A stretch of DNA of 64,000 bases from an uncultured Candidatus Saccharibacteria bacterium. GTDB lineage: Bacteria; Patescibacteriota; Saccharimonadia; Saccharimonadales; Saccharimonadaceae. This document shows positions 1 to 64,000 of the stretch, piece by piece (position 1 is the first letter of the stretch; each line of letters begins with the position of its first letter). Position numbers and translations under genes: made by a program. The stretch lies in NCBI GenBank assembly GCA_947367565.1, contig CANBEI010000001.1, positions 4,976 through 68,975 of the forward strand, in the 5' to 3' direction. The notes under the pieces are model-generated. The model made no database searches, had not been told where the DNA came from, and saw nothing but the letters and a program-made list of their open reading frames with translations.

Positions 1-760
1 AGTATTCTAACTCCGGCTCGGGCGTTAGTTCGTATTCGCAAGTCGGTAAAAACTTTTTATAAAACAAGTCTGACATAGCTTGAATATCGCAGGCTTCCTG
101 AGAATCGATGCGAAATTTCAGCCAACGACGAGCAGCAACTGTGCGAGAAGTGAGACCAGGAGCATTGCCCGTCCAAAGCACCCAATATTCATAATCGTCA
201 CTTGAACAGCGCGTGTCGTTATAGACAATCATGCCGTATTCTGGACGGCCGAGAATGTCAATGTACTGGTTTTTAGCGCGAGTATAGAGCACTGGAGCGT
301 CGCGGCGAATATGCTGCTCGTCAGTTTTTACACCCACGCCGTAAAGTCGGAGTTTTCCCAACTCAACAATTTCATATTCGAGGCCAGAATCGGCCGTTTG
401 GCGAGTAAAACTTAGACGAGGGTAATATTTAAGTTTTGGAGCATGACGCTTGACTTCGCTAGGTTTAATACCGTGAAACTTAGCAAAAGCACGCGCAAAG
501 GCAGCAGCCGAACTATAGCCATATTTTGCGGCAAGGTCGATAACACGAAAATCACTCTGCGCCAAATCACGGCCAGCAAGAGTAAGGCGACGTCGCCTTA
601 CATAATCGGCAATCGTCATATCGGTTAGTAGTGGAAAAATCCGTTTTAGAGTATTAAAATTAGTACCAGCTAAACGCGCCAACTCAGCTTCATCGATTTC
701 CGAATCGAGGTGTGCTTCAAGATAAGCGACCACCGCATTCAGCCGATCATAAAACGCCAT
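1..760 (-). CDS. AraC/XylS-family transcriptional regulator with GyrI-like effector-binding C-terminal region; 3' end runs off the window
   Basis: Absent from ORF track because no stop lies in the window. My translation of the minus strand from ATG 760-758 gives MAFYDRLNAVVAYLEAHLDSEIDEAELARLAGTNFNTLKRIF...RRRRLTLAGRDLAQSDFRVIDLAAKYGYSSAAAFARAFAKFHGIKPSEVKR, a typical AraC HTH pair. The ATG overlaps the TGA of the upstream kinase gene (ATGA). Confidence 0.75.
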   Translation of the reverse strand, partial: MAFYDRLNAVVAYLEAHLDSEIDEAELARLAGTNFNTLKRIFPLLTDMTIADYVRRRRLTLAGRDLAQSDFRVIDLAAKYGYSSAAAFARAFAKFHGIKPSEVKRHAPKLKYYPRLSFTRQTADSGLEYEIVELGKLRLYGVGVKTDEQHIRRDAPVLYTRAKNQYIDILGRPEYGMIVYNDTRCSSDDYEYWVLWTGNAPGLTSRTVAARRWLKFRIDSQEACDIQAMSDLFYKKFLPTCEYELTPEPELEY

Positions 761-2166
761 CAGCGAAAATACTCCAGAACCTCTGCGCCGTGCTGCCAGG
801 CGGTTTCAAGCTGGGCGTGAAATTCATCGAGCAGGCAAAACTCCTGCGCTAGAGCCTTAGCAGGGCCATCACGCAAGGTAGTAGCTAAAAATCCTGGTAG
901 TAACTTTGCACCGCTTGTACAAATTTGGCGGAAGTCATCAAAACTACGTTCAACATAAAACTCAGTAACTTGGGCTGCCAGCAGCTGCTTCGTACTAGAA
1001 AGGTTCTCGGAAAAGACGCCAATACCAAATAACGCCAGAAAAGCCTTCGCCATTTTGAAGAAAACTTCGGGAGGAGAAATATTATAATAGACAAAAATAT
1101 TCATCATCTCGACGAAAAACTGTGCGACCGGAATGTCTTGGATTTTAGCGACTTCCTGCTGAATATCTTGCCTAAACTGTGCATCATCAAAAGCGCCGCA
1201 TTCACTAGTGCGAATTAAGGTTTCGATCACCTTATCGGCACGGCCAGAATAGGCATTGAGAAAAATCTCTCGTACGAACTTCACCTCCTCGGAGTTTAAG
1301 GCAAAAATCAATCCAAGATCGAGAAAACCAACGTTCCCGGCTGCGTCTAGGTAAATATTACCGCCATGAGGATCGCCGTGAAAAATCACCGGAAGACCAT
1401 GCAGTAATGCATAAAAAGATAACGCCATATAGTCGTTTAGTCCGTCACGAATTTTGGCTTTATGCTCCGCAGTAAGTGACAGCTGATTAATCGTCGGGTC
1501 ATGAATAAATTCCATGACAATAAGATTATCCGTACAAAGTTCCGAAAAGACTTGCGGAACTTTTAATCGCACACTGTGCGGGATTTTGCCGTTAACACTG
1601 GAGATGAAATCTTGGTATTCCGTAATATTCTGGCGTTCGCGCTGAAAATCAGTTTCTTGATAAATCCATTCCGCCCAGAGAGTCAGGGCTTGGTCGCTGC
1701 CGAGAAAATTACGAAACTTCGTCAGTTTGCCAAAACGATGAATCAGACGCTGAATCTGCCGAACATCACGTCGGACACGGCGAGCGACATCTTGGCGTTT
1801 AACCTTAATTGCTACTTCGCGACCATCCAGCAAGACAGCGCGATGGACCTGCGAAACCGAAGCAGCCCCAATAGGCTTAGGATCAATACTCCGGAATTTA
1901 TCAGAAACCTTGCAGCCATATTCACTCTCGATGATTTTAGTAATTTTGCGATATGACACTGGCCTGCAATCATCGCAAACTTTCGACAAATTTCGACGAT
2001 CCTGCTCGCTAAAGATTTGACCGTAATTTTGCATGGCGAGAATCTGCGCCATTTTGATATAAACTACGCCCATCTTGAGTGCAAAACGGCAAATCACAGC
2101 GCCAGTATTACGACGCAAAACAAATTTCTGGATTAGCATAACGAAGCCGTGGAAATACAGACGCAT
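760..2166 (-). CDS. ABC1/UbiB-family atypical protein kinase
   Basis: 468-aa ORF. IGAASVSQVHRAVLLDGREVAIKVKRQDV and HGDPHGGNIYL match ABC1/UbiB kinase signatures. AAGGGGG Shine-Dalgarno lies 5 nt upstream of ATG 2166. Confidence 0.85.
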   Translation of the reverse strand: MRLYFHGFVMLIQKFVLRRNTGAVICRFALKMGVVYIKMAQILAMQNYGQIFSEQDRRNLSKVCDDCRPVSYRKITKIIESEYGCKVSDKFRSIDPKPIGAASVSQVHRAVLLDGREVAIKVKRQDVARRVRRDVRQIQRLIHRFGKLTKFRNFLGSDQALTLWAEWIYQETDFQRERQNITEYQDFISSVNGKIPHSVRLKVPQVFSELCTDNLIVMEFIHDPTINQLSLTAEHKAKIRDGLNDYMALSFYALLHGLPVIFHGDPHGGNIYLDAAGNVGFLDLGLIFALNSEEVKFVREIFLNAYSGRADKVIETLIRTSECGAFDDAQFRQDIQQEVAKIQDIPVAQFFVEMMNIFVYYNISPPEVFFKMAKAFLALFGIGVFSENLSSTKQLLAAQVTEFYVERSFDDFRQICTSGAKLLPGFLATTLRDGPAKALAQEFCLLDEFHAQLETAWQHGAEVLEYFR

Positions 2167-2178
2167 ATTCCCCCTTGG

Positions 2179-2640
2179 CTACAAATGTAGACCTTCGTCA
2201 AGCTCTTTTTGTCCGCCAATCGGAAAGCGAACTTTTTCGCCGTCTTGCGGCATGATAATATGGACGTGGAGACGAGTCAAAGATGCACCAGATTTGGCTG
2301 GGTCGCCAAAACGCATACAGATACCACCGCCAGTAATTTTATATTCCTTGACGAGTCTCTGCCAAATCTGCTGTAAATCTAGCCACATTTCCGGTGAAAT
2401 ATCTTCAATCTCATAGACTGGCCCAAGGGCAACAATCAAAAACGAAATTTCACTACCGGGACGCGGATAGCGATTCTCGGAGACGTGCCAATAATCGGTC
2501 TGAAAGATAATTTTCTGAGCCTCCTGATCGATATTCTCAAGCGCCATCGGATCCTTATCGGCAGCTTCCATACCTAGCATAATATCAAGCTGCTCTTGAT
2601 GGCGAGCGTTGGGTGGATAAATATATTTGTACTTCGGCAT
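2179..2640 (-). CDS. HIT-like (histidine-triad-like) nucleotide hydrolase/transferase, divergent
   Basis: ORF track starts at a TTG (2661). ATG at 2640 has GGAGG 9 nt upstream and overlaps the upstream stop (TAATG). The C-terminal RLHVHIIMP resembles the HxHxHxx HIT motif with the first His lost. Confidence 0.5.
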   Translation of the reverse strand: MPKYKYIYPPNARHQEQLDIMLGMEAADKDPMALENIDQEAQKIIFQTDYWHVSENRYPRPGSEISFLIVALGPVYEIEDISPEMWLDLQQIWQRLVKEYKITGGGICMRFGDPAKSGASLTRLHVHIIMPQDGEKVRFPIGGQKELDEGLHL

Positions 2641-3587
2641 TATTTTTCCTCCATTAGACAAATAGTTTTAATTCCTTTTTTCTCAGCGAGGGCGTGAGAG
2701 CGCTTACTCCAATTGCGTTCAGGATGGTCTTCGAGATAGTAAATCTCTTTCACACCTTTGTCCGCGAGAACTTTCATACACTTATCGCACGGAAAGAGCG
2801 TGACGTAAACTGGCGTATCGGCGAGAGTTTTGATGTTGCCCATTTTTTTTAATAAGTTAATCTCGGCATGCTCAACTGTGTCATAAAATAACTCAGTGCG
2901 ATGCGCAACATCATGCTCCGGAATTGTAAAATCAATTTGGTTCGATCCATAAACCCATTGTCCATTCCAGAGACAAATAGCAGCGGTCGGACAAACATCG
3001 TCGGTCGAATATTGCAATTCTTTCAAAAGACGCGGAATCGGCTCAGGCATTTCCTTGGAGTAATTAATTCGACGTTTCATATTTGCAGCGGCTTTTGCGA
3101 CATTTTCTTTCACGCCATCAATCTTGCGTAGGCGGCTATTAAGAGTAATTTGGCGAATTTTGTCTGAAGTCGAAGTCTTGGCTTGACGCGGCAAAACAGC
3201 AACTTCGCCACAGTATTTGCCTAGCTTTTCGATCTGCTCGTCATTGTAGTTCTCTTTAATAGCAATCAAAACGTCGGGTTTCACTGTCTTAATCAAATGC
3301 CACTTCGGTTCATCAACCTCCTTAATTACAACCGCATCAGCGATATTCAGCAGCCGAATAAACTCATAGCGCTCCTTCTCCGGGATTACTGGGCGCGTCG
3401 GACCTTTGCGCTTGCGAATCTTCTCGTCGCTATCCATGGCAATTACGAGAAAGTCGCACAGCGCACGAGCTTTCATGATATAGCGCAGATGGCCGAGATG
3501 AAATAAGTCCCAAGAACCTTGAACTAATCCGACCTTTTGCCCGGTTTTTTTAGCGATCTTGACGTTTGCTAACCAGTTCTCGTCCAT
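2640..3587 (-). CDS. Fusion protein: cytidylyl/adenylyltransferase-like N-domain + dCMP/cytidine deaminase C-domain
   Basis: N-terminal GSWDLFHLGHLRYIMKA (HxGH nucleotidyltransferase motif, TagD/RfaE-II-like). C-terminal HAEINLL ... PCDKCMKVL (HAE / PCxxC zinc deaminase motifs). Confidence 0.8.
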   Translation of the reverse strand: MDENWLANVKIAKKTGQKVGLVQGSWDLFHLGHLRYIMKARALCDFLVIAMDSDEKIRKRKGPTRPVIPEKERYEFIRLLNIADAVVIKEVDEPKWHLIKTVKPDVLIAIKENYNDEQIEKLGKYCGEVAVLPRQAKTSTSDKIRQITLNSRLRKIDGVKENVAKAAANMKRRINYSKEMPEPIPRLLKELQYSTDDVCPTAAICLWNGQWVYGSNQIDFTIPEHDVAHRTELFYDTVEHAEINLLKKMGNIKTLADTPVYVTLFPCDKCMKVLADKGVKEIYYLEDHPERNWSKRSHALAEKKGIKTICLMEEK

Positions 3588-3596
3588 AGTTCTACC

Positions 3597-4514
3597 TTAA
3601 ATCGCTACTGCAATGCCCTTAATCGCTTCATGCGGCTCATAGTCGGTCAATTCAAAATCAGTCGGACGGTAAGCGAAAATGTCATCATGTGAATTTGTAA
3701 TCTTGAGGGTTGGGAACGGTTTGCTTTCGCGCGAAAGGATTTCTTCCACCCACGGAAGTTGATTCTCGTAGATATGAGCGTCGGAAATCATATGGACAAA
3801 CTCACCTGGTTCCAGATCAAGCACTTCAGACATCGCTAGCAATAATGCCGAATATTGCACCCAGTTGCTCGGGCAGCCAATCAAGACATCACAGCTACGC
3901 TGGAACATGACAAGATTCAACTTATTATCAAGAATACGGAAATGCATCCAGCCATGGCAAGGGCAAACGACGACCTTTTGCTGATGATCTTTATTTCGAA
4001 TTGTGTACTGCGGGATCCAGGGCGAAATCAAATGTGTCTTCAACTCGGGGCGTTCGCGCATCTGTTTAATAATCTCAGCCAGCTGATTGAAGCTACCGCC
4101 GTCAGCGGTCGGAAAATCATGGAAAGCAGCGCCATATGACCCAGGGCCTAGATCGCCAGTCTCAAGGCCACGCTTCGCGCATTTTTTCTCGGTACACCAA
4201 GACTTCCACCACTTACAGCCAAACTCTTCAAGCTGTTCCTGAGTATGTGCACCATTAATGAAACCAAGTAGCTCGCCGACCGCGCCACGCCAGAACTTTT
4301 CCAGGCTGCGCTCAGTCAAAAACGGTACGCCGTTCTCCAGTAAATTAAAGCGCATAACTGGTGCACCTAATAAGTCGATCGTATTTACTTCGTTGCCGTC
4401 TTTATCCACCATGGGCGACGGGTCCTTGTGTCCGTGTTCTAAAACTGCACGAATCAGATTTTTGTACTGTTCGTCTGGTGTTCGTGATTGATATGGTCGA
4501 TATTCGCCTTTCAT
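3597..4514 (-). CDS. Thymidylate synthase (ThyA) family enzyme, divergent
   Basis: CPCHGWMHF (catalytic Cys), QRSCDVLIGCPSNWVQYSALL, DAHIYENQ and C-terminal GIAVAI align with ThyA motifs. True start is MKGEY at 4514 with GGAGG upstream; the ORF-track N-terminal extension is rejected. Confidence 0.8.
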   Translation of the reverse strand: MKGEYRPYQSRTPDEQYKNLIRAVLEHGHKDPSPMVDKDGNEVNTIDLLGAPVMRFNLLENGVPFLTERSLEKFWRGAVGELLGFINGAHTQEQLEEFGCKWWKSWCTEKKCAKRGLETGDLGPGSYGAAFHDFPTADGGSFNQLAEIIKQMRERPELKTHLISPWIPQYTIRNKDHQQKVVVCPCHGWMHFRILDNKLNLVMFQRSCDVLIGCPSNWVQYSALLLAMSEVLDLEPGEFVHMISDAHIYENQLPWVEEILSRESKPFPTLKITNSHDDIFAYRPTDFELTDYEPHEAIKGIAVAI

Positions 4515-4622
4515 TGCTACCTCCTGTATTGATATAATTGTAGCAAAGAAAAAAGTTTTTGGGGTGAAAAAGTAGCGAAAAGTTAATCGCATTAATTAAC
4601 AGAGGCGTGCTATAATCATTAT

Positions 4623-4937
4623 ATGAAGCACCACTGTCATTGCGGGTTAGAGAAGCATCTGGAGCGATTCCGGCTGAAGAAGTTCGGAGCGGTGGGGGTG
4701 GTTTTGATGATCTTGCATGTTTTGTTTCACGTCGTAGAGTGTCTAGTGTTGCCGGCAGCCTTGGTGGCGCTGGGTGGGCATGCAGTAGAGGAAGATGCAG
4801 CGGCAGTGAGCGAAAGTGTGATGACAGTGCCAGCCGAAGAGATTGAGCTGGCAGCAGACACCTCAAGTTTGTTAGTGGATTTTCATGAAAGTTTACAAGG
4901 TCTACGGATTTCGCTAGTCTCTGAGTTAGAGCTTTAG
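4623..4937 (+). CDS. Hypothetical small His/Cys-rich membrane protein
   Basis: 104-aa ORF MKHHCHCGLEKH... with one hydrophobic segment. TGCTATAAT (4608-4616) lies 6 nt upstream of the ATG, so the mRNA is probably leaderless. Confidence 0.45.
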   Translation: MKHHCHCGLEKHLERFRLKKFGAVGVVLMILHVLFHVVECLVLPAALVALGGHAVEEDAAAVSESVMTVPAEEIELAADTSSLLVDFHESLQGLRISLVSELEL

Positions 4938-5624
4938 CGCGGCGAGGGTAGCTTTATCTTCGGGGCTGACGCGACGTGATTCACGGGCTTTTTGGATAGC
5001 TTTGTTGTGAGTGAAAGTTGAAAGTTGGTCGCTGCGAAGATAATCTAAGGTCTCGTCGCGAAACTTCGTAAAGGCCTCGGCGACTAGCCAAGCAATCGCC
5101 ATGTTGACATAGTATTTGTCGGATTTCAAATCGTTGATAATTTGAAAGATTCGCGGTAAATACTCTGGTCGGAGAAAATGGTCCAGCATCATGACTAACA
5201 TAAAACGTTGAGGGTATTCGGCATCACCCTGCTCACTAGCGTTTTGACCGATTTCGCAGATGAATTCCCAGAGGCGCGGTAAATCTTCTACTTTTGGCTT
5301 AAAACTGGCGCAAAAACAGTCGCAGACCGCCCAGTTATTGATGCGCGGGATAAACCAAGCAACATAGTCAAGTCGTTCGGCTAATGCCATCGGCGCGGAG
5401 GCAATAATAATGCCAGTGATTAGAACTTCCTCGTAATAATAAGGCTGAATCTCATCAAGAAATTGCCAAAAATCACCTTTCGCAATTTCCTTGGCGAGCT
5501 TGCGCTGCTCGGGCATGCGCACACCAATCACATGCTCGGCCTGCGGGCAGGTCTTAAGATGAAAATTACGATAAGCAACGTCTTCTAGTTCCAGAAGACG
5601 CTCGCGCAGCTCTTCGGGGGTCAT
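4926..5624 (-). CDS. DNA alkylation repair protein (AlkD-like HEAT-repeat family)
   Basis: 232-aa ORF with RNFHLKTCPQAEHVIGVRMPEQRKLAKEI ... NNWAVCDCFC, typical of the DNA alkylation repair enzyme family. TGCTACAAT lies 7 nt upstream of the ATG. Confidence 0.75.
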   Translation of the reverse strand: MTPEELRERLLELEDVAYRNFHLKTCPQAEHVIGVRMPEQRKLAKEIAKGDFWQFLDEIQPYYYEEVLITGIIIASAPMALAERLDYVAWFIPRINNWAVCDCFCASFKPKVEDLPRLWEFICEIGQNASEQGDAEYPQRFMLVMMLDHFLRPEYLPRIFQIINDLKSDKYYVNMAIAWLVAEAFTKFRDETLDYLRSDQLSTFTHNKAIQKARESRRVSPEDKATLAALKL

Positions 5625-5649
5625 AATATATATTGTAGCACTCTATGCT

Positions 5650-6051
5650 CTACTGTCCGGAAAACGCCCAGTAAATAAACGCCCCCATAAAAGCGGCAAC
5701 AGCGACCACGGTGACACGGAAAAGTACACCGAGGAAGCCCGTAAACCAACGGCTAAATTTACGACTATCATATTCCTTGATTGCGAAACGTAGCTCGTCA
5801 TGCAACTCAGCATCTTCTCGTAGACTGCGGCGCACAACGGCAGTCACAGCGTCGGCAGCGACAACTTGGCTAGCTAAACAATCTTCGAGCGTCTTTCCGA
5901 AGCGTTCGTTACTCTTCACGCGTTTTTCAAGACGGCGCAAACGCTGTTCGAGGTCGGCAATATGACGATCCTTTTGATTAGTTTTGGTAATTTTTTCAGA
6001 CTTATCGTCGGATGACGCAGTTTTAGGGTTTTTGTCTGTTGTCTCGCTCAT
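5650..6051 (-). CDS. Hypothetical protein, coiled-coil N-part and C-terminal transmembrane helix
   Basis: 133-aa ORF. GGAGG lies about 10 nt upstream of ATG 6051. Charged N-terminus and hydrophobic C-terminus. Confidence 0.55.
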   Translation of the reverse strand: MSETTDKNPKTASSDDKSEKITKTNQKDRHIADLEQRLRRLEKRVKSNERFGKTLEDCLASQVVAADAVTAVVRRSLREDAELHDELRFAIKEYDSRKFSRWFTGFLGVLFRVTVVAVAAFMGAFIYWAFSGQ

Positions 6052-6144
6052 GGCAAGGGGCCTCCACTCTTAGTATAATATGTGTCTTGCCCAAGGACGT
6101 TTTTCCCTTTTTCTTTCCACCGGTTTTACTTATTTTAGTATAGC

Positions 6145-6411
6145 ATGAAAAAGTGGGTTGAGAGAAAAATTGAGACTAAAAATCTTCTCGACAATCCAGG
6201 GCATATGGCTTTTGTCCGTAGCGGGATTGTATATCTTGATGCTAGCGCAGTGTGGTATGTTGGTCGCTATGCTCAGCTATGGTCGCGTACGGCGAATTCA
6301 CCGAATAACGCCTATGACTTATTTATCTACACCGATAATGTCGATCCATCAGCTGGCGGTGGTCGCTACGTCGGTCGCTCCCTCCGCTGCCTCTACCCAG
6401 GTAGTGCCTAA
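6145..6411 (+). CDS. Small protein consisting of a FISUMP-type (Fibrobacter major paralogous domain) C-terminal tail module, copy S1
   Basis: 88-aa ORF: MKKWVERKIETKNLLDNPGH then MAFVRSG...LWSRTANSPNNAY...RYVGRSLRCLYPGSA. Internal ATG at 6205 starts exactly at the module. Confidence 0.5.
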   Translation: MKKWVERKIETKNLLDNPGHMAFVRSGIVYLDASAVWYVGRYAQLWSRTANSPNNAYDLFIYTDNVDPSAGGGRYVGRSLRCLYPGSA

Positions 6412-6580
6412 TGGAGGAAAAGGAAAATGAGAAATAGCTACTTTCAGGACCCGCTTGACCCGTCCCGTCGTTACGGGCGGGTCTGCGCTTCGCTCGCTTC
6501 CCCGTTGGTCGCGAAGATTCCTGAGAGTAGCTATTTCTCATCTCCATTCTTCCATTGGCTTCAGGCACGGCAGCGGAGGG
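6405..6580. repeat. Long imperfect palindrome with conserved GC-rich apical hairpin (structured element, copy A)
   Basis: Arms ATGAGAAATAGCTACTTTCAGGA (6427-6449) and TCCTGAGAGTAGCTATTTCTCAT (6519-6541) pair. Outer arms extend into the 3' ends of both convergent genes. Apical hairpin GACCCG-T-CCCGT-CGTT-ACGGG-CGGGTC lies at 6457-6483. Confidence 0.8.
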
Positions 6581-6755
6581 GGAAACCATAGTAACGACCG
6601 ACACTATTTGATGGGCCGACGCCGGTGGAATATACGCCTAAGTAACGTGCGTTAGTGGACGAGCTAGCCGTACGCGACCAATGATAGCTCCTTTCTCCAA
6701 AGTTGCTAATGTAGCCACTATCCAGATTAGTATATCCACTACGGACAAAAGCCAA
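6561..6755 (-). pseudogene. FISUMP-tail module copy S2, probably lacking a proper start
   Basis: LAFVRSGYTNLDSGYISNFGERSYHWSRTASSSTNARYLGVYSTGVGPSNSVGRYYGFPLRCRA. Upstream in frame is TAG-YYPSGATTIVQLP, where paralogue S5 has MNYYIATSGTSGATTIVQLP. Only a TTG is available as start. Confidence 0.45.
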
Positions 6756-6826
6756 TGGTAACTGTACTATGGTGGTGGCGCCGGAGGGATAATACTATAG
6801 GTTAAGGTATTATAAGATTGATATCA

Positions 6827-6929
6827 TTTTGCGACGTTAAAATTTTTAAAAAAATTTTAACGTCCGAAGCTATTCTTAACAGAGGTAGTTAGCAAAAGTT
6901 AGGTTAGAAAAATTGGATTTTTGTAAGCT
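6827..6929. repeat. 103-nt non-coding repeat R, copy 1, containing a perfect 32-nt AT-rich palindrome
   Basis: Differs at 2 of 103 positions from 41691-41793 by my manual alignment. Palindrome GACGTTAAAATTTTTAAAAAAATTTTAACGTC lies at 6833-6864. Confidence 0.9.
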
Positions 6930-6941
6930 GCGCGCCTCATG

Positions 6942-7995
6942 CTAGAGTGTTAACATGGTCCGCTCAAGCATCCGACCGAGCGCCGCTAAAGCGGTGTAGC
7001 TCGTATTCGTCGTCATGACTACCACGATGTAGCGAGCGCCATTCGGAAACTCAACCATAGCGGCATCATTATATCGTCCATCACCCCAGCCCGCCTTATC
7101 ATAGACGGCGGCCGTCGTGAATCCACTCGGCAGACCCTTGCGATAGAGGTATGGCTGATTAAGCATAGTCTCGCGAACTTTCGCCCAAGAACTGGCCGAC
7201 CAGTCTGGATGCCAATAGAGAAATTGCAAGAATAGCGACACATCATGCGCTGAGGTCATTAGACCGTCTGGCCAAGTATTTGCTAGCCCGACGCGCCGAA
7301 TCAACTGCGCAACCCGCGCAGAACGAGCCGGATCATCATACATTTTTTCTGGGCAAGGATTATTGGAGTAGCGTACCGTCACATCAAGGCATTGACCTAA
7401 GGTATATCCGTCAGTATAGGGTTGATTTGGGTCATCTAGCCCAGCATCGATTTGCGCATAAGCATCATAGAGATAGAACAATTTGTAAATTGATTTCGGG
7501 CGCATCTGCGCAGTTGAGTGATAGCTAGCAACGACTGAACCAGTATTAACATTAAAAACTTCAATTCCCACTTCACCATGCGCATAGCTTGCTAACCAAT
7601 TATCGACCGCTTCTTGCAGGGTTGAAAAAGTTTGAGGTTTAGCAAAAGTCCCAGCAAGAGACTTTTGCTCTTCCGGTATGGCAACTTGATTAATTTTGGT
7701 TAGAATCTGGGGCGCGTTAGCTCTATCGCTAATAATGGCGCCCCCCCCCCCCATTTTCTTCTCCGGCGCCACTGCGACCATCGACACCACCGATGGTAAC
7801 TGGAGCAGCCTTCGTAGCAGTAGTAATTGCCTCAAAAATGCCAAAACCCACACCGATCAAGCAACAGATAATACCAACTACGAAACAGCCAATCTGAAAG
7901 TTGCGCAGCAAAATGCCGGTTTTAGCAGTTTTGGTGCGACGTGTTTTTGGCTGGCTATCGCGTCGAGATTGTGCGCGAGCTTTTTTATTTCCCAT
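6942..7995 (-). pseudogene. Membrane-anchored serine hydrolase (class A beta-lactamase / DD-peptidase-like) split by a frameshift in a G12 tract
   Basis: ORF 7729-7995 (MGNKKARAQ..., TM helix) ends 3 codons after the tract. ORF 6942-7853 carries SIYK (SxxK), YSNN (SxN) and KAGWG (KTG-like). Removing one G joins them in frame as ...GAGEENGGGGAIISDRAN... Confidence 0.75.
7741..7752. repeat. Homopolymer C12 on plus strand (G12 in the coding strand)
   Basis: Counted directly: ggcg-cccccccccccc-atttt. Confidence 0.95.
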
Positions 7996-8079
7996 TTATT
8001 TTATTATACTACGAATATCCGTTTTAATCAAATTGGCCTACTGATGGAGTTTTTGAGGGGTTTCGCGTATAATATAGAT

Positions 8080-9150
8080 ATGGTAAAGAAGCGAGCACTG
8101 GGGTTTGGGTTAGTTGTGGCGGCGATTTTGGCGGTAGGACTTTGTTTTTGGCTGAACAGTACGCCGCAAAAGTTAAGTCGCTTAGGATATAATGCTGACG
8201 AAATTAAGGTAATCACTACACAGTTAAAACGCAGTGAGCTAGAGCCGGTTTTCGGGAGTGAATATCTGCCAGAATTGGTCCAGCTAATGAGCATGGAGGC
8301 TGCGCCGACGGATTTTCGGGTGGAAAAACTAGCAGATTATATTCAAGCGGAACAGAAATATAGTTTTTCGCCAGAGTTAATACTGAAGCTAGTTAATCAT
8401 CCGGACTACGATACGGATGAAAAATATACGGAGCAGATGATTGAAATCCTGTACGAAGAGTACTATCTGACACGAAATCAAGCACGGTATTTCGCCCTTG
8501 TATCTAGTACGGAACAAGAGTTGGAGCCGAAGCAAGTCGTAGCGCTGGTGAATGCGAACCGTGATCGTGAATATTATAGCGAGACCGAGGCAGCAAATCT
8601 TAACAATGGTGATTTGCTCTTAGTGAATAAATATTATTATCTTGACCATGATTTCACGGTAGATCTAGTCGAGCAGAGTGCGAGTTACGGGAGCATAGGG
8701 GAGCGCATGGAGCGCGAAACGTATGCAGCGTTTGAAGAGATGTTCGCGGCAGCGCAGGCAGCTGGCTATCAGTTATATGTAACCTCGGGCTATCGTGGTT
8801 ATGAGGAACAGGAGGAAGTATTCGCTAGTTATCTCGCAGAGGGCGACGAGGAACATGCTCTGAAGTACGCAGCGAAACCGGGGTATTCCGAACACCAGAC
8901 AGGTAGAGCGATTGACGTCTTCACTCCCGGGGAGACGACAAGTAGTTTCGCGAGCAGTCCGGTGGCGGCATGGCTAGCGGAGCATGCGTACGAGTATGGC
9001 TTTATTTTGCGTTATCCGGAGGGCAAAGAGGATTTGACGGGCTATAGTTATGAACCATGGCATTATCGGTATGTGGGACGCGAAGCGGCACAAGAAATCT
9101 TCCAGCGCGGAGTTACGTTGGAAGAATACGTAGCGGTTTTCGGGAAATAA
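8080..9150 (+). CDS. D-alanyl-D-alanine carboxypeptidase, VanY / peptidase M15B family, membrane-anchored
   Basis: SGYRGYEEQEEVF, SEHQTGRAIDV and EPWHYRYVG motifs. N-terminal TM helix. TATAAT 8068-8073 lies 6 nt before ATG 8080; alternative ATG at 8044. The ORF-track 5' extension back to 7696 is antisense to the neighbouring gene and is rejected. Confidence 0.8.
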   Translation: MVKKRALGFGLVVAAILAVGLCFWLNSTPQKLSRLGYNADEIKVITTQLKRSELEPVFGSEYLPELVQLMSMEAAPTDFRVEKLADYIQAEQKYSFSPELILKLVNHPDYDTDEKYTEQMIEILYEEYYLTRNQARYFALVSSTEQELEPKQVVALVNANRDREYYSETEAANLNNGDLLLVNKYYYLDHDFTVDLVEQSASYGSIGERMERETYAAFEEMFAAAQAAGYQLYVTSGYRGYEEQEEVFASYLAEGDEEHALKYAAKPGYSEHQTGRAIDVFTPGETTSSFASSPVAAWLAEHAYEYGFILRYPEGKEDLTGYSYEPWHYRYVGREAAQEIFQRGVTLEEYVAVFGK

Positions 9151-9199
9151 TGCGCGAGGGCGAAGGTGCGGAGTTCACGCCTCAACCCTCGTAGTTTTA

Positions 9200-10090
9200 C
9201 TAATCTAGCTCGACAAGTTCATATTCTTTCGACCCGAGACCAAGCCTGGCGGCCGCGTCAATAATCAGCCGACCATTCTGGCGTTCGACGCGCTCGACGA
9301 AATGGTCACGCCCAGGATCATCCGAATTCCAAATCATATCAATGCAGGCTTGATCGAGAGCAACCGGGTCGAGCGAGCCGGCAATCCCAATATCCGCCAT
9401 ACAAGGAGCCTCAGGCGTCGCGACGCAATCACAGTCGACGCTAAGATTATTAATCACGTTAATATAGACAATCGGCTTTTCTTGCTCCTTCATATAATCC
9501 GCAACCGCCGTGGCTGCCTCCGCCATTGACTCAAGAAAATCATCCTGCGGTGCAGTATGCTCCCAGAGCGTCACTACATCGCGGCTCTTCCCGGCAGTAT
9601 GAATATGGGCCTTGCCAGCCGCTGAGGCGATACCGATGGATTGATTTTTGAGCGCACCGCCGAAACCGCCCATCGGATGACCTTTGAAATGCGCAAGATT
9701 CAACATAGAATCATAATTCTCGAAGTTCTTGCCAATAATGTCGACTTCGAGGTACTTGCCATTCTTTACGGGGATTTCAATTTCGCCATCGGCATCCATA
9801 ATATCGACATCGGCAATTTCGGTGAAACCATGCTCCTTAGCAGTCTGGAGATGCGCCGTAGTATCATTACGCGCCCCTTCGTAAGCCGTGTTACACTCAA
9901 CAATCGTGCCCTTCAGCTTCTGAACTAAATCTTGAATCAACTCTGGCTTCAGATAATTCGGGTTGCCAGCTTCGCCAGTCGAAATCTTCACCGCGACCTT
10001 GCCGGGCAATGTTACGCCTAATGCCCCATAGACTCTCACCAGGCTAGCTGGTGAGATTTCGCGGGTGAAATAAACCTTACTTTTACTCAT
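9200..10090 (-). CDS. DUF362-family protein (putative Fe-S binding)
   Basis: 296-aa ORF. VAVKISTGEAGNPNYLKPELI...ECNTAY pattern typical of DUF362. AAGGAGG upstream. Confidence 0.65.
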   Translation of the reverse strand: MSKSKVYFTREISPASLVRVYGALGVTLPGKVAVKISTGEAGNPNYLKPELIQDLVQKLKGTIVECNTAYEGARNDTTAHLQTAKEHGFTEIADVDIMDADGEIEIPVKNGKYLEVDIIGKNFENYDSMLNLAHFKGHPMGGFGGALKNQSIGIASAAGKAHIHTAGKSRDVVTLWEHTAPQDDFLESMAEAATAVADYMKEQEKPIVYINVINNLSVDCDCVATPEAPCMADIGIAGSLDPVALDQACIDMIWNSDDPGRDHFVERVERQNGRLIIDAAARLGLGSKEYELVELD

Positions 10091-10131
10091 TTATACCTCC
10101 TTATTGCACCCTTCGCAGGGGTTATACTACC

Positions 10132-10160
10132 ATTGTAGCATACTTATTCATTTTTGTCAA
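10132..10160 (-). promoter_or_regulatory. Consensus sigma70-type promoter (TTGACA-17-TGCTACAAT)
   Basis: Minus strand reads GGTATTGACAAAAATGAATAAGTATGCTACAATGG. It overlaps the 3' end of dut and drives the DUF362 gene. Confidence 0.7.
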
Positions 10161-10632
10161 TACCATTCTCGTCTTGAGCTCTGTCGGTCGAGCCGAAACC
10201 GCCACGGCGCTGACCACTAGCGTCGTCGCCGTCAGCTATCAGGAACTTCTGGAAAATAACTTGCGCAATACGATCACCTTTCTTGATCTGTAAATCATGA
10301 TCAAGGACGTTGAAGACTAAGACTTGGAAATGACCATCGGTCTCTGGGCTACCATAGTAATCTGCATCGATCACACCAACGCCATTCGCCGGCACAATTC
10401 CCTTGCCCGCGCCAGAACTGCGATTGAAAATAAAATAGCATTCGTCAGGCTGACAATAGGCCTTCAGACCAGTCGGGATAAGCGTAGGTTTAATGCCCGG
10501 GCGAAATACCGGCACAGTGACATCTTCTGCGGCGGCAATGTCATAAGCCGCCGCCTGCGCGGTACTGCGGCGCGGCAAGACGATATTTTTATCTTCCCAG
10601 CCTTTGGCAATCTCAAAACCTCGTACTTTCAT
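10144..10632 (-). CDS. dut: dUTP diphosphatase
   Basis: AAAYDI, GVIDADYYG, RIAQVIF and RGGFGST motifs. TGCTATAAT lies 6 nt upstream of the ATG. Confidence 0.9.
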   Translation of the reverse strand: MKVRGFEIAKGWEDKNIVLPRRSTAQAAAYDIAAAEDVTVPVFRPGIKPTLIPTGLKAYCQPDECYFIFNRSSGAGKGIVPANGVGVIDADYYGSPETDGHFQVLVFNVLDHDLQIKKGDRIAQVIFQKFLIADGDDASGQRRGGFGSTDRAQDENGIDKNE

Positions 10633-10662
10633 ATTCTTATTATAGCATGTGCCTGACGAGAT

Positions 10663-12492
10663 TTATTCAGCGTCCGCAAACTGCGAATTGTAAAGTTCAG
10701 CGTAGAATCCATTTTGAGCGAGGAGCTGGTCATGCGTACCCTGCTCGACAATGTTACCCTCTTTCATGACCAAAATTAGGTCGGAATTACGAATCGTCGA
10801 CAGACGGTGAGCGATGACGAAGCTCGTGCGGCCATGGGTCAGCTTCGCAAAAGCGTCTTGAATTAGTTGTTCGGTACGTGTATCGACATTGGACGTCGCC
10901 TCATCCAGAATCATCATCGGCGGATTCGCGACCATGGCACGAGCAATCGTAAGTAGCTGTTTCTCGCCGGCGGAAATATTATCCGAATCTTCAGAAATCA
11001 TCGTGCGATAGCCGTGAGATAGAGATTCGATGAAATGATGTGTGTTGCTAGCTTCAGTCGCGCGAACAATTTCATCATGCGTAACACCTGTCTTGCCGTA
11101 CTTCAGATTCTCCTCGATCGTCCCGGAGAAGAGCCAAGTGTCCTGCAGGACCATGCCGAAGAGTTTACGAACATCAGCGCGCTTCATCTCTTTCGTCGGC
11201 ACGCTATCAATCGTGATATACCCGCTATCCGGGTCGTAGAAACGCATAAGGAGATTAATAATCGTCGTCTTACCGGCGCCGGTCGGGCCGACGATCGCAA
11301 CCTGCATGCCGGGTTGAATCTTGACTGAGAAATCCTTAATAATCGGACGTTCTTTGTCGTAAGAAAAGTTAACATTGTGAAAACCGACCGCGCCCTTGAT
11401 AGCGGAAATTTCCGATGCTGGGACAGGGTCAGGCGACTCCTCAGGTTCATCTAGGAAGTCATAGATACGCTCCGCGGCAGCGAGAGTTTGTTGGATATTG
11501 GCAGCAATTTGCGAAACTTCGGTGATCGGGCGATTGAACTGATTGACGTACTGGATAAATGCCTGAACACTACCAATTAGCAGCTTCCCGTCAATCGCAA
11601 GGCGACCGCCAGCGACACAAATCAGAACGTAACTTAAATTGGTAAAGACGTGGGTAATCGGAAAGGCAAGCGCACCGAAGAACTGAGCTTTCCAAGAAAC
11701 TTCGTAGAGGTGATTGCTGGTCTGATTGAATTTTTGAATCGCATTCGCTTCATAAGAATTGGCCTTAATAATAGCCTGCCCGGAGTAGTCCTCTTCGATA
11801 ATATTATTCAAATTACCAAGCGTAGTCTGCTGGCTGCGGAAGTATTTCTGGCCTTTTTTCGCCACCAACCCGACAAAGATTAGTGAAAACGGCACGGCAA
11901 CGAGCGCAATGACCGATAGCCAAACTGAAATCGTCAGCATCATAATTAAGATACCAATGACCGTCGTAAGGCTGGTGATAATACGCGAAAGCACGTCGGC
12001 GAGCGTATTGGCAACTGTGCTAATGTCGTTCGACATGCGCGAGAGAGTGTCGCCAAACTGATGCTTATCGAAATAAGAAATCGGCAAGCGGCTAATTTTA
12101 TCTAAAAGCTCGGCGCGCATCTTTTTCGCATAATGCGCCGAAACTACCGATAAAATCACGCCTTCGATATAGCTTAGCACGGCCGAAACGAGGTAAAGAC
12201 CAATCAGGATGAGGGCCAGCTGCCCTAGCTTTCCCCAGCTAATCGCGGCACCTAATGTTTCGCTGTCGGGAACTTGCCCACCAGCTTCAATAACGGCCTG
12301 GCCGTAGTCTTCAGCGGCAGTATTGGTCATTTCGCCGAGGACTTTTGGCCCAAAGATCGAGCAAACGGTCGCACCAACCGAGAGAACCATCGCGAAGATA
12401 ATTGGTATCATCCAAGGCTTCAGAGTTGACACGAAACGTTTGAAGGCAACCCCAAGATTTTTCGGCTTTTCGCCATTTCCGGTTTTAGGCAT
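10663..12492 (-). CDS. ABC transporter, fused permease/ATP-binding subunit (type I exporter half-transporter)
   Basis: 609 aa. Six-helix TMD followed by GPTGAGKTT (Walker A), LSAGEKQLL (signature) and MILDEATS (Walker B). Confidence 0.9.
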   Translation of the reverse strand: MPKTGNGEKPKNLGVAFKRFVSTLKPWMIPIIFAMVLSVGATVCSIFGPKVLGEMTNTAAEDYGQAVIEAGGQVPDSETLGAAISWGKLGQLALILIGLYLVSAVLSYIEGVILSVVSAHYAKKMRAELLDKISRLPISYFDKHQFGDTLSRMSNDISTVANTLADVLSRIITSLTTVIGILIMMLTISVWLSVIALVAVPFSLIFVGLVAKKGQKYFRSQQTTLGNLNNIIEEDYSGQAIIKANSYEANAIQKFNQTSNHLYEVSWKAQFFGALAFPITHVFTNLSYVLICVAGGRLAIDGKLLIGSVQAFIQYVNQFNRPITEVSQIAANIQQTLAAAERIYDFLDEPEESPDPVPASEISAIKGAVGFHNVNFSYDKERPIIKDFSVKIQPGMQVAIVGPTGAGKTTIINLLMRFYDPDSGYITIDSVPTKEMKRADVRKLFGMVLQDTWLFSGTIEENLKYGKTGVTHDEIVRATEASNTHHFIESLSHGYRTMISEDSDNISAGEKQLLTIARAMVANPPMMILDEATSNVDTRTEQLIQDAFAKLTHGRTSFVIAHRLSTIRNSDLILVMKEGNIVEQGTHDQLLAQNGFYAELYNSQFADAE

Positions 12493-14248
12493 GTTTTACC
12501 TCCTCTGCTTTTGACAATTCAGATTTAAATTCCTGATCTGAGAGCTGCGACTTAGCGATTTCGCGATAAATTTTGCAACCTGCTAATAAGTCATAATGAT
12601 TTCCCTTGCCAACAACTTTACCTTGGTCCAAAACAATAATCTGTTCGGCATCGCGAATCGTACTAATACGCTGTGCCACTACGAGCGTAACGGCATTCTC
12701 AGTAACCGGCTTTAGAGCCGCACGAAGTTTGGCGTCAGTCTTCATATCGAGCGCCGAGAAGGAATCGTCGAAGATGTAAATGTCTGGATCCTTCGCAATC
12801 GCACGAGCAATCGACAAGCGCTGGCGCTGACCGCCGGAAACGTTAGTTCCGCCTTGAGCGATATGAGAATCGTATTTTTTATCGAGTTTTTCGATGAACT
12901 CCTCAGACTGGGAAACACGTGCGGCGAGCCGCATCTGCTCCTCGCCGGCCTCTGGCGCGCCAAATAGAATGTTACTCTTGATAGTGCCAGCAAAGAGTAC
13001 GCCGCGCTGCGGAACATAGCCAATCCGACGCATCAAATCATGTTCGGAATAATCCTTGAGATTAAGCCCATTAATTTTAATCTCACCACCGGTCGTCTCG
13101 AAGAATCGCGGTACGAGGTTAATCAAAGTCGATTTGCCCGAACCGGTTGAACCGATAAAGGCCGTAGTCTCTCCTGGCTGTGCTACAAATGAAATATCCT
13201 GCAAGACTTTCTCTTCGGCGCCAGGATAAGCAAAGTCAACATGGCTAAACTCAACCGACGGGCGTAGCTCGGGTTTACCGACCGTATGAGGCTTCCAACT
13301 AATCTGAGGTTTGGCATCCAAGACTGCGTTAATCCGCTTCGCCGAAACATTGGCGCGTGGTAGGACCACGAAGAGCATGGTAAGGAAGAGGAAGGACATG
13401 ACAACCTGGATGGCATACTGCATGAACGCCATCATGTTGCCAAGATAAGCGATATCTTTCGTAATCAACGAGATACCAATCCAGATACAAAGCAGTGCCG
13501 TTCCATTGAATACAAGACTAATCAGTGGGCTCTGAAGCGACAAAATTACATCGACCCAAGCGTTCCAATGCGAGAACTCATCATTCGTCTTATCAAATTT
13601 GCGTTTTTCGAGCTTTTCGTTATTGAAAGCGCGAATGACTCGCAGACCAGTGAGATTTTCGCGCGTCAACATCGTAATCCGATCGGCAAGTTTTTGGATG
13701 AGGTCGAATTTTGGCATGACAATCGACATAATCAAAATTGTCAAGAATAGAATCACGCCAACAGCAAGTGCGATAATCCAAGTCATATCAGGCGCAGTAG
13801 CGATAGCCTGGCCGATAGCCAAAATACAGGTCATCGGTGCACGCAGGGCCATCGAGAGACACATGATAATGGCTTGCTGGACCTGATTAATGTCGTTAGT
13901 CGTACGGGTAATAAGTGAAGCGGTTGAGAAGTTATCAATATCAGCAATGCTAAAACTTAAAATATGTTTAAATAAATCACTGCGTACATCACGCGAGAAA
14001 GCCGTACCAATACGAGCGGAGAGGAAGCTGGCCATAAAGGCACAAAAAGCCGAGAGTACTGCGAGCCCGAGCATCCAAACACCGGTGCGCCAAATATAGT
14101 CGAGGTCGCTCTTCATAATGCCATTATTAATAATATCAGCCATCATCGCCGGAAGTTGAAGCGACGACCAGACTTGCAATGCGATCATTCCTAATAGCAA
14201 AATCGCCTGCCAAGCATAAGGTTTTAAGTACTTAAACATTTTGAACAT
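12485..14248 (-). CDS. ABC transporter, fused permease/ATP-binding subunit, partner of the downstream half-transporter
   Basis: GSTGSGKST, VSGGQRQRL and IFDDSFS motifs. 8-nt overlap with the next gene. Start moved to MFKMFKYLKPY (14248). Confidence 0.9.
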   Translation of the reverse strand: MFKMFKYLKPYAWQAILLLGMIALQVWSSLQLPAMMADIINNGIMKSDLDYIWRTGVWMLGLAVLSAFCAFMASFLSARIGTAFSRDVRSDLFKHILSFSIADIDNFSTASLITRTTNDINQVQQAIIMCLSMALRAPMTCILAIGQAIATAPDMTWIIALAVGVILFLTILIMSIVMPKFDLIQKLADRITMLTRENLTGLRVIRAFNNEKLEKRKFDKTNDEFSHWNAWVDVILSLQSPLISLVFNGTALLCIWIGISLITKDIAYLGNMMAFMQYAIQVVMSFLFLTMLFVVLPRANVSAKRINAVLDAKPQISWKPHTVGKPELRPSVEFSHVDFAYPGAEEKVLQDISFVAQPGETTAFIGSTGSGKSTLINLVPRFFETTGGEIKINGLNLKDYSEHDLMRRIGYVPQRGVLFAGTIKSNILFGAPEAGEEQMRLAARVSQSEEFIEKLDKKYDSHIAQGGTNVSGGQRQRLSIARAIAKDPDIYIFDDSFSALDMKTDAKLRAALKPVTENAVTLVVAQRISTIRDAEQIIVLDQGKVVGKGNHYDLLAGCKIYREIAKSQLSDQEFKSELSKAEEVKHA

Positions 14249-14318
14249 TAGACCATTATAAGGCGAATTTTTAGCAGAGTCAAGGAGGTAAGTGCCAAGA
14301 GAATAGCAGAGGCGCATA

Positions 14319-14347
14319 TTGACTTTTTAAGTAAGGTGTGATATAAT
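14319..14347 (+). promoter_or_regulatory. Promoter TTGACT-17-(TG)ATATAAT for the yhhQ-like gene
   Basis: TTGACT at 14319-14324, TATAAT at 14342-14347, 17-nt spacer. Confidence 0.65.
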
Positions 14348-14353
14348 GGAGGG

Positions 14354-14447
14354 ATGGGATGATTTTGGATCATCCCTGTTCTAGGTATACCTAGAACGTC
14401 ACTAGATTTCGCCTCATGGAGGCAAGTACCTTGAAAGGAGTGATAGT
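14354..14447 (+). promoter_or_regulatory. Structured 5' leader, candidate riboswitch of unknown class upstream of a queuosine-precursor transporter
   Basis: Three hairpins: GGGATGAT/ATCATCCC, the 20-nt perfect palindrome GTTCTAGGTATACCTAGAAC, and GCCTC-ATG-GAGGC. The CCTC arm of the third could alternatively pair with the AAGGAG Shine-Dalgarno. Confidence 0.35.
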
Positions 14448-15188
14448 ATGGAGAATCACGTAGACCAGGTTTTACTGGAGAAGAAACTGAATCGTTGTTT
14501 GACACCTAGAGCGGTGGGAGCGTTGATAGCAATGTCGGCGCTTATGGCGATGACAATGATTACCGCAAATTTATCAGCGACGAAAATCTGGAGTCTCGGC
14601 GGGATACCGGTAGATGGCGGAATTTTGCTGTTTCCCCTCTCCTATGTTTTAGGCGATTTGCTGGTTGAGATTTACGGTAAGCGTATTGCCGATAGCGTAG
14701 CGTGGGCGAGCTGCGGAGTTGGGCTATTAGCGGCAGCGTTTATTGCCCTAGCGAGGATGCTGCCGGATTATCCCGGAGCCGACAATGGCGGCTTCTTGAC
14801 GATTTCAGGCGTAGTAGGCCGGATATTCCTAGCGAGTATCGTCGGCTTCCTGGCAAGCCAGTTATGTAATAACTATGTCTTTGAGCGCGTGCGCCGAAAA
14901 CAACGCAACGGCGCATTCTGGAAGCGCGCGTTATTCTCATCAGTGTTGGCGCATATACCGGATATACTGCTGTTTGAACCGATTGCGTTTTTTGGAAAAT
15001 TATCGTTCATGGAGTTCGTCGAGCAGGCGGTCTTTGCCTACGTAGCGGCGATTGTGATTGAGGGGAGTTTGCTGCTGTTGGTGACTAAGCGCTTAGCACG
15101 TCAAATGGTGTACAGGCTAAAATTCCAACACGGTAAACGAATTACGTCACAGGGCGGATCCGATACGCAGTCTACCAAGGAATCTTAA
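14448..15188 (+). CDS. yhhQ: Queuosine precursor transporter, YhhQ/VUT (DUF165) family
   Basis: ANLSATKIW..GGIPVDGGILLFPLSYVLGDLLVEIYGKR is characteristic of YhhQ. Multi-pass membrane protein. Confidence 0.8.
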   Translation: MENHVDQVLLEKKLNRCLTPRAVGALIAMSALMAMTMITANLSATKIWSLGGIPVDGGILLFPLSYVLGDLLVEIYGKRIADSVAWASCGVGLLAAAFIALARMLPDYPGADNGGFLTISGVVGRIFLASIVGFLASQLCNNYVFERVRRKQRNGAFWKRALFSSVLAHIPDILLFEPIAFFGKLSFMEFVEQAVFAYVAAIVIEGSLLLLVTKRLARQMVYRLKFQHGKRITSQGGSDTQSTKES

Positions 15189-15195
15189 ACTCCGA

Positions 15196-15235
15196 AAAAC
15201 CTTTCCTTAGCAAAAGAGGAGAGGTTTTGTTTTTT
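15196..15235 (+). terminator. Rho-independent terminator
   Basis: AAAACCTTTCC ... GGAGAGGTTTT followed by GTTTTTT. Confidence 0.7.
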
Positions 15236-15241
15236 CTGAGC

Positions 15242-15973
15242 CTAGCGAAGTTCGACTTCGGCCGTGAGCGCCAGATGGGCAGAGACAAGATCCGGCAACA
15301 CGGCGAAATCTTGGACATCAATCCCGTCGTTCACGAGAATATGGTCACAGGCAACTTTACCATCGAATTTAAGACCAGAGAGCGTAGTCTCGACGTCATA
15401 TTCTTGCGTTAAATCACGGAGAAAATCGAGCGGGCGCATAGCAGGGGAATCATGAATAACGTTCAAATCACCACACATGACAAGCGGGCCGGGGACCTGG
15501 CGGACGATATTGCCAACCTTAGTAAAGGCCCTAACACTCTCTTCGTCACCTATCGGATTGGGTCGCCAAAAGCCGTGATGATTAATAACCGTAAGGCCGT
15601 TTTCAAGCTTGGCAATTTGAATGTTTAAGTTATTACCAACCACTTCGCCGAGTATCATCTTCTCCTTGTGTTCGCCACTAATGAATTTACTATGGGTTTC
15701 GGCGAACGGGATACGACTTAAAATTAGGTTCCCCTCCTCAAACGTACCACCGGCAATTTCGCTACTCCAATTCGGAGAAAAGAAAGCATATGGCAGACGG
15801 CTAGCTTTCTGAATTTGCTCGCGGTCGAAACAGAGGCGCGAAAGGTGGCTAGCGCAATCCTCAGAAGCAAAAACTTCTTGCATGCAGATAACGTCAAAAT
15901 CATTGTTCTCAAGGAACCGACGGAGGGTGCCTTCGACTTTACCCATCCAGACGTTGAGTTGTAGAATCTTCAT
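15242..15973 (-). CDS. Endonuclease/exonuclease/phosphatase (EEP) family protein
   Basis: MKILQLNVWMG...DVICMQEV N-terminus and C-terminal DHILV. Start moved to MKIL (15973), 8 nt downstream of TACAAT. Confidence 0.75.
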   Translation of the reverse strand: MKILQLNVWMGKVEGTLRRFLENNDFDVICMQEVFASEDCASHLSRLCFDREQIQKASRLPYAFFSPNWSSEIAGGTFEEGNLILSRIPFAETHSKFISGEHKEKMILGEVVGNNLNIQIAKLENGLTVINHHGFWRPNPIGDEESVRAFTKVGNIVRQVPGPLVMCGDLNVIHDSPAMRPLDFLRDLTQEYDVETTLSGLKFDGKVACDHILVNDGIDVQDFAVLPDLVSAHLALTAEVELR

Positions 15974-15992
15974 ATAATTATATTGTAACATG

Positions 15993-16024
15993 AAAAACCG
16001 GAACAGTATTATCGTTCCGGTTTT
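15993..16024 (-). terminator. Rho-independent terminator
   Basis: Minus strand reads AAAACCGGAAC-GATAATACT-GTTCCGGTTTTT. Confidence 0.8.
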
Positions 16025-16060
16025 GGGCTACCTAGGTAGCGGGTGGTGCGAAAAGGCAGA

Positions 16061-16834
16061 CTACCAATAGAGATAGCCATCTTTTATTGCCAAGAGATGC
16101 TCAAGCTGTTCCTCTTGAATAGTGTCGAGCGGATAGAATTTCTGAATAGTTATTCCATCGCCCTCCTCTATCATTCGTATAGCAGGCAATATCTTGTTAT
16201 TGATATTAACTGATATTAGCGTCTCATTTTCCGTAGGTGTAGTGATTGACAGGTGAAGATTTGGCTCTTTAGGTTTTTGGACCCAAGCATACCCCAACTC
16301 GCCATTAATCGGCATCTCTATATCCAGTCGACTATCTGGCCACATCGGTGTTTTAAGGCGCATAATCTCAAAGCAATCACCCGTACCGATTTTGTGAAAT
16401 ACGAAGCTTATAAAACCAGCATAAACAGAAACTCGATATAAATACCATTCCATATAAGGATTGTTTTCGAGGATATCCCGATACCCTAATATGAACTCTC
16501 TCGGGGTCACACATTCATGTCCACCTGCATCGTTTTTCACATATTCCAGATTGGCTAATATTTGATCATATAGACTAATGATGCTATGGCACTGAAGAAT
16601 TTCGCTAAAATCTTCCGCATCGTTACCGTACTCAAACATATAGAAAGCCGGGTCTCTACCAGGATAGTCTACTCCATCGATTGTAATGTGTGTTTTCAAC
16701 CCTAAGTTATGTCGAGATACGACAGCAAGTAAAGATTGGTTTATATCTCCTTTGACTAAGATTGAATCCGACTGCACGATAGAGATGTCAGCTGGCTCAG
16801 TCAAAGCGTCCGTATTAACCGGATAATAGATCAT
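16061..16834 (-). CDS. Hypothetical protein, no recognisable motif; visibly more AT-rich than its neighbours
   Basis: 257-aa ORF with GGAGGG upstream. Own consensus promoter and own terminator. Confidence 0.6.
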   Translation of the reverse strand: MIYYPVNTDALTEPADISIVQSDSILVKGDINQSLLAVVSRHNLGLKTHITIDGVDYPGRDPAFYMFEYGNDAEDFSEILQCHSIISLYDQILANLEYVKNDAGGHECVTPREFILGYRDILENNPYMEWYLYRVSVYAGFISFVFHKIGTGDCFEIMRLKTPMWPDSRLDIEMPINGELGYAWVQKPKEPNLHLSITTPTENETLISVNINNKILPAIRMIEEGDGITIQKFYPLDTIQEEQLEHLLAIKDGYLYW

Positions 16835-16955
16835 AAAATCCCTCCATTCCTAAAATCTAGCACCACAAATTCGTAAGATACTTAAGGCATTAGTTTTACG
16901 CCTTAAGTACATGAAAAACCTGTGGCGCAAACATATAGTTTCGTCTTATGCTTTC

Positions 16956-16984
16956 ATTGTAGCATACTTGGTTGTTTTTGTCAA
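16956..16984 (-). promoter_or_regulatory. Consensus promoter cassette (TTGACA-17-TGCTACAAT)
   Basis: Minus strand reads GTATTGACAAAAACAACCAAGTATGCTACAATGA. The ~120-nt leader contains the hairpin ACTTAAGGC/GCCTTAAGT. Confidence 0.7.
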
Positions 16985-17064
16985 TACTTTTTACGCTTTT
17001 TTGGGAAAATACAAGGGTTTTGTTCTGTTGTAATTATGGAAAAAGATATTATAATAGTAATAAT

Positions 17065-18411
17065 ATGGATTTTCGAGTTGAAAAAGTACTGCCGAATGGC
17101 CTGGGGCGGGTCGGAACGATACGGACGGCGCACGGTGAGATTAAAACGCCGGCGTTCATGGCGGTGGGGACGCAGGGGCATGTGCGGTTTTTGTCGGCGG
17201 AAGATTTGCGCGGCATTGGGGCGCAGGCGATGTTGTCGAATGGGTTTCATTTAAGACGGAGGAGTCATGAAATTGCTGAAGCTGGCGGGCTGGCCGAATG
17301 GAAGCCTACCGAATCATTCTCTTCGGAACACGACGTCGACTCGTCCCGTCGTCACGGGCGAGTCGCGTCTTCGTCCTCGGTCGTAACCTCCGGAGATTCC
17401 CGAAAAGAAAATTCGGTAGGCCTCCGTCCGGATAACCTGTCAGCCGAGCCTTGGCGGGGTCCGACGCTGACCGATTCGGGCGGGTTTCAGGTGATGTCGC
17501 TAGGATCAGGATTAGGCAAGGTAGTATCGATGGAGAAGGAGCGGGGCGTAGTGAATACAGCGCATAAGGAGCGGCTGGCGCAGGTACGCGAGGAAGGCGT
17601 GAGCTTTATTGATCCATTTGACCATGAGCCGGAATTCATCGGGCCGGAGGAGTCGATGCAGATTCAATGTCGGATCGGGGCGGATATTCATATGGCGTTT
17701 GATGAGCTGACGTCACTGGCGGATACTTATGAATATAATATTGAGGCAATGGAGCGGACAGAACGCTGGGCTCTCCGGAGCTTAAGAGAACATATTAAAC
17801 ATCGTGATGACCTGGGTTATCGGCAGAATTTGTACGGCGTCTTGCAGGGTGGGCGCTGGGAAGATCTCAGGCGACAGACGGCGCGAAACTTGGCAAAGAT
17901 GGAAGTCGACGGGATAGGGTTTGATGGCTTCGGGCTAGGTGGAGCGTTTCTGAAAGAAGATTTAGGGGAGATTTTGCGCTGGTGTAATGAGGAGCTACCG
18001 ATGGATAAACCGCGACATTTACTTGGATTGTCGCATCCGGATGATATTTTGATTGGGGCGGAGATGGGAGCGGATACGTTCGACTGCGTGGCACCGATGC
18101 GCGAGGCACGGCATGGAAAAATCTACACCCGCGACGGAAATTATAATTTGCGCAAAATGGCAGATTCGGGAGAAGTGTTAGAACCGGGCTGTGACTGCGC
18201 GACGTGTCGAGCGGGGTGGACGAGAGGGAGCCTTAGGGCGCTATGGCGGTCGGGCGATACGGAGAAGAAACAAAAATACTATAATCTAGCTTCAACGCAT
18301 AATTTGAGATTTATCGTGCGACTGACCGAAGAAGTGCGACAGGCGATGTTGGATGACAACTTCGCAGAATACAAGTGCGAGTTTTTGGCGCGATATTACG
18401 CTGGACGATGA
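17065..18411 (+). CDS. tgt: Queuine/preQ1 tRNA-ribosyltransferase carrying a ~48-50 codon in-frame insertion
   Basis: MDFRVEKVL...GEIKTPAFMAVGT, LTDSGGFQV and DELTS motifs. Start moved to ATG 17065, 9 nt after TATAAT. Confidence 0.9.
   Translation: MDFRVEKVLPNGLGRVGTIRTAHGEIKTPAFMAVGTQGHVRFLSAEDLRGIGAQAMLSNGFHLRRRSHEIAEAGGLAEWKPTESFSSEHDVDSSRRHGRVASSSSVVTSGDSRKENSVGLRPDNLSAEPWRGPTLTDSGGFQVMSLGSGLGKVVSMEKERGVVNTAHKERLAQVREEGVSFIDPFDHEPEFIGPEESMQIQCRIGADIHMAFDELTSLADTYEYNIEAMERTERWALRSLREHIKHRDDLGYRQNLYGVLQGGRWEDLRRQTARNLAKMEVDGIGFDGFGLGGAFLKEDLGEILRWCNEELPMDKPRHLLGLSHPDDILIGAEMGADTFDCVAPMREARHGKIYTRDGNYNLRKMADSGEVLEPGCDCATCRAGWTRGSLRALWRSGDTEKKQKYYNLASTHNLRFIVRLTEEVRQAMLDDNFAEYKCEFLARYYAGR
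17300..17425. repeat. Structured GC-rich palindromic element, copy B, in frame inside tgt
   Basis: Outer arms GGAAGCCTACCGAAT / ATTCGGTAGGCCTCC. Apical hairpin GACTCG-T-CCCGT-CGTC-ACGGG-CGAGTC at 17338-17364, homologous to 6457-6483. 126 nt, equal to 42 codons. Confidence 0.8.
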
Positions 18412-18464
18412 GTTTTGCTGGACGCTAGGCCAGAAGCGTGTTACGATAGAGAAAAGGAGGTCAG

Positions 18465-19574
18465 ATGAGCAGAGCAATTGAAGTAGATACGAAGACGTTT
18501 GTGCGGTTTTGGTTGGTGATTTTGGCGCTGGGGTTGCTTGGGCTGTTCATCTGGAAGGCTTGGGCGGCGTTGATTATTATTGGTATTTCCCTCTTTCTCG
18601 CAGTGGCGATTCGACCACTGGCGCAGAGGATTAATAAGCTGACAAAAAAAGACCATGCGACGAGTTCGTCGGTAATCGCATACGCTTTGGTGATTGGCTT
18701 TCTAGGGGTGATTGTCGCGCTAGTGGGACCGGTGGTGATTGAGCAAACGACGCAGTTCGTACAGCAACTGCCGGATACCTTCGAGCATACGCTTGGCGGA
18801 TGGGATGGGATTAATAATTTCGGACGAACGCTCGGGATCAATAATCTACAGGAAGAGATTAGTAAATGGCTGGAATCGTTTTCGAGCGGTTTCGTCTCAA
18901 ATTTCGGTAATGCACTAGTAGTAAGTGTCGGGACAATTGCGCAGGTAGTAACGAATGTGATTTTGACAATCGTTTTGACGCTATTCTTCTCGCTGGAAGG
19001 GCCAGGAATCGTAGAGAGTTTTTGGAAGATGATCGAGGGTAAGCATAAGAATTCTGAGGTACGAGCTTATAAGAAACTGACTCAACGGATGGTGAATGTG
19101 TTTTCGACGTACGTTTCACATCAAGCGATGGTGGCATTCTTGGACGGGTGTGTGGTGACGATTGTGGTGCTGGTGCTGTCATTATTGTTTGGCTTTTCGG
19201 GTTCGCTAGCGTTGCCGATGGGGTTGCTGGCGCTAGTATTCTACTTGATTCCGATGTTCGGGCCGATTATTAGCTGCGGGTTAATTACACTCATTCTACT
19301 GTTTAGCTCACCGGTAGCTGCGATCGTGTTCTTAGTATTCTATATCGTGTATGCGCAGATTGAAAACAACGTGATTGCGCCGAAGATTCAGGGCAACGCA
19401 TTGAATCTACCGGCGACGGTCGTACTAGTGGCGATTATTATCGGGATGAACGTGTTTGGTCTAATCGGTGCGATCATTGCGATTCCGATTGCCGGATGCA
19501 TTAAGGTCTTAATCGAAGAAGTGCCAGGACTGCGCGAAGCGGAGATTGAGGAGCGACGCCGAGAAGAGGCGTAG
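18465..19574 (+). CDS. AI-2E family transporter (PerM/UPF0118)
   Basis: 369-aa multi-pass protein. IPMFGPIIS...YAQIENNVIAPKIQG is typical of the family. AAGGAGG upstream. Confidence 0.8.
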   Translation: MSRAIEVDTKTFVRFWLVILALGLLGLFIWKAWAALIIIGISLFLAVAIRPLAQRINKLTKKDHATSSSVIAYALVIGFLGVIVALVGPVVIEQTTQFVQQLPDTFEHTLGGWDGINNFGRTLGINNLQEEISKWLESFSSGFVSNFGNALVVSVGTIAQVVTNVILTIVLTLFFSLEGPGIVESFWKMIEGKHKNSEVRAYKKLTQRMVNVFSTYVSHQAMVAFLDGCVVTIVVLVLSLLFGFSGSLALPMGLLALVFYLIPMFGPIISCGLITLILLFSSPVAAIVFLVFYIVYAQIENNVIAPKIQGNALNLPATVVLVAIIIGMNVFGLIGAIIAIPIAGCIKVLIEEVPGLREAEIEERRREEA

Positions 19575-19608
19575 TAGCAAGTAGCGGCCTTGCAAAAGTT
19601 ATTGAGAA

Positions 19609-20028
19609 CTAGTTGATGTCAAAACTTTCGCTTTTCAAGTCGCAATAGTATCTGCCGGTTTTTGCCGTGAATTTCAGCACACAGTAGTCGGGGTCGGTTT
19701 TGCCGCCTTTATAAAACAGAGTATCACCCTTTCGCCAGAGTTTATCTTTCGTCTCTTGGTCGGTTAGAACTTCCATCTTGCCAACCAACATCACGCCTTC
19801 ATATTTAATCAATCCCTTACGATAAAAATAAATGCTAGCATGAGGATTCCGGAGGTACTGCCTCGTACGCAACGCAGAGGTATTGGTAGAAAAGTAAAAT
19901 TCTTTCAAGCCATTATGCTGACGTGGTTTTAGCATAGCTTTGATATTCGGAAAACCATTTTCATCTATCGAGCCGATGAAGCTTATTTTACGTTTATTTA
20001 TAAAACTTTCTAGTTGTTTTAAATTCAT
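19609..20028 (-). CDS. Pyridoxamine 5'-phosphate oxidase family (general stress protein 26-like) protein
   Basis: MNLKQLESFINKRKISFIGSIDENGFPNIKAML pattern. Start moved to MNLK. Confidence 0.6.
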   Translation of the reverse strand: MNLKQLESFINKRKISFIGSIDENGFPNIKAMLKPRQHNGLKEFYFSTNTSALRTRQYLRNPHASIYFYRKGLIKYEGVMLVGKMEVLTDQETKDKLWRKGDTLFYKGGKTDPDYCVLKFTAKTGRYYCDLKSESFDIN

Positions 20029-20079
20029 GTCATCCCACAAACTATAATTAAGCGGTGTTATTAATTCATATTATAACAG

Positions 20080-21300
20080 TTACGAATGAAAATAAGTGAC
20101 AATGAATTCACTGCCCTGGCCTAAGGCAGATTTGGCGCTGACTTGCCCTTGATCGGCTTTTATTACTGACCGCGCGAAAGAGAGGCCGATACCGACACTG
20201 GACGCGCTAGAGCCTTCGGCTTTGTAAAAGCGCTCAAAAATGTGGTGTAAGTCTTCAGGTGCAATACCGGCGCCATGATCGCGGATAGCGATGCGGGTAT
20301 AGGGCACGCGATCTTCGACGGAAATTTCAACCGTACTACCGATCGGGCTATGTTCGATACAGTTTTTGACAATGTTAGAGAGAGCTTCAGCCTGCCAACG
20401 AGGGTCTACCTTAATCTGAGCGGATAAATCGCCGGTGACTTTGAGTTGGATATTTTGAAGGTCGGCTAGGATTTCGACTTTTTCGCGAACTTGAGTAATC
20501 AGATCGCTTACCGGCATCACGCGTCGCTGCATGCGAATCGTGCCGTTATCAAACTTGGCGAGGTTCAGTAACGTCGTAACGAGGCTACTCATAGCAGCGA
20601 CCTGGCGGCTGGAGGAACGCAAAAAATCTTGACGCACGGCAGGCGGCATTTCTGGGTCGCTCTCAAGGTTATCGAGCACAATTTGGAGTGAGGTGAGCGG
20701 AGTTTTGAGCTGATGGGAAATATCGGCAAGGGCGGTTTCGAGTTGACGACGGATTTTGCGGTCATATTCGGAGGCTTCTTTGAGCGTGACTGTAATCTTA
20801 TAAAGTTCATTCGCAAACAACGAGAGCTCATTCTCGCGATTCGATTCAATGCGCAGGTCATAAACGTGATCATTGAGCTTCTGGACATATGTGACAAGGT
20901 TGCGAATTTGACGGCGCGCACGCCAATCGTGATAATAAAGATAAATCGCAAGAGCGCAACCGACGCAAAGAATCGCAAGCAACCCAATAGCTAACAGAGC
21001 CTTGCCATAGTCCATAGCGCCCGCAGTGGCAAAATCATTTTCCGTATAACCGTAAGTACGCAAGATGTCTTCGCCAGTAGCGCGAGCGTCAGCATTTTCT
21101 TGCGCGAGCGCACGGACAAGATCAGCTGAATCGATATCAGGATAACGCTCGGCGACCAGGCCAACTAATTCAGCAGTTTCGTCATTTGATTCAGTACGAT
21201 AATGCCTCCAGACTCCGAGACTGACGCCCACGAAGATTCCGCCAGCGATTAGCACAATAGTTAGTACCGGCAATGCCGTATGCCAGAGTCGCCGCCACAT
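20080..21300 (-). CDS. Sensor histidine kinase (two TM helices, HisKA + HATPase_c)
   Basis: ISHQLKTPLTSL H-box plus N, G1 (RDHGAGI) and G2 (GIGLSF) boxes. ATG 21300 lies 1 nt after the regulator stop, with AAGGGGGA upstream. Confidence 0.85.
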   Translation of the reverse strand: MWRRLWHTALPVLTIVLIAGGIFVGVSLGVWRHYRTESNDETAELVGLVAERYPDIDSADLVRALAQENADARATGEDILRTYGYTENDFATAGAMDYGKALLAIGLLAILCVGCALAIYLYYHDWRARRQIRNLVTYVQKLNDHVYDLRIESNRENELSLFANELYKITVTLKEASEYDRKIRRQLETALADISHQLKTPLTSLQIVLDNLESDPEMPPAVRQDFLRSSSRQVAAMSSLVTTLLNLAKFDNGTIRMQRRVMPVSDLITQVREKVEILADLQNIQLKVTGDLSAQIKVDPRWQAEALSNIVKNCIEHSPIGSTVEISVEDRVPYTRIAIRDHGAGIAPEDLHHIFERFYKAEGSSASSVGIGLSFARSVIKADQGQVSAKSALGQGSEFIVTYFHS

Positions 21301-21301
21301 A

Positions 21302-21967
21302 CTACTTATCCCCCTTGAAGCGATAGCCAAGGCTCTTAACGGTCTGAATCAGGTCGGGCTGACCAAGCTTCTCGCGTAAACGCTTAAGATAGACTGATAG
21401 AGTATTATCGTTTACAATGCGACCGGATGCACTATAAATCTCATCAAGTAGGCGCTCGCGCGCAACAATACGACCGGAGTTTTCAAGAAGGCAGCCAAGA
21501 AGCTTGCGCTCGAGTGCGGTTAACTCGACCGGAGCGCCGTCGATGCGAACGATTTGTTCATCGTAGTCGAATTCGACATTGCCGACTTGAACTCGATTTG
21601 AGACCAAGTGTCGGCGCGCTAGGACGTTCCGAATGCGCAGAAGCAATTCGCGGTTTCTAAATGGCTTAGTAATATAATCGTCAGCGCCGAGTTCTAGGCC
21701 ACGCACTACGTCTTCCTCGTTGTCGCGCGCCGTGAGGAAAATTAGAGCAATATTAGAATCTTTGGCGCGAATCTGCCCGGCGAGGCCATAGCCCTCTCCA
21801 TCGGGCAGCGAGACATCAAGCAAGCCTAAGTCGAATTCATGAGCGGCAATCATACTGAGAGCAGCGGCGAAGTTTTCGGCGAGACTGACGTCATAATGCT
21901 CGCGCTCAAGGAGATACATAATTCCCTTAGCAGTGAGCGGGTTGTCTTCAACGAGGAGGATTTTCAT
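21302..21967 (-). CDS. OmpR-family response regulator
   Basis: MKILLVEDNPL receiver domain and C-terminal winged helix (TVKSLGYRF). Start moved to 21967, 7 nt after TGCTATAAT. Confidence 0.9.
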   Translation of the reverse strand: MKILLVEDNPLTAKGIMYLLEREHYDVSLAENFAAALSMIAAHEFDLGLLDVSLPDGEGYGLAGQIRAKDSNIALIFLTARDNEEDVVRGLELGADDYITKPFRNRELLLRIRNVLARRHLVSNRVQVGNVEFDYDEQIVRIDGAPVELTALERKLLGCLLENSGRIVARERLLDEIYSASGRIVNDNTLSVYLKRLREKLGQPDLIQTVKSLGYRFKGDK

Positions 21968-21993
21968 AGAGTATATTATAGCACAGTGGCATT

Positions 21994-22038
21994 TTGTATG
22001 TACATTGTATTGATATTGTATTAACAATGTACATACAA
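21994..22038. promoter_or_regulatory. Inverted repeat TGTATGTACATTGT (x2), candidate response-regulator operator overlapping the -35 region
   Basis: GTATGTACATTGT at 21996-22008 and its perfect reverse complement at 22024-22036, directly upstream of the regulator promoter. Confidence 0.55.
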
Positions 22039-22047
22039 TGTCTTACA

Positions 22048-24270
22048 TTAGATATTTTCGTCGCGGATAGTTTCGATAATATTCTGTTTTTCGACTTGCT
22101 TAACCGAGTAGCGCATGATGATACCGATCAGGATGCTGACAGCAACAATCGAGATAATGACGGCCGACCACGGGAATATATAACCGAAATCCATGGCTTC
22201 AGCTAATGACTTGTAAATGCCATAAGAGAGCAGGAGACCAATCGGCAAACCGATAATGAGAGCTTTACTGACATACATGAGGCTTTCGAGCCGCACCATG
22301 CGCTTAAACTCGCGGTCGGTCATGCCAACGGAACGGAGCATAGCGAATTCCTTGGCGCGCAGAGCAATATTGGTCGTAATTGTATTGAAAATATTGGTTA
22401 CGCCAATCAACGTTACAACCGCGACAAAGCCATAGAGAAATATACTAATCAATAGATAAATCCGGCGCGACTGAGCCTGGGTTTCCTTAACGTCATCATA
22501 AAAGATCCGTTCAAAACGGCCACTAGCCTCGACCTCGTCAAGATATGCGATAATCGGCTTCACATCGTCGATATTTGCGGCGAAGAGCTGGAAGGTATCA
22601 TTATCGACATCAAGTCGATCGCGCTGATAATAATCTTCTGAAACAAAGGACAAGGTGCCGTAGTAATTTTCAAAACCGAGCGGCTTTTCGTCAATTAGTT
22701 TCGTGACCGGGAGCTTAATATTGCCAGAAGTATCATAGGTCTTATAGTTATGTTGGCTCTCGCCAGTGTCGAGATTGAGGGTTTCTTCGCTAGACCATCC
22801 GATTAGCTCGACGTCAATCTCATCACCATCACGCAGATCCGGGTGGGCGCGCTCGACGCGATATTGCCCCGTCTCTTCTGCAACCATAGTCCAGTCATTC
22901 ATGAGCATGACTTTGTTATAATCCTTAGCATTCACGCCGACTGACTGCGCAAAGTCTTCGAAATACTCATGATTCACGAGCGCAAGGCCAATGTCAAGGG
23001 CGTTCGTACGGGCGTAATAAGCGTAATCTTTGAGATCGAACTTCTCGACGAGTTCACGGTAAAAATCTGTGTCGGCGCCAGCTACAGCGAGGTCGATGCT
23101 GGAATTACCATAGATTGTGCTGCTAGCTTTCATGCCATAGCTCAAGAAGCTAGAGAGGCCGACAAAAGTCGCAACGGACAGTACGATCGAGATGACCGTC
23201 GTGCGATATTTTTTGCGACTACGTTTCAGATTTTTGTAGGCAAGAACACCACCGACACCCCAGATGCCACGAATAAAGCCGGGCGTATGAAGCTTCTTTG
23301 ACTTAATCTTTGTATCGTTGCTACCGCGAATCGCGTCAATCGGAGCAAGCTTGCCGGTACGAATTGCGGGCAATAAACTGGAAAGAATCACTGTCACAAA
23401 GCTGAGGCCGATTGTCACCGGGAAAATCCAAAACGGCATTGAGAAAGTAACGTCGGCGACCATCATGCCACTAAGCAAGATATTCATAACTGCGACTAAA
23501 ATTAATACTGCGATGACACCAAGTATAATGCCGAGCGGGATACCGAGTACGGCAATAACAAGCCCTTCAAAAAGGACATTGTGACGAATCTGACGCGGCG
23601 TAGCGCCAATGCTAGAAAGCATACCAAATTGGCGAGCGCGTTCGGTAGCAGAAATACTGAAACTATTACGAATGACGAAGATACTCGTCACGACGATAAT
23701 CCCGATAACAATAGCGGCCATATGGTAGAGTGCGCTCAGCGTACTATCGCCCATTACACCCTCATAGCGCAAAAGCTCGCTATTAGTCCGAGTATTGATA
23801 TACCCCGCGCCGCTTGATTCTAGCGCATCGAGAATGCCGTCCCGGATTGTCGCGTAATCTTTCGGCTGGTCGTAGCGAACATAGATATTATACTTGCCTT
23901 TCGCATCAGCTGGCAGGGTTGCGAGAGGCTGATATTGTGATTTTGTATAGGCGGCGTGCTGATACTCTTGGTAGGTTTCATAGTCGTCGCCAAGCTCATT
24001 TTCAGTCAGGGGAGTCGAATAATAGTATTTCTCGACATGCGCATTCTCTTCAATATATTTCAAGTCTTCGACCGGAACTTCTTCGTACATGTCATGGTAA
24101 TCGCCAGTATCAGCGACGGTCCAATCGATCATCATCTTTTGAATACTGGTCACCATGCCAACAACCGCCAGAATCAAGGCGGATGAGAGCATAACACCGA
24201 GCACGGTGACCAAAGTGCGGCGCTTATTCTCGCGCAAGCTCGCGATTGTGAGTTTCTCTAAAACTTTCAT
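22048..24270 (-). CDS. ABC transporter permease with two FtsX-type modules and two large extracytoplasmic domains
   Basis: 740 aa with hydrophobic helix clusters around residues 20-40, 190-310, 350-380 and 620-730. Adjacent to a MacB/LolD-type ATPase. Confidence 0.8.
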   Translation of the reverse strand: MKVLEKLTIASLRENKRRTLVTVLGVMLSSALILAVVGMVTSIQKMMIDWTVADTGDYHDMYEEVPVEDLKYIEENAHVEKYYYSTPLTENELGDDYETYQEYQHAAYTKSQYQPLATLPADAKGKYNIYVRYDQPKDYATIRDGILDALESSGAGYINTRTNSELLRYEGVMGDSTLSALYHMAAIVIGIIVVTSIFVIRNSFSISATERARQFGMLSSIGATPRQIRHNVLFEGLVIAVLGIPLGIILGVIAVLILVAVMNILLSGMMVADVTFSMPFWIFPVTIGLSFVTVILSSLLPAIRTGKLAPIDAIRGSNDTKIKSKKLHTPGFIRGIWGVGGVLAYKNLKRSRKKYRTTVISIVLSVATFVGLSSFLSYGMKASSTIYGNSSIDLAVAGADTDFYRELVEKFDLKDYAYYARTNALDIGLALVNHEYFEDFAQSVGVNAKDYNKVMLMNDWTMVAEETGQYRVERAHPDLRDGDEIDVELIGWSSEETLNLDTGESQHNYKTYDTSGNIKLPVTKLIDEKPLGFENYYGTLSFVSEDYYQRDRLDVDNDTFQLFAANIDDVKPIIAYLDEVEASGRFERIFYDDVKETQAQSRRIYLLISIFLYGFVAVVTLIGVTNIFNTITTNIALRAKEFAMLRSVGMTDREFKRMVRLESLMYVSKALIIGLPIGLLLSYGIYKSLAEAMDFGYIFPWSAVIISIVAVSILIGIIMRYSVKQVEKQNIIETIRDENI

Positions 24271-24273
24271 AGT

Positions 24274-24951
24274 CTACGCCCGCTCGTCTTTAATAATTTT
24301 GCCATCCTCAAACGTAATCACGCGGTCCGCCTGGCTGGCGATTTCGAGATCGTGCGTAATCATGATGATAGTTTGGTGGTATTTTTGATTAGAAAGTTTC
24401 ATGAGCGTCAGAATTTCTTCACCGGATTTCGAGTCAAGGTTGCCAGTCGGTTCGTCGGCAAGAATAATTGCAGGGTCATTAATCAAGGCGCGGCCGATCG
24501 AAACGCGCTGCTGCTGACCGCCGGAAAGTTGATTTGGGAGGTGAGACTTACGGTCATTTAGGCCGAGAGTATCGAGCAAGTTCTTCAGACGTTTTTTATC
24601 GACACGCTTACCGTCGAGGTCGCAAGGCAGGGTAATATTCTCCACGACATTCAAAATGGGAATAAGATTATAGAACTGATAAATAATTCCGACTTGGCGA
24701 CGGCGAAAAATTGCCAGCGCGTCGTCAGAAAGTTTATAAATATCTTCACCGTTAATCAAGACTTTGCCAGAGGTTGGACGATCGACGCCGCCGAGCAAAT
24801 GGAGCAAGGTAGACTTACCCGAACCGCTGGCGCCGACAATGGCAACAAATTCGCCCTCTTCGACCGAGAAGCTAACATGATCGACAGCATGAACTTTGTT
24901 CTCGCCTTTACCGTAAGTTTTGACGAGGTTTTCGACTTCTAATATCTTCAT
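24274..24951 (-). CDS. ABC transporter ATP-binding protein (MacB/LolD-like)
   Basis: [18 protein letters not shown] and [11 protein letters not shown] motifs. Confidence 0.9.
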
Positions 24952-25000
24952 ATTCTCCTTCTGTTAGATGTTATGAAGTTATTCTAACAAGTCAAGATGA

Positions 25001-26296
25001 CTATGGGGTGACTTTTTGGTCGACTTTAGGCCCACCTTCAGCCTTCTTCGCGGTATTTTTGACATTGTCCTGCGATTTAGATTCCGAGACCGGCTTAGTG
25101 ACGACCGTTTTCTGACCATCCTTAATTACGACTTCCTGCTTCATATCGGGCTTCTTAGTGCTCGCTGTTTTCTTTTCGTTCCCTTTATCCCCGGTCAAGT
25201 CGATCTTTTCAATAATGCGTACAGGCGGGGTACCGGCTGGTTTGTTTTCCTCGGCTTTGGCTGACGGCTTAGGTTTTTGAGTGTCAGATTCCTTGGGTTT
25301 GGTATCTTGAGTTTTTGACATAGTTCCCTTTTCAGTCTTCGGCTTTGCTTCGGTTTGTTTAGTCTTTTTAGCCTCATTCGCTTGCGGTTTAATTCCGACC
25401 GCCTCACCGTCCTTGCCACTGCTCATCGGAGCCGTTTTCGTCTTCGGTTCGTCATTCTTACCATTATTCGCCGGTGTCGCCTTTGAATTTCCCCGTGCGG
25501 CTTTTGCCTTTTTCGCGGCTTGCTGAGCTTCAATGACCGGTAAGTTGCGCGAGCCGGTCGTGACAAGTTTGACTGGTTTTTCCTTTGGTTTCTCGATGAC
25601 TTCCGGCTCTTCGTCTTCGACTTCTTCCTCAATCACCACGGTCTTGATCTTCGGCATGACAATATGCTCGGCAAGTTTTCCGCTTAGAGCGAAATCTAGA
25701 ATCCAGAAGATATAGCCAACGATTAAAGTGGCCGTCGCAAAAATTGCGAACCACCAGAGCATGGTATCAATACCAATACTTGGATAGTCCAAAAATTCAT
25801 AAGGGTAAACTAATGATGCCGAGCGCGACATCAACTCGCCAGACACGAGGATTAGCGCAACATAGACCACAGGTAGAGCCAGCCAATAAAACGGTTCATA
25901 GGCGCGCCATTTGCCTTTAGCACTAAACATGACCCACGACATAATCATTAATATCGGCAAGATGAACTCTATCAGTATGACATTCACACCAACACTGGGA
26001 ATATAACTATCGAGCGCATAGTAAACAATACGAATCAAAAGCAGTAAGACGCCAGAAACGATTAGCCCGCCCTGGAGCATGGGGCAGACTTCGGTGCCGA
26101 TCGGCCGACGCTTCGCGAGGAGTGCAAATAGCGCGTCAACTATATAATATATGGCAGCCACCAGAGCCACCCAAGTCGCAAATAGACGCCAAGCACTGTC
26201 GCCGAAACTCGCAAACTGAATCCAAGTCGCGAGCCCCGCTAGAATCCCAATAATAAAGTCAAATGTCACCATAGCGGTGCGATTTTGTATATGCAT
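25001..26296 (-). CDS. Integral membrane protein with long Lys/Pro/Glu/Thr-rich low-complexity C-terminal tail
   Basis: 431 aa, about six N-terminal helices then KPKEKPVK...KPKTEKG-type repeats. TGGTATAAT lies 6 nt upstream of the ATG. Confidence 0.7.
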   Translation of the reverse strand: MHIQNRTAMVTFDFIIGILAGLATWIQFASFGDSAWRLFATWVALVAAIYYIVDALFALLAKRRPIGTEVCPMLQGGLIVSGVLLLLIRIVYYALDSYIPSVGVNVILIEFILPILMIMSWVMFSAKGKWRAYEPFYWLALPVVYVALILVSGELMSRSASLVYPYEFLDYPSIGIDTMLWWFAIFATATLIVGYIFWILDFALSGKLAEHIVMPKIKTVVIEEEVEDEEPEVIEKPKEKPVKLVTTGSRNLPVIEAQQAAKKAKAARGNSKATPANNGKNDEPKTKTAPMSSGKDGEAVGIKPQANEAKKTKQTEAKPKTEKGTMSKTQDTKPKESDTQKPKPSAKAEENKPAGTPPVRIIEKIDLTGDKGNEKKTASTKKPDMKQEVVIKDGQKTVVTKPVSESKSQDNVKNTAKKAEGGPKVDQKVTP

Positions 26297-26349
26297 GATT
26301 TGATTATACCATAAGTTGGATAAAACAGTGCGCGGCCGTAAAAACTGGA

Positions 26350-26769
26350 TTAAAGTTCCTCACACCAAATCAGCTCGCCATCAGAATCACGGCATTCCAC
26401 TTTTGCTTCAGCAATATAGAGCAGTTGAAAATCTGGGTTATCGAGCGTATAGCCCGCTTCTTCCGCCCAATCAAATTCCGCGAGAACCGCCTTCTTTGCG
26501 CCTAGGTTGTCGCTATCATCCAGTAAGCGACAGGTAATCCTGATCCAGTTTTCGCCATCATAAGCCACAATACAGGCGTGATTATTCTCAGCCAGTTGTT
26601 TCGATACGGACTTATTTTTCATCGTCATGGCGTATATTTTTCCGCCATATAATACCGGGTCGCCAAACGGGCGACAAGTCGGTAAACTTTTATCTAAAGT
26701 CGAGACATAGTTTACTGGTTCGCCGTTTACCTTGGCTCTATTCTTTAGGAAATCGAAAGTTCTATTCAT
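26350..26769 (-). CDS. Pyridoxamine 5'-phosphate oxidase-like small protein
   Basis: 139-aa ORF overlapping the upstream gene by 4 nt. The fold assignment is weak, based on overall pattern only. Confidence 0.45.
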
Positions 26770-27026
26770 TTATTCCCTCCACATTCACGCACACTTTTAA
26801 TATCCTGCAATTCAAAACGATATTTTTGCGTCGCTTCGGGATGCTTCGTGCGGTCAACTTCGGAAACAAACATATCGTATGGGCGAATATATAACGCATT
26901 ATCGCCATACAACGCGCGATAGACGACATATTTTTCTTTGGTCTCGCTATGAGTGGCGATATCTTCTACGAGATACAGGTCGCCCTTGAAATGTTTATAG
27001 ATACGCTTAACTTTTATCTCATTCAC
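26766..27026 (-). CDS. DUF1653 domain protein
   Basis: [34 protein letters not shown] is characteristic of DUF1653. Confidence 0.7.
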
Positions 27027-27576
27027 TTATCTGTTCCTCCATTAGTTTAATGATCGCATCATAAAATGGCTGGCGATTTACCATTACGCCAGCACTAATC
27101 ATTTCCTTAAATTCATCCAATGTAGCTAATTTGACAGCTTGGACTTCACTAATCTGCAGAGTTAGGTTTTTGATGTTAATCTCTGGAATCCGGACAACGA
27201 AACAATCAAAAATTTGACGGTCGATAATTTGTTGATTGTCATACACGGGCTTGCTAGTTTTTTGATAACTTATGACATGCGTCAAGTCTTCCGGCTGTAT
27301 TTGAATACCAACCTCTTCAGCAGTCTCACGCAGAGCGGTAGTAAGCGTATCCTCGCCAGCGTCGACATGGCCGGCAGCAGCAATGTCCCATTTTTCGGGA
27401 TTAGTTATCTTGGTTCTGCTGCGCTGTTGTAGGAGAATTCGATTTTCGGAATCGATAATCGCAACAGCTGCAATTTTATGCCATAATCCTTCTCGGTGAA
27501 CCTCGTCGCGCGTAGCTACGCGCCCAGTTTTAATTCCATGCTCGTCCAAGACGTCAATCATTTCCGACATTGACAC
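27019..27576 (-). CDS. NUDIX hydrolase
   Basis: Nudix box [23 protein letters not shown]. Confidence 0.85.
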
Positions 27577-27682
27577 CTCCTCGCTAAGTCCGATTGTTCT
27601 CTACTGACAGTAGAGAACAAGACTAGTCTTGTTCGTAAACTCATAAACTCTCCGATTATTTACTCTATTATAACATCTAGGG

Positions 27683-28087
27683 CTATGATTTCTTGCGATA
27701 ATTCTTCACAGCTTCGGCCAACGCCTCGTGACCCAGCACGGAACAGTGGAACTTATGCTGCGGCAGTCCGCCGAGGAATTCGGCGATTTCTTCCGGGCCA
27801 ATCTTCAACGCCTCGTCCAAAGTTTTGCCCTTCGCCAACTCAGACAACGCAGAAGTCGAAGCAATCGCGCTCGCGCAACCATAGGTCTTCCATTTCACGT
27901 CGACAATCTTATCATTCTCAACCCGAATAAACATTTTCATCTGGTCACCGCATATTGGATTTCCGACAATCCCCTCTGCATCATGTTCATACTTGTTTTC
28001 GTCGCCCATCAGAAAATTAAGCGGATTCAAAAAATGTTCTTTGACAACCTCCGAATAAACCCAACCTTCGCGATCAGTATTATCCAT
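27683..28087 (-). CDS. Fe-S cluster scaffold protein, IscU/NifU N-terminal type
   Basis: GNPICGDQM, YGCASAIAS and HCSVLG conserved cysteines. Confidence 0.9.
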   Translation of the reverse strand: MDNTDREGWVYSEVVKEHFLNPLNFLMGDENKYEHDAEGIVGNPICGDQMKMFIRVENDKIVDVKWKTYGCASAIASTSALSELAKGKTLDEALKIGPEEIAEFLGGLPQHKFHCSVLGHEALAEAVKNYRKKS

Positions 28088-28088
28088 A

Positions 28089-29225
28089 TTATGCTCCCAC
28101 CTTTATCGTACTCATGCCTTGTAATTTTCGTATGATTCCCGGTAGCACAGCCATAACTCTTTCAATATCCTCTTTCGTAGTGTCTAGCCCCAAACTCAAC
28201 CGAATACTGCTATGCGCTACTTCGGCGTCATGTCGCGCCGCCATCATGACATGACTTGGCTTGATATCGCCTGCCGCGCAAGCGCTACCAGTGCTAACGC
28301 AAATCCCCTCGGCGTCGAGATATAGCTGAATGCTTTCACCCTCAGCCGCCTGAAAACTCATATTCAAAATCCCGGGCAGGCAACCTTCATCTGGACTGTT
28401 GCAGCTACTATACGGTACTTCCGCGAGAATCCTTCGCTTCAACTCATTTTTCAATTTCGTCACTTCGGCCCATTTCCGGCAACTCCACTCTTCCCAGCAC
28501 CACCTGGCCGCCGCGCCCAGTCCGACAATACCCAAGATATTACTCGTACCGGCCCGCCGACCTTCTTCCTGCTTACCGCCGTACATCAAATTGCGATACG
28601 GCACTCCATTCTTTACATACAACACGCCAGCGCCAATCGGTCCGCCAATTTTGTGCGCAGAGAAACTTAAATAGTCGACGCCTAATTCCTTTACATCAAC
28701 CTTAATCTTCCCAACCGCCTGCGTAGCGTCAGTATGTACATAAGTGTTGTATTTTTTACAACACTTTACGTATTCCTTAATCGGCTCAATCGTTCCCAGC
28801 TCGTTATTCGCAAGCATAACCGACACTAGGTCCGCTATTTTCGCTTCCTTTTCAATATCTACCGTATCAACTCTTCCCCACCGGTCGACCGGCAGCACGA
28901 CCAGCTCTCCGGCTCGCGCGCGAGCCGCCTCTAGTACAGATGGATGCTCTACGCTGCTCGTCACAATCCGCTTACCGCGAAAAATCTCCATGACGGTGTT
29001 GTTCGCCTCGGTGCCGCCAGACGTAAAAATGATTTCTTCTGACTCAGCATTAATTAGTCGCGCAACCCGTACACGAGCCTCTTCAATGAGCTTTTTCGCA
29101 TTCCAACCCTCGTAGTGCAAAGCCGCCGCATTCCCCAGCTCTGCGTCCATAGCATCCAGCATCGCTTGCTTGACGCATGGTAGCATCTTTTCGGTCGCCG
29201 CATTATCCAGATAGACTCTTCGCAC
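28089..29225 (-). CDS. Cysteine desulfurase (NifS/IscS class)
   Basis: SFSAHKIGGPIGAGVLYV PLP-lysine motif and C-terminal STGSACA active-site Cys. GTG start. Confidence 0.9.
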   Translation of the reverse strand: MRRVYLDNAATEKMLPCVKQAMLDAMDAELGNAAALHYEGWNAKKLIEEARVRVARLINAESEEIIFTSGGTEANNTVMEIFRGKRIVTSSVEHPSVLEAARARAGELVVLPVDRWGRVDTVDIEKEAKIADLVSVMLANNELGTIEPIKEYVKCCKKYNTYVHTDATQAVGKIKVDVKELGVDYLSFSAHKIGGPIGAGVLYVKNGVPYRNLMYGGKQEEGRRAGTSNILGIVGLGAAARWCWEEWSCRKWAEVTKLKNELKRRILAEVPYSSCNSPDEGCLPGILNMSFQAAEGESIQLYLDAEGICVSTGSACAAGDIKPSHVMMAARHDAEVAHSSIRLSLGLDTTKEDIERVMAVLPGIIRKLQGMSTIKVGA

Positions 29226-29239
29226 TTAATATTACCTTT

Positions 29240-29332
29240 CTATAGTCCCAAAAACTCTTCAATCCTTGCTTGCATCACGGCTTCGGATAGTTCAGTCTTA
29301 TTTTCAACATTCTGCTCTTCACTTTTATCCAT
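29240..29332 (-). CDS. Candidate 30-aa acidic micro-ORF between folA and the cysteine desulfurase gene
   Basis: Below the ORF-track threshold. My translation is MDKSEEQNVENKTELSEAVMQARIEEFLGL. GGAGG sits inside the folA 3' end, and the ATG begins 1 nt after the folA TAG. Confidence 0.3.
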   Translation of the reverse strand: MDKSEEQNVENKTELSEAVMQARIEEFLGL

Positions 29333-29333
29333 T

Positions 29334-29810
29334 CTACCTCCTTGTATATTCAACGATTTCATATTTAGCCCCGTCATATTCGCTATCTTGTATTATTTCG
29401 CGATGCCACTTACTTTTGTCGAACTCTGGAAACAGCGTATCCGCCGGCTTCACACCATCCACCTCGGTCAGATAAATTTTCTCGGCTGCTGGTAAAAACA
29501 TTTCATACAAGCTCGCGCCACCGATCACGAATTTCTTCCCCGATACTGTCTTTAGCGTATCTTCTAGCTCTTCGCGCGTGCACCACTCAACATCCGCGCT
29601 CTCGCCTTTCCGGCTCGACAGCACGATATTGCGTCTCCCCGGCAACGCTCGTCCAATACTTTCAAAAGTTTTGCGTCCCATAATCACCGTACTGCCTTTG
29701 GTCGTCTCGCGAAAGAACTTCATATCCTCGGGAATATGCCAAAGCAGCCCACCGTCTTTACCTAGTCCACCGTCCTTACTTACGCAAGCAATCATGTATA
29801 AATCTTTCAT
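29334..29810 (-). CDS. folA: Dihydrofolate reductase
   Basis: LWHIPEDMKFFRETTKGSTVIMGRKTFESIG...LPGRRNIVLS. Confidence 0.9.
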   Translation of the reverse strand: MKDLYMIACVSKDGGLGKDGGLLWHIPEDMKFFRETTKGSTVIMGRKTFESIGRALPGRRNIVLSSRKGESADVEWCTREELEDTLKTVSGKKFVIGGASLYEMFLPAAEKIYLTEVDGVKPADTLFPEFDKSKWHREIIQDSEYDGAKYEIVEYTRR

Positions 29811-30301
29811 TATTCTTGCCTCAAAATCTTTCCTGTACCATATTCTAAATGTAGCAACCTCTGATTCCTCGACCCGCGGAACTTCAGCGTCAAATCACGC
29901 TCGGCCAGGATGAACGGACCGTCAATCAAAGCATCAAGACTTTTCAGAAATTCCCATTTCGCACCGCCGGCCTCTTTTAGCTGCTCATAGGTATAGCCGC
30001 TAAAACTCCAGACATTCCAGCTTAGTTCCTTGCGGCACCATTCGCTCAGCTCGAGACACGCCTCAGGTTGTTCAAATGGTTCACCGCCGCAGAAAGTAAT
30101 TCCAGTCTGGCCTTTGAATTCACGCAACTTTTGCTTCACCTCATCAACTTCTACTAACACTCCAGCGTTAAAGTCCCAAGTTTCGGGATTCTGGCATCCC
30201 ATACAATGGCGAGCGCAACCCTGGGTCCAGAGCACGGCCCGAAGGCCGTACCCGTTGACGATGTTGTCGCGCTCTAGTGGACCAGAAAGTCGAATCTGCA
30301 C
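29810..30301 (-). CDS. nrdG: Anaerobic ribonucleoside-triphosphate reductase activating protein (radical SAM)
   Basis: GCARHCMGCQNPETW cluster motif. Start overlaps the nrdD stop. Confidence 0.85.
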   Translation of the reverse strand: MQIRLSGPLERDNIVNGYGLRAVLWTQGCARHCMGCQNPETWDFNAGVLVEVDEVKQKLREFKGQTGITFCGGEPFEQPEACLELSEWCRKELSWNVWSFSGYTYEQLKEAGGAKWEFLKSLDALIDGPFILAERDLTLKFRGSRNQRLLHLEYGTGKILRQE

Positions 30302-32664
30302 TACTTCTTCCCCGTCATTGTTTTTTGCGTGCGTTTAGCGGCTTCACGCTTACTCTTCTCTTCTACGCTATACACGCCGTTCAGATTACATTTCACGTCA
30401 TGCTTCACGCGGTCATGTTCCTCGGCTTTCTTACCGTCATTCCAACGCTCGAGGCTACCTACTAGGTATCCAGTAATCCTTCTTAGTCTTTCGAATGGTA
30501 CATCACCCTCACTCTCAATCCGGCCACAGCTTGGGCACCTATCGCCCTCAATAATCCCTGAATAGCCGCAAACTGGGTCGCGGTCGACTGGGTGGTTGAC
30601 GGAACCGTAGCCAATACCGCTTTCTTTCATCTTGCGAATCACCGCTTCAAATGCTTCGATATTGTCGCTCGGGTCGCCATCAAGTTCGATATATGTAATA
30701 TGTCCAGCGTTACAAAGAGCATGATACGGAGCCTCGATCTCAATCTTTTCAAAGGCGCCAATCGGATAATACACCGGGACATGGAAACTATTAGTATAGT
30801 AGTCGCGCGTATTGACACCCTCGATCGGCCCATATTCCTTACGGTCAATCTTAGTAAACCGACCAGCCAAGCCTTCCGCTGGAGTCGCGAGTAGCGTAAA
30901 GTTCAGCTTATATTTCTTGCTATAAGCGTCGCATTTCTCGCGCATATGAGTAATAATATCAAGACCGAGCTCACGTGATTCCTCATCTTCGCCGTGATGT
31001 TTGCCAGTCATCGCCACCAAGCATTCCGCTAAGCCGATGAATCCAATACTCAAGGTACCATGCTTAATTACGTCGCGCAAAGTATCATTCCAGCCTAGCT
31101 TTTCGCTACCGAACCAGTTACCTTCACCCATGAGGAATGGGAAGTTGCGAACGTGCTGATTAGCTTGGAACTCATACCGCTCCAGCAATTCGCCAGCGAC
31201 CAGATCCATCTTCTCGTCAAGTTCTTTGTAAAACCCGGACCAGTCAGCTTCCTTACGCTCACCAAGCGCGATACCGTGCTTAATACCGAGACGTACAAGG
31301 TTAATCGTCGTAAAGCTAAGGTTTCCGCGTCCAGTTGCGATGCCATTACTCTCCGGGAAAATGCTACCGAAGACACGCGTACGGCAACCCATAGTTGCGA
31401 TTTCCGTACGATAATCACCTGGCTTGTAATCCTTCAAGTTGAACGGTGCGTCGATAAAGACAAAGTTCGGGAACAAGCGCTTCGCGCTGACTTCCATACT
31501 CTTCTTAAACAAGTCATAGTTCGGGTCTTCAGGGTTGTAGTTCACGCCTTCCTTGACCTTGAAAATTGAAATCGGGAAAATTGGAGTTTCACCGTGACCA
31601 AGACCGTCCTCGGTCGCTTCAAGCAGACACTTGCTGACTAATCGACCCGCCGGAGTCACATCAGTGCCGAAGTTAATACTAGTGAACGGTACCTGCGCAC
31701 CGGCACGACTGTGCATAGTGTTCAAATTATGGATAAAGCCCTCCATGGCTTGGAAAGTCTGACGCTCAACGTCTTCGTTCGCGCTCTCGATAATATCGGC
31801 CGGAAGCTTCAGCTTCTTTAGCGCCTTCTCATCACCATATTCCAGATTCTCCGGGATCTTAACCGTCAATTCTTTGTTGCCACTAAAGCGGTTGTACTGC
31901 CTAATAGCTCGGTTCAGCGCCTTGCGGAAGCTCTTGTTGACGCCTGGTGCCATGGCGTAATCGAAGTTCGGAATACTCTGACCACCATGCTGTTCATTCT
32001 GGTTCGCCTGAAGAATAATAGCTGCGAGCGCACCATAGCTACCAATGCTATTCGGCGTGCGGAGATGCCCGTGCCCGGTATTAAAACCGCCATCTGCGAA
32101 TAGCTGTAATGGATCGGTCTGGCAGCAAGTTAGCGTACCGGTCGCATAAAAGTCCAGGTCATGAACGTGAATCTCGCCGTCATCATGAGCCTTAGCATAT
32201 TCTGGTTTCATCAAAATCGTCTTCGCAAAAATCTTCGAACCTTCGGCGCCGAATTGAAGCATTTTACCCATCGCACTATTTCCGTCGACGTTAGCATTAC
32301 TACGCTTTACATCTGAATCTTCGGAGGCATCGGCAATTGCAATAGTTTTGTAAATATTCATCAAGTTGCTTTTCGCTTCGCGAATACGGTTACGCTCTTG
32401 ACGATAAGTAATATATTCCTTCGCTGTCTTCTTGAAGGCCGATTCCATCAGGACTTCTTCAACGATATCTTGGATCTGTTCGACGCTGGGAGTGCGTTGC
32501 TTGATAGTTTCGGTCGCACGTTTGACAGCCTTATCGGAGAGTTGCTTCGCGCGGTCGTATTTGAATTCCTCGGTAACTAAACCGGCTTTCGCAATCGCTT
32601 CAGTAATTTTTTCAGGATCAAAATTCGCTATTTTCCCATCCCGCTTGACAATTTTTTTGAACAT
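30301..32664 (-). CDS. nrdD: Anaerobic ribonucleoside-triphosphate reductase
   Basis: N-terminal ATP-cone, Zn-ribbon CPSCG and glycyl-radical region RRITGYLVG. Confidence 0.9.
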   Translation of the reverse strand: MFKKIVKRDGKIANFDPEKITEAIAKAGLVTEEFKYDRAKQLSDKAVKRATETIKQRTPSVEQIQDIVEEVLMESAFKKTAKEYITYRQERNRIREAKSNLMNIYKTIAIADASEDSDVKRSNANVDGNSAMGKMLQFGAEGSKIFAKTILMKPEYAKAHDDGEIHVHDLDFYATGTLTCCQTDPLQLFADGGFNTGHGHLRTPNSIGSYGALAAIILQANQNEQHGGQSIPNFDYAMAPGVNKSFRKALNRAIRQYNRFSGNKELTVKIPENLEYGDEKALKKLKLPADIIESANEDVERQTFQAMEGFIHNLNTMHSRAGAQVPFTSINFGTDVTPAGRLVSKCLLEATEDGLGHGETPIFPISIFKVKEGVNYNPEDPNYDLFKKSMEVSAKRLFPNFVFIDAPFNLKDYKPGDYRTEIATMGCRTRVFGSIFPESNGIATGRGNLSFTTINLVRLGIKHGIALGERKEADWSGFYKELDEKMDLVAGELLERYEFQANQHVRNFPFLMGEGNWFGSEKLGWNDTLRDVIKHGTLSIGFIGLAECLVAMTGKHHGEDEESRELGLDIITHMREKCDAYSKKYKLNFTLLATPAEGLAGRFTKIDRKEYGPIEGVNTRDYYTNSFHVPVYYPIGAFEKIEIEAPYHALCNAGHITYIELDGDPSDNIEAFEAVIRKMKESGIGYGSVNHPVDRDPVCGYSGIIEGDRCPSCGRIESEGDVPFERLRRITGYLVGSLERWNDGKKAEEHDRVKHDVKCNLNGVYSVEEKSKREAAKRTQKTMTGKK

Positions 32665-32744
32665 AAAAAATATTACCTCCTCTTTGTACCTAGTGATATT
32701 TTTATTTTTAATTATTATTAATTGTTATTGATTGTAATTGTCTG

Positions 32745-32794
32745 ACGCTATATGTAGTGTCTATATTTATTTTAAGACACTAGATGTGGGGTGT
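32745..32794. promoter_or_regulatory. Two NrdR-box-like palindromes
   Basis: ACGCTATATGTAGTGT (32745-32760) and ACACTAGATGTGGGGTGT (32777-32794) resemble the NrdR consensus acaCwAtATaTwGtgt. Their centres are about three helical turns apart. Confidence 0.55.
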
Positions 32795-32797
32795 CAA
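32769..32797 (-). promoter_or_regulatory. nrdD promoter TTGACA-17-TAAAAT
   Basis: Minus strand TTGACA (32797-32792) and TAAAAT (32774-32769). NrdR box 2 occupies the spacer. Confidence 0.55.
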
Positions 32798-32868
32798 TGT
32801 AAAATGTGTTGTATTAATTACAACGAAATTGTTTATGCTTAAACGGCTATTAAAGGTACTTTGCTTGG

Positions 32869-35409
32869 TTATTCTTGGCGCTGGAATTTCTTGTACAGTT
32901 CGATTACTACAAGCGGCGCCACGAAGGCAACTAGAGCCGTCGCGATAATTGCGATTAGTGGCGTTGCGACCGTACCAGCGAGGACGGCAAGCGGGCCGAA
33001 AATTGCCGAGATCTGGAGTAAGACTGCAACTAGCAGCGCCCACCAGAAACCATGATGGCGCACTTTAAGGCGCCGCCAAGCCGACTCATAAAGCCCGCGC
33101 GCTGAAATCGCGCTGCTCCACTGCATAACAACTAAAGCCGTGAAGGCAAGTGTATTAGCCTGTTCCGCTGAACCAAGGACGAGTTTCGCAATGAAATACG
33201 TACCAAGAGTCATACCCGACATCAATACAGCAATAATAATCATGCGAATTACCATACTAGTCGGTAAAATCGGGGCGTCTTTCGGCTGCGGCTTACGACG
33301 CAAAATTTGCGACTCGTCTGGTTCGAGACCGAGAGGAATCACGAGTAGCGAATCGGTGACGAGGTTAATCCAAAGGATTTGAATCGGAGTCAGCATTTGC
33401 TCGCCGAAAAGCACGAGTGAGCCGATCATCGTCAGAGCCTCGCCGGCATTGGTCGCGAGGAGATAACCGAGCATACGTCGGATATTAGCTAAGACCGTCC
33501 GACTCTCGCGGATCGCCTCCGTAATATTTTTGAAGTTATTATCCAGAAGGACAATGTCTCCAGCGTCTTGGACGACTGATGGACTATCGCCCATCGCAAT
33601 CCCGACATGAGCACCGACGAGAGCTGGAACGTCATTAACGCCATCGCCGGTCATCGCACAAATTTCGCTCTGTTTGATCGCATTCAAAATACGGAATTTA
33701 TCTTCTGGTGTCACACGAGCGAAAACTGTCACCGATTTTACCATATCAGTCAAATCCTCGTCGGCGATATTGCCTAATCTTGAACAGTCAAGAACTTCGG
33801 AAATGTCGTGCGCTAGACCAAGCTCGCGACCAATCGCATACGCCGTACCAGCGTGGTCGCCGGTGACCATCTTCGTCTTCACGCCCATCTTGGCGTTTTG
33901 CTTGATGGCGCGGGCAGCCTCGGGGCGAATAGCATCGGCAATCGCAATAAAGCCTTCAAACTGGAACCTATCATCTTTGCTTAACCGACCAAGTTCGTTG
34001 ATTTCACTGTTGATTTGACCGCTGGCAATAGCGACGACTTTGTAACCCTTACCGGCAAGTTCATTTAGCTTCAGTTCGATCTTCTCACGCTCAGCAGCTG
34101 TAAGCCTAGAACGATTGATAATCGTCTCCGGTGCACCCTTCACCGCAAGTTCAAGTTTGCCATCTTCGCCGCGGTACAAATTACCAGAAAGTTTCAAACC
34201 TTGGTCGAAGGCATAAGAACGTAACGGTTCGAGTTTATTGCAATCAAGTTTCCAACTAGCGAGATAACTAATAATCGAAACGTCGAGCGGGTCAGCCGGA
34301 GTCGAGCCACCCTCGGCATCAATCAGTGTCGCTTCGCAAAGGGCCGTACGAGCGAGATGTTTGCGAAAATTCGCAGCGCCACTAGGCGACCAAACTTCGC
34401 GTAGCTCCAGTCGATTCTCGGTCAGAGTGCCGGTTTTATCGCTGGCAATCGTCGTCACGATGCCGATTGATTCAATCGCTTTCAGTTCCTTAATTAAAGC
34501 CTGCTTGCGCGCCATGCGCTTCGCACAGAGCGCCAAAATAATCGAGATCGCAATCGGTAATCCTTCCGGCACGGCCGAGACAATCATGGCAAGCATAAAT
34601 TTCAACGCACTGAAAATTTCAATCCCATCGACTAATTGCACAACGAGGACGATAATTGCTAGAACAACAACTACGATAGCAATCTTGACAACGAGCTGAT
34701 TAATTTTTTCGGAAATCGGGCTACTTTCTTCCACCGAGGAAGCGAGCGAAGCGATACGGCCATACTCAGTGTCATCACCAGTTGCCGTGACAACGAATCG
34801 TCCGCTACCGGTTAGGACGAAAGATCCAGAAAAGACCATATTGCGCTGCTCGTAGACTTTTTTCATGCCAGAAATCGCACGAGCATCCTTGGCAATTGCT
34901 TCGGATTCGCCGGTCAGCATTGCCTCGTCGGCTAGCAGTCCAGATTCTTTAACAATGCGCCCGTCGGCCGGAATCCGATCACCCTCGCGCAAAATCACGA
35001 TGTCACCCGGTACAAGTTCAGATGCATCCAGCGCCTGCTCTGTGCCGTCGCGAATTACAGCAACGGCCTGCTTCGTACTGTTTTGTAGCGAACGAAGAAT
35101 ACGGTCAGTCGAGAAGCGCTGAATATAATATATAGCGGTGTCAGCAATGATAATAACTCCAATCGCAATCGTCTCAATCCAGTCCTGCTGCACTGCCGAC
35201 AGAATAAAAGCGGCGACCAAAATCACCATGAAGACATCCAAAAACGGTTCGATTAACTTGCGCCAAAGCGGAGTTTCGCGAACATGAAGCGAATTTTTAC
35301 CATATTTTTCTTGGCGTTTTAAAACTTCCTTCTCGGTAAGGCCAATTTCAGGATCGACGGAAAAATCCGCCAAGGTTGCTTTTACGGTCTGATTATAAAA
35401 ATTCGTCAT
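32869..35409 (-). CDS. P-type cation-transporting ATPase (type II, Ca2+/Mg2+-like)
   Basis: DKTGTLT phosphorylation motif, TGDGVNDVPAL and TGES. 846 aa. Confidence 0.9.
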   Translation of the reverse strand: MTNFYNQTVKATLADFSVDPEIGLTEKEVLKRQEKYGKNSLHVRETPLWRKLIEPFLDVFMVILVAAFILSAVQQDWIETIAIGVIIIADTAIYYIQRFSTDRILRSLQNSTKQAVAVIRDGTEQALDASELVPGDIVILREGDRIPADGRIVKESGLLADEAMLTGESEAIAKDARAISGMKKVYEQRNMVFSGSFVLTGSGRFVVTATGDDTEYGRIASLASSVEESSPISEKINQLVVKIAIVVVVLAIIVLVVQLVDGIEIFSALKFMLAMIVSAVPEGLPIAISIILALCAKRMARKQALIKELKAIESIGIVTTIASDKTGTLTENRLELREVWSPSGAANFRKHLARTALCEATLIDAEGGSTPADPLDVSIISYLASWKLDCNKLEPLRSYAFDQGLKLSGNLYRGEDGKLELAVKGAPETIINRSRLTAAEREKIELKLNELAGKGYKVVAIASGQINSEINELGRLSKDDRFQFEGFIAIADAIRPEAARAIKQNAKMGVKTKMVTGDHAGTAYAIGRELGLAHDISEVLDCSRLGNIADEDLTDMVKSVTVFARVTPEDKFRILNAIKQSEICAMTGDGVNDVPALVGAHVGIAMGDSPSVVQDAGDIVLLDNNFKNITEAIRESRTVLANIRRMLGYLLATNAGEALTMIGSLVLFGEQMLTPIQILWINLVTDSLLVIPLGLEPDESQILRRKPQPKDAPILPTSMVIRMIIIAVLMSGMTLGTYFIAKLVLGSAEQANTLAFTALVVMQWSSAISARGLYESAWRRLKVRHHGFWWALLVAVLLQISAIFGPLAVLAGTVATPLIAIIATALVAFVAPLVVIELYKKFQRQE

Positions 35410-35451
35410 AAGATTAGTATAAGGGTGATGGAGAGTTTTGTCTACCAGCGG

Positions 35452-36405
35452 CTATTCCTTGATAAAGTCAACGATGTCCGACCAAACTTGCTGTTTATCC
35501 TTTTCATTCAAAATCTCATGACGCATGCCGGGATAAAGTTTGCTCTTCACGTCACGATAACCGCGGTCGCGCATAAAATCAACTGCCTTCTGAAAATCTT
35601 TTTGACTGATAATGCAGGGGTCGTTCGCGCCGGCGATGAAGAAAATTGGCAAATCGGGGCGGTCAACTTTCCAGCCGGATTTACTATAGGCGGTTTTCAT
35701 AAGGCTAAATAGATTCTCAAAACCGTTGAGCGTAAAGACGAAGCCGTCGCGCGCGTCAGCGTCATAGGCCGCCACAACTTCCGGGTCACTGACGATCCAG
35801 GAGTTTTCGCTAGGGTAGTGCTTAGCAAGACTGACAGTTTCGCCGTTCTGACGAGCGAGCTTGGCAGACCTTTCGTTATATCCGCTAAAGGACAAGTTTT
35901 GAACAAGTGGGCTGCGATAGTGTTCGCCCTTGAGAGCTTTTAATAGTTTGACCACGAGACGCCCAGCGCCGGCTCCGAAGCGTTTGCTTGGTGAGCCGCA
36001 GACGATGAGCCGATCGATATCGGCGTCGTATTTTTTCGTATAGCAACGCACAATTAGTGAGCCCATACTATGACCAAAAAGTGTCAGAGGCAGTCCGGGA
36101 AAACGCTCACGTAGATAAAGTGTAAGTTGATGTACGTCGTCAACAATTCCCTGCGCGCCCTCCTGATAAAAATAACCATAATCTGTTTCGGACTTAACGC
36201 TGGCACCATGGCCACGATGGTCATGAATCAAAACAATAAAACCTTGCGCCGCACAGTAATCCATAAAATCATGATAGCGTTCGCGATGTTCCGCCATACC
36301 GTGTACTAACTGTAAAATCCCGATTGGGTGTTCTGGAATGCGCAGGCTGACGCCCAATTCGAGACCATCGTGCTGACTTCTAATTGTAAATTCTTCAACT
36401 TTCAT
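35452..36405 (-). CDS. Alpha/beta hydrolase (lysophospholipase / monoacylglycerol lipase-like)
   Basis: HGMAEHRERY and nucleophile elbow GHSMGS. Confidence 0.8.
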   Translation of the reverse strand: MKVEEFTIRSQHDGLELGVSLRIPEHPIGILQLVHGMAEHRERYHDFMDYCAAQGFIVLIHDHRGHGASVKSETDYGYFYQEGAQGIVDDVHQLTLYLRERFPGLPLTLFGHSMGSLIVRCYTKKYDADIDRLIVCGSPSKRFGAGAGRLVVKLLKALKGEHYRSPLVQNLSFSGYNERSAKLARQNGETVSLAKHYPSENSWIVSDPEVVAAYDADARDGFVFTLNGFENLFSLMKTAYSKSGWKVDRPDLPIFFIAGANDPCIISQKDFQKAVDFMRDRGYRDVKSKLYPGMRHEILNEKDKQQVWSDIVDFIKE

Positions 36406-36520
36406 AAAAACTCCTTGGAATCATTTTAGCACAACAGGTTCACAAAACTCAGACTTGTCGATCAATGAAAATCGTACTATAATCGTTTTAACCATTACAA
36501 GTAAGGTTCGAGGAGGTAGA

Positions 36521-37237
36521 ATGAGCGAGCCGTCTAATAGTAGCCCGGTTTCCGGTGCTGCGCAACCAGCAGCTAAGGCTGGGAGTGTGTCAGTGGCGCC
36601 CGACGCACAAGGTACGGATACGAGTCAAGAGTCTAATATTCAGTTTCGATCGTCGGAGATTGGAAAAATCACTGCGCGGCAAGAAGACCCGTTCAAGGAG
36701 CATAAGGCGCGGGCAGCCGAGCGGAAAAAGCAGAACGAGAAAACACGAAAGATGATTTTGATTCTCTTAATCGTAGGCTTACTAATCTTGTTGACTGGCC
36801 TGGGGATCTGGTGGATCATCGCAACGTTGAGCCGGCCGGAACCAGAGGAAATGACTTTTCTGCAGGATGAAACAATCAAGGATATTCAAACCAGCGCGAA
36901 TGAGATCTACAATGCGGAATCAGACGATAGTGACGAACAAAATATTGAAGGCGCAGTAGAGTATTATGAGGAACAGAAGAACGAGGCGGCAACCATTGAT
37001 GATCGCAACCGCATCACAATTGCCGAAATGTTATTTTATGCAGCGAATAGTTACCCGGAGCGTGTAGTTGAAGTCGGAGACCGGATTAATCCTGATGAGT
37101 TACCGCTGGACGAGGCTCTGACTTACTGTAATGCGATGGTAAATGCCTGGAACAGTCTTGGAGAGCCCGAAAATGCGGAGCAGTGCGAGGAGTTTATTGA
37201 AAATAACACAATGATTGATACGAACGGAGTGGGATAG
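36521..37237 (+). CDS. Hypothetical single-pass membrane protein
   Basis: Start moved to MSEPSNSS with GAGGAGG upstream. TM helix ILILLIVGLLILLTGLGIWWIIA. Promoter TTGTCG-17-TATAAT at 36452-36480. Confidence 0.6.
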   Translation: MSEPSNSSPVSGAAQPAAKAGSVSVAPDAQGTDTSQESNIQFRSSEIGKITARQEDPFKEHKARAAERKKQNEKTRKMILILLIVGLLILLTGLGIWWIIATLSRPEPEEMTFLQDETIKDIQTSANEIYNAESDDSDEQNIEGAVEYYEEQKNEAATIDDRNRITIAEMLFYAANSYPERVVEVGDRINPDELPLDEALTYCNAMVNAWNSLGEPENAEQCEEFIENNTMIDTNGVG

Positions 37238-37238
37238 G

Positions 37239-40043
37239 ATGAAAATTGAACAACAAATCGCGAAACGTACTACCCACTACATAGCTATTGCTTTAGCGTT
37301 GATGGCTATTCTGAGCTTGCCAATACTAATAGCGCACCCGCGCCAGGCTCTTGCGGCAGCCAATGCCGATGGCTGCGAGGAGCAAGCGGTTTTAGGCGGC
37401 GTAGCAGTAGGCGGAATCCCAGCAGTCCAAAGTGCCTGTACAAACTGTCGAAATAGCACAGGTCTGCGCTGGGGAGCCCTATGGATTAGCAATGCTGCTG
37501 GGGGTGGTCCAGGCCAAGCATTAGTGCTGGCAAATCGCGAAGTCGGTGGGCGCGATAGGACGGCAACTTTTGATATTCATGGGATGGTATACGGGTGCGG
37601 GCATAATACCGAAGTTCCATACCAAGTTACGGCCGTCGATACGGATTTGCGCGATAGCAGTGGTAGCTCAATTCCAGGAATCACCTACCAGAGCCGTTCG
37701 ATTCCGCGCGGTTATACGCAAACGCAATACGAATGGTCCGGAGGAGGTAGCCTTGGTGGAAATACAATTACCGATTTGGATACATTCTTCTCATCTTCAG
37801 ACAGTACTTGTACTGACTTGTCAAACGGAGCGAAAGACTGTCGACGTACGGTGCAAGTTTATCGATGCTTTAATATCTCGGGGCAAGGTTGCGGTAGCGA
37901 CCCGTCTGAAGTTCGTGCAATTATCAATGATACGACGAATGACGAAAACAAAAACCGTTTTTACTCTAAGTCTACAGTTGAAATTCCTGAGCAGGGTTCA
38001 GATATATCCGGCTACAGTGCGACTAGCGCCGCCGACGGGTCAGCAAGAGTCGAGATTAGTACGGATGAAGCTAATGTGACAGTCAACTTCAAACATGAAT
38101 TATTCTACGAAGTAACTAATCCATTTGGCGCAAATGACACCGTACAGGCGCCGTCAGTAGATTGGAAAATTCGAACGAAATCCGGCACAGAGAGCGGGGA
38201 TGCTTGGGCGAATAAAGACTGGCAGGATAAGCGTGGAGCGACCGGGACTTGGACCTCGCCGAGTGGAAAAGAAAGCCAGAATAGCGGAGCGACAATCGGA
38301 AACGATACGGTGACTGTACAGTTTACGGCAGCTGACAGCGGAAAGACGAAGCGGGTTTGCCGGCGCGTGAGGTATGAGAAAAAATACGTCGACTTCGTCG
38401 TAAATGGTCTGGCCGGAGCAGGTTACAACTGGATTGTCGAAGGCGGTAAAAACGCCGCGAATTCACAGGCCTGTGCCTATATTACATATATGGGTTCAGA
38501 CGAGAACGGCAAGGATCCTCTGGCTCAAGCAAATGTGGGGCTAGGGGCATCAGCGGGATCAGAATACGCAATGCTAGCAGGAGAAGATGCAACGTTGGCA
38601 ATTAGCGGTGCGGCGAACGGAGTCAAAACACGGCGCCTAATTGGCAAGGAAGCAGTGGTATTTAATCATGGCGCAGGAATTTCATATGATGCAAGCCTAG
38701 TCGCAGGGGCAGCGAGATTCAAGGGGACGGATTTATGTAATCTGTTCTGGGGGCGGAATCCGCAACCACTTGCTTGTAGTCGGCTGACGCGCTATACAGT
38801 TGATTATGCGGACAGAGCCGAAAACGGGGCGTCAGGCAGCGACACGACTAGCGAGACGGCGACCGTGGCCGTGCCAGACGATATTGGTCAGAAATATTGC
38901 AACTCGTTCGGCTATAAGTTCCGATATTTTTACGGCATTAAGGCGAATGGTGCGAGCAGCGTAACTTACACCTCGGAACCAGCAAAGGACTACACCTATG
39001 TTGCGCAGCCAGCCTGCCGGACGATTGCCAAAAGGCCGACAACGGCGTTCTGGAATGGGGGTTTACTAGTTTCTAGTCAGGATAATCAAGGTTACAGCAT
39101 TATAATGTCGCTCGCGAAACGGCATTTGATTGATGGGGTCGGACCAACGCTGGGGTATATGACTCCGGCTGGGAGCACCCAGCTAGAAAACGCCGAAGGC
39201 ATACCTGTAGCAGGCGATTCGCGCAATCTCTACGGTTCATGGTCAGAATATCTGGCGGCGTCGACTGGCAAGATGGATAAAAGTAAGGCGATTGCTTCGG
39301 GCGCAAGTATTAGTAATGGTACAGGCTTAACATCGACAAATAACGCAGTTTGTAATAACGCAACTTCGCCTTGGTCGACGAATTCGCCGCTCACGATTTC
39401 CAATGTTGGATGCGACCTAGCGGGTGCTGGATCCAACCTTAGCTCGAGCGCTTTTCGGACGCGATTGACGGCATACCTAGAAAAGGTAGGTAGTGATCCG
39501 GCGGCAGGAGTGACAGTTATTGGTGATAGCAATACAGATATTACGATTAGCAGCGCAAGTGGAAGTTACGTTAATAATTCTGCGAACGATGATACAAATT
39601 ATAATGTACGGAGTTTGCCGCAGACGATTATTTTCGCAAATAATGTCAAAGTAAAAAGTGATGTGACGCGGATTGACGCTTGGATTATTGCGAAAGGCGA
39701 AGTCAATACTTGCGTAGATTATGCAGAAGGCACGGCCGGTGGTACTGGAACGACAAGCGATGGCGTAGGGAATGCGGGTAATGCATGTACGCAGCAGCTA
39801 GTCTTCAACGGGCCAGTAGTAGCGGGCAGCATGAAGTTAAACCGGACGTTCGGAGCAGACTCGCAGGCGCAGATGAGCAGAGGGTTGGCGACGAATGGCG
39901 CCGCTGGGTACTCAACGCGCCAGAGTTCGGCAGAAGTATTTAACTTGCGTGCGGATAGTTACCTCTGGGGCTATGCTCAAGCTTCGAGATATGGCTCGAG
40001 TTATAATGAAGCGTATAGCCGCGAGCTGGCGCCGAGATATTAG
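37239..40043 (+). CDS. Large secreted/surface protein of unknown function (934 aa) with N-terminal signal/anchor
   Basis: MKIEQQIAKRTTHYIAIALALMAILSLPILIAHPRQALA. ATG overlaps the stop of the preceding gene. Gly/Ser/Thr/Asn-rich with scattered Cys pairs. Confidence 0.7.
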   Translation: MKIEQQIAKRTTHYIAIALALMAILSLPILIAHPRQALAAANADGCEEQAVLGGVAVGGIPAVQSACTNCRNSTGLRWGALWISNAAGGGPGQALVLANREVGGRDRTATFDIHGMVYGCGHNTEVPYQVTAVDTDLRDSSGSSIPGITYQSRSIPRGYTQTQYEWSGGGSLGGNTITDLDTFFSSSDSTCTDLSNGAKDCRRTVQVYRCFNISGQGCGSDPSEVRAIINDTTNDENKNRFYSKSTVEIPEQGSDISGYSATSAADGSARVEISTDEANVTVNFKHELFYEVTNPFGANDTVQAPSVDWKIRTKSGTESGDAWANKDWQDKRGATGTWTSPSGKESQNSGATIGNDTVTVQFTAADSGKTKRVCRRVRYEKKYVDFVVNGLAGAGYNWIVEGGKNAANSQACAYITYMGSDENGKDPLAQANVGLGASAGSEYAMLAGEDATLAISGAANGVKTRRLIGKEAVVFNHGAGISYDASLVAGAARFKGTDLCNLFWGRNPQPLACSRLTRYTVDYADRAENGASGSDTTSETATVAVPDDIGQKYCNSFGYKFRYFYGIKANGASSVTYTSEPAKDYTYVAQPACRTIAKRPTTAFWNGGLLVSSQDNQGYSIIMSLAKRHLIDGVGPTLGYMTPAGSTQLENAEGIPVAGDSRNLYGSWSEYLAASTGKMDKSKAIASGASISNGTGLTSTNNAVCNNATSPWSTNSPLTISNVGCDLAGAGSNLSSSAFRTRLTAYLEKVGSDPAAGVTVIGDSNTDITISSASGSYVNNSANDDTNYNVRSLPQTIIFANNVKVKSDVTRIDAWIIAKGEVNTCVDYAEGTAGGTGTTSDGVGNAGNACTQQLVFNGPVVAGSMKLNRTFGADSQAQMSRGLATNGAAGYSTRQSSAEVFNLRADSYLWGYAQASRYGSSYNEAYSRELAPRY

Positions 40044-40048
40044 TCTAG

Positions 40049-40075
40049 AAAAGACTCCCTCACTGGAGTCTTTTT
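40049..40075. terminator. Bidirectional rho-independent terminator
   Basis: AAAAGACTCC-CTCACT-GGAGTCTTTTT between convergent genes. Confidence 0.8.
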
Positions 40076-40081
40076 GGTATA

Positions 40082-40681
40082 TTAAGCCTTTTTCTTAAAA
40101 TAATCTTTCCCAAGACCGCAAAGCGGACATTTATAGTCGTCTGGCACTTCATCGCCATAGTAAACGTAGCCACAGGCCGTACAAACCCAAGCGGTCTTTC
40201 CCTGCTCACTCTGGGTTTTAGTCAACTTGCCCTTATGTTCTTGGTAATAAGCATAGCTCATAGGCCTCTCATCTGAAAAAACATCGCCCTCTACCATCCG
40301 CCCAATATAAAGCGTATGCGTCTCGGTATCAATCGCATCAACTTTCTCGCAGAGCATGTAGCCGAGCGAAGCTTTGATGACCGGAACGCCATCGGCTTCT
40401 TCGGTCTCGCACTTGGCGAACTTATCACAATCTTTAGAGCAATTAAAGCCAAAAGTCTGGATGATCTCAGGGTCCGCATCTTCGCCAAGGACCGAAAGGG
40501 CGAAGGTGTCGTTTTCGGCGAGTAGCTTATGGGAATGATTCGTCTTCGCAACTGCAACCGAAATCAACGGCTGGTCGCCGGCACTGACACGGGAGACTGC
40601 GTCGACAATACAGCCCCCTCCTTGAGTAGTCAGGACATAGACGCCCTGGGTAATTTTACGCGTAATCTTAGAATTCTTCAT
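40082..40681 (-). CDS. Flavin reductase-like domain fused to C-terminal rubredoxin
   Basis: N-terminal [21 protein letters not shown] and C-terminal [10 protein letters not shown]...YKCPLCG (two CxxC pairs). Start moved to MKNSKI with GGAGG upstream. Confidence 0.8.
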
Positions 40682-40898
40682 TTTCCTCCTTCGAGTCTCA
40701 TATATTGTAGCACGTTTTATGATTTTACGGTGTGCTAAAATGAAGAAGTGGAGGGCAAGCTCCATGGGACCCGACTACAACATCTGAGGTCAAGCTCCAG
40801 TTGTAATAAGTTCCCTTTTGAAAGATCGTGAAGTCAGACTCTCAAAGTCAGAGGAAAAATTGTGAGTGCAGGAATTAGTCTGATTACGGTTAGGCTAA

Positions 40899-41159
40899 GT
40901 GCGGACTGGCTTCTTTTGCTCTAGCGCTAGGTTATGTTTGGCTTTTGTCCGTAGCGGGCATACTAATCTTACCGGCGGTGGTGTCGCCAACGTCGGTAGC
41001 AACGGCTACGACTGGTCGCGTACGGCAAATTCGTCTACCAACGCCTATCGTCTCAACTTCAACCCTACGGATCTCAATATGAATGCGACAAATCGCTACT
41101 GGGGTTTCCCCCTCCGCTGGGTTTGGCCACGGTTTGGTGCCGATCTTTCGGAAAACTGA
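40899..41159 (+). pseudogene. FISUMP-tail module copy S3, degenerate (terminal Cys lost, disrupted 5' region)
   Basis: LAFVRSGHTNLTGGGVANVGSNGYDWSRTANSSTNAYRLNFNPTDLNMNATNRYWGFPLRW (TGC to TGG). An MKKW start homologous to that of S1 lies at 40737 in another frame and terminates after 15 codons. Confidence 0.45.
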
Positions 41160-41168
41160 GTTCAGCAT

Positions 41169-41375
41169 ATGGCTTTTGTCCGTAGCGGGTATGTGAATAT
41201 TACAATCGGTCAAGCTGGTATTATTGGTGGCAATGTCTACGTTCGTTCACGTACTGCTAGCAAAGACACGAACGCTTACATCCTTGCTTCTGCGATTAGT
41301 ATGGTTTATCCATCATATAGCGATGTTCGTTTTTATGGTTTCCCCCTCCGCTGCCTCTACCCAGGTAGTGCCTAA
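41169..41375 (+). CDS. FISUMP-tail module copy S4 (68 aa)
   Basis: MAFVRSGYVNITIGQAGIIGGNVYVRSRTASKDTNAYILASAISMVYPSYSDVRFYGFPLRCLYPGSA. The last 46 nt (41344-41389) are identical to 6380-6425. Confidence 0.5.
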   Translation: MAFVRSGYVNITIGQAGIIGGNVYVRSRTASKDTNAYILASAISMVYPSYSDVRFYGFPLRCLYPGSA

Positions 41376-41659
41376 TGGAGGAAAAGGAAGTATCTGGAGA
41401 TGCTACCGGTACGGCAGCGGAGGGGGAATCCAAAATAAGGAACATCGCTACCGGATGGATTAAGACCAGTGGAGTTAATATAGAGAATATGGGTCTTAGT
41501 AGACGAGCTTGATGTACGAGACCACCAATAACCATTACTTCCGATATACCCGGCTTGATTGTAACTAAGGAATATGCCACCACTACGGACAAAAGCCAAT
41601 GGCAACTGTACTATGGTGGTGGCGCCGGAGGTGCCGGAAGTAGCAATATAATAATTCAT
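41372..41659 (-). CDS. FISUMP-tail module copy S5 (95 aa)
   Basis: MNYYIATSGTSGATTIVQLPLAFVRSGGIFLSYNQAGYIGSNGYWWSRTSSSSTKTHILYINSTGLNPSGSDVPYFGFPLRC... TATAAT lies 3 nt upstream of the ATG. Convergent with S4. Confidence 0.5.
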   Translation of the reverse strand: MNYYIATSGTSGATTIVQLPLAFVRSGGIFLSYNQAGYIGSNGYWWSRTSSSSTKTHILYINSTGLNPSGSDVPYFGFPLRCRTGSISRYFLFLH

Positions 41660-41690
41660 GATATTATAGAGGGCCTACATTAGTATTATT

Positions 41691-41793
41691 TTTTGCGACG
41701 TTAAAATTTTTAGAAAAATTTTAACCTCCGAAGCTATTCTTAACAGAGGTAGTTAGCAAAAGTTAGGTTAGAAAAATTGGATTTTTGTAAGCT
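41691..41793. repeat. 103-nt non-coding repeat R, copy 2
   Basis: 2 mismatches to 6827-6929. One mismatch breaks the palindrome stem (AACGTC to AACCTC). Confidence 0.9.
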
Positions 41794-41876
41794 AGATCCA
41801 TACATTAATTTCGCGATTGGACGGGAGATTTTTCTGATATGAAATAGCTGCTGTTGCTTGCGACTGAAAACAAATA

Positions 41877-41913
41877 AGACCAAGAAAATGTAAAAAATAC
41901 ATTTTCTTGGTCT
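41877..41913 (-). terminator. Rho-independent terminator directly after tRNA-Leu
   Basis: 16-bp perfect stem AGACCAAGAAAATGTA/TACATTTTCTTGGTCT, followed by T-rich sequence on the minus strand. Confidence 0.85.
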
Positions 41914-41997
41914 GGTGCCCGCGACTGGATTTGAACCAGCACGCCTTGCGGCATATGCTCCTAAGGCATACGTGTATACCAATTTCACCACACGGGC
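41913..41997 (-). tRNA. tRNA-Leu (anticodon UAG), long variable arm, CCA encoded
   Basis: Minus strand reads GCCCGTGTGGTGAAATTGGTATACACGTATGCCTTAGGAGCATATGCCGCAAGGCGTGCTGGTTCAAATCCAGTCGCGGGCACCA. Acceptor stem 7 bp, anticodon loop CTTAGGA, T-loop GGTTCAAATCC. Confidence 0.9.
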
Positions 41998-42006
41998 AAC
42001 GGTTCT

Positions 42007-42036
42007 ATTATAGCATAAAACTTCCTGAAATGGCAA
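42007..42036 (-). promoter_or_regulatory. tRNA-Leu promoter TTGCCA-18-TGCTATAAT
   Basis: The -10 box ends about 9 nt upstream of the mature tRNA 5' end. It overlaps the terminator hairpin GTAGGGTGC/GCGCCCTAC of the upstream gene (42039-42061). Confidence 0.6.
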
Positions 42037-42074
42037 AAGTAGGGCGCCAAAAGCACCCTACTTAATACTAAAAC

Positions 42075-42701
42075 TTAGCGTAAGCTAATAATACTACACT
42101 GCCCAGTTTTGTCCGAAAAAGTCGCGCTAAAGGTCTGGTTATGTTTATCTACCCAGGTATAGCGCTTCGAGGTATCAGTTTTACCGGCCAATGCGCCTTC
42201 GACGCCACCGAGCTGCTTGACCAGCTCGTCGTAAGTGAACGATTCGCCGCTCTCCAACTTTTGTTTCAGCTCAGTGAAAATTGACAAATCAACATCATCA
42301 TTCGCAATTTTGGTCCTATCAATAGTCGCCTGCAAGATATAGCTACTACCGCTCTTCTCGCGTGCGATACTTTCTTTGCTATTAAACTTCCATTTTGCCG
42401 TGCCCGTAGTCTCATCAGTCTCTGGCTCGACGCCAATTACTTCCGTAATTTTCTCAATACTATCGCCAGTTTCGATCTCCTTGATACACTCCGTGATAAC
42501 GCATTTCGTTTCAATCGTTTCCTCTTCGACCGTGTTCAACCCAACATCGGCATTCTCTTCGGCGCTCATGAGCAAATATAGCCCGATTAATGCAACCGCG
42601 GCGATGAGCGCAATCACAAGCGCGACGATCTGCACCGGACTTTTCTTGCTACCTTGGTTTGACGCCTTGGTGCTGGTCTTAGCTTGACTTTCTTTTTCCA
42701 T
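42075..42701 (-). CDS. Hypothetical membrane-anchored protein
   Basis: Start moved to MEKESQAK with AAGGAGG upstream. TM helix IVALVIALIAAVALIGLYLLM. Confidence 0.6.
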   Translation of the reverse strand: MEKESQAKTSTKASNQGSKKSPVQIVALVIALIAAVALIGLYLLMSAEENADVGLNTVEEETIETKCVITECIKEIETGDSIEKITEVIGVEPETDETTGTAKWKFNSKESIAREKSGSSYILQATIDRTKIANDDVDLSIFTELKQKLESGESFTYDELVKQLGGVEGALAGKTDTSKRYTWVDKHNQTFSATFSDKTGQCSIISLR

Positions 42702-42723
42702 TGATACCTCCTTGTTTATACCA

Positions 42724-43308
42724 TCATAACATAGTTTTTTGGTAAATGCCGATACCGGCAGCAGCATAATAACGCGCCGTTAAGAGCTGAAACCCAGCTA
42801 GTTCTAGCTCACCTAAACTTCCCGGATATGACAATACTAAAATCCCGCCCGGCATCAGGAGTTCACCTAGCGCCTCGACTTCTGATTGCTGAAAGTTGTC
42901 ATACGGGGGGTCGGCGATAATGAGATTGAACTTCCCTTGCCAATCTGTCCGCTCAGTCACTGCCGCAACTGCTTCAGCCAAGACCTCCGCCGCAGCTCCG
43001 ATACGCGATAGGTTCTCGCATAGAATTCGCACAACCGCTGGTTGTTGCTCGACGAAAACTACGCTGGTAGCACCCCGACTAAGCGCCTCGATACCGAGTG
43101 CGCCGGAGCCGGCGTAAGCATCCAACACCCGCGCGTCAGCAATCCAGGGTTGCAAAATATTAAACAGGGCATTTTTCTCCCGCGCGCCCATCGGATGAGT
43201 GGCGGAATTATGGGGAGACGTGAGCTTCGTACCTTTGTATTTTCCGGCGATGACGCGGAGATCAGTTGCCGCGGAGCTACCTCTACCGTCGCGCAAAAAG
43301 CGTGTCAT
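42724..43308 (-). CDS. rsmD: 16S rRNA (guanine966-N2)-methyltransferase RsmD
   Basis: LDAYAGSGALGIEALSRGA SAM motif and DPPY. Confidence 0.85.
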   Translation of the reverse strand: MTRFLRDGRGSSAATDLRVIAGKYKGTKLTSPHNSATHPMGAREKNALFNILQPWIADARVLDAYAGSGALGIEALSRGATSVVFVEQQPAVVRILCENLSRIGAAAEVLAEAVAAVTERTDWQGKFNLIIADPPYDNFQQSEVEALGELLMPGGILVLSYPGSLGELELAGFQLLTARYYAAAGIGIYQKTML

Positions 43309-44141
43309 CGTTTCACCTTCCGAGCGCGATGCAAGCCATAAGCTTCTTCGGCCGCCGAATACCAGAGCAAAGCAATAACGCGAACGATTTCCGGCAAGAG
43401 CTGATTCTTGGTCGCCATAGCGAGATCAACCGTCCAACCATCTTGACGGAATTGATCATACATCGCTGCAACCTGTAAGCGGTCAATTGCCTCGTAGAGT
43501 ACTTTTTTCGGCTCGACGAGGCAAAATTCCTCGGAATTCACATGCGGCATGATTGTGCGCTCAGGCAAAGCGGCGGCAATCACCGCGACGCCGTATTCGT
43601 AACCAACATGCTTCGACATGTAGCCGCCAGCCCCCCAATAAAGCCAGTTATTGCGCGCAGTTTCGAGAGCACTGCGGCCGTGCATAATACCCTTAATTGG
43701 TTCGCCGAAGATTTTGATGAATTCCTTGTTCGACATTAGCTCTTCCTTGGCCTCAGACAGCGGAAAATGGTGCGCCGGAGTCAGACTGTCGGTTATCTTG
43801 TGCGCCATCCAGGCCGCTTCAAACGCCGCGCGAACCTCATCGTGTTTTTTGAGGGCTTGGACGAGATTGTGGCGGTGATCTGCGATTTGCTGCCACAGTT
43901 CGGCGCCATTGTTATCACCGAACATATGCGAAGGATCATCATCGTCCGGACTCTTGCGCTTCAGTCCGTCTGGGCCGCGCGCACCCTCGAATTGCAAGAT
44001 TTCCTTGCTGCTTGGAAAAAATCGACCACGCGGGAGATGTTTCGCTAGGACTTTGCGGGCAGCCTTGTCGAGCAACTGATGCGTACCGACCAACTTACCA
44101 CTCATTTTTGAATTTTTGACTAGAGTCGTAGTGGAATACAT
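43305..44141 (-). CDS. Hypothetical protein (His-rich; possibly zinc phospholipase C / P1-nuclease-like fold, unverified)
   Basis: 278-aa ORF with 4-nt overlap with rsmD. No motif I can name with confidence. Confidence 0.55.
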   Translation of the reverse strand: MYSTTTLVKNSKMSGKLVGTHQLLDKAARKVLAKHLPRGRFFPSSKEILQFEGARGPDGLKRKSPDDDDPSHMFGDNNGAELWQQIADHRHNLVQALKKHDEVRAAFEAAWMAHKITDSLTPAHHFPLSEAKEELMSNKEFIKIFGEPIKGIMHGRSALETARNNWLYWGAGGYMSKHVGYEYGVAVIAAALPERTIMPHVNSEEFCLVEPKKVLYEAIDRLQVAAMYDQFRQDGWTVDLAMATKNQLLPEIVRVIALLWYSAAEEAYGLHRARKVKR

Positions 44142-44240
44142 AGTTAATTTGTCTCTACCATTATAACATACTACATAAAAGAGAACGGCGCGTCCAAAAT
44201 CGACGCGCCTCAGCCTTCTACCGATAGAAGGCTGCTCGTT

Positions 44241-44963
44241 TTACCCTCCGAGAATCGCCCGCGCAACTTCTTCGGAGGAAACCTTAGATTTGCTCCACTC
44301 GTAATACCTAAGATTATACTCCTCGGCAACGAGCTCCATCAGCTCTTTGGTTGTCACTGGGATCTCTTCGTCGTAGTCCGGCGGCCAAACGACCTCCATC
44401 ATATCGGTATGTTCGCGCATAAAGGTGTCAATCTCATCGACCGAAGGCCATTTACGGTTTGGAGTGACGACATACGTGGTGTTCCTACTGACAATAATGC
44501 CATAGCCAGCATGACAGCCAACTAAAGATTCGAGGTCAGAACGAGAAAACGAAGCATGGCACTCTAGCGGATGATTGTGCAGCCTGATAATGCCATCATA
44601 CTTGCGCATAAGCTGGACGTGCTCAGCGCTTAATTGGACATTATCCCCACTATAGCTGGTATACTCGAATAGCTTCTCTCCGTCCGCAGTAAAAACTGCC
44701 GTGACCTCGAAATCTTCCTGACGAATACCCTCCATGACCTCGGCCAACGAATCACCGTGATCAATATTACTGAGAGCTTCCAACGACACTTCTGACTCAG
44801 CGCCTTCGCCGAGACCAATCTCGTTGCTATTACCTTCGGCTCCAGACTTTAGCCAGATAGCCCCAGCAGAGCGCAAGGCGCCATAGCCAAGCGCTATCAA
44901 TAAAACAATAATGGCCATACAATAAGCCGCCTTACTGGCCCTGTTTGCGGTCGATTGCCGCAT
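44241..44963 (-). CDS. Membrane-anchored protein with RadC/JAB-like HNHP...SxxD motif
   Basis: N-terminal TM helix. RLHNHPLECHASFSRSDL resembles the RadC-type JAMM motif HNHPSGxxxPSxxD with one extra residue. Confidence 0.5.
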   Translation of the reverse strand: MRQSTANRASKAAYCMAIIVLLIALGYGALRSAGAIWLKSGAEGNSNEIGLGEGAESEVSLEALSNIDHGDSLAEVMEGIRQEDFEVTAVFTADGEKLFEYTSYSGDNVQLSAEHVQLMRKYDGIIRLHNHPLECHASFSRSDLESLVGCHAGYGIIVSRNTTYVVTPNRKWPSVDEIDTFMREHTDMMEVVWPPDYDEEIPVTTKELMELVAEEYNLRYYEWSKSKVSSEEVARAILGG

Positions 44964-45080
44964 GGGAAATCACTTCCTTTCTATGAGTCTTCTATCTTTT
45001 AGAATATGTTAAAAATACGGGGACTTGACGCCCCTTAATGAAATCAGTGTAGCCACAGATTATGACTACCCCATACTTCC

Positions 45081-45109
45081 ATTATAGCATACTTTTTGAT
45101 TTTTGTCTA
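45081..45109 (-). promoter_or_regulatory. Promoter TAGACA-17-TGCTATAAT overlapping the recG stop codon
   Basis: Minus strand reads CTAGACAAAAATCAAAAAGTATGCTATAATGG. A ~110-nt leader follows. Confidence 0.6.
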
Positions 45110-47185
45110 GTTTAGGGTAGTGAGTTGCTGATATTTCTTGATGCGCGTAGCGAGTTCGGGGTAGTTTTGAAGATTTTCGGGATGTTTGACAAACTCGGAA
45201 GCATGATGGCTAGCCTGAGCAATAAGCTGCGTATCTGTCAAATTTGCGACTTGGAGATTCAGTTCACCATGCTGTTGCGAACCGTAAATTTCGCCCGGGC
45301 CGCGGATTTTGAGGTCGACTTCAGCAAGATGGAAGCCGTCAGTTGACTTTTCCATTTCACGCAAGCGACGCGAAGGTTTACCTTCGCCGGTCGTGAGAAG
45401 GTAACAACTCGCCGGCTGATCGCCACGACCGACGCGCCCGCGAAGTTGATGAAGCTGGGCAAGGCCATAGCCTTCGGCGTCTTGGATGACGATCATATTA
45501 GCATTCGGCACGTTAACGCCAACTTCAACGACCGTGGTCGAGACGAGGATTTGAATTTTACCAGCGGCGAAGCGGGTCATGATGACATCCTTTTCGTCGG
45601 GCTTCATTTTACCGTGAAGCATGTCGACTTTTATCTTCGGAAAAAGTTTAGCGAGTTTCTTGGCCTGTTCGATGACTGGAGTAGCAGTATTGGCATTTTT
45701 TTCTTCAATTACCTGGCAAATCCAATAAATTTGCTGGCCCTTGGCCAAGAGTTCGCGCATCGCAGGATAGAGCTCGTCGCGCTGCTCGATCTCAGGAAGA
45801 ATTTTAGTGACGATCGGTTGACGCCCGGGGGGAAGCTCGTTTAGAAGCGAAACGTCGAGGTCACCGAAGACGGTGAGCTGGAGTGAACGCGGAATCGGAG
45901 TGGCGGTCATCGAAAGGAGGTGTGGGGCAGTGTTTTCGGGCGATTTCAAAAGGAGTTTTTGGCGTTGACCGACGCCAAAACGGTGCTGTTCGTCGATGAT
46001 ACAAAATGCCAGCGAATGGAAATGCGTATCGTCCGTAAGCAGCGCGTGCGTACCGACGACAAAGTCGATTTCGCCCTGTTCGATGAGTTTTTTCAGCTGG
46101 CGTTTGTCGCGAGTTGAGCCGGTCAAGAGCGCAATCCGTGGCATGCGCCAGGAGATCCCCTGTCGCTGTAGTGCGCCGCCGAGCATGCTAAACAATTCTC
46201 CGAGGCTCTCGAAATGCTGAGTGGCGAGGATTGCGGTCGGAGCGAGCAGGGCGGTCTGATAGCCGTTTTTCGTGGCCTCGGCGGCGGCAAGGGCGGCGAC
46301 GATAGTTTTACCGGAGCCGACGTCTCCCTGGAGCAGGCGGTTCATCGGCGTGCCGCGCTCAAGGTCTTGCAAAATTTCCCAAGTCGCGCGACGCTGAGCG
46401 CCAGTAAGTTTGAATGGCAGATGCTGGACGATGGCTTGGATAAATTTAGCTTCAAATTTTAGTGGGATTGATTTTAAACGTTGATTTTCCTGCTTATTGA
46501 GTTTGGCGGCAAGGATTAATTCAAATAATTCTTCATAGGCGAGATATTCGCGACCCTTCTCGGCATCTTCAGGGCTTTCGGGAAAATGTGAATTATAGAG
46601 CGCCTCGGCACGCGCGCCTTTCGTAATGAATTTTGGCGCACCGTCGGTTAGAGGCAATAAATCTGGAATTTTGGCGAAGTCAGGACGTAGGCCGTCCATT
46701 AGCTTATGAAAAGTCTGGGGCTTGATGACGCTCTTAGCCGAATAAATCGGCTGGAAGCCGGCCGCGGAATCTTGCTCGACGTCTTGGACGAGAGCGGCGC
46801 TGGGCGAAGTGAGTTGATAGCGCCCACTCTTGAATTCATAAGTGCCAGTGAAATAATACTCGCGCTTTTCATCAAATTGTTTGGCGCGGTAAGGTTGATT
46901 GAACCAGAGCGTACGAATCGCGCCAGTATCATCGCGAATGACGCCCTGAGTGATTGTCAGGCGTTTGCGGCTGGTACGGACGAGGCGCAGGTCGCTAATT
47001 TTACCGCGAATGACAACTTTTCCGGGCCGCAAATCGGCAATCTTGACCGTTGTCTGGTAGTTTTCATAAACACGCGGGAGACAATAGACGAGGTCGCCGA
47101 TAGTGCGCAAGTTGACCCGCCGCAAAACTTCGGCGGTCTTCGGGCCAACTCCTTTCACTGACTCAATCGGCGCGGATAAATCCAT
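45107..47185 (-). CDS. recG: ATP-dependent DNA helicase RecG
   Basis: Wedge domain N-terminus, GDVGSGKT (Walker A), DEQHRFG and QLRGRVGRG. Confidence 0.9.
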   Translation of the reverse strand: MDLSAPIESVKGVGPKTAEVLRRVNLRTIGDLVYCLPRVYENYQTTVKIADLRPGKVVIRGKISDLRLVRTSRKRLTITQGVIRDDTGAIRTLWFNQPYRAKQFDEKREYYFTGTYEFKSGRYQLTSPSAALVQDVEQDSAAGFQPIYSAKSVIKPQTFHKLMDGLRPDFAKIPDLLPLTDGAPKFITKGARAEALYNSHFPESPEDAEKGREYLAYEELFELILAAKLNKQENQRLKSIPLKFEAKFIQAIVQHLPFKLTGAQRRATWEILQDLERGTPMNRLLQGDVGSGKTIVAALAAAEATKNGYQTALLAPTAILATQHFESLGELFSMLGGALQRQGISWRMPRIALLTGSTRDKRQLKKLIEQGEIDFVVGTHALLTDDTHFHSLAFCIIDEQHRFGVGQRQKLLLKSPENTAPHLLSMTATPIPRSLQLTVFGDLDVSLLNELPPGRQPIVTKILPEIEQRDELYPAMRELLAKGQQIYWICQVIEEKNANTATPVIEQAKKLAKLFPKIKVDMLHGKMKPDEKDVIMTRFAAGKIQILVSTTVVEVGVNVPNANMIVIQDAEGYGLAQLHQLRGRVGRGDQPASCYLLTTGEGKPSRRLREMEKSTDGFHLAEVDLKIRGPGEIYGSQQHGELNLQVANLTDTQLIAQASHHASEFVKHPENLQNYPELATRIKKYQQLTTLN

Positions 47186-47210
47186 AATTAATATTATAGC
47201 ACCGCCGCGA

Positions 47211-47909
47211 CTATGGCTGTTTCCGCTCCGTCCTCAACCGGCTCTGCTCCGCGCGCCATTCAGCAATCTTACCATGATGGCCAGAAAGCAAAACTTCCGG
47301 CACCGCCATCCCGCGAAACTCGGCCGGCTTCGTATATTGCGGGTATTCGAGATTATCACCATCGGAAAAACTTTCAATCGCCGCCGAATTCTCGCCGCCA
47401 AGTACGCCCGGTAATAGGCGCGTAATCGAGTCAATAATAATCAGCGCAGGCAGTTCCCCGCCAGTCAAGACATAGTTCCCAAGCGAAATTGGATAGTCGA
47501 CAATGCTCATGATGCGCTCGTCGTAGCCTTCGTAGTGAGGGCAAAGGATAATATAATGCTGCGTCTGGCTTTGAGGGCGGCCACAGTCAACTCCAGCGAA
47601 CTGTCTCGCTAGCTCCTGCGTCCAGACCGTGCCGACGGGCGTGGGGAGAATGACTTCAGCGGATGGGTCATCAGCTTTGACACTTTCAATCGCTGCAAAA
47701 ACCGGCTCGCAGCGCAAGAGCATGCCGTCGCCACCACCGTACGGAGTATCGTCGACTGATTTATGCGGACCGAGACCAAAGTCGCGCAAATTCACATAAT
47801 CAATCGCAATGATTCCGCGATCCTGCGCCTTATAAAGCATCGAGCTATTGAGATAAGGTTGTAGGGCCTCGGGGAAAAGCGTAATCAGCGTGAATTTGAG
47901 CGGTTTCAT
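47211..47909 (-). CDS. trmD: tRNA (guanine37-N1)-methyltransferase
   Basis: FTLITLFPE..., DDTPYGGGDGMLL and LTGGELPALIIIDSITRLLPGVLG. Confidence 0.9.
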   Translation of the reverse strand: MKPLKFTLITLFPEALQPYLNSSMLYKAQDRGIIAIDYVNLRDFGLGPHKSVDDTPYGGGDGMLLRCEPVFAAIESVKADDPSAEVILPTPVGTVWTQELARQFAGVDCGRPQSQTQHYIILCPHYEGYDERIMSIVDYPISLGNYVLTGGELPALIIIDSITRLLPGVLGGENSAAIESFSDGDNLEYPQYTKPAEFRGMAVPEVLLSGHHGKIAEWRAEQSRLRTERKQP

Positions 47910-48037
47910 CTTTCTATTTTGCCACAGATAAACACTTTCGTCAAATTGTAATCCCTCGTAGTAAAAACATATAATAAAATCAGGCAGTTACAAAAACGTA
48001 ACTGCCCTTTAGCCGAGGCTAAACCGATCAAACTAAA

Positions 48038-48715
48038 CTATATTATAGCATTGAGCTGCGTTGGACCGAATCCGCCTTTCGCAATGAACTCTTGAGGAGT
48101 GAAGCTATAAGTACGAAGTTTGCCATAATCAAAAACACTGATTAAGCGTCCGCTTTGCTCCTCTACGTGATACACAAACTCGATGGTCTGCCCCTCTTCC
48201 ATCACGACCGGCGCAGGTTTCATTCTACAGGGATACATCCCTGTTCCATCCTTGCCGATAGCACACTGCGCTTCGGAGCAAGACGGTTCATAGGTGTCAT
48301 AGCCAAAGACTTGGTTAACCTTGCCACAAACCATGAAACATTGACCGAGATAGCGTGCTTCGGCAGGTGAAAGATCTTGTCGGCGACAATGCCGTAGTTC
48401 AGAAACTTTAAGCTGAATACTAAGCCGCGACAACCTACGAGCACAATCCTCAATGTCCGCAGGTTGACCATATTCAAAGATGTCAAAACGACAATAATAT
48501 GGTACGGTCGTTTCCGACCTGCGGCTATGCAGTGAGCGATCAAGCTCACTATAGTTCGGTCCGCCAATCGCATAGTGCCGATTTACCTTTAGGTCGGCGG
48601 CGTTTTTACTGCGCAGCTGACAAAGACCTCCTTCTTCCATCCGTAATGGTTTTCGAGTTGCCGGAATGCGTGCGATGAGTTTACCGACACGCAATTTTTC
48701 TCTATCGGTTAGCAT
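48038..48715 (-). CDS. Hypothetical Cys-rich protein
   Basis: 225-aa ORF with AAGGAGGG upstream. Own consensus promoter and own terminator (GGCAGTTAC/GTAACTGCC). Confidence 0.6.
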   Translation of the reverse strand: MLTDREKLRVGKLIARIPATRKPLRMEEGGLCQLRSKNAADLKVNRHYAIGGPNYSELDRSLHSRRSETTVPYYCRFDIFEYGQPADIEDCARRLSRLSIQLKVSELRHCRRQDLSPAEARYLGQCFMVCGKVNQVFGYDTYEPSCSEAQCAIGKDGTGMYPCRMKPAPVVMEEGQTIEFVYHVEEQSGRLISVFDYGKLRTYSFTPQEFIAKGGFGPTQLNAII

Positions 48716-48770
48716 AATTGCACCCTCCTTAATGTTCTCTATCCGCTACGCAGATAGGCCTTATCTCTTC

Positions 48771-48799
48771 ATTGTAGCACAGAATTGCATTTTTGTCAA
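48771..48799 (-). promoter_or_regulatory. Consensus promoter cassette (TTGACA-17-TGCTACAAT)
   Basis: Minus strand reads GGTATTGACAAAAATGCAATTCTGTGCTACAATGA. Confidence 0.7.
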
Positions 48800-48849
48800 T
48801 ACCGCAGGGTCGGAGATTGATAATTTTTGGACTTTTCGCGCAAAATCTC

Positions 48850-48876
48850 TTGACACGAAACTGTTTGTGCTATATT
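48850..48876 (+). promoter_or_regulatory. Plus-strand promoter TTGACA-15-TGCTATATT
   Basis: TTGACA at 48850-48855 and extended -10 TGCTATATT at 48868-48876. No protein gene follows on this strand. Confidence 0.5.
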
Positions 48877-48882
48877 CTAAGT

Positions 48883-49135
48883 ATAAGCTGGTACGCTTCA
48901 CAGGGGTTCCACTGAATACGTTTGGTGGAGTGTGGAGACTTTAACAAAAACAAAAACAGCGGATTAAAACAAACCAATGTGCCCCGGGGTGGGCGCGCAT
49001 CAGCGAAAAAGAGACGGTAGCGAAAGCTATCGTCTCTTGCTATTTTAAGCTACGCACATTGGCAGTGCCAATGTGCTGCTTCGGATGTGTGGGCGCGCAT
49101 CAGCGAAAAAGTAGCCATGAGAGTGGCTACTTTTT
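48883..49135 (+). ncRNA. Candidate small RNA with tandem repeat and two intrinsic terminators (alternatively two Cys-containing micro-ORFs)
   Basis: GTGGGCGCGCATCAGCGAAAAAG occurs at 48989-49011 and 49089-49111, each followed by a hairpin plus T-run (49010-49046 and 49111-49135). CCAATGTGC occurs at 48974 and 49068, with its complement GCACATTGG at 49054. Confidence 0.45.
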
Positions 49136-49203
49136 ATACGAAGAAAAACCGCCAGTCGTAACGACCAGCGGTTTCCATAATGACTTGCCCATAACTACGA
49201 AGG

Positions 49204-50172
49204 CTACTTCCTGCAGGCTTTCTGCCACATACGATTCAGGGATATAAGTAAACTGTGCGTATGTTTGCTGATGAATCCGCGTTCTACGGATGCCGCTAAG
49301 AGCGCCTCGGCTGCCTCCGTCGACATCTTGTCGCCCCAAAAATCGAGACAGGCCGCGCGTAAGTCAGGAGCGTTCAGGTCAAGCATCGTGCGCTGCTCCG
49401 GGTGCCATGGCATCGCCAAGGCAATGTCGAGACGCGCTGCCATTTCTTTCCAGTCGCGTTTCACCTCCGGATGATAAAGCAGATCGTTAAGCAAATCCCT
49501 GCTAAGGAAAATCCGTACAGTGTTCGGTCTCATGCCTGGAAAGAGCAAAAGCTCATGCTTAGATTCATTATGTGGCATGAAGTCGTAGCGCTCAAAGCCG
49601 AGCTCCTGCTGCACGCGTTCACAAACTGCCTGGAATAATTCCACCCGACCGTCCGGCTCTGCGACCTCGTTGTCCCATGAACCAGTCTGATTCTGCGGCG
49701 AAAACGGGCAGCCTGTCTCATCGAGCTGACACTCCGCGCAATTCTCGGCGCTCGGTATATGCCCGCTGGAACGACGAAACGTACGACAACTCAAGATCTG
49801 CAGATAACGGCTGATACGCTCGGTATCATGAATGCCGGTTTCTGCCTCCAATGGTTGCCAGTAGGCACCACTTAGCAGTCCGCCACCGCCCCAGTAATAG
49901 CCGTAGTTCCAGTGCGACTGCGCAATGTATGCGTCGACCGTGATCTCTCCAGATTCCAGTTTGCAATAATCTGCAAAGGGCAACGCCAGCATCAGCGGTC
50001 CACGATAATGCATCGCGAGTACCGGGTAGCCCGGTTGCAAAGCCTGGATATAATAATGCCAGCCCGTGCCGTCTTCCCCGATATAATGGATATGGTCTGC
50101 ACCGAGATGAAAACCGATTAACTCTGTAACTTTCTCGCTCAATTCCTGAATAAATGATAATGTAGCTTCCAT
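49204..50172 (-). CDS. Hypothetical protein (322 aa)
   Basis: GAGGAGG upstream of the ATG. Terminator AAACCGC...GCGGTTT at 49146-49174. No recognisable motif apart from the Cys cluster NCAECQLDETGC. Confidence 0.6.
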   Translation of the reverse strand: MEATLSFIQELSEKVTELIGFHLGADHIHYIGEDGTGWHYYIQALQPGYPVLAMHYRGPLMLALPFADYCKLESGEITVDAYIAQSHWNYGYYWGGGGLLSGAYWQPLEAETGIHDTERISRYLQILSCRTFRRSSGHIPSAENCAECQLDETGCPFSPQNQTGSWDNEVAEPDGRVELFQAVCERVQQELGFERYDFMPHNESKHELLLFPGMRPNTVRIFLSRDLLNDLLYHPEVKRDWKEMAARLDIALAMPWHPEQRTMLDLNAPDLRAACLDFWGDKMSTEAAEALLAASVERGFISKHTHSLLISLNRMWQKACRK

Positions 50173-50421
50173 GTTGCTACCTCCTCTATTTTGTTTTTTG
50201 GGAGAAACTGGTATTTCCGCCCTAGCTGCCTACTATGTTGCTGCGCGAATAGGCAAGTAAGGCGAAAATACGTCTAGCAAGTCATTATGTCAAAGGGCGT
50301 AGACTTCTAGCGTAAGGTTTTACTGTTCTTCAACAGTAAAACCCGTATACGGGTTTTGACCGATACTTTTTACGAAAAGTCTAATTCTTAATCTGTAGTG
50401 AGATTTTCACTACATACTTAC
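50173..50421 (-). promoter_or_regulatory. Long (~245 nt) structured 5' leader
   Basis: Several hairpins on the minus strand, including the overlapping pair AAAACCCGTATACGGGTTTT and GTTTTACTGTT-GAAG-AACAGTAAAAC, plus GTAGTGA/TCACTAC. Confidence 0.45.
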
Positions 50422-50450
50422 ATTGTAGCACAGATTTGTATTTTTGTCAA
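50422..50450 (-). promoter_or_regulatory. Consensus promoter cassette (TTGACA-17-TGCTACAAT)
   Basis: Minus strand reads CTATTGACAAAAATACAAATCTGTGCTACAATGT. Confidence 0.7.
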
Positions 50451-50498
50451 TAGTGTTTATGAATATCTGCTGCTGGCGTAAAAATCGATAGTCAGGTA

Positions 50499-50693
50499 TT
50501 GGCTTTTGTCCGTAGTGGATGGACTAATATTGATACTACTAATGAAGGCGCCGTGCGGGTCATTGGTCAATACGGCGACTATTGGTCGCGTACGGCTAGC
50601 TCATCTACGAACGCCTATCGTCTAATCACGAGCCCTACAGGCGTCAATTTGTCAAACAGCAGCGATCGTTGGGCTGGTCTCTCCCTACGCTAA
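50499..50693 (+). pseudogene. FISUMP-tail module copy S6 with premature stop replacing the conserved Cys codon
   Basis: (TTG)AFVRSGWTNIDTTNEGAVRVIGQYGDYWSRTASSSTNAYRLITSPTGVNLSNSSDRWAGLSLR-stop. CGC TAA CTC CAC CCA aligns with CGC TGC CTC TAC CCA of S1/S4. Terminator at about 50722-50748. Confidence 0.45.
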
Positions 50694-50948
50694 CTCCACC
50701 CAGAACCCAAAAAATCGCCCATAGCATGGCGACTTTTTGAACATATAAGCTCTCAACTTATCGTTGGCTCGCAGTTAGCCTTATGTTCTTTCGAACTGTT
50801 ACTAGTATACTTGACTCGCGTAGAAATAGCAAGGATTTTCGAGGATTTTTGCTGACTATTTTTCATGTATTTTTTACAACATTATGCCATATCCCCTCTG
50901 TTATTGCTGTGGAAATGTATGTTGTTACAATTACAACATTTCGTCACC

Positions 50949-50966
50949 GGCTTTTGTCCGTAGTGG
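50949..50966 (+). repeat. Isolated 5' anchor block of the module family (fragment S7)
   Basis: GGCTTTTGTCCGTAGTGG is identical to the 5' block of the other copies, but no module follows. Confidence 0.6.
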
Positions 50967-51051
50967 TGGTGCAAGAAAATACCCCAGACGAGCTGGGGTG
51001 GTGGCAGTTAACTACGGGTTACGAGTAATCCTGTAAACAGTTTAATAGTCG

Positions 51052-51735
51052 TTAAGAGGCGTCTCCGGTATCAATAACAACGACTTCGCTATGTTTGTTA
51101 GTGTGCGCCAGTTGGCTCTTGCGTTCAGGATAGCTAACGTGATAGATGAAAAACACCGTTTCATCCTCGCGCATTTTGTCTTTCGCCTGCATAGCAGCGC
51201 GAAGCGTGATCTTCGGGGACTCAAGGCAAGTTACACCGTCTGGCATGATATAACTATGCGGGATTGCATAATATGCGGATTTATACTTATTCAGCATCCG
51301 ATAGATTGCAACCTCGAGCTCGTCATACGACATGCCCAGATAAACCGTGTACGCCCCATCGTCGCATCCAGCCGGCCCATCAGCCTTGAGATTACTAAGC
51401 CTATCCTCTCGCGTCTGGTCGCTGCGAAACAAAACATAGAAGCCGTCGGCATACTCCTTGGAGTTACACTCATCAATCTCGCAATGGAAAATTGATCTGA
51501 AAACTCTAATGATTAGATGATTAATGCCGGTGGCTAAGCCCAGGCTGAATACCAGAAAAAATACGACCACAAGCTGATAGGCAACCTCCGGAATCTTGTC
51601 ATGAGGTATATCACGACAGAGCACTGTAATACCGCCCAAGCTAATAAAGAGACTCAAAATCATTCCTATTATAGCCGAGAGGAATATAGTGATAACCGTC
51701 AGGATGTCGTATGCTACAGATTTGGTTTTAGTCAT
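51052..51735 (-). CDS. Hypothetical membrane protein (two N-terminal TM helices plus soluble domain)
   Basis: 227-aa ORF with AAGGAGGG upstream and its own consensus promoter. Confidence 0.6.
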   Translation of the reverse strand: MTKTKSVAYDILTVITIFLSAIIGMILSLFISLGGITVLCRDIPHDKIPEVAYQLVVVFFLVFSLGLATGINHLIIRVFRSIFHCEIDECNSKEYADGFYVLFRSDQTREDRLSNLKADGPAGCDDGAYTVYLGMSYDELEVAIYRMLNKYKSAYYAIPHSYIMPDGVTCLESPKITLRAAMQAKDKMREDETVFFIYHVSYPERKSQLAHTNKHSEVVVIDTGDAS

Positions 51736-51798
51736 AATAAAACCCTCCTTTTGAAATAAATGTACTTGTTTAACAAGGTGATGCTAACTACTCTTTCT

Positions 51799-51827
51799 AT
51801 TGTAGCACACTTTGCTAAAAAAGTCAA
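51799..51827 (-). promoter_or_regulatory. Consensus promoter cassette (TTGACT-17-TGCTACAAT)
   Basis: Minus strand reads GTATTGACTTTTTTAGCAAAGTGTGCTACAATAG. Confidence 0.7.
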
Positions 51828-51863
51828 TACTATTTACGCTAAAGTCGTGTTTTTGCAAGTATT

Positions 51864-53282
51864 TTATTCTTCAACCAGTGTAAATTCTTTCCCAGCAATC
51901 GAGATAATTGATTCCGGTTCGGCGCCTTGCGAAGTAAGCTCAGCGCGAATACCGAGTTTTTTCATAATATCGCGTAGACGATTAACCGAAGCGTAATTGT
52001 TCAAATCTGTGCGGTGAGCAAACTTTTCAATCTTTGGGCCAGTGACGACAAATTTCACCTCGTCGCCATCTTCTAGCTTTTCGACTTTCCAAGCGTTACT
52101 GGGCTGGGCAGAGGAAAGAGTAATAACAGGCAAAGTTACGACATGCCCAGCTTCTGACTCGGTCGGGGGGGCGCTCTCCTCATCTAAAGATTCGGACCCG
52201 CGCCCGCCCGAGGAGTCGGAGCTCCATGACCTCGCAGAAGCTGAGTATGTCACTGCCCCGTCATCGTCCATCTCAAATGAACCCGGAGCCGTAGACTGGC
52301 TCTTAGCTTCGCGCTTAATTCGCACTAGCTCACGCAATACTTCCGTGATTCCCCGCTTCGCGGCGGAAGAAATCGCATAGACCTTCGCATCGGGATTCAC
52401 CTTTAGGATACTGGCAATCTGCATATCAATAATATCTTGGTCGACACCCTCGCATTTCGTCAACGCGACAATCTCTGGACGGTCACGCAAGTCAGAGTAA
52501 CGCTCCAGCTCTTTGCGAATCACCTGATAAGCCTCACCGGCGTCATCATTATAAACGTCAACGAGATGCAACAATGCCGCCGTGCGATCGACATGGCGAA
52601 GAAAATCATGACCCAGACCCTTGCCGTCAGCAGCGCCTTCAATTAACCCCGGAATATCAGCAATCAAAATATCTTGGTCATCAACCGTCGCGACGCCGAG
52701 CTGCGGCGTCAACGTCGTAAAGGGATAATCGGCGATTTCTGGGCGAGCGTTACTAACGACGCTAAGGAAAGTTGACTTACCAGCATTTGGCAACCCGACT
52801 AGCCCAACGTCGGCAATCAGTTTCAGCTCGAGTGCCGCCTCAAACTCATCACCCGGCTCGCCAACTTCGGCAATCATCGGCGTCTGACGCACGCTTGACT
52901 TAAAATGCGCGTTACCAAAGCCACCGTCGCCACCCTTCGCAATCACCGCTTCCTGCCCGTCAACCGCCAAATCCGCCAGCACGACGCCGTCCTTGCGCAC
53001 AACCGTACCAACTGGTACCTCGACAATCAAATCCTTTCCACCTCGGCCAGCGCTACGTTGACCAGAGCCATTTTTACCGTTCTCAGCTTTCAACTCGGGA
53101 TTGAATCGAAAATCAATCAAGGTATTCGTGTCTTTGTCGGCGCGAAAGATAATACTACCGCCACGACCACCGTCGCCACCGTCCGGACCGCCTTTCGGGA
53201 TATAAATTTCGTGGCGAAACGATACTGCGCCGTCGCCGCCCTTGCCGGCTTGGAGTTTGGCTTTTGCCGTATCGACGAACAT
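51864..53282 (-). CDS. obg: GTPase Obg/CgtA with C-terminal OCT domain and an extra Ser/Gly/Asp-rich linker segment
   Basis: MFVDTAKAKLQAGKGGDGAVSFR, Gly-rich Obg fold, GLPNAGKST, DIPGLIEGA and TKCE. Confidence 0.9.
   Translation of the reverse strand: MFVDTAKAKLQAGKGGDGAVSFRHEIYIPKGGPDGGDGGRGGSIIFRADKDTNTLIDFRFNPELKAENGKNGSGQRSAGRGGKDLIVEVPVGTVVRKDGVVLADLAVDGQEAVIAKGGDGGFGNAHFKSSVRQTPMIAEVGEPGDEFEAALELKLIADVGLVGLPNAGKSTFLSVVSNARPEIADYPFTTLTPQLGVATVDDQDILIADIPGLIEGAADGKGLGHDFLRHVDRTAALLHLVDVYNDDAGEAYQVIRKELERYSDLRDRPEIVALTKCEGVDQDIIDMQIASILKVNPDAKVYAISSAAKRGITEVLRELVRIKREAKSQSTAPGSFEMDDDGAVTYSASARSWSSDSSGGRGSESLDEESAPPTESEAGHVVTLPVITLSSAQPSNAWKVEKLEDGDEVKFVVTGPKIEKFAHRTDLNNYASVNRLRDIMKKLGIRAELTSQGAEPESIISIAGKEFTLVEE
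52148..52243. repeat. GC-rich imperfect palindrome inside the obg linker (96 nt, 32 codons), possible diverged relative of the structured element
   Basis: Perfect outer arms CAGCTTCTG (52148-52156) / CAGAAGCTG (52235-52243), inner GACTC/GAGTC. TTCGGACCCGCGCCCGCCCG resembles TTCAGGACCCGCTTGACCCGTCCCG of copy A. Confidence 0.4.
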
Positions 53283-53283
53283 T

Positions 53284-54426
53284 TTAATATTTCTCGTGAA
53301 TATAGTTAAAGCTGCGTGCTGAGCTGGCTGGAATCGTACCCTCGGTCACAACATAAGTACCAGCCAAGTTCATCTCACGAACCAAGACCGAACCATCACC
53401 ATTCACTGCCAATACTACGCCGACGTGACCATAGCCACTACCGCCACTAGACGTCTGGAAGACGGCACCGACTTCGGGGTTATTGTCGACCCTGTACCCT
53501 GCAGCCCTCAACGTGTAAGCCCAAGAATATGCGTGACCCAAAGCACCGCTCGGTAAAGCACCCTGCGAGCGCGGATCGGTCGCTCGCCAATAATAAGCAT
53601 ACCAAGTACACTGACCAGCGTAGCTACCGTTGCCCGGGGAGTTAGCATAGAATCCGGTAGCGATAATCGACATGTTCTGACGTCCAGCCGATGAACCGGC
53701 ATAGGTATAGGTGTAATTATTACTGCTGCCATAGCTATAGCTTGGCGCAACATACTCGGGACGTTCGGTCTCTGGCAAGCTACCGCCCGGCAAGACAATC
53801 AACGTTCCTTCGACAAGACTGCCACCCTCAAGGTCATTATAAGCGATAATCCGCTCAGCCGACGAACCGTAGCGGCTCGCAAGGCTTTCCGGCGTATCGC
53901 CGTTTTTCGCAGTATAAACAATGCCGGCTACTGACGGAATACGTAATAAATCGCCTGGATTGATATCGGTCGTCTTCAAGCCGTTCGACCAACGAATCTG
54001 GTCAGTGCTAAGCCCGAATTTCAAGGCGATATACGCCATCGTCTCACCTTCTTTCACGGTATAGGTCTCGACGCCGCGGGAAATGTTGGTATTGATTAAG
54101 CTTGGTTTTTCCAGCTTATCGGCGCTAGTCTGACTAATCTCTTTCATCGCCGAAGCAACGACGTAATTCGACGCAACTGTGTCGACGCTAGAAAGATCAA
54201 AACTATTCGACAGGCTCGCGACTGCATAAAGCGTTGAAAGCTGATCGGTAGTGATATTATAATCGCTAGCCGCCATCGCGTTCAAGCTTAGCGCACCGCT
54301 ATCAAGCTCAGACTTAGTGTCAATTCCAACCTTCGCCACCCCAACAATCATCAAAAACACCGCTAGGTAAGGTAAAACTTGACCCAGAAAACTCCTAACT
54401 TTGTGTTCTTTACGTTTCTTCTTCAT
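53284..54426 (-). CDS. Secreted peptidoglycan hydrolase, two LysM domains plus C-terminal CHAP domain
   Basis: YTVKEGETMAYIALKFGLSTDQIRWSNGL and YTAKNGDTPESLASRYGSSAERIIAYN (LysM). CTWYAYYW...GHVGVVL (CHAP Cys/His). Confidence 0.85.
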   Translation of the reverse strand: MKKKRKEHKVRSFLGQVLPYLAVFLMIVGVAKVGIDTKSELDSGALSLNAMAASDYNITTDQLSTLYAVASLSNSFDLSSVDTVASNYVVASAMKEISQTSADKLEKPSLINTNISRGVETYTVKEGETMAYIALKFGLSTDQIRWSNGLKTTDINPGDLLRIPSVAGIVYTAKNGDTPESLASRYGSSAERIIAYNDLEGGSLVEGTLIVLPGGSLPETERPEYVAPSYSYGSSNNYTYTYAGSSAGRQNMSIIATGFYANSPGNGSYAGQCTWYAYYWRATDPRSQGALPSGALGHAYSWAYTLRAAGYRVDNNPEVGAVFQTSSGGSGYGHVGVVLAVNGDGSVLVREMNLAGTYVVTEGTIPASSARSFNYIHEKY

Positions 54427-54554
54427 AAATTCGCCTTTTTACTGGGATTTTCCCTGTCCATTTCGGAGGCGGGTGTGCCGCTTCTCATCTAAAGAATCGC
54501 CGCCGGCACAGCCCTAATCGGGTTAGCCTCCTCAATGAACAGAGTAAAATCCTA
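54427..54554 (-). promoter_or_regulatory. Structured leader upstream of the LysM-CHAP hydrolase, candidate riboswitch (c-di-AMP/ydaO-like context, sequence match weak)
   Basis: Nested helices GGAGGC/GCCTCC and TGTGCCG/CGGCACA. Segments GCUAACCCGA, CACCCG and CCGAAAUGGACAG loosely resemble conserved ydaO segments recalled from memory. Confidence 0.3.
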
Positions 54555-56114
54555 CTATAAAGCAACTTGACAGAGTTCGGCGCAATGCTCAGAAATATTC
54601 CGTTGGTGCTCCTCATCTGTAGTACTATAATACATCATACCGTCGTCTCCTGTCAAGAAGAATAAGTAGTTTGCCATCTCGCTATCAGGGGTAGCAGTCG
54701 CAATCAGAGCCTCGATTCCGGGGTTACTAATCGGACCGTACGGTAATCCGGGGTTTTTGCGGGTATTATACGGCGAATCCAGTTCGACTTTTTCGGCATT
54801 ACTCACCTCTGTACCGTCTCTGTCCGGATGTAATAAGTCCCAAGCATAGCTCACCGTCACATCGCTGCCGAGGTTCATATCTTGCCCTAAGCGGTTATAA
54901 AACACCTGCGCCACTTTGGCGTAATCAACCGCATTATTCGCCTCTTTTTGTACTACCGACGCCAGCGTAATCCCCTGATACAGATTAAAGCCACGCTCTG
55001 CAAATTTCTCTTTCAGACCGTTCTGCTCTAAAACTGAGGCAAATTCAGTCAAAATCTGCTCGATAATCGTTTCTACGGTGTCGTCAGCGTAAAATTCATA
55101 GGTTTCGCCGTACAAATAGCCTTCCAGGCCAGCATCATCGGGTTTACCCTCAAAAATCCAGCTGTACGAGCCCGTATAAGGCTTTTCTAGGGCTTTTTCG
55201 ATATCACCTTGGTTATAGCCTAGTTTTACTAAAGTATCGCTAAAATCGCTTACAGTGGCCCCAGGGAGCAAAGTGAGCCGAAATACCGCATCGCCACCAC
55301 CGATCATTTGGGCGATAATCTCACTCGGGGGCATAGTTTTGGTAAATTCGTAGTCACCAGGGCGAAGCGCCGTACCAGAGTAATTGAGGCGATAAAACAC
55401 CTGAAAAACGATGGAATTGCGAACTAAGCCAGCATTTTTGAGGTTCATGGCAATATCATTCACGCTCATGCCTTCACTAACCTCGAATTTAACCGGTTTA
55501 CAGGCGCTAGAAGACGCATCTTCGGTGTCACTGCAGTCAACGTCGGTGAAAACCGGTTGGAGATTATCTTGATAGAAGTAATACGCCCCACCAGCGGCAG
55601 CGCCAAGCAGCACTAACATGACAATGAAAGCGGTCAGCAGCTTGTGCGATTTGCCAGGTTTCTTGCCTTTGACGGATTTATGTTTCGCGGCAGCGGCCTT
55701 AGAAGTCGGCTTACCGGCGTGTTTTTCGAGGAAATCCTGCAAGATGATCGTCGCGGCCTCGGAATCGATATCGCCTTTTTTATAGCCCCTTTTGCGGCTC
55801 TTGAGGCGCTTTTCGGCCTCGACTGAGGTCAAAGATTCGTCTTGGAAGCAGACTTTTGCCCCTGGAATCGCCTGTTTCAAGGCCGCAGCGAACTGACGCG
55901 AATATTGACTCTGTTCCGTCTCCTGCCCTTGACTATTACGCGGCAGACCGACGACGAAACTATTGATATCCCAAGCCCGTGCGAGCGAGGCAATCTTGTC
56001 AAGCTCGGTACCATCAACCTCAACGGCAGCATACGGTACGGCGATGCGGACCGCCGAATCCGCTTTGGCGACGCCGATACGCTTCGTGCCGACGTCGAGA
56101 CCGATTAACTTCAT
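54555..56114 (-). CDS. Fusion of RuvX/YqgF-like nuclease domain, TM linker and MltG/YceG endolytic transglycosylase domain
   Basis: N-terminal MKLIGLDVGTKRIGVAKADS (YqgF). Lys-rich linker plus TM helix LLTAFIVMLVLLGAAAGGAYYF. C-terminal YceG-like region. Confidence 0.75.
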   Translation of the reverse strand: MKLIGLDVGTKRIGVAKADSAVRIAVPYAAVEVDGTELDKIASLARAWDINSFVVGLPRNSQGQETEQSQYSRQFAAALKQAIPGAKVCFQDESLTSVEAEKRLKSRKRGYKKGDIDSEAATIILQDFLEKHAGKPTSKAAAAKHKSVKGKKPGKSHKLLTAFIVMLVLLGAAAGGAYYFYQDNLQPVFTDVDCSDTEDASSSACKPVKFEVSEGMSVNDIAMNLKNAGLVRNSIVFQVFYRLNYSGTALRPGDYEFTKTMPPSEIIAQMIGGGDAVFRLTLLPGATVSDFSDTLVKLGYNQGDIEKALEKPYTGSYSWIFEGKPDDAGLEGYLYGETYEFYADDTVETIIEQILTEFASVLEQNGLKEKFAERGFNLYQGITLASVVQKEANNAVDYAKVAQVFYNRLGQDMNLGSDVTVSYAWDLLHPDRDGTEVSNAEKVELDSPYNTRKNPGLPYGPISNPGIEALIATATPDSEMANYLFFLTGDDGMMYYSTTDEEHQRNISEHCAELCQVAL

Positions 56115-57853
56115 TATTTATCCTCCACGGTTAGGTCGACTTCGATGCGACTAGGGTCGTTCGGAACAGAGCGAACCCAGAAATAAGACGGGGAGACATT
56201 GACCGAGCTGACGCCATTGATTGAGCGGAGAAGAGAGTTGACCTCACCAATCTTCTTGCCCTTTGTACGCTCAATAATGGTTTCTTCGGTAACAGTTGGA
56301 CCAATCTTGACGGTCGTCTTCAGACGGGCTGGCTCTTCAATACTAGTAAAGCGGTCGAAATATGGTTCACCGACAGAGTAAATCTTCTGGTCGTCACCAA
56401 CCGACATCTTCTTTTCCATGAGTTGCTCAAGCTGAGACTTCTTCACGGTGTAAACGGTATAGCTAATCTTCACCGAGACGGTCGGTTTCGTGCCATCACT
56501 AACCTCGGTGCCAACTTCTGGTTTCGAGGTCGTATCACTAATATCGGCAGCGTAGCTCGGCTCAATGATGACAAATTCTTTGTCTTTTTTCAACTGATCC
56601 ATGAACTTCGTCTTATTTTCTTCGGCGTGCTCCTCGGCAATCTTATCACGGGCGTTATGGACATCCTGGAGGGAGACGACGGTAACGTTGTTGGTCGTGC
56701 CGCCGGAGATAGCCTCATTGGTGACGCTTGCGCCCTGGTATCCGTTCCATGGGTCACCGTCACCCTTAGCGAGGTTAAAACTCTCCCCGGATCCAGCAGC
56801 TTCAACCGGCACTGTGGCCACAAGCGTACAGTTCTGAGTTTGGCGGTTTACCGTACCATTTGAACAAGTAATTGGCATTGTGCCATCCCAAGCAATTGAG
56901 GCCCCGGCCGTAGCTTTATAGACCTTACCGTTGCCAGCGACAAATTCGGTATTAGCCGGAATATCAATACCAAAACCGTCCTTATGTGATTGGGGCTGAA
57001 AAGTATATGAGAGTTTGAGGTTCCCTTTTGCGTGTTCTCCGCGGTCTTCCTGCCCTGTAGCCGTGAACTCAGCATCATAGCGCTGCTCGAAAGTCTGTTT
57101 CTCGACATAGAGAGTGCTCTCATCGAGGTTTTCGGCGTTCTCTTCGGTCGTGAATTTCACTTCTTCAGAGAAGTTATCAGAGGAAGTGCTCATAGCGACG
57201 GTAATCTTCGCAGCAGGAGCGAAGACAAAAGCCCAGACCCCGACCGCAATTAGCAAAACCGCGGCAACGGAGCCAATAATGATCCATTTGCGATATTTTT
57301 CAAAACTCGGGACTTTTTTACCGTTTTTGTCTTTTTTGTCCTTATTTTTGCCCTTTTTACCGTCTTTAGAGCCGTTTTCGAGGGTCTCTTCGTCAAGATT
57401 AATAATTTCACCGTCTTTTTTGGAAGTCGTTTCAGAAGCGCTCTTAGTGTCCTCTCCGGGCGTTTTAGCACTATTTTTGTCAGATTTTAGCTCGTCAAGC
57501 TCAGCGGCAGCACTTGCATCAGCCAAATCTTCGTCAATTACCTGTTCCTCGGCCATGGTTTTATCAATATCTTCCTTGGTCGGGACAACCGGGCGAGACT
57601 GCAGAGTCTTCGCGATCGGAATCTGGGCGGTCATCGCCATCTTCACGATCGCTGGGTCGGCCGTCACGATAACTGCAACCTTGTCACACTCTTTCGCGGT
57701 GCGTGCGACGAGCTTCATATTCACCGCGCTGCGTAGCATGGTTGCTTTTTTGGGTGGCACGAGAGCCACCAGTTTTTGTTCCGCCTGTTGAAGCTTGGTC
57801 AAGATGTCGGTGATATCATCTTCTGGCTCCAAATAAATAACTTCCTTATTCAT
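56114..57853 (-). CDS. Hypothetical single-pass membrane protein with Lys/Asp-rich linker and large extracytoplasmic domain
   Basis: Start moved to MNKEVIYLEPEDD (57853), 8 nt after TGCTATATT. TM helix WIIIGSVAAVLLIAVGVWAFVF. Confidence 0.6.
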   Translation of the reverse strand: MNKEVIYLEPEDDITDILTKLQQAEQKLVALVPPKKATMLRSAVNMKLVARTAKECDKVAVIVTADPAIVKMAMTAQIPIAKTLQSRPVVPTKEDIDKTMAEEQVIDEDLADASAAAELDELKSDKNSAKTPGEDTKSASETTSKKDGEIINLDEETLENGSKDGKKGKNKDKKDKNGKKVPSFEKYRKWIIIGSVAAVLLIAVGVWAFVFAPAAKITVAMSTSSDNFSEEVKFTTEENAENLDESTLYVEKQTFEQRYDAEFTATGQEDRGEHAKGNLKLSYTFQPQSHKDGFGIDIPANTEFVAGNGKVYKATAGASIAWDGTMPITCSNGTVNRQTQNCTLVATVPVEAAGSGESFNLAKGDGDPWNGYQGASVTNEAISGGTTNNVTVVSLQDVHNARDKIAEEHAEENKTKFMDQLKKDKEFVIIEPSYAADISDTTSKPEVGTEVSDGTKPTVSVKISYTVYTVKKSQLEQLMEKKMSVGDDQKIYSVGEPYFDRFTSIEEPARLKTTVKIGPTVTEETIIERTKGKKIGEVNSLLRSINGVSSVNVSPSYFWVRSVPNDPSRIEVDLTVEDK

Positions 57854-57902
57854 ATACATTAAATATAGCACATTTCGGAAAGGTTGTGCTAAAATAAACA
57901 TA

Positions 57903-59468
57903 ATGAGTTTGTTCAAGAAGAAAATGAAGCCGGTGGCGCTGTCGGCGTCGGAAATTCCGAATTATTCGGCGCTTGCGTCGTTGACTTTAAACGCAATCAA
58001 TGATGGAGTAATGTTGATTGACGAGGCGGGAATTATTAAATTCGCAAATCCGGCCGCAGCGACAATGTTGGGATATGGCAGCCCGACGAATGTTATCGGC
58101 CTGAGCTACCAAGCCGTACTAAGGTTTGAGACGACGGATGGTCAGCCGGTGAATCCGGAGACTAGCAAGTTGACACAGGCGATTCAGACTGGTCAACAGT
58201 TCGATACGCGTGAGTACGTCTTGATTTCGGCACAGAGTGAACGCAAGGCGGCGATTTCACTGACGATGATTCCGACGGGTGGACCGCGATCGAATAAGAT
58301 CATCACTTTTCGCGATATTACGAAAGAGCTGGAGAAGGAAGAAGACCAGAATGAGTTTATCTCGACGGCAAGTCATGAAATGCGGACACCGGTGGCTTCG
58401 ATTGAGGGGTATCTTGGATTGGCGCTGAATCCGCAGACGGCGACGATTGATGATCGGGCAAAGCAGTATCTTGAGGCTGCACACAAGGCGAGTCAGCATC
58501 TCGGGCATTTGTTCAAGGATTTGTTGGACGTGACGAAACTGGACGACGGGAGACTGAAATTACATCTCGTACCAGTCGAAATAGTATCGACAGTGCGCGA
58601 GATGGTGGGGGCGCGCGAAAAAGACATGGCGGCAAAACATCTGAAGTATAGTTTCGGAACGAATGCTCCAGTAAACGGTAAACAGATTGAGCAGCTGGTC
58701 TATGCGGCAGTGGATCTCGGAATGCTGAGAGAGATTTTGGATAATCTGATTGAAAATGCGATTAAGTATACGCCGGAGGGGGGTGAGATTTGGGTAAATG
58801 CGCGGGGCGATGGTGATAAGGTCTTGATCAATGTGACTGACAACGGAATCGGGATTTCGCCAGATGATGCGGCGCATATTTTCCAGAAATTTTATCGCGT
58901 AGACAATTCGCAGACGCGGCAGATTGGCGGGACGGGTCTAGGGTTATATCTAGTCAAGCAGCGAGTTGAAGCGATGGATGGTCGAGTGTGGGTCGAGAGT
59001 GCGTTCGGGGATGGGTCAACGTTCTTCGTGAGTCTACCAAGGCTGAGTAATGCAGAATACCAGAAGCGCTTGTTGGCGTATCAAAATGAGCAGACAGTAC
59101 AGGCGTTTAGCGAGACGCATAGCGGAGCGAAGCCGCAGGTGACGACGTCGAGCGTGAGCGTGCCGCTACGAGGAGCAGAGGCAGGCACGGCGACGGTAGT
59201 GCAAAGCGTGGAGCAGACAAGTGCACCACAGGTGATGCCGGCTGCGAGTGCGGTACAAGCAACAGGGCAGACAATGCAAGTTCAGACTGCGCCGGTGGTG
59301 CCGCAACAGCCTCAGCCAGTAGTGCAAACGCAAGTAGTACCGCAGACGCAGCAAGTACAGCCACAAATGATGCCGGTGCAACAAGCGCCCGTGCAGCCAG
59401 TGACCGGGCCGAATGATTTGACAATTCCGCGTAACGATCAATTAAATAACCAAAAAGGAGTCGCATGA
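57903..59468 (+). CDS. PAS-domain sensor histidine kinase with Gln/Pro/Val-rich C-terminal tail
   Basis: SHEMRTPVASI H-box plus N, G1 (DNGIGI) and G2 (GTGLGL) boxes. TGCTAAAAT lies 7 nt upstream of the ATG. Confidence 0.85.
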   Translation: MSLFKKKMKPVALSASEIPNYSALASLTLNAINDGVMLIDEAGIIKFANPAAATMLGYGSPTNVIGLSYQAVLRFETTDGQPVNPETSKLTQAIQTGQQFDTREYVLISAQSERKAAISLTMIPTGGPRSNKIITFRDITKELEKEEDQNEFISTASHEMRTPVASIEGYLGLALNPQTATIDDRAKQYLEAAHKASQHLGHLFKDLLDVTKLDDGRLKLHLVPVEIVSTVREMVGAREKDMAAKHLKYSFGTNAPVNGKQIEQLVYAAVDLGMLREILDNLIENAIKYTPEGGEIWVNARGDGDKVLINVTDNGIGISPDDAAHIFQKFYRVDNSQTRQIGGTGLGLYLVKQRVEAMDGRVWVESAFGDGSTFFVSLPRLSNAEYQKRLLAYQNEQTVQAFSETHSGAKPQVTTSSVSVPLRGAEAGTATVVQSVEQTSAPQVMPAASAVQATGQTMQVQTAPVVPQQPQPVVQTQVVPQTQQVQPQMMPVQQAPVQPVTGPNDLTIPRNDQLNNQKGVA

Positions 59469-60049
59469 CCAAGATTATGCTGGTCGAGGACGATAATAGT
59501 CTTCGCGAGATTTACAGTATCCGTTTGACCGCTGAGGGGTACGCAATTGTTTCGGCGGGGGATGGCGAGGAGGCCTTGGCGGTCGCCGTCAAGGAACGCC
59601 CAGATTTGATTATTTCTGATGTAATGATGCCAAAGATTTCGGGTTTTGACATGCTGGATATCTTGCGTTCGACGCCGGAGACGCAAAATATTAAAGTGAT
59701 TATGATGACGGCACTATCGAGCGAAGACCAGCGTGAACGTGGCGAGAGTTTGGGGGCGGATCGGTATCTGGTGAAGTCGCAAGTAGGAATCGAGGACGTA
59801 GTGAATGCAGTACATGATGTGCTGGGCGATAGAGATGGAGCTAGCGATATGACGACTGCTGGTGGTCAGGGCTCGGTAGCGGCGCCGACAGAGGCTGCGC
59901 CAGTCGTGCCGATTGTAGATGCAGCGCAAGAGATATCAGTCGTGAGTGCTACGCCAGAGGCACCACTGGGGAGTATGGATACGACGAGCAGTACGACCGA
60001 TACGGCGGGGGCGAATGATTTGACGGCAGGACTAGGCGGAGCGCAGTAG
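59465..60049 (+). CDS. Single-domain response regulator (receiver) with low-complexity C-terminal tail
   Basis: IMLVEDDNSLREIY...LIISDVMMPKISGFD...K receiver motifs. ATGA overlap with the kinase gene. Confidence 0.85.
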   Translation: MTKIMLVEDDNSLREIYSIRLTAEGYAIVSAGDGEEALAVAVKERPDLIISDVMMPKISGFDMLDILRSTPETQNIKVIMMTALSSEDQRERGESLGADRYLVKSQVGIEDVVNAVHDVLGDRDGASDMTTAGGQGSVAAPTEAAPVVPIVDAAQEISVVSATPEAPLGSMDTTSSTTDTAGANDLTAGLGGAQ

Positions 60050-60056
60050 GCGGGGC

Positions 60057-60773
60057 ATGGCTGAAATAGTCAGGCTAAATAAGTTCTTAGCCGAAAGGCT
60101 GGGGATTTCGCGACGCGAGGCGGATAATGCAATTGCAGCCGGAAAGGTGACGATAGATGGCGCTACGGCGGAGTTGGGGGCGAGGATTGAGGTCGGGACG
60201 GATGACGGGGGCTCTGGGATTGACAAAAATCCAAATGTGTGCTATCATGGTAAGATGGTGCCGTTTGAGGCGGCTTATCTATACGTAGCACTGAACAAGC
60301 CGCGCGGGGTAGTATGTTCGCGGAGAAGTCAGGGCGGCGAGCCAACGGTTTATGATTTATTACCGGAGGAGTATCGCGAGCTGAAGACCGTAGGTAGATT
60401 AGATAAGGATTCGTCAGGGTTGATATTGCTGACGAATGATGGTGATTTTGCGTTTCGAATGACACATCCCCGGTTTACGAAAACGAAGATTTATGAAGTG
60501 GAGCTAGACCGAGCGCTGGAGCCGCTACATCAGCAAGAAATTGCAGATTTTGGGATTGAAATCGGAGACGGTGTGTCAAAATTAGGACTAGCGAAGTTGG
60601 ACGAGACGCGAAAAAAATGGCAAGTGACGATGCATGAGGGGCGGAATCGGCAGATTCGACGAACGTTTGGGGCGTTAGGGTATACGGTCGTAGAGTTGAA
60701 ACGCATGCAGTTCGGAGCGTATCGGCTAGATGGGCTAGAAGAAGGTGGATATACGAAAGTAAAGGCTGTATAG
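60057..60773 (+). CDS. Pseudouridine synthase, RsuA/RluB family, with S4 domain
   Basis: RLNKFLAERLGISRREAD (S4) and GRLDKDSSGLILLTNDG catalytic motif. Confidence 0.85.
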   Translation: MAEIVRLNKFLAERLGISRREADNAIAAGKVTIDGATAELGARIEVGTDDGGSGIDKNPNVCYHGKMVPFEAAYLYVALNKPRGVVCSRRSQGGEPTVYDLLPEEYRELKTVGRLDKDSSGLILLTNDGDFAFRMTHPRFTKTKIYEVELDRALEPLHQQEIADFGIEIGDGVSKLGLAKLDETRKKWQVTMHEGRNRQIRRTFGALGYTVVELKRMQFGAYRLDGLEEGGYTKVKAV

Positions 60774-60775
60774 CG

Positions 60776-60800
60776 AAAAGGGACACCGAGTGTCCCTTTT
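60776..60800 (+). terminator. Rho-independent terminator
   Basis: AAAAGGGACAC-CGAG-TGTCCCTTTT. Confidence 0.8.
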
Positions 60801-60991
60801 CTGGTACCAGAAAACCGCTTGTAGGCTTCAATGAATAGTAAAGTATTCTTTGAGTGCCATAATACCGGCGAAGACTGCCGTAAGTATGCCGATGCACAGG
60901 AGTACGCAATAGCAGATAAGCGCGTTGCGGTTCGAAAGTGGAGCTAAGAGAATAGTCTAAAGCTAAAAGACCAGTGAAGAGGAACAGCAGT

Positions 60992-62386
60992 CTAGTTCTG
61001 CAGCAGCCGAGCCAACTTCGATCGAATACCGTCATCTTCGGGTGTGCCGGCAAGAGTGTCGAGCGCCACGCGCAGTAGCCCAAGCGCCGTGACGTAACTA
61101 TAGTCAAGCGTGGCGCTCGTCTGGTTGTGGATGCCAGGAATGTCGGCGTTTTCGACGAGATGGACGACGGGGCGGCGCGCGAATGGTAGTTCTTTGAACC
61201 AGTCAGTGGTCGCCAAAACCTCTTGGAGCTCATTTAAGCCCGCGCCGCCCCCACAGAGCAGGATCTTGTTCGGTAGCATATCATTCAAATTAAACTCATC
61301 GAGTGTAATTTCGACGCCCGAGAGCCAAACGGCGAGATTGCGCCGCACCGCCATGAGCATCTTATCGCGTACGTCAGCCGGGACCTTGGCCGGGTTCTTG
61401 ATGCTGAGCTTGTATTTCTCCGCCGTGTCGAAGTCGACCCCTAAGGTCTCGGCAATCTGATGCGTAAAGCTACGGCCGCCGATGCCAAACATTTTCGTTC
61501 CCTCAACGCCACCATCATCGACGACGGCGATGTCAGTCGTACCGCCACCAATGTCCATGACAATACCAGAAAATCCGCTATCTATATCATCACCAAGGCA
61601 GGCACGGCAAACCGCAAACGGCTCAACTGCAACTGCTAACAGGTCCAGGCTTAACTCCGCACAGACTTTTTCAATCGCGGAAATATGTACCAGCGGCGCA
61701 AAAGCCGTATAGAACTGGATCACGACGTCAGTCCCCTTGAACCCAATCGGATTGCTAATCTTATAGCCGTCGATCGCAATGCTAACAATCGCAGAGTTGA
61801 TCAATCGCACTTCGACGTTCGGATTATTCGTCTCGTCGGCAATTTCCTTGCGCGCAATCTCGCCAGCCCGATCCTGGACGCGTTTAATAATCAGTGACAT
61901 TTCTTGCTCGGACAGCGGTTTGTTACCATTCTTGCGTCGATACCGGACCGTACTCGTGTTGCCCTTAATGAGCTCACCGGCAATCCCGACGACGGTCAGC
62001 TTGCTGGTCGTGCCCGACATTTTTTCGGCTTGGCTAAGCGCACGCTCGCAGACTCCAACCACTGCTGGAATGTCGGCGATCGCACCGGCATACATATTGC
62101 TAGCAGCTTGATGAGCTCGACCGATACCAATTACGTCAAGACCGCCCTTCTTATCCTGCCTTGCAATCACCGCCTTGACATATTCCGTACCAATGTCGAG
62201 AGCGAGAATCGTATCGTCATCTTTGACCGGACTGCCAAGCTGTTCTTCCTGCTCTTGGTAAATTTCATTTAGCTGGTCAAGTTTTTCATTCTTAGGAGCG
62301 GCAGATTCTTTGTCTCCCGCCATTCCCTGCGCCATCTTGGCCATTTTGCCAGCCGCGGCCTTTTTGACATTCTTTAGAACTCCCAT
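60992..62386 (-). CDS. FtsA-like actin/HSP70-fold ATPase with charged N-terminal extension
   Basis: ILALDIGTEYVKAVIA, VMDIGGGTTDIAVV and ILLCGGGAGLNEL motifs. No ftsZ follows in the window. Confidence 0.7.
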   Translation of the reverse strand: MGVLKNVKKAAAGKMAKMAQGMAGDKESAAPKNEKLDQLNEIYQEQEEQLGSPVKDDDTILALDIGTEYVKAVIARQDKKGGLDVIGIGRAHQAASNMYAGAIADIPAVVGVCERALSQAEKMSGTTSKLTVVGIAGELIKGNTSTVRYRRKNGNKPLSEQEMSLIIKRVQDRAGEIARKEIADETNNPNVEVRLINSAIVSIAIDGYKISNPIGFKGTDVVIQFYTAFAPLVHISAIEKVCAELSLDLLAVAVEPFAVCRACLGDDIDSGFSGIVMDIGGGTTDIAVVDDGGVEGTKMFGIGGRSFTHQIAETLGVDFDTAEKYKLSIKNPAKVPADVRDKMLMAVRRNLAVWLSGVEITLDEFNLNDMLPNKILLCGGGAGLNELQEVLATTDWFKELPFARRPVVHLVENADIPGIHNQTSATLDYSYVTALGLLRVALDTLAGTPEDDGIRSKLARLLQN

Positions 62387-63837
62387 TATATTTCCTCTAT
62401 TTCGTTATCTGTAAAAATCCACTCATCATTATCGAAATCATATTCATAGTCGGGATCATAGACATAGTCACAATCATCACCATAACAGTCTATGTTGTCG
62501 ATCTCGATGTCGCTACCTCCGCTATCAATCGTGACTCTTCCCCACGTATCTTCAACCGGCAAGATCTCAAATAATTCCGTAATGTCACGATATTCGCTCG
62601 GAGCACTCACGGTCGCTTCCTGATAGCCTAGCGTCACAGCAAAGCTGTTTTGCCACTCATCGCTGTCAGCATAAGCCCAGATGCTACGAATCTTATGGCC
62701 AAATTGTGATACCTCAGCGTACAGGTGTAGCTCTTCCGGAATGTCGATGTCGCTGGCGGAGATTTCGTCGAAGTCCGATGCACTAATCTCGTCGGCGCCG
62801 GGGTTGTACTGAGCCATAGCGTTGTTATAACAAGTGTACATTTCTTCGGCCATAGCAGTATCTGGAATCGTGTTGATAAACTCCGCTAATGCGTTTTTGT
62901 TGACCGTAATCTCATATAAATTATGCCAAGCCTGCGCCGTATAATCGGTGTAGCCGTCGCCCGAGGCAATCTTTTTGACCGGCGTTACTTTTACAAACTT
63001 GTTTTGCTTATATAACTCAACCAGAGTTTTAGAGTTGTCACGCGTACCGGCTTCAAGTACACAATCATACAAACTGCCGTACAAGTCGGCGACCTCGCGG
63101 CTGCCGCTCATGTCTTCAAGCACATCGCGCACCGAAATCCGCCACCATTCGCCATCAATCGTCTCGAGGGCAGAGAATAATTCTTCCATTTCACCCTCGG
63201 CATCGGCTTCAAGCCCCATGCTACGCACGCTATCCATGATACCGCTAACCTTAAGATAAATCGCGCCGTCTGTCATTTGGACCGTGCCAATCTGGAGATT
63301 GATGCTTTGCTCATTAGCTAATGTAATTAATAGCGAAACGTCGGTCGCATTTGGTAACTTTGAGCTAGAAGAGGTGAGATTTAGGATTACCATCTGGACC
63401 GTGTCGTCGTCATTACCTTCGCGCAAGGTCATCGACCCGCCGCCATTCAGAGAGATATTCGGCGCGCGGAAGATATTATTTACGCCGTCAAGCATGACCT
63501 TTTCAGGATTGTTATAGAAAGCAAAGAACCAAATCGCGAGTCCGCCAAGAATCAAGACGAGTACACCGATAATCGCAGCAATGATCATTTGGGTGCGACG
63601 TTTTGCTTTGTCTCCGGGGAGACGTAAATCATGCTCAATATGATGGCTGTCGACTGGACGCGAGACCTGCGGCTGCGCTACGGTTTCGACATTCGGGGCA
63701 GCACCCTCCCCGGCCGTCGGCATCATAGGCTGTTCTGTAATCGTTGCATTAGTTTCTATGTTTTGGCCTGGCTCAGACTGCGACATACTATTGTCTAGAT
63801 TCTCTGCGCCACCCGCCGTGATTGGATCCTGATCCAT
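62386..63837 (-). CDS. Hypothetical single-pass membrane protein with acidic C-terminus (occupies the position an FtsQ/DivIB gene would have)
   Basis: 483 aa. TM helix MIIAAIIGVLVLILGGLAIWFFAF. Stop overlaps the start of the FtsA-like gene. Confidence 0.6.
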   Translation of the reverse strand: MDQDPITAGGAENLDNSMSQSEPGQNIETNATITEQPMMPTAGEGAAPNVETVAQPQVSRPVDSHHIEHDLRLPGDKAKRRTQMIIAAIIGVLVLILGGLAIWFFAFYNNPEKVMLDGVNNIFRAPNISLNGGGSMTLREGNDDDTVQMVILNLTSSSSKLPNATDVSLLITLANEQSINLQIGTVQMTDGAIYLKVSGIMDSVRSMGLEADAEGEMEELFSALETIDGEWWRISVRDVLEDMSGSREVADLYGSLYDCVLEAGTRDNSKTLVELYKQNKFVKVTPVKKIASGDGYTDYTAQAWHNLYEITVNKNALAEFINTIPDTAMAEEMYTCYNNAMAQYNPGADEISASDFDEISASDIDIPEELHLYAEVSQFGHKIRSIWAYADSDEWQNSFAVTLGYQEATVSAPSEYRDITELFEILPVEDTWGRVTIDSGGSDIEIDNIDCYGDDCDYVYDPDYEYDFDNDEWIFTDNEIEEI

Positions 63838-63932
63838 GGCTCTCCTTGCTTAAGCTTTATCTTATTGTAGCATATTAGCCCGCAAAAATACAACCACTTT
63901 GCGCGGGCTAGACGGCGTGCTATAATGTGATT

Positions 63933-64000
63933 ATGAATAGTTTTACGATTAAAGAGATCAAAGCTCGGCAGGTACTCGATAGCCGAGGCAATCCGACCGT
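63933..64000 (+). CDS. eno: Enolase, 5' end only
   Basis: My translation is MNSFTIKEIKARQVLDSRGNPT. TGCTATAAT (63918-63926) lies 6 nt upstream of the ATG. Confidence 0.8.
   Translation, partial: MNSFTIKEIKARQVLDSRGNPT

Follow-up and report, generated by a model that had tools for sequence, protein, structure and literature searches.

Chlorobi-1 and Bacteroidales-1 belong to a class of lineage-restricted structured noncoding RNA (ncRNA) motifs. The 6S RNA (ssrS) is a single-copy RNA with a strong promoter of the housekeeping type, and it has a long bulged closing stem, a large internal unpaired region and a long apical stem. The CsrB and RsmZ RNAs carry repeated GGA motifs and CrcZ carries A-rich CA motifs in unstructured segments; each has its own promoter and a terminator at the end. 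In base-pairing small RNAs (sRNAs) usually only the seed and the terminator are conserved. A riboswitch aptamer with its terminator consists of a conserved core closed by a helix P1, invariant junction nucleotides, and an intrinsic terminator directly after the core. SreA and EutX are trans-acting sRNAs derived from riboswitches. Saccharibacteria live as ultra-small epibionts; their genomes measure about 1 Mb, very few of their regulators are known, and to our knowledge almost nothing is known about their ncRNAs.

The RNA gene described here lies in a 64-kb stretch of DNA from Candidatus Saccharibacteria, the whole of which was analysed and is called the window. Like the lineage-specific motifs of Rfam (Chlorobi-1, Bacteroidales-1), it stands alone as a gene, has a promoter and an intrinsic terminator of its own, and is kept in one lineage beside variable neighbours. 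The Saccharibacteria RNA differs from them in that it lives in ultra-small CPR genomes. It also has another sequence and fold than these motifs, and the sole match to Chlorobi-1 is a terminator-like stretch of 26 nt in one family member (L057; E=0.23). We consider it probable that positions 48883-49046 of the plus strand (Table 1) hold a single-copy, stand-alone gene for a structured ncRNA of about 165 nt, that the RNA would serve as a trans-acting scaffold, and that a block downstream of it, unit 2, is a recent duplication. An initial annotation of the window had proposed an orphan promoter-to-terminator unit for an sRNA or a pair of Cys-rich micro-ORFs, built of two tandem units with a three-way pairing switch. 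Every feature that it listed was found at its position. These include the plus-strand promoter that faces a convergent gene, the CA-rich stretch, the two ATGs, and two copies of a 23-mer with a hairpin-T-run terminator after each.

Table 1. Coordinates of the RNA gene, its structural elements and adjoining features, counted from the first nucleotide of the window.
Feature	Positions	Strand	Remarks
-35 box TTGACA of the RNA promoter	48850-48855	+	TTGAC at constant distance, 92-100% per position in 202 distinct loci
-10 box TATTCT (family consensus TAtTAT)	48873-48878	+	17-nt spacer; promoter profile of 202 distinct loci
Primary transcript, conserved ncRNA (body of ~125 nt plus terminator)	48883-49046	+	5' end placed from the -10 box
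P1, 5' strand (GCUGGU A CGC UUCAC)	48887-48901	+	Fold, RNAalifold and covariance-model realignment
P2, 5' strand (GGGG)	48903-48906	+	Partner CCCC at 48982-48985; closing pair covaries
P3, hairpin (UUCCACU / variable loop / GGUGGAG)	48907-48930	+	Loop length variable
Invariant single-stranded GUGUGGAGAC	48930-48939	+	GUGUGGAG at 48930-48937, then AC
A/C-rich linker	48940-48958	+	Length and sequence variable
Conserved single-stranded segment CAGCGGAUUAAAACAAACCAAUGUG	48959-48981	+	Near-invariant core GAUUAAAACAAA at 48962-48973
P2, 3' strand (CCCC)	48982-48985	+	
P1, 3' strand (GUGGG C GCG C AUCAGC)	48989-49004	+	Core of the first 23-mer
Intrinsic terminator 1	49009-49046	+	13-bp stem 49009-49038, GAAA loop, then GCTATTTT / GCUAUUUU
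Lineage-specific insert, unit 2	49047-49140	+	Absent in L001 and L008; not recognised by covariance model R1
Terminator of the convergent 322-aa gene	49146-49174	-	Outside the RNA; kept beside the orthologous gene end in L008

The RNA gene stands between two genes on the minus strand. The left neighbour (48038-48715) is divergent from it and encodes a 225-aa protein; this gene is served by a minus-strand promoter at 48799-48771 that is separate from the promoter of the RNA. The right neighbour (49204-50172) is convergent, encodes 322 aa and has a terminator of its own. Neither of these flanking orphan proteins has a match in Pfam or NCBIfam, and the 225-aa protein forms only three 90%-identity clusters among 5.8 billion proteins; the contigs that encode these clusters were used for a first comparison of the region. 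Both are lineage-specific neighbours and not partners of the RNA family. On either strand the region folds far better than its shuffled versions (z-scores -6.7 and -7.6), and folding energy alone therefore cannot identify the transcribed strand.

The reading as an sRNA-encoding unit that serves no protein gene is borne out by the family alignment, in which the positions of promoter, body and terminator are kept across at least 202 distinct loci. In the promoter profile of these loci, TTGAC occupies positions -35 to -31 relative to a conserved AAGCUG, and TAtTAT occupies positions -12 to -7 before it (T 98%, A 86%, T 75%, A 89%, T 100%). An A-rich stretch lies upstream of the -35 box. The profile shows a near-consensus promoter of the sigma-70 type at a constant distance from the RNA, and by the same alignment the transcript in the window would start at about 48883-48885. 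The -35 box had been recognised correctly in the initial annotation; its second element, TGCTATATT (48868-48876, spacer of 15 nt), overlaps the -10 box of the family and has to be shifted to it. At the terminator place, 193 of the 202 loci have a T-run behind a hairpin of -10 kcal/mol or better, compared with 17 of 202 shuffled ones. The median energy of these hairpins is -16.5 kcal/mol, and they end at a T-run about 35 nt past the core. The terminator sequence, unlike its position, is not conserved across the family, and in the closest relatives the stem of terminator 1 carries compensatory substitutions. Two marks of a stand-alone sRNA gene, its own promoter and a terminator directly after the body, are thus present.

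The family was collected with two patterns. A 19-mer from the A/C-rich part of the RNA was scanned against one genome per GTDB species and matched at least 119 stretches. All but one of the matches listed are in Saccharibacteria, in Nanosyncoccus/Nanosyncoccaceae, in bins named only 'bacterium' or in one Nomurabacteria bin (L057). The exception (L042, Clostridia) shares the 19-mer alone and was rejected as a chance match. One of the loci (L083) is 100% identical to the window. A second pattern that avoids the 19-mer (GGGTTCC, GTGTGGAG, GGTGGGCGCG) retrieved at least 120 further loci from metagenomes. In all, the core is carried by at least 246 loci in genomes and metagenomes, and the promoter position, three helices and a terminator of variable sequence are conserved throughout. 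The sampled range is that of gut, rumen and related Saccharibacteria. The covariance model R1 has a single match in the window, at 48881-49009, with 143 bits (E=3e-34), and it scores 82-154 bits in 95 of 100 metagenome loci.

The RNA is conserved far beyond the proteins encoded near it. It is 79-100% identical to the window (median 87%), while at the same loci the identity to the proteins of the window is 58-87% for Obg (median 68%), 58-90% for TrmD and 54-82% for RecG (median 57%). Identity in the nearest relatives is about 98% for the RNA and 62% for the adjacent protein. The relative with the 62%-identical protein matches the window almost base for base from the -10 box up to where the first 23-mer ends, and its promoter spacer has diverged. 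The strong promoter, the high identity next to diverged Obg and RecG, and the retention of the gene through changes of gene order make it very likely that the RNA is important to the cell. No similar sequence was found in phage, plasmid or viral-contig collections by BLAST and pattern scans, which argues against a mobile or viral RNA.

The Rfam and Infernal comparison proposed in the initial annotation was run, and no family of Rfam 15 explains the repeat. At the gathering threshold only tRNA is found in the whole 64-kb window. At E<=10 the region 48700-49250 gives only terminator-like chance matches with E>=0.23, and the divergent members L232 and L057 give either no match or a terminator-like one of 26 nt. 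A description of the RNA was found neither in Rfam 15 nor in the searchable literature on ncRNAs of Saccharibacteria and CPR bacteria. In kind it is a lineage-specific structured ncRNA gene. Its family, which Rfam 15 lacks, is conserved in Candidatus Saccharibacteria.

In the folded RNA the 23-mer GTGGGCGCGCATCAGCGAAAAAG supplies the 3' strand of P1, the closing helix, and pairs with the 5' end. The hairpin that had been drawn at the 5' end in the initial annotation is thus replaced by a long-range pairing. P1 followed by P2 makes up a long closing helix; the rest of the body consists of the hairpin P3 and about 50 nt of single strand. Single-sequence folding, RNAalifold on 106 genome-derived sequences and the covariance model R1 on 95 metagenome sequences agree on these three helices. 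In the independent metagenome set 96.7% of the pair cells of P1-P3 hold standard pairs, and sliding the helix partners by 1-3 columns lowers this share to 37-57%. Changes on both sides were seen at three pairs, and none of 500 shuffles reached the observed values. The top mutual-information pair is the closing pair of P2, which is G-C in 161 sequences, A-U in 15, G-U in 6 and C-G in 1. In P1, U-A is replaced by A-U, and pairing is also preserved through several one-sided changes, for example CUUCAC to CUCUGC, CUCCA or CUUCAU against GUGGG. The P3 stem is rebuilt with different sequence in four members (L031, L040, L136, L057). Covariation is sparse because the RNA hardly varies. P1-P3 are supported mainly by conserved pairing and by a handful of compensatory events, several of which are clade-linked.

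The single-stranded segment is built of the invariant GUGUGGAG and the near-invariant AUUAAAACAAA, with the variable A/C-rich linker between them. Because both retrieval patterns fix parts of the sequence, the conservation of those parts is to some degree circular, and for each block the set retrieved without it served as the check. All 106 sequences of the genome set, whose search pattern did not include GUGUGGAG, carry this block unchanged, and the AC that follows is conserved to at least 90%. AUUAAAACAAA (48963-48973) is conserved to at least 97% in the metagenome set, which was retrieved without that segment. The G that precedes AUUAAAACAAA and its flanks CGG and ACC vary among lineages. 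CCAAU is single-stranded in the family, and GUGC leads into helix P2.

Further pairings were considered and set aside. RNAalifold proposed GG/CC and ACA/UGU pairs in the A-rich segment, in which GG changes to GA and CC to AC independently of each other. The mutual-information search beyond P1 and P2 gave clade-linked signals only. One of them, between GGAGAC and GCGG, is a C-G, U-G, U-A series in a single clade, with too few events for a call. Separately, the 5' leader UAAG could form a 4-bp pseudoknot with CUUA after GGAGA. The associations observed are UAAG with CUUA, and CAAG with CUUG or CUAG; they are suggestive and inconsistent. This pairing and the GGAGAC/GCGG series are no more than weak leads to tertiary contacts.

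The initial annotation had also raised the possibility that the transcript is translated into one or two Cys-rich micro-proteins (MCPGVGAHQRK... and MCCFGCVGAHQRK...), and this reading is hardly credible in view of the alignment. Each of the two CCAATGTGC copies does hold an ATG, and the first of these is kept in 171 of 183 family members. However, the ATG is missing in the other 12, the frame is shifted between species by inserts of 0, 1, 2 or 3 nt past codon 3, and many members have a stop at codon 8. Already in the nearest relatives a 2-nt indel breaks the frame, and the second micro-ORF exists only in a species-specific insert. Neither ATG has a Shine-Dalgarno sequence at a usable distance, as the initial annotation had itself pointed out. 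The frame analysis thus refutes the micro-ORFs as a conserved function, since they do not behave as small-protein genes.

The genes around the RNA bear on whether it acts in cis. The usual order, on one strand, is Obg, the RNA, sometimes a small ORF, TrmD and RecG, and the immediate neighbours differ widely among loci. In the window the RNA runs opposite to Obg, TrmD and RecG, with lineage-specific orphan genes in between. If the RNA were a leader acting in cis, as a riboswitch or an attenuator, it would use the P1-closed core as an aptamer and the terminator as a switch for read-through, for example into trmD-recG. The highly conserved P1-closed fold with invariant junction nucleotides and a terminator directly after it is the classic layout of a riboswitch, and trmD-recG follows on the same strand within 45-80 nt in many genomes. 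A leader is expected to lie always upstream of its gene and in the same direction, but the next ORF of at least 100 aa is convergent in 94 of 193 distinct loci, the window included. Where trmD comes directly after the RNA, a TGnTAnAAT box of its own precedes its ATG by 5-9 nt and makes the gene independent of read-through; an equivalent arrangement is found in the window. Terminator sequences are unrelated between species and appear unconstrained, while the 3' strand of P1 is constant, and no antiterminator complementarity between this strand and the terminator was seen by eye. The RNA also departs from riboswitches in the little covariation of its helices and the absence of a consistent downstream gene, and no riboswitch family of Rfam matches it at E<=10. 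The gene contexts largely refute the leader, which we regard as very improbable. With its neighbours variable and often convergent, and with its orientation inverted in the window, we infer that the RNA acts in trans.

A second alternative is that the RNA is a divergent form of a universal housekeeping RNA (6S, SRP, 5S, tmRNA or an RNase P fragment) that the Rfam models miss. It has a strong promoter of constitutive type, is present in single copy, and is retained at very high conservation in very small genomes. There is a precedent for models failing in this lineage, as RNase P RNAs of CPR bacteria are known to fall below Rfam thresholds (PMC8172020). The RNA loosely resembles 6S RNA, with which the Saccharibacteria RNA shares the housekeeping-type strong promoter, the single copy, the long bulged closing stem and the large internal unpaired region. 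The consensus fold is nevertheless not the rod of a 6S RNA, which measures about 180-200 nt and has a two-sided bubble in the middle, between its closing stem and its long apical stem. The body has about 125 nt instead of about 185, the unpaired region is on the 3' side only, and a hairpin of 6-7 bp takes the place of the long apical stem. The Rfam models of 6S fail on it, and three divergent members give no match to 6S, SRP, 5S, tmRNA or RNase P at E<=10. ARAGORN recognises no tmRNA or tRNA-like element in the RNA; in the window it finds only a tRNA-Leu at 41913-41997. The fold has neither the helix-8 motifs of SRP RNA nor the helix II-V pattern of 5S, and only 5S among these RNAs is compatible with a length of about 125 nt. 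We regard a disguised universal RNA as improbable. Resemblances to SRP helix 8, 5S, the T-box UGGN bulge, the lower stem of Y RNA and a minus-strand hammerhead core were also considered and dropped, as no model or motif supports them.

A trans-acting RNA could pair with mRNAs or bind a protein. If it were a base-pairing regulatory sRNA, its seed would be either the A/C-rich segment, GAUUAAAACAAA with its flanks, or the block that contains GGAG, and its targets would be U/G-rich mRNA sites or ribosome-binding regions; P1-P3 and the terminator would give stability only. Its own promoter, unstructured conserved stretch and intrinsic terminator are the typical layout, its most conserved single-stranded block of 11-12 nt has the size of a seed, and action in trans fits the variable, often convergent neighbours. 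It is unusual for such an sRNA that nearly the whole 125-nt body is fixed, including the G-U pairs. In a weak test, the complements of the two invariant blocks occur at chance level in the 64-kb window (14 compared with 8.9 expected, and 2 compared with 1.9). Base pairing as the main function seems to us rather unlikely. The RNA also recalls regulators that sequester proteins. Like CsrB and RsmZ (GGA) and CrcZ (A-rich CA motifs), it has its own promoter, a terminator at its end, repeated GUGGAG/GGA motifs and, in an unstructured region, a series of A-rich triplets of the A-R-N type (AACAAAAACAAAAACAGC). It differs from these RNAs in having only two or three GGA motifs, one of which lies inside a helix and one of which varies (CGG becomes CGA, CAG or CCG). 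Its A/C-rich linker is free to vary in length and sequence.

In our preferred reading, the scaffold, the RNA would be made constitutively at a high level, as its near-consensus promoter and the A-rich region upstream suggest. It may then present its invariant single strands to a conserved partner. This partner is more probably a protein, either in a ribonucleoprotein or as the target of a sequestering RNA, than a set of mRNAs. We favour a protein partner over mRNA pairing and over a disguised universal RNA, and we do so tentatively, at somewhat less than even confidence. The reason is that helices and loops are fixed in sequence in a family that lives in very small genomes, and that G-U pairs are preserved as such in the helices. 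By analogy, this pattern is closer to RNAs whose entire surface is recognised, such as RNP components and protein-binding regulators, than to sRNAs of the seed-and-terminator kind. The preference for a protein is a guess from the conservation pattern.

A bolder and rather doubtful extension is that Saccharibacteria, and possibly CPR bacteria more widely, have here a housekeeping RNA that had escaped recognition and that forms the RNA subunit or acts as a regulator of a conserved protein machine. If true, it would be a stand-in for an RNA thought missing from reduced genomes, or part of a new ribonucleoprotein. Such a role would explain the near-total fixation of a 125-nt RNA in genomes that shed most regulation. 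The alignment, the covariance model and the anatomy given here can be used for annotation, for transcriptome and transposon searches in cultivated strains, and as bait for the partner.

The second half of the region in the window has a separate history. The 23-mer GTGGGCGCGCATCAGCGAAAAAG occurs at 48989 and again at 49089-49111, where none is expected in shuffles. CCAATGTGC occurs at 48974 and 49068, with an exact complement at 49054-49062. These three copies compare with 0.4 expected, and one of 100 shuffles reached this number. Together with the second CCAATGTGC copy the complement forms a perfect 11-nt palindrome (49054-49064 / 49066-49076). Terminator 2, which the terminator scan does not list, has a perfect 12-bp stem (49106-49135) with a 3' arm ending in TTTTT. 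The initial annotation saw in this arrangement a tandem-unit architecture, which does not hold for the family. Unit 2 is present in 10 of the 246 listed loci, all from one species cluster: the window, the identical L083, and L012-L019, which are 97% identical and in which the copy differs at four positions. In both nearest relatives (L001, L008) the stretch from 49047 to about 49140 is missing. Unit 2 consists of an inverted CCAATGTGC(CA) abutting a direct copy, a 12-nt filler that replaces CCCGGG, the 23-mer and a new terminator, and it sits exactly between terminator 1 and the terminator of the neighbour gene. This make-up and position are the signature of a local partial duplication. By this comparison unit 2 is a recent partial duplication of the 3' module of the RNA, inverted plus direct, that is confined to the species of the window.

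The proposed three-way switch of CCAATGTGC and GCACATTGG falls with the tandem units, since its central GCACATTGG is confined to the lineage-specific insert. The partners occur together only in the 10 loci that carry unit 2, which excludes the switch as a property of the family. Unit 2 would at most add a read-through isoform of about 255 nt. In the species of the window terminator 1 has an interrupted U-tract, GCUAUUUU, which makes some read-through plausible, and terminator 2, with its perfect stem and UUUUU, would be the new and stronger terminator brought by the insert. When P1 of the ~255-nt RNA is forced to form with the first or the second 23-mer, the predicted energies are -104.7 and -105.3 kcal/mol. 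According to this model the second 23-mer would compete about equally with the first for the 5' strand of P1, and it would do so in the read-through isoform only. The species-specific duplication is a natural experiment, in which an RNA gene gains a second terminator and a competing helix strand. The palindrome of the insert forms its own hairpin in both of the forced folds.

The conserved structured RNA of Saccharibacteria could possibly adopt an alternative conformer, because two further pairings are also available to its sequence. CUUCACA (48897-48903), in the 5' strand of the closing helix P1, is also able to pair with the invariant UGUGGAG (48931-48937), and UUCCAC is able to pair with either of the GUGGAG copies. 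Sequence variants fit the pairings of both conformers and do not discriminate between the two. The 5' leader UAAG (48883-48886) could pair with CUUA (48939-48943), which comes after GGAGA, and this pairing would give a pseudoknot across P1. Family-wide, UAAG co-occurs with CUUA in 61 sequences, and another 26 combine CAAG with either CUUG or CUAG; many other leader and partner combinations are unable to pair.

Two positions, 48939 and 48961, change jointly in the family alignment. Their states are C-G (168 sequences), U-A (10) and U-G (5). The changes are accompanied by an A to G substitution in the stem of hairpin P3 and all fall within one clade. Either a tertiary pair or simply common descent may explain this joint change.

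The RNA gene (48883-49046) is inverted relative to the genes for Obg, TrmD and RecG (45107-47909 and 51864-53282) in the window species, and its two closest relatives share this inversion. Most other genomes carry all four genes on a single strand. The Obg-TrmD interval of the window contains ORFs of 225, 322 and 227 aa; in other Saccharibacteria this interval holds the RNA, with no more than a single small ORF besides it. Searches of Pfam and NCBIfam with the three products gave no match for any of them. The distribution of the 225-aa protein is very narrow, with three clusters at 90% identity in a collection of 5.8 billion protein sequences.

The 225-aa gene is divergent from the RNA. Its promoter and 5' UTR are about 80% conserved in a relative whose 225-aa homologue is 62% identical, and this conserved region contains a small hairpin, CUAUC...GAUAG. 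One copy of a 15-nt direct repeat lies in the 5' UTR region, and the other at the start of the species-specific insert that follows the first RNA terminator. The repeat may be due to chance or may be a vestige of the insert's origin.

Features of the RNA and its surroundings in the window
Feature	Position	Strand	Details
Jointly changing positions	48939 and 48961		C of GGAGAC (alignment column 66) and second G of GCGG (column 97)
225-aa ORF	48038-48715	-	no Pfam or NCBIfam match
322-aa ORF	49204-50172	-	no Pfam or NCBIfam match
227-aa ORF	51052-51735	-	no Pfam or NCBIfam match
15-nt direct repeat	48745-48759 and 49049-49063		87% identical; GCTACGCAGATAGGC / GCTACGCACATTGGC
Promoter and 5' UTR of divergent 225-aa gene	48716-48800	-	TTGACA-17-TGnTACAAT
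trmD start region	47909-47960	-	extended -10 box TGnTAnAAT, here TGGCAAAAT; TTGACG 17 nt upstream

From its sequence, trmD appears to be a leaderless gene. The extended -10 box lies only 5-9 nt 5' of the ATG, and a Shine-Dalgarno sequence would not fit between them. A trmD with the same close box is also found directly 3' of the RNA terminator in L024, L027, L037, L051, L054, L065 and L067, which are RNA-carrying loci from other genomes or metagenomes. By a strict sequence pattern, 24 of 213 distinct loci have a close -10 box before the ATG.
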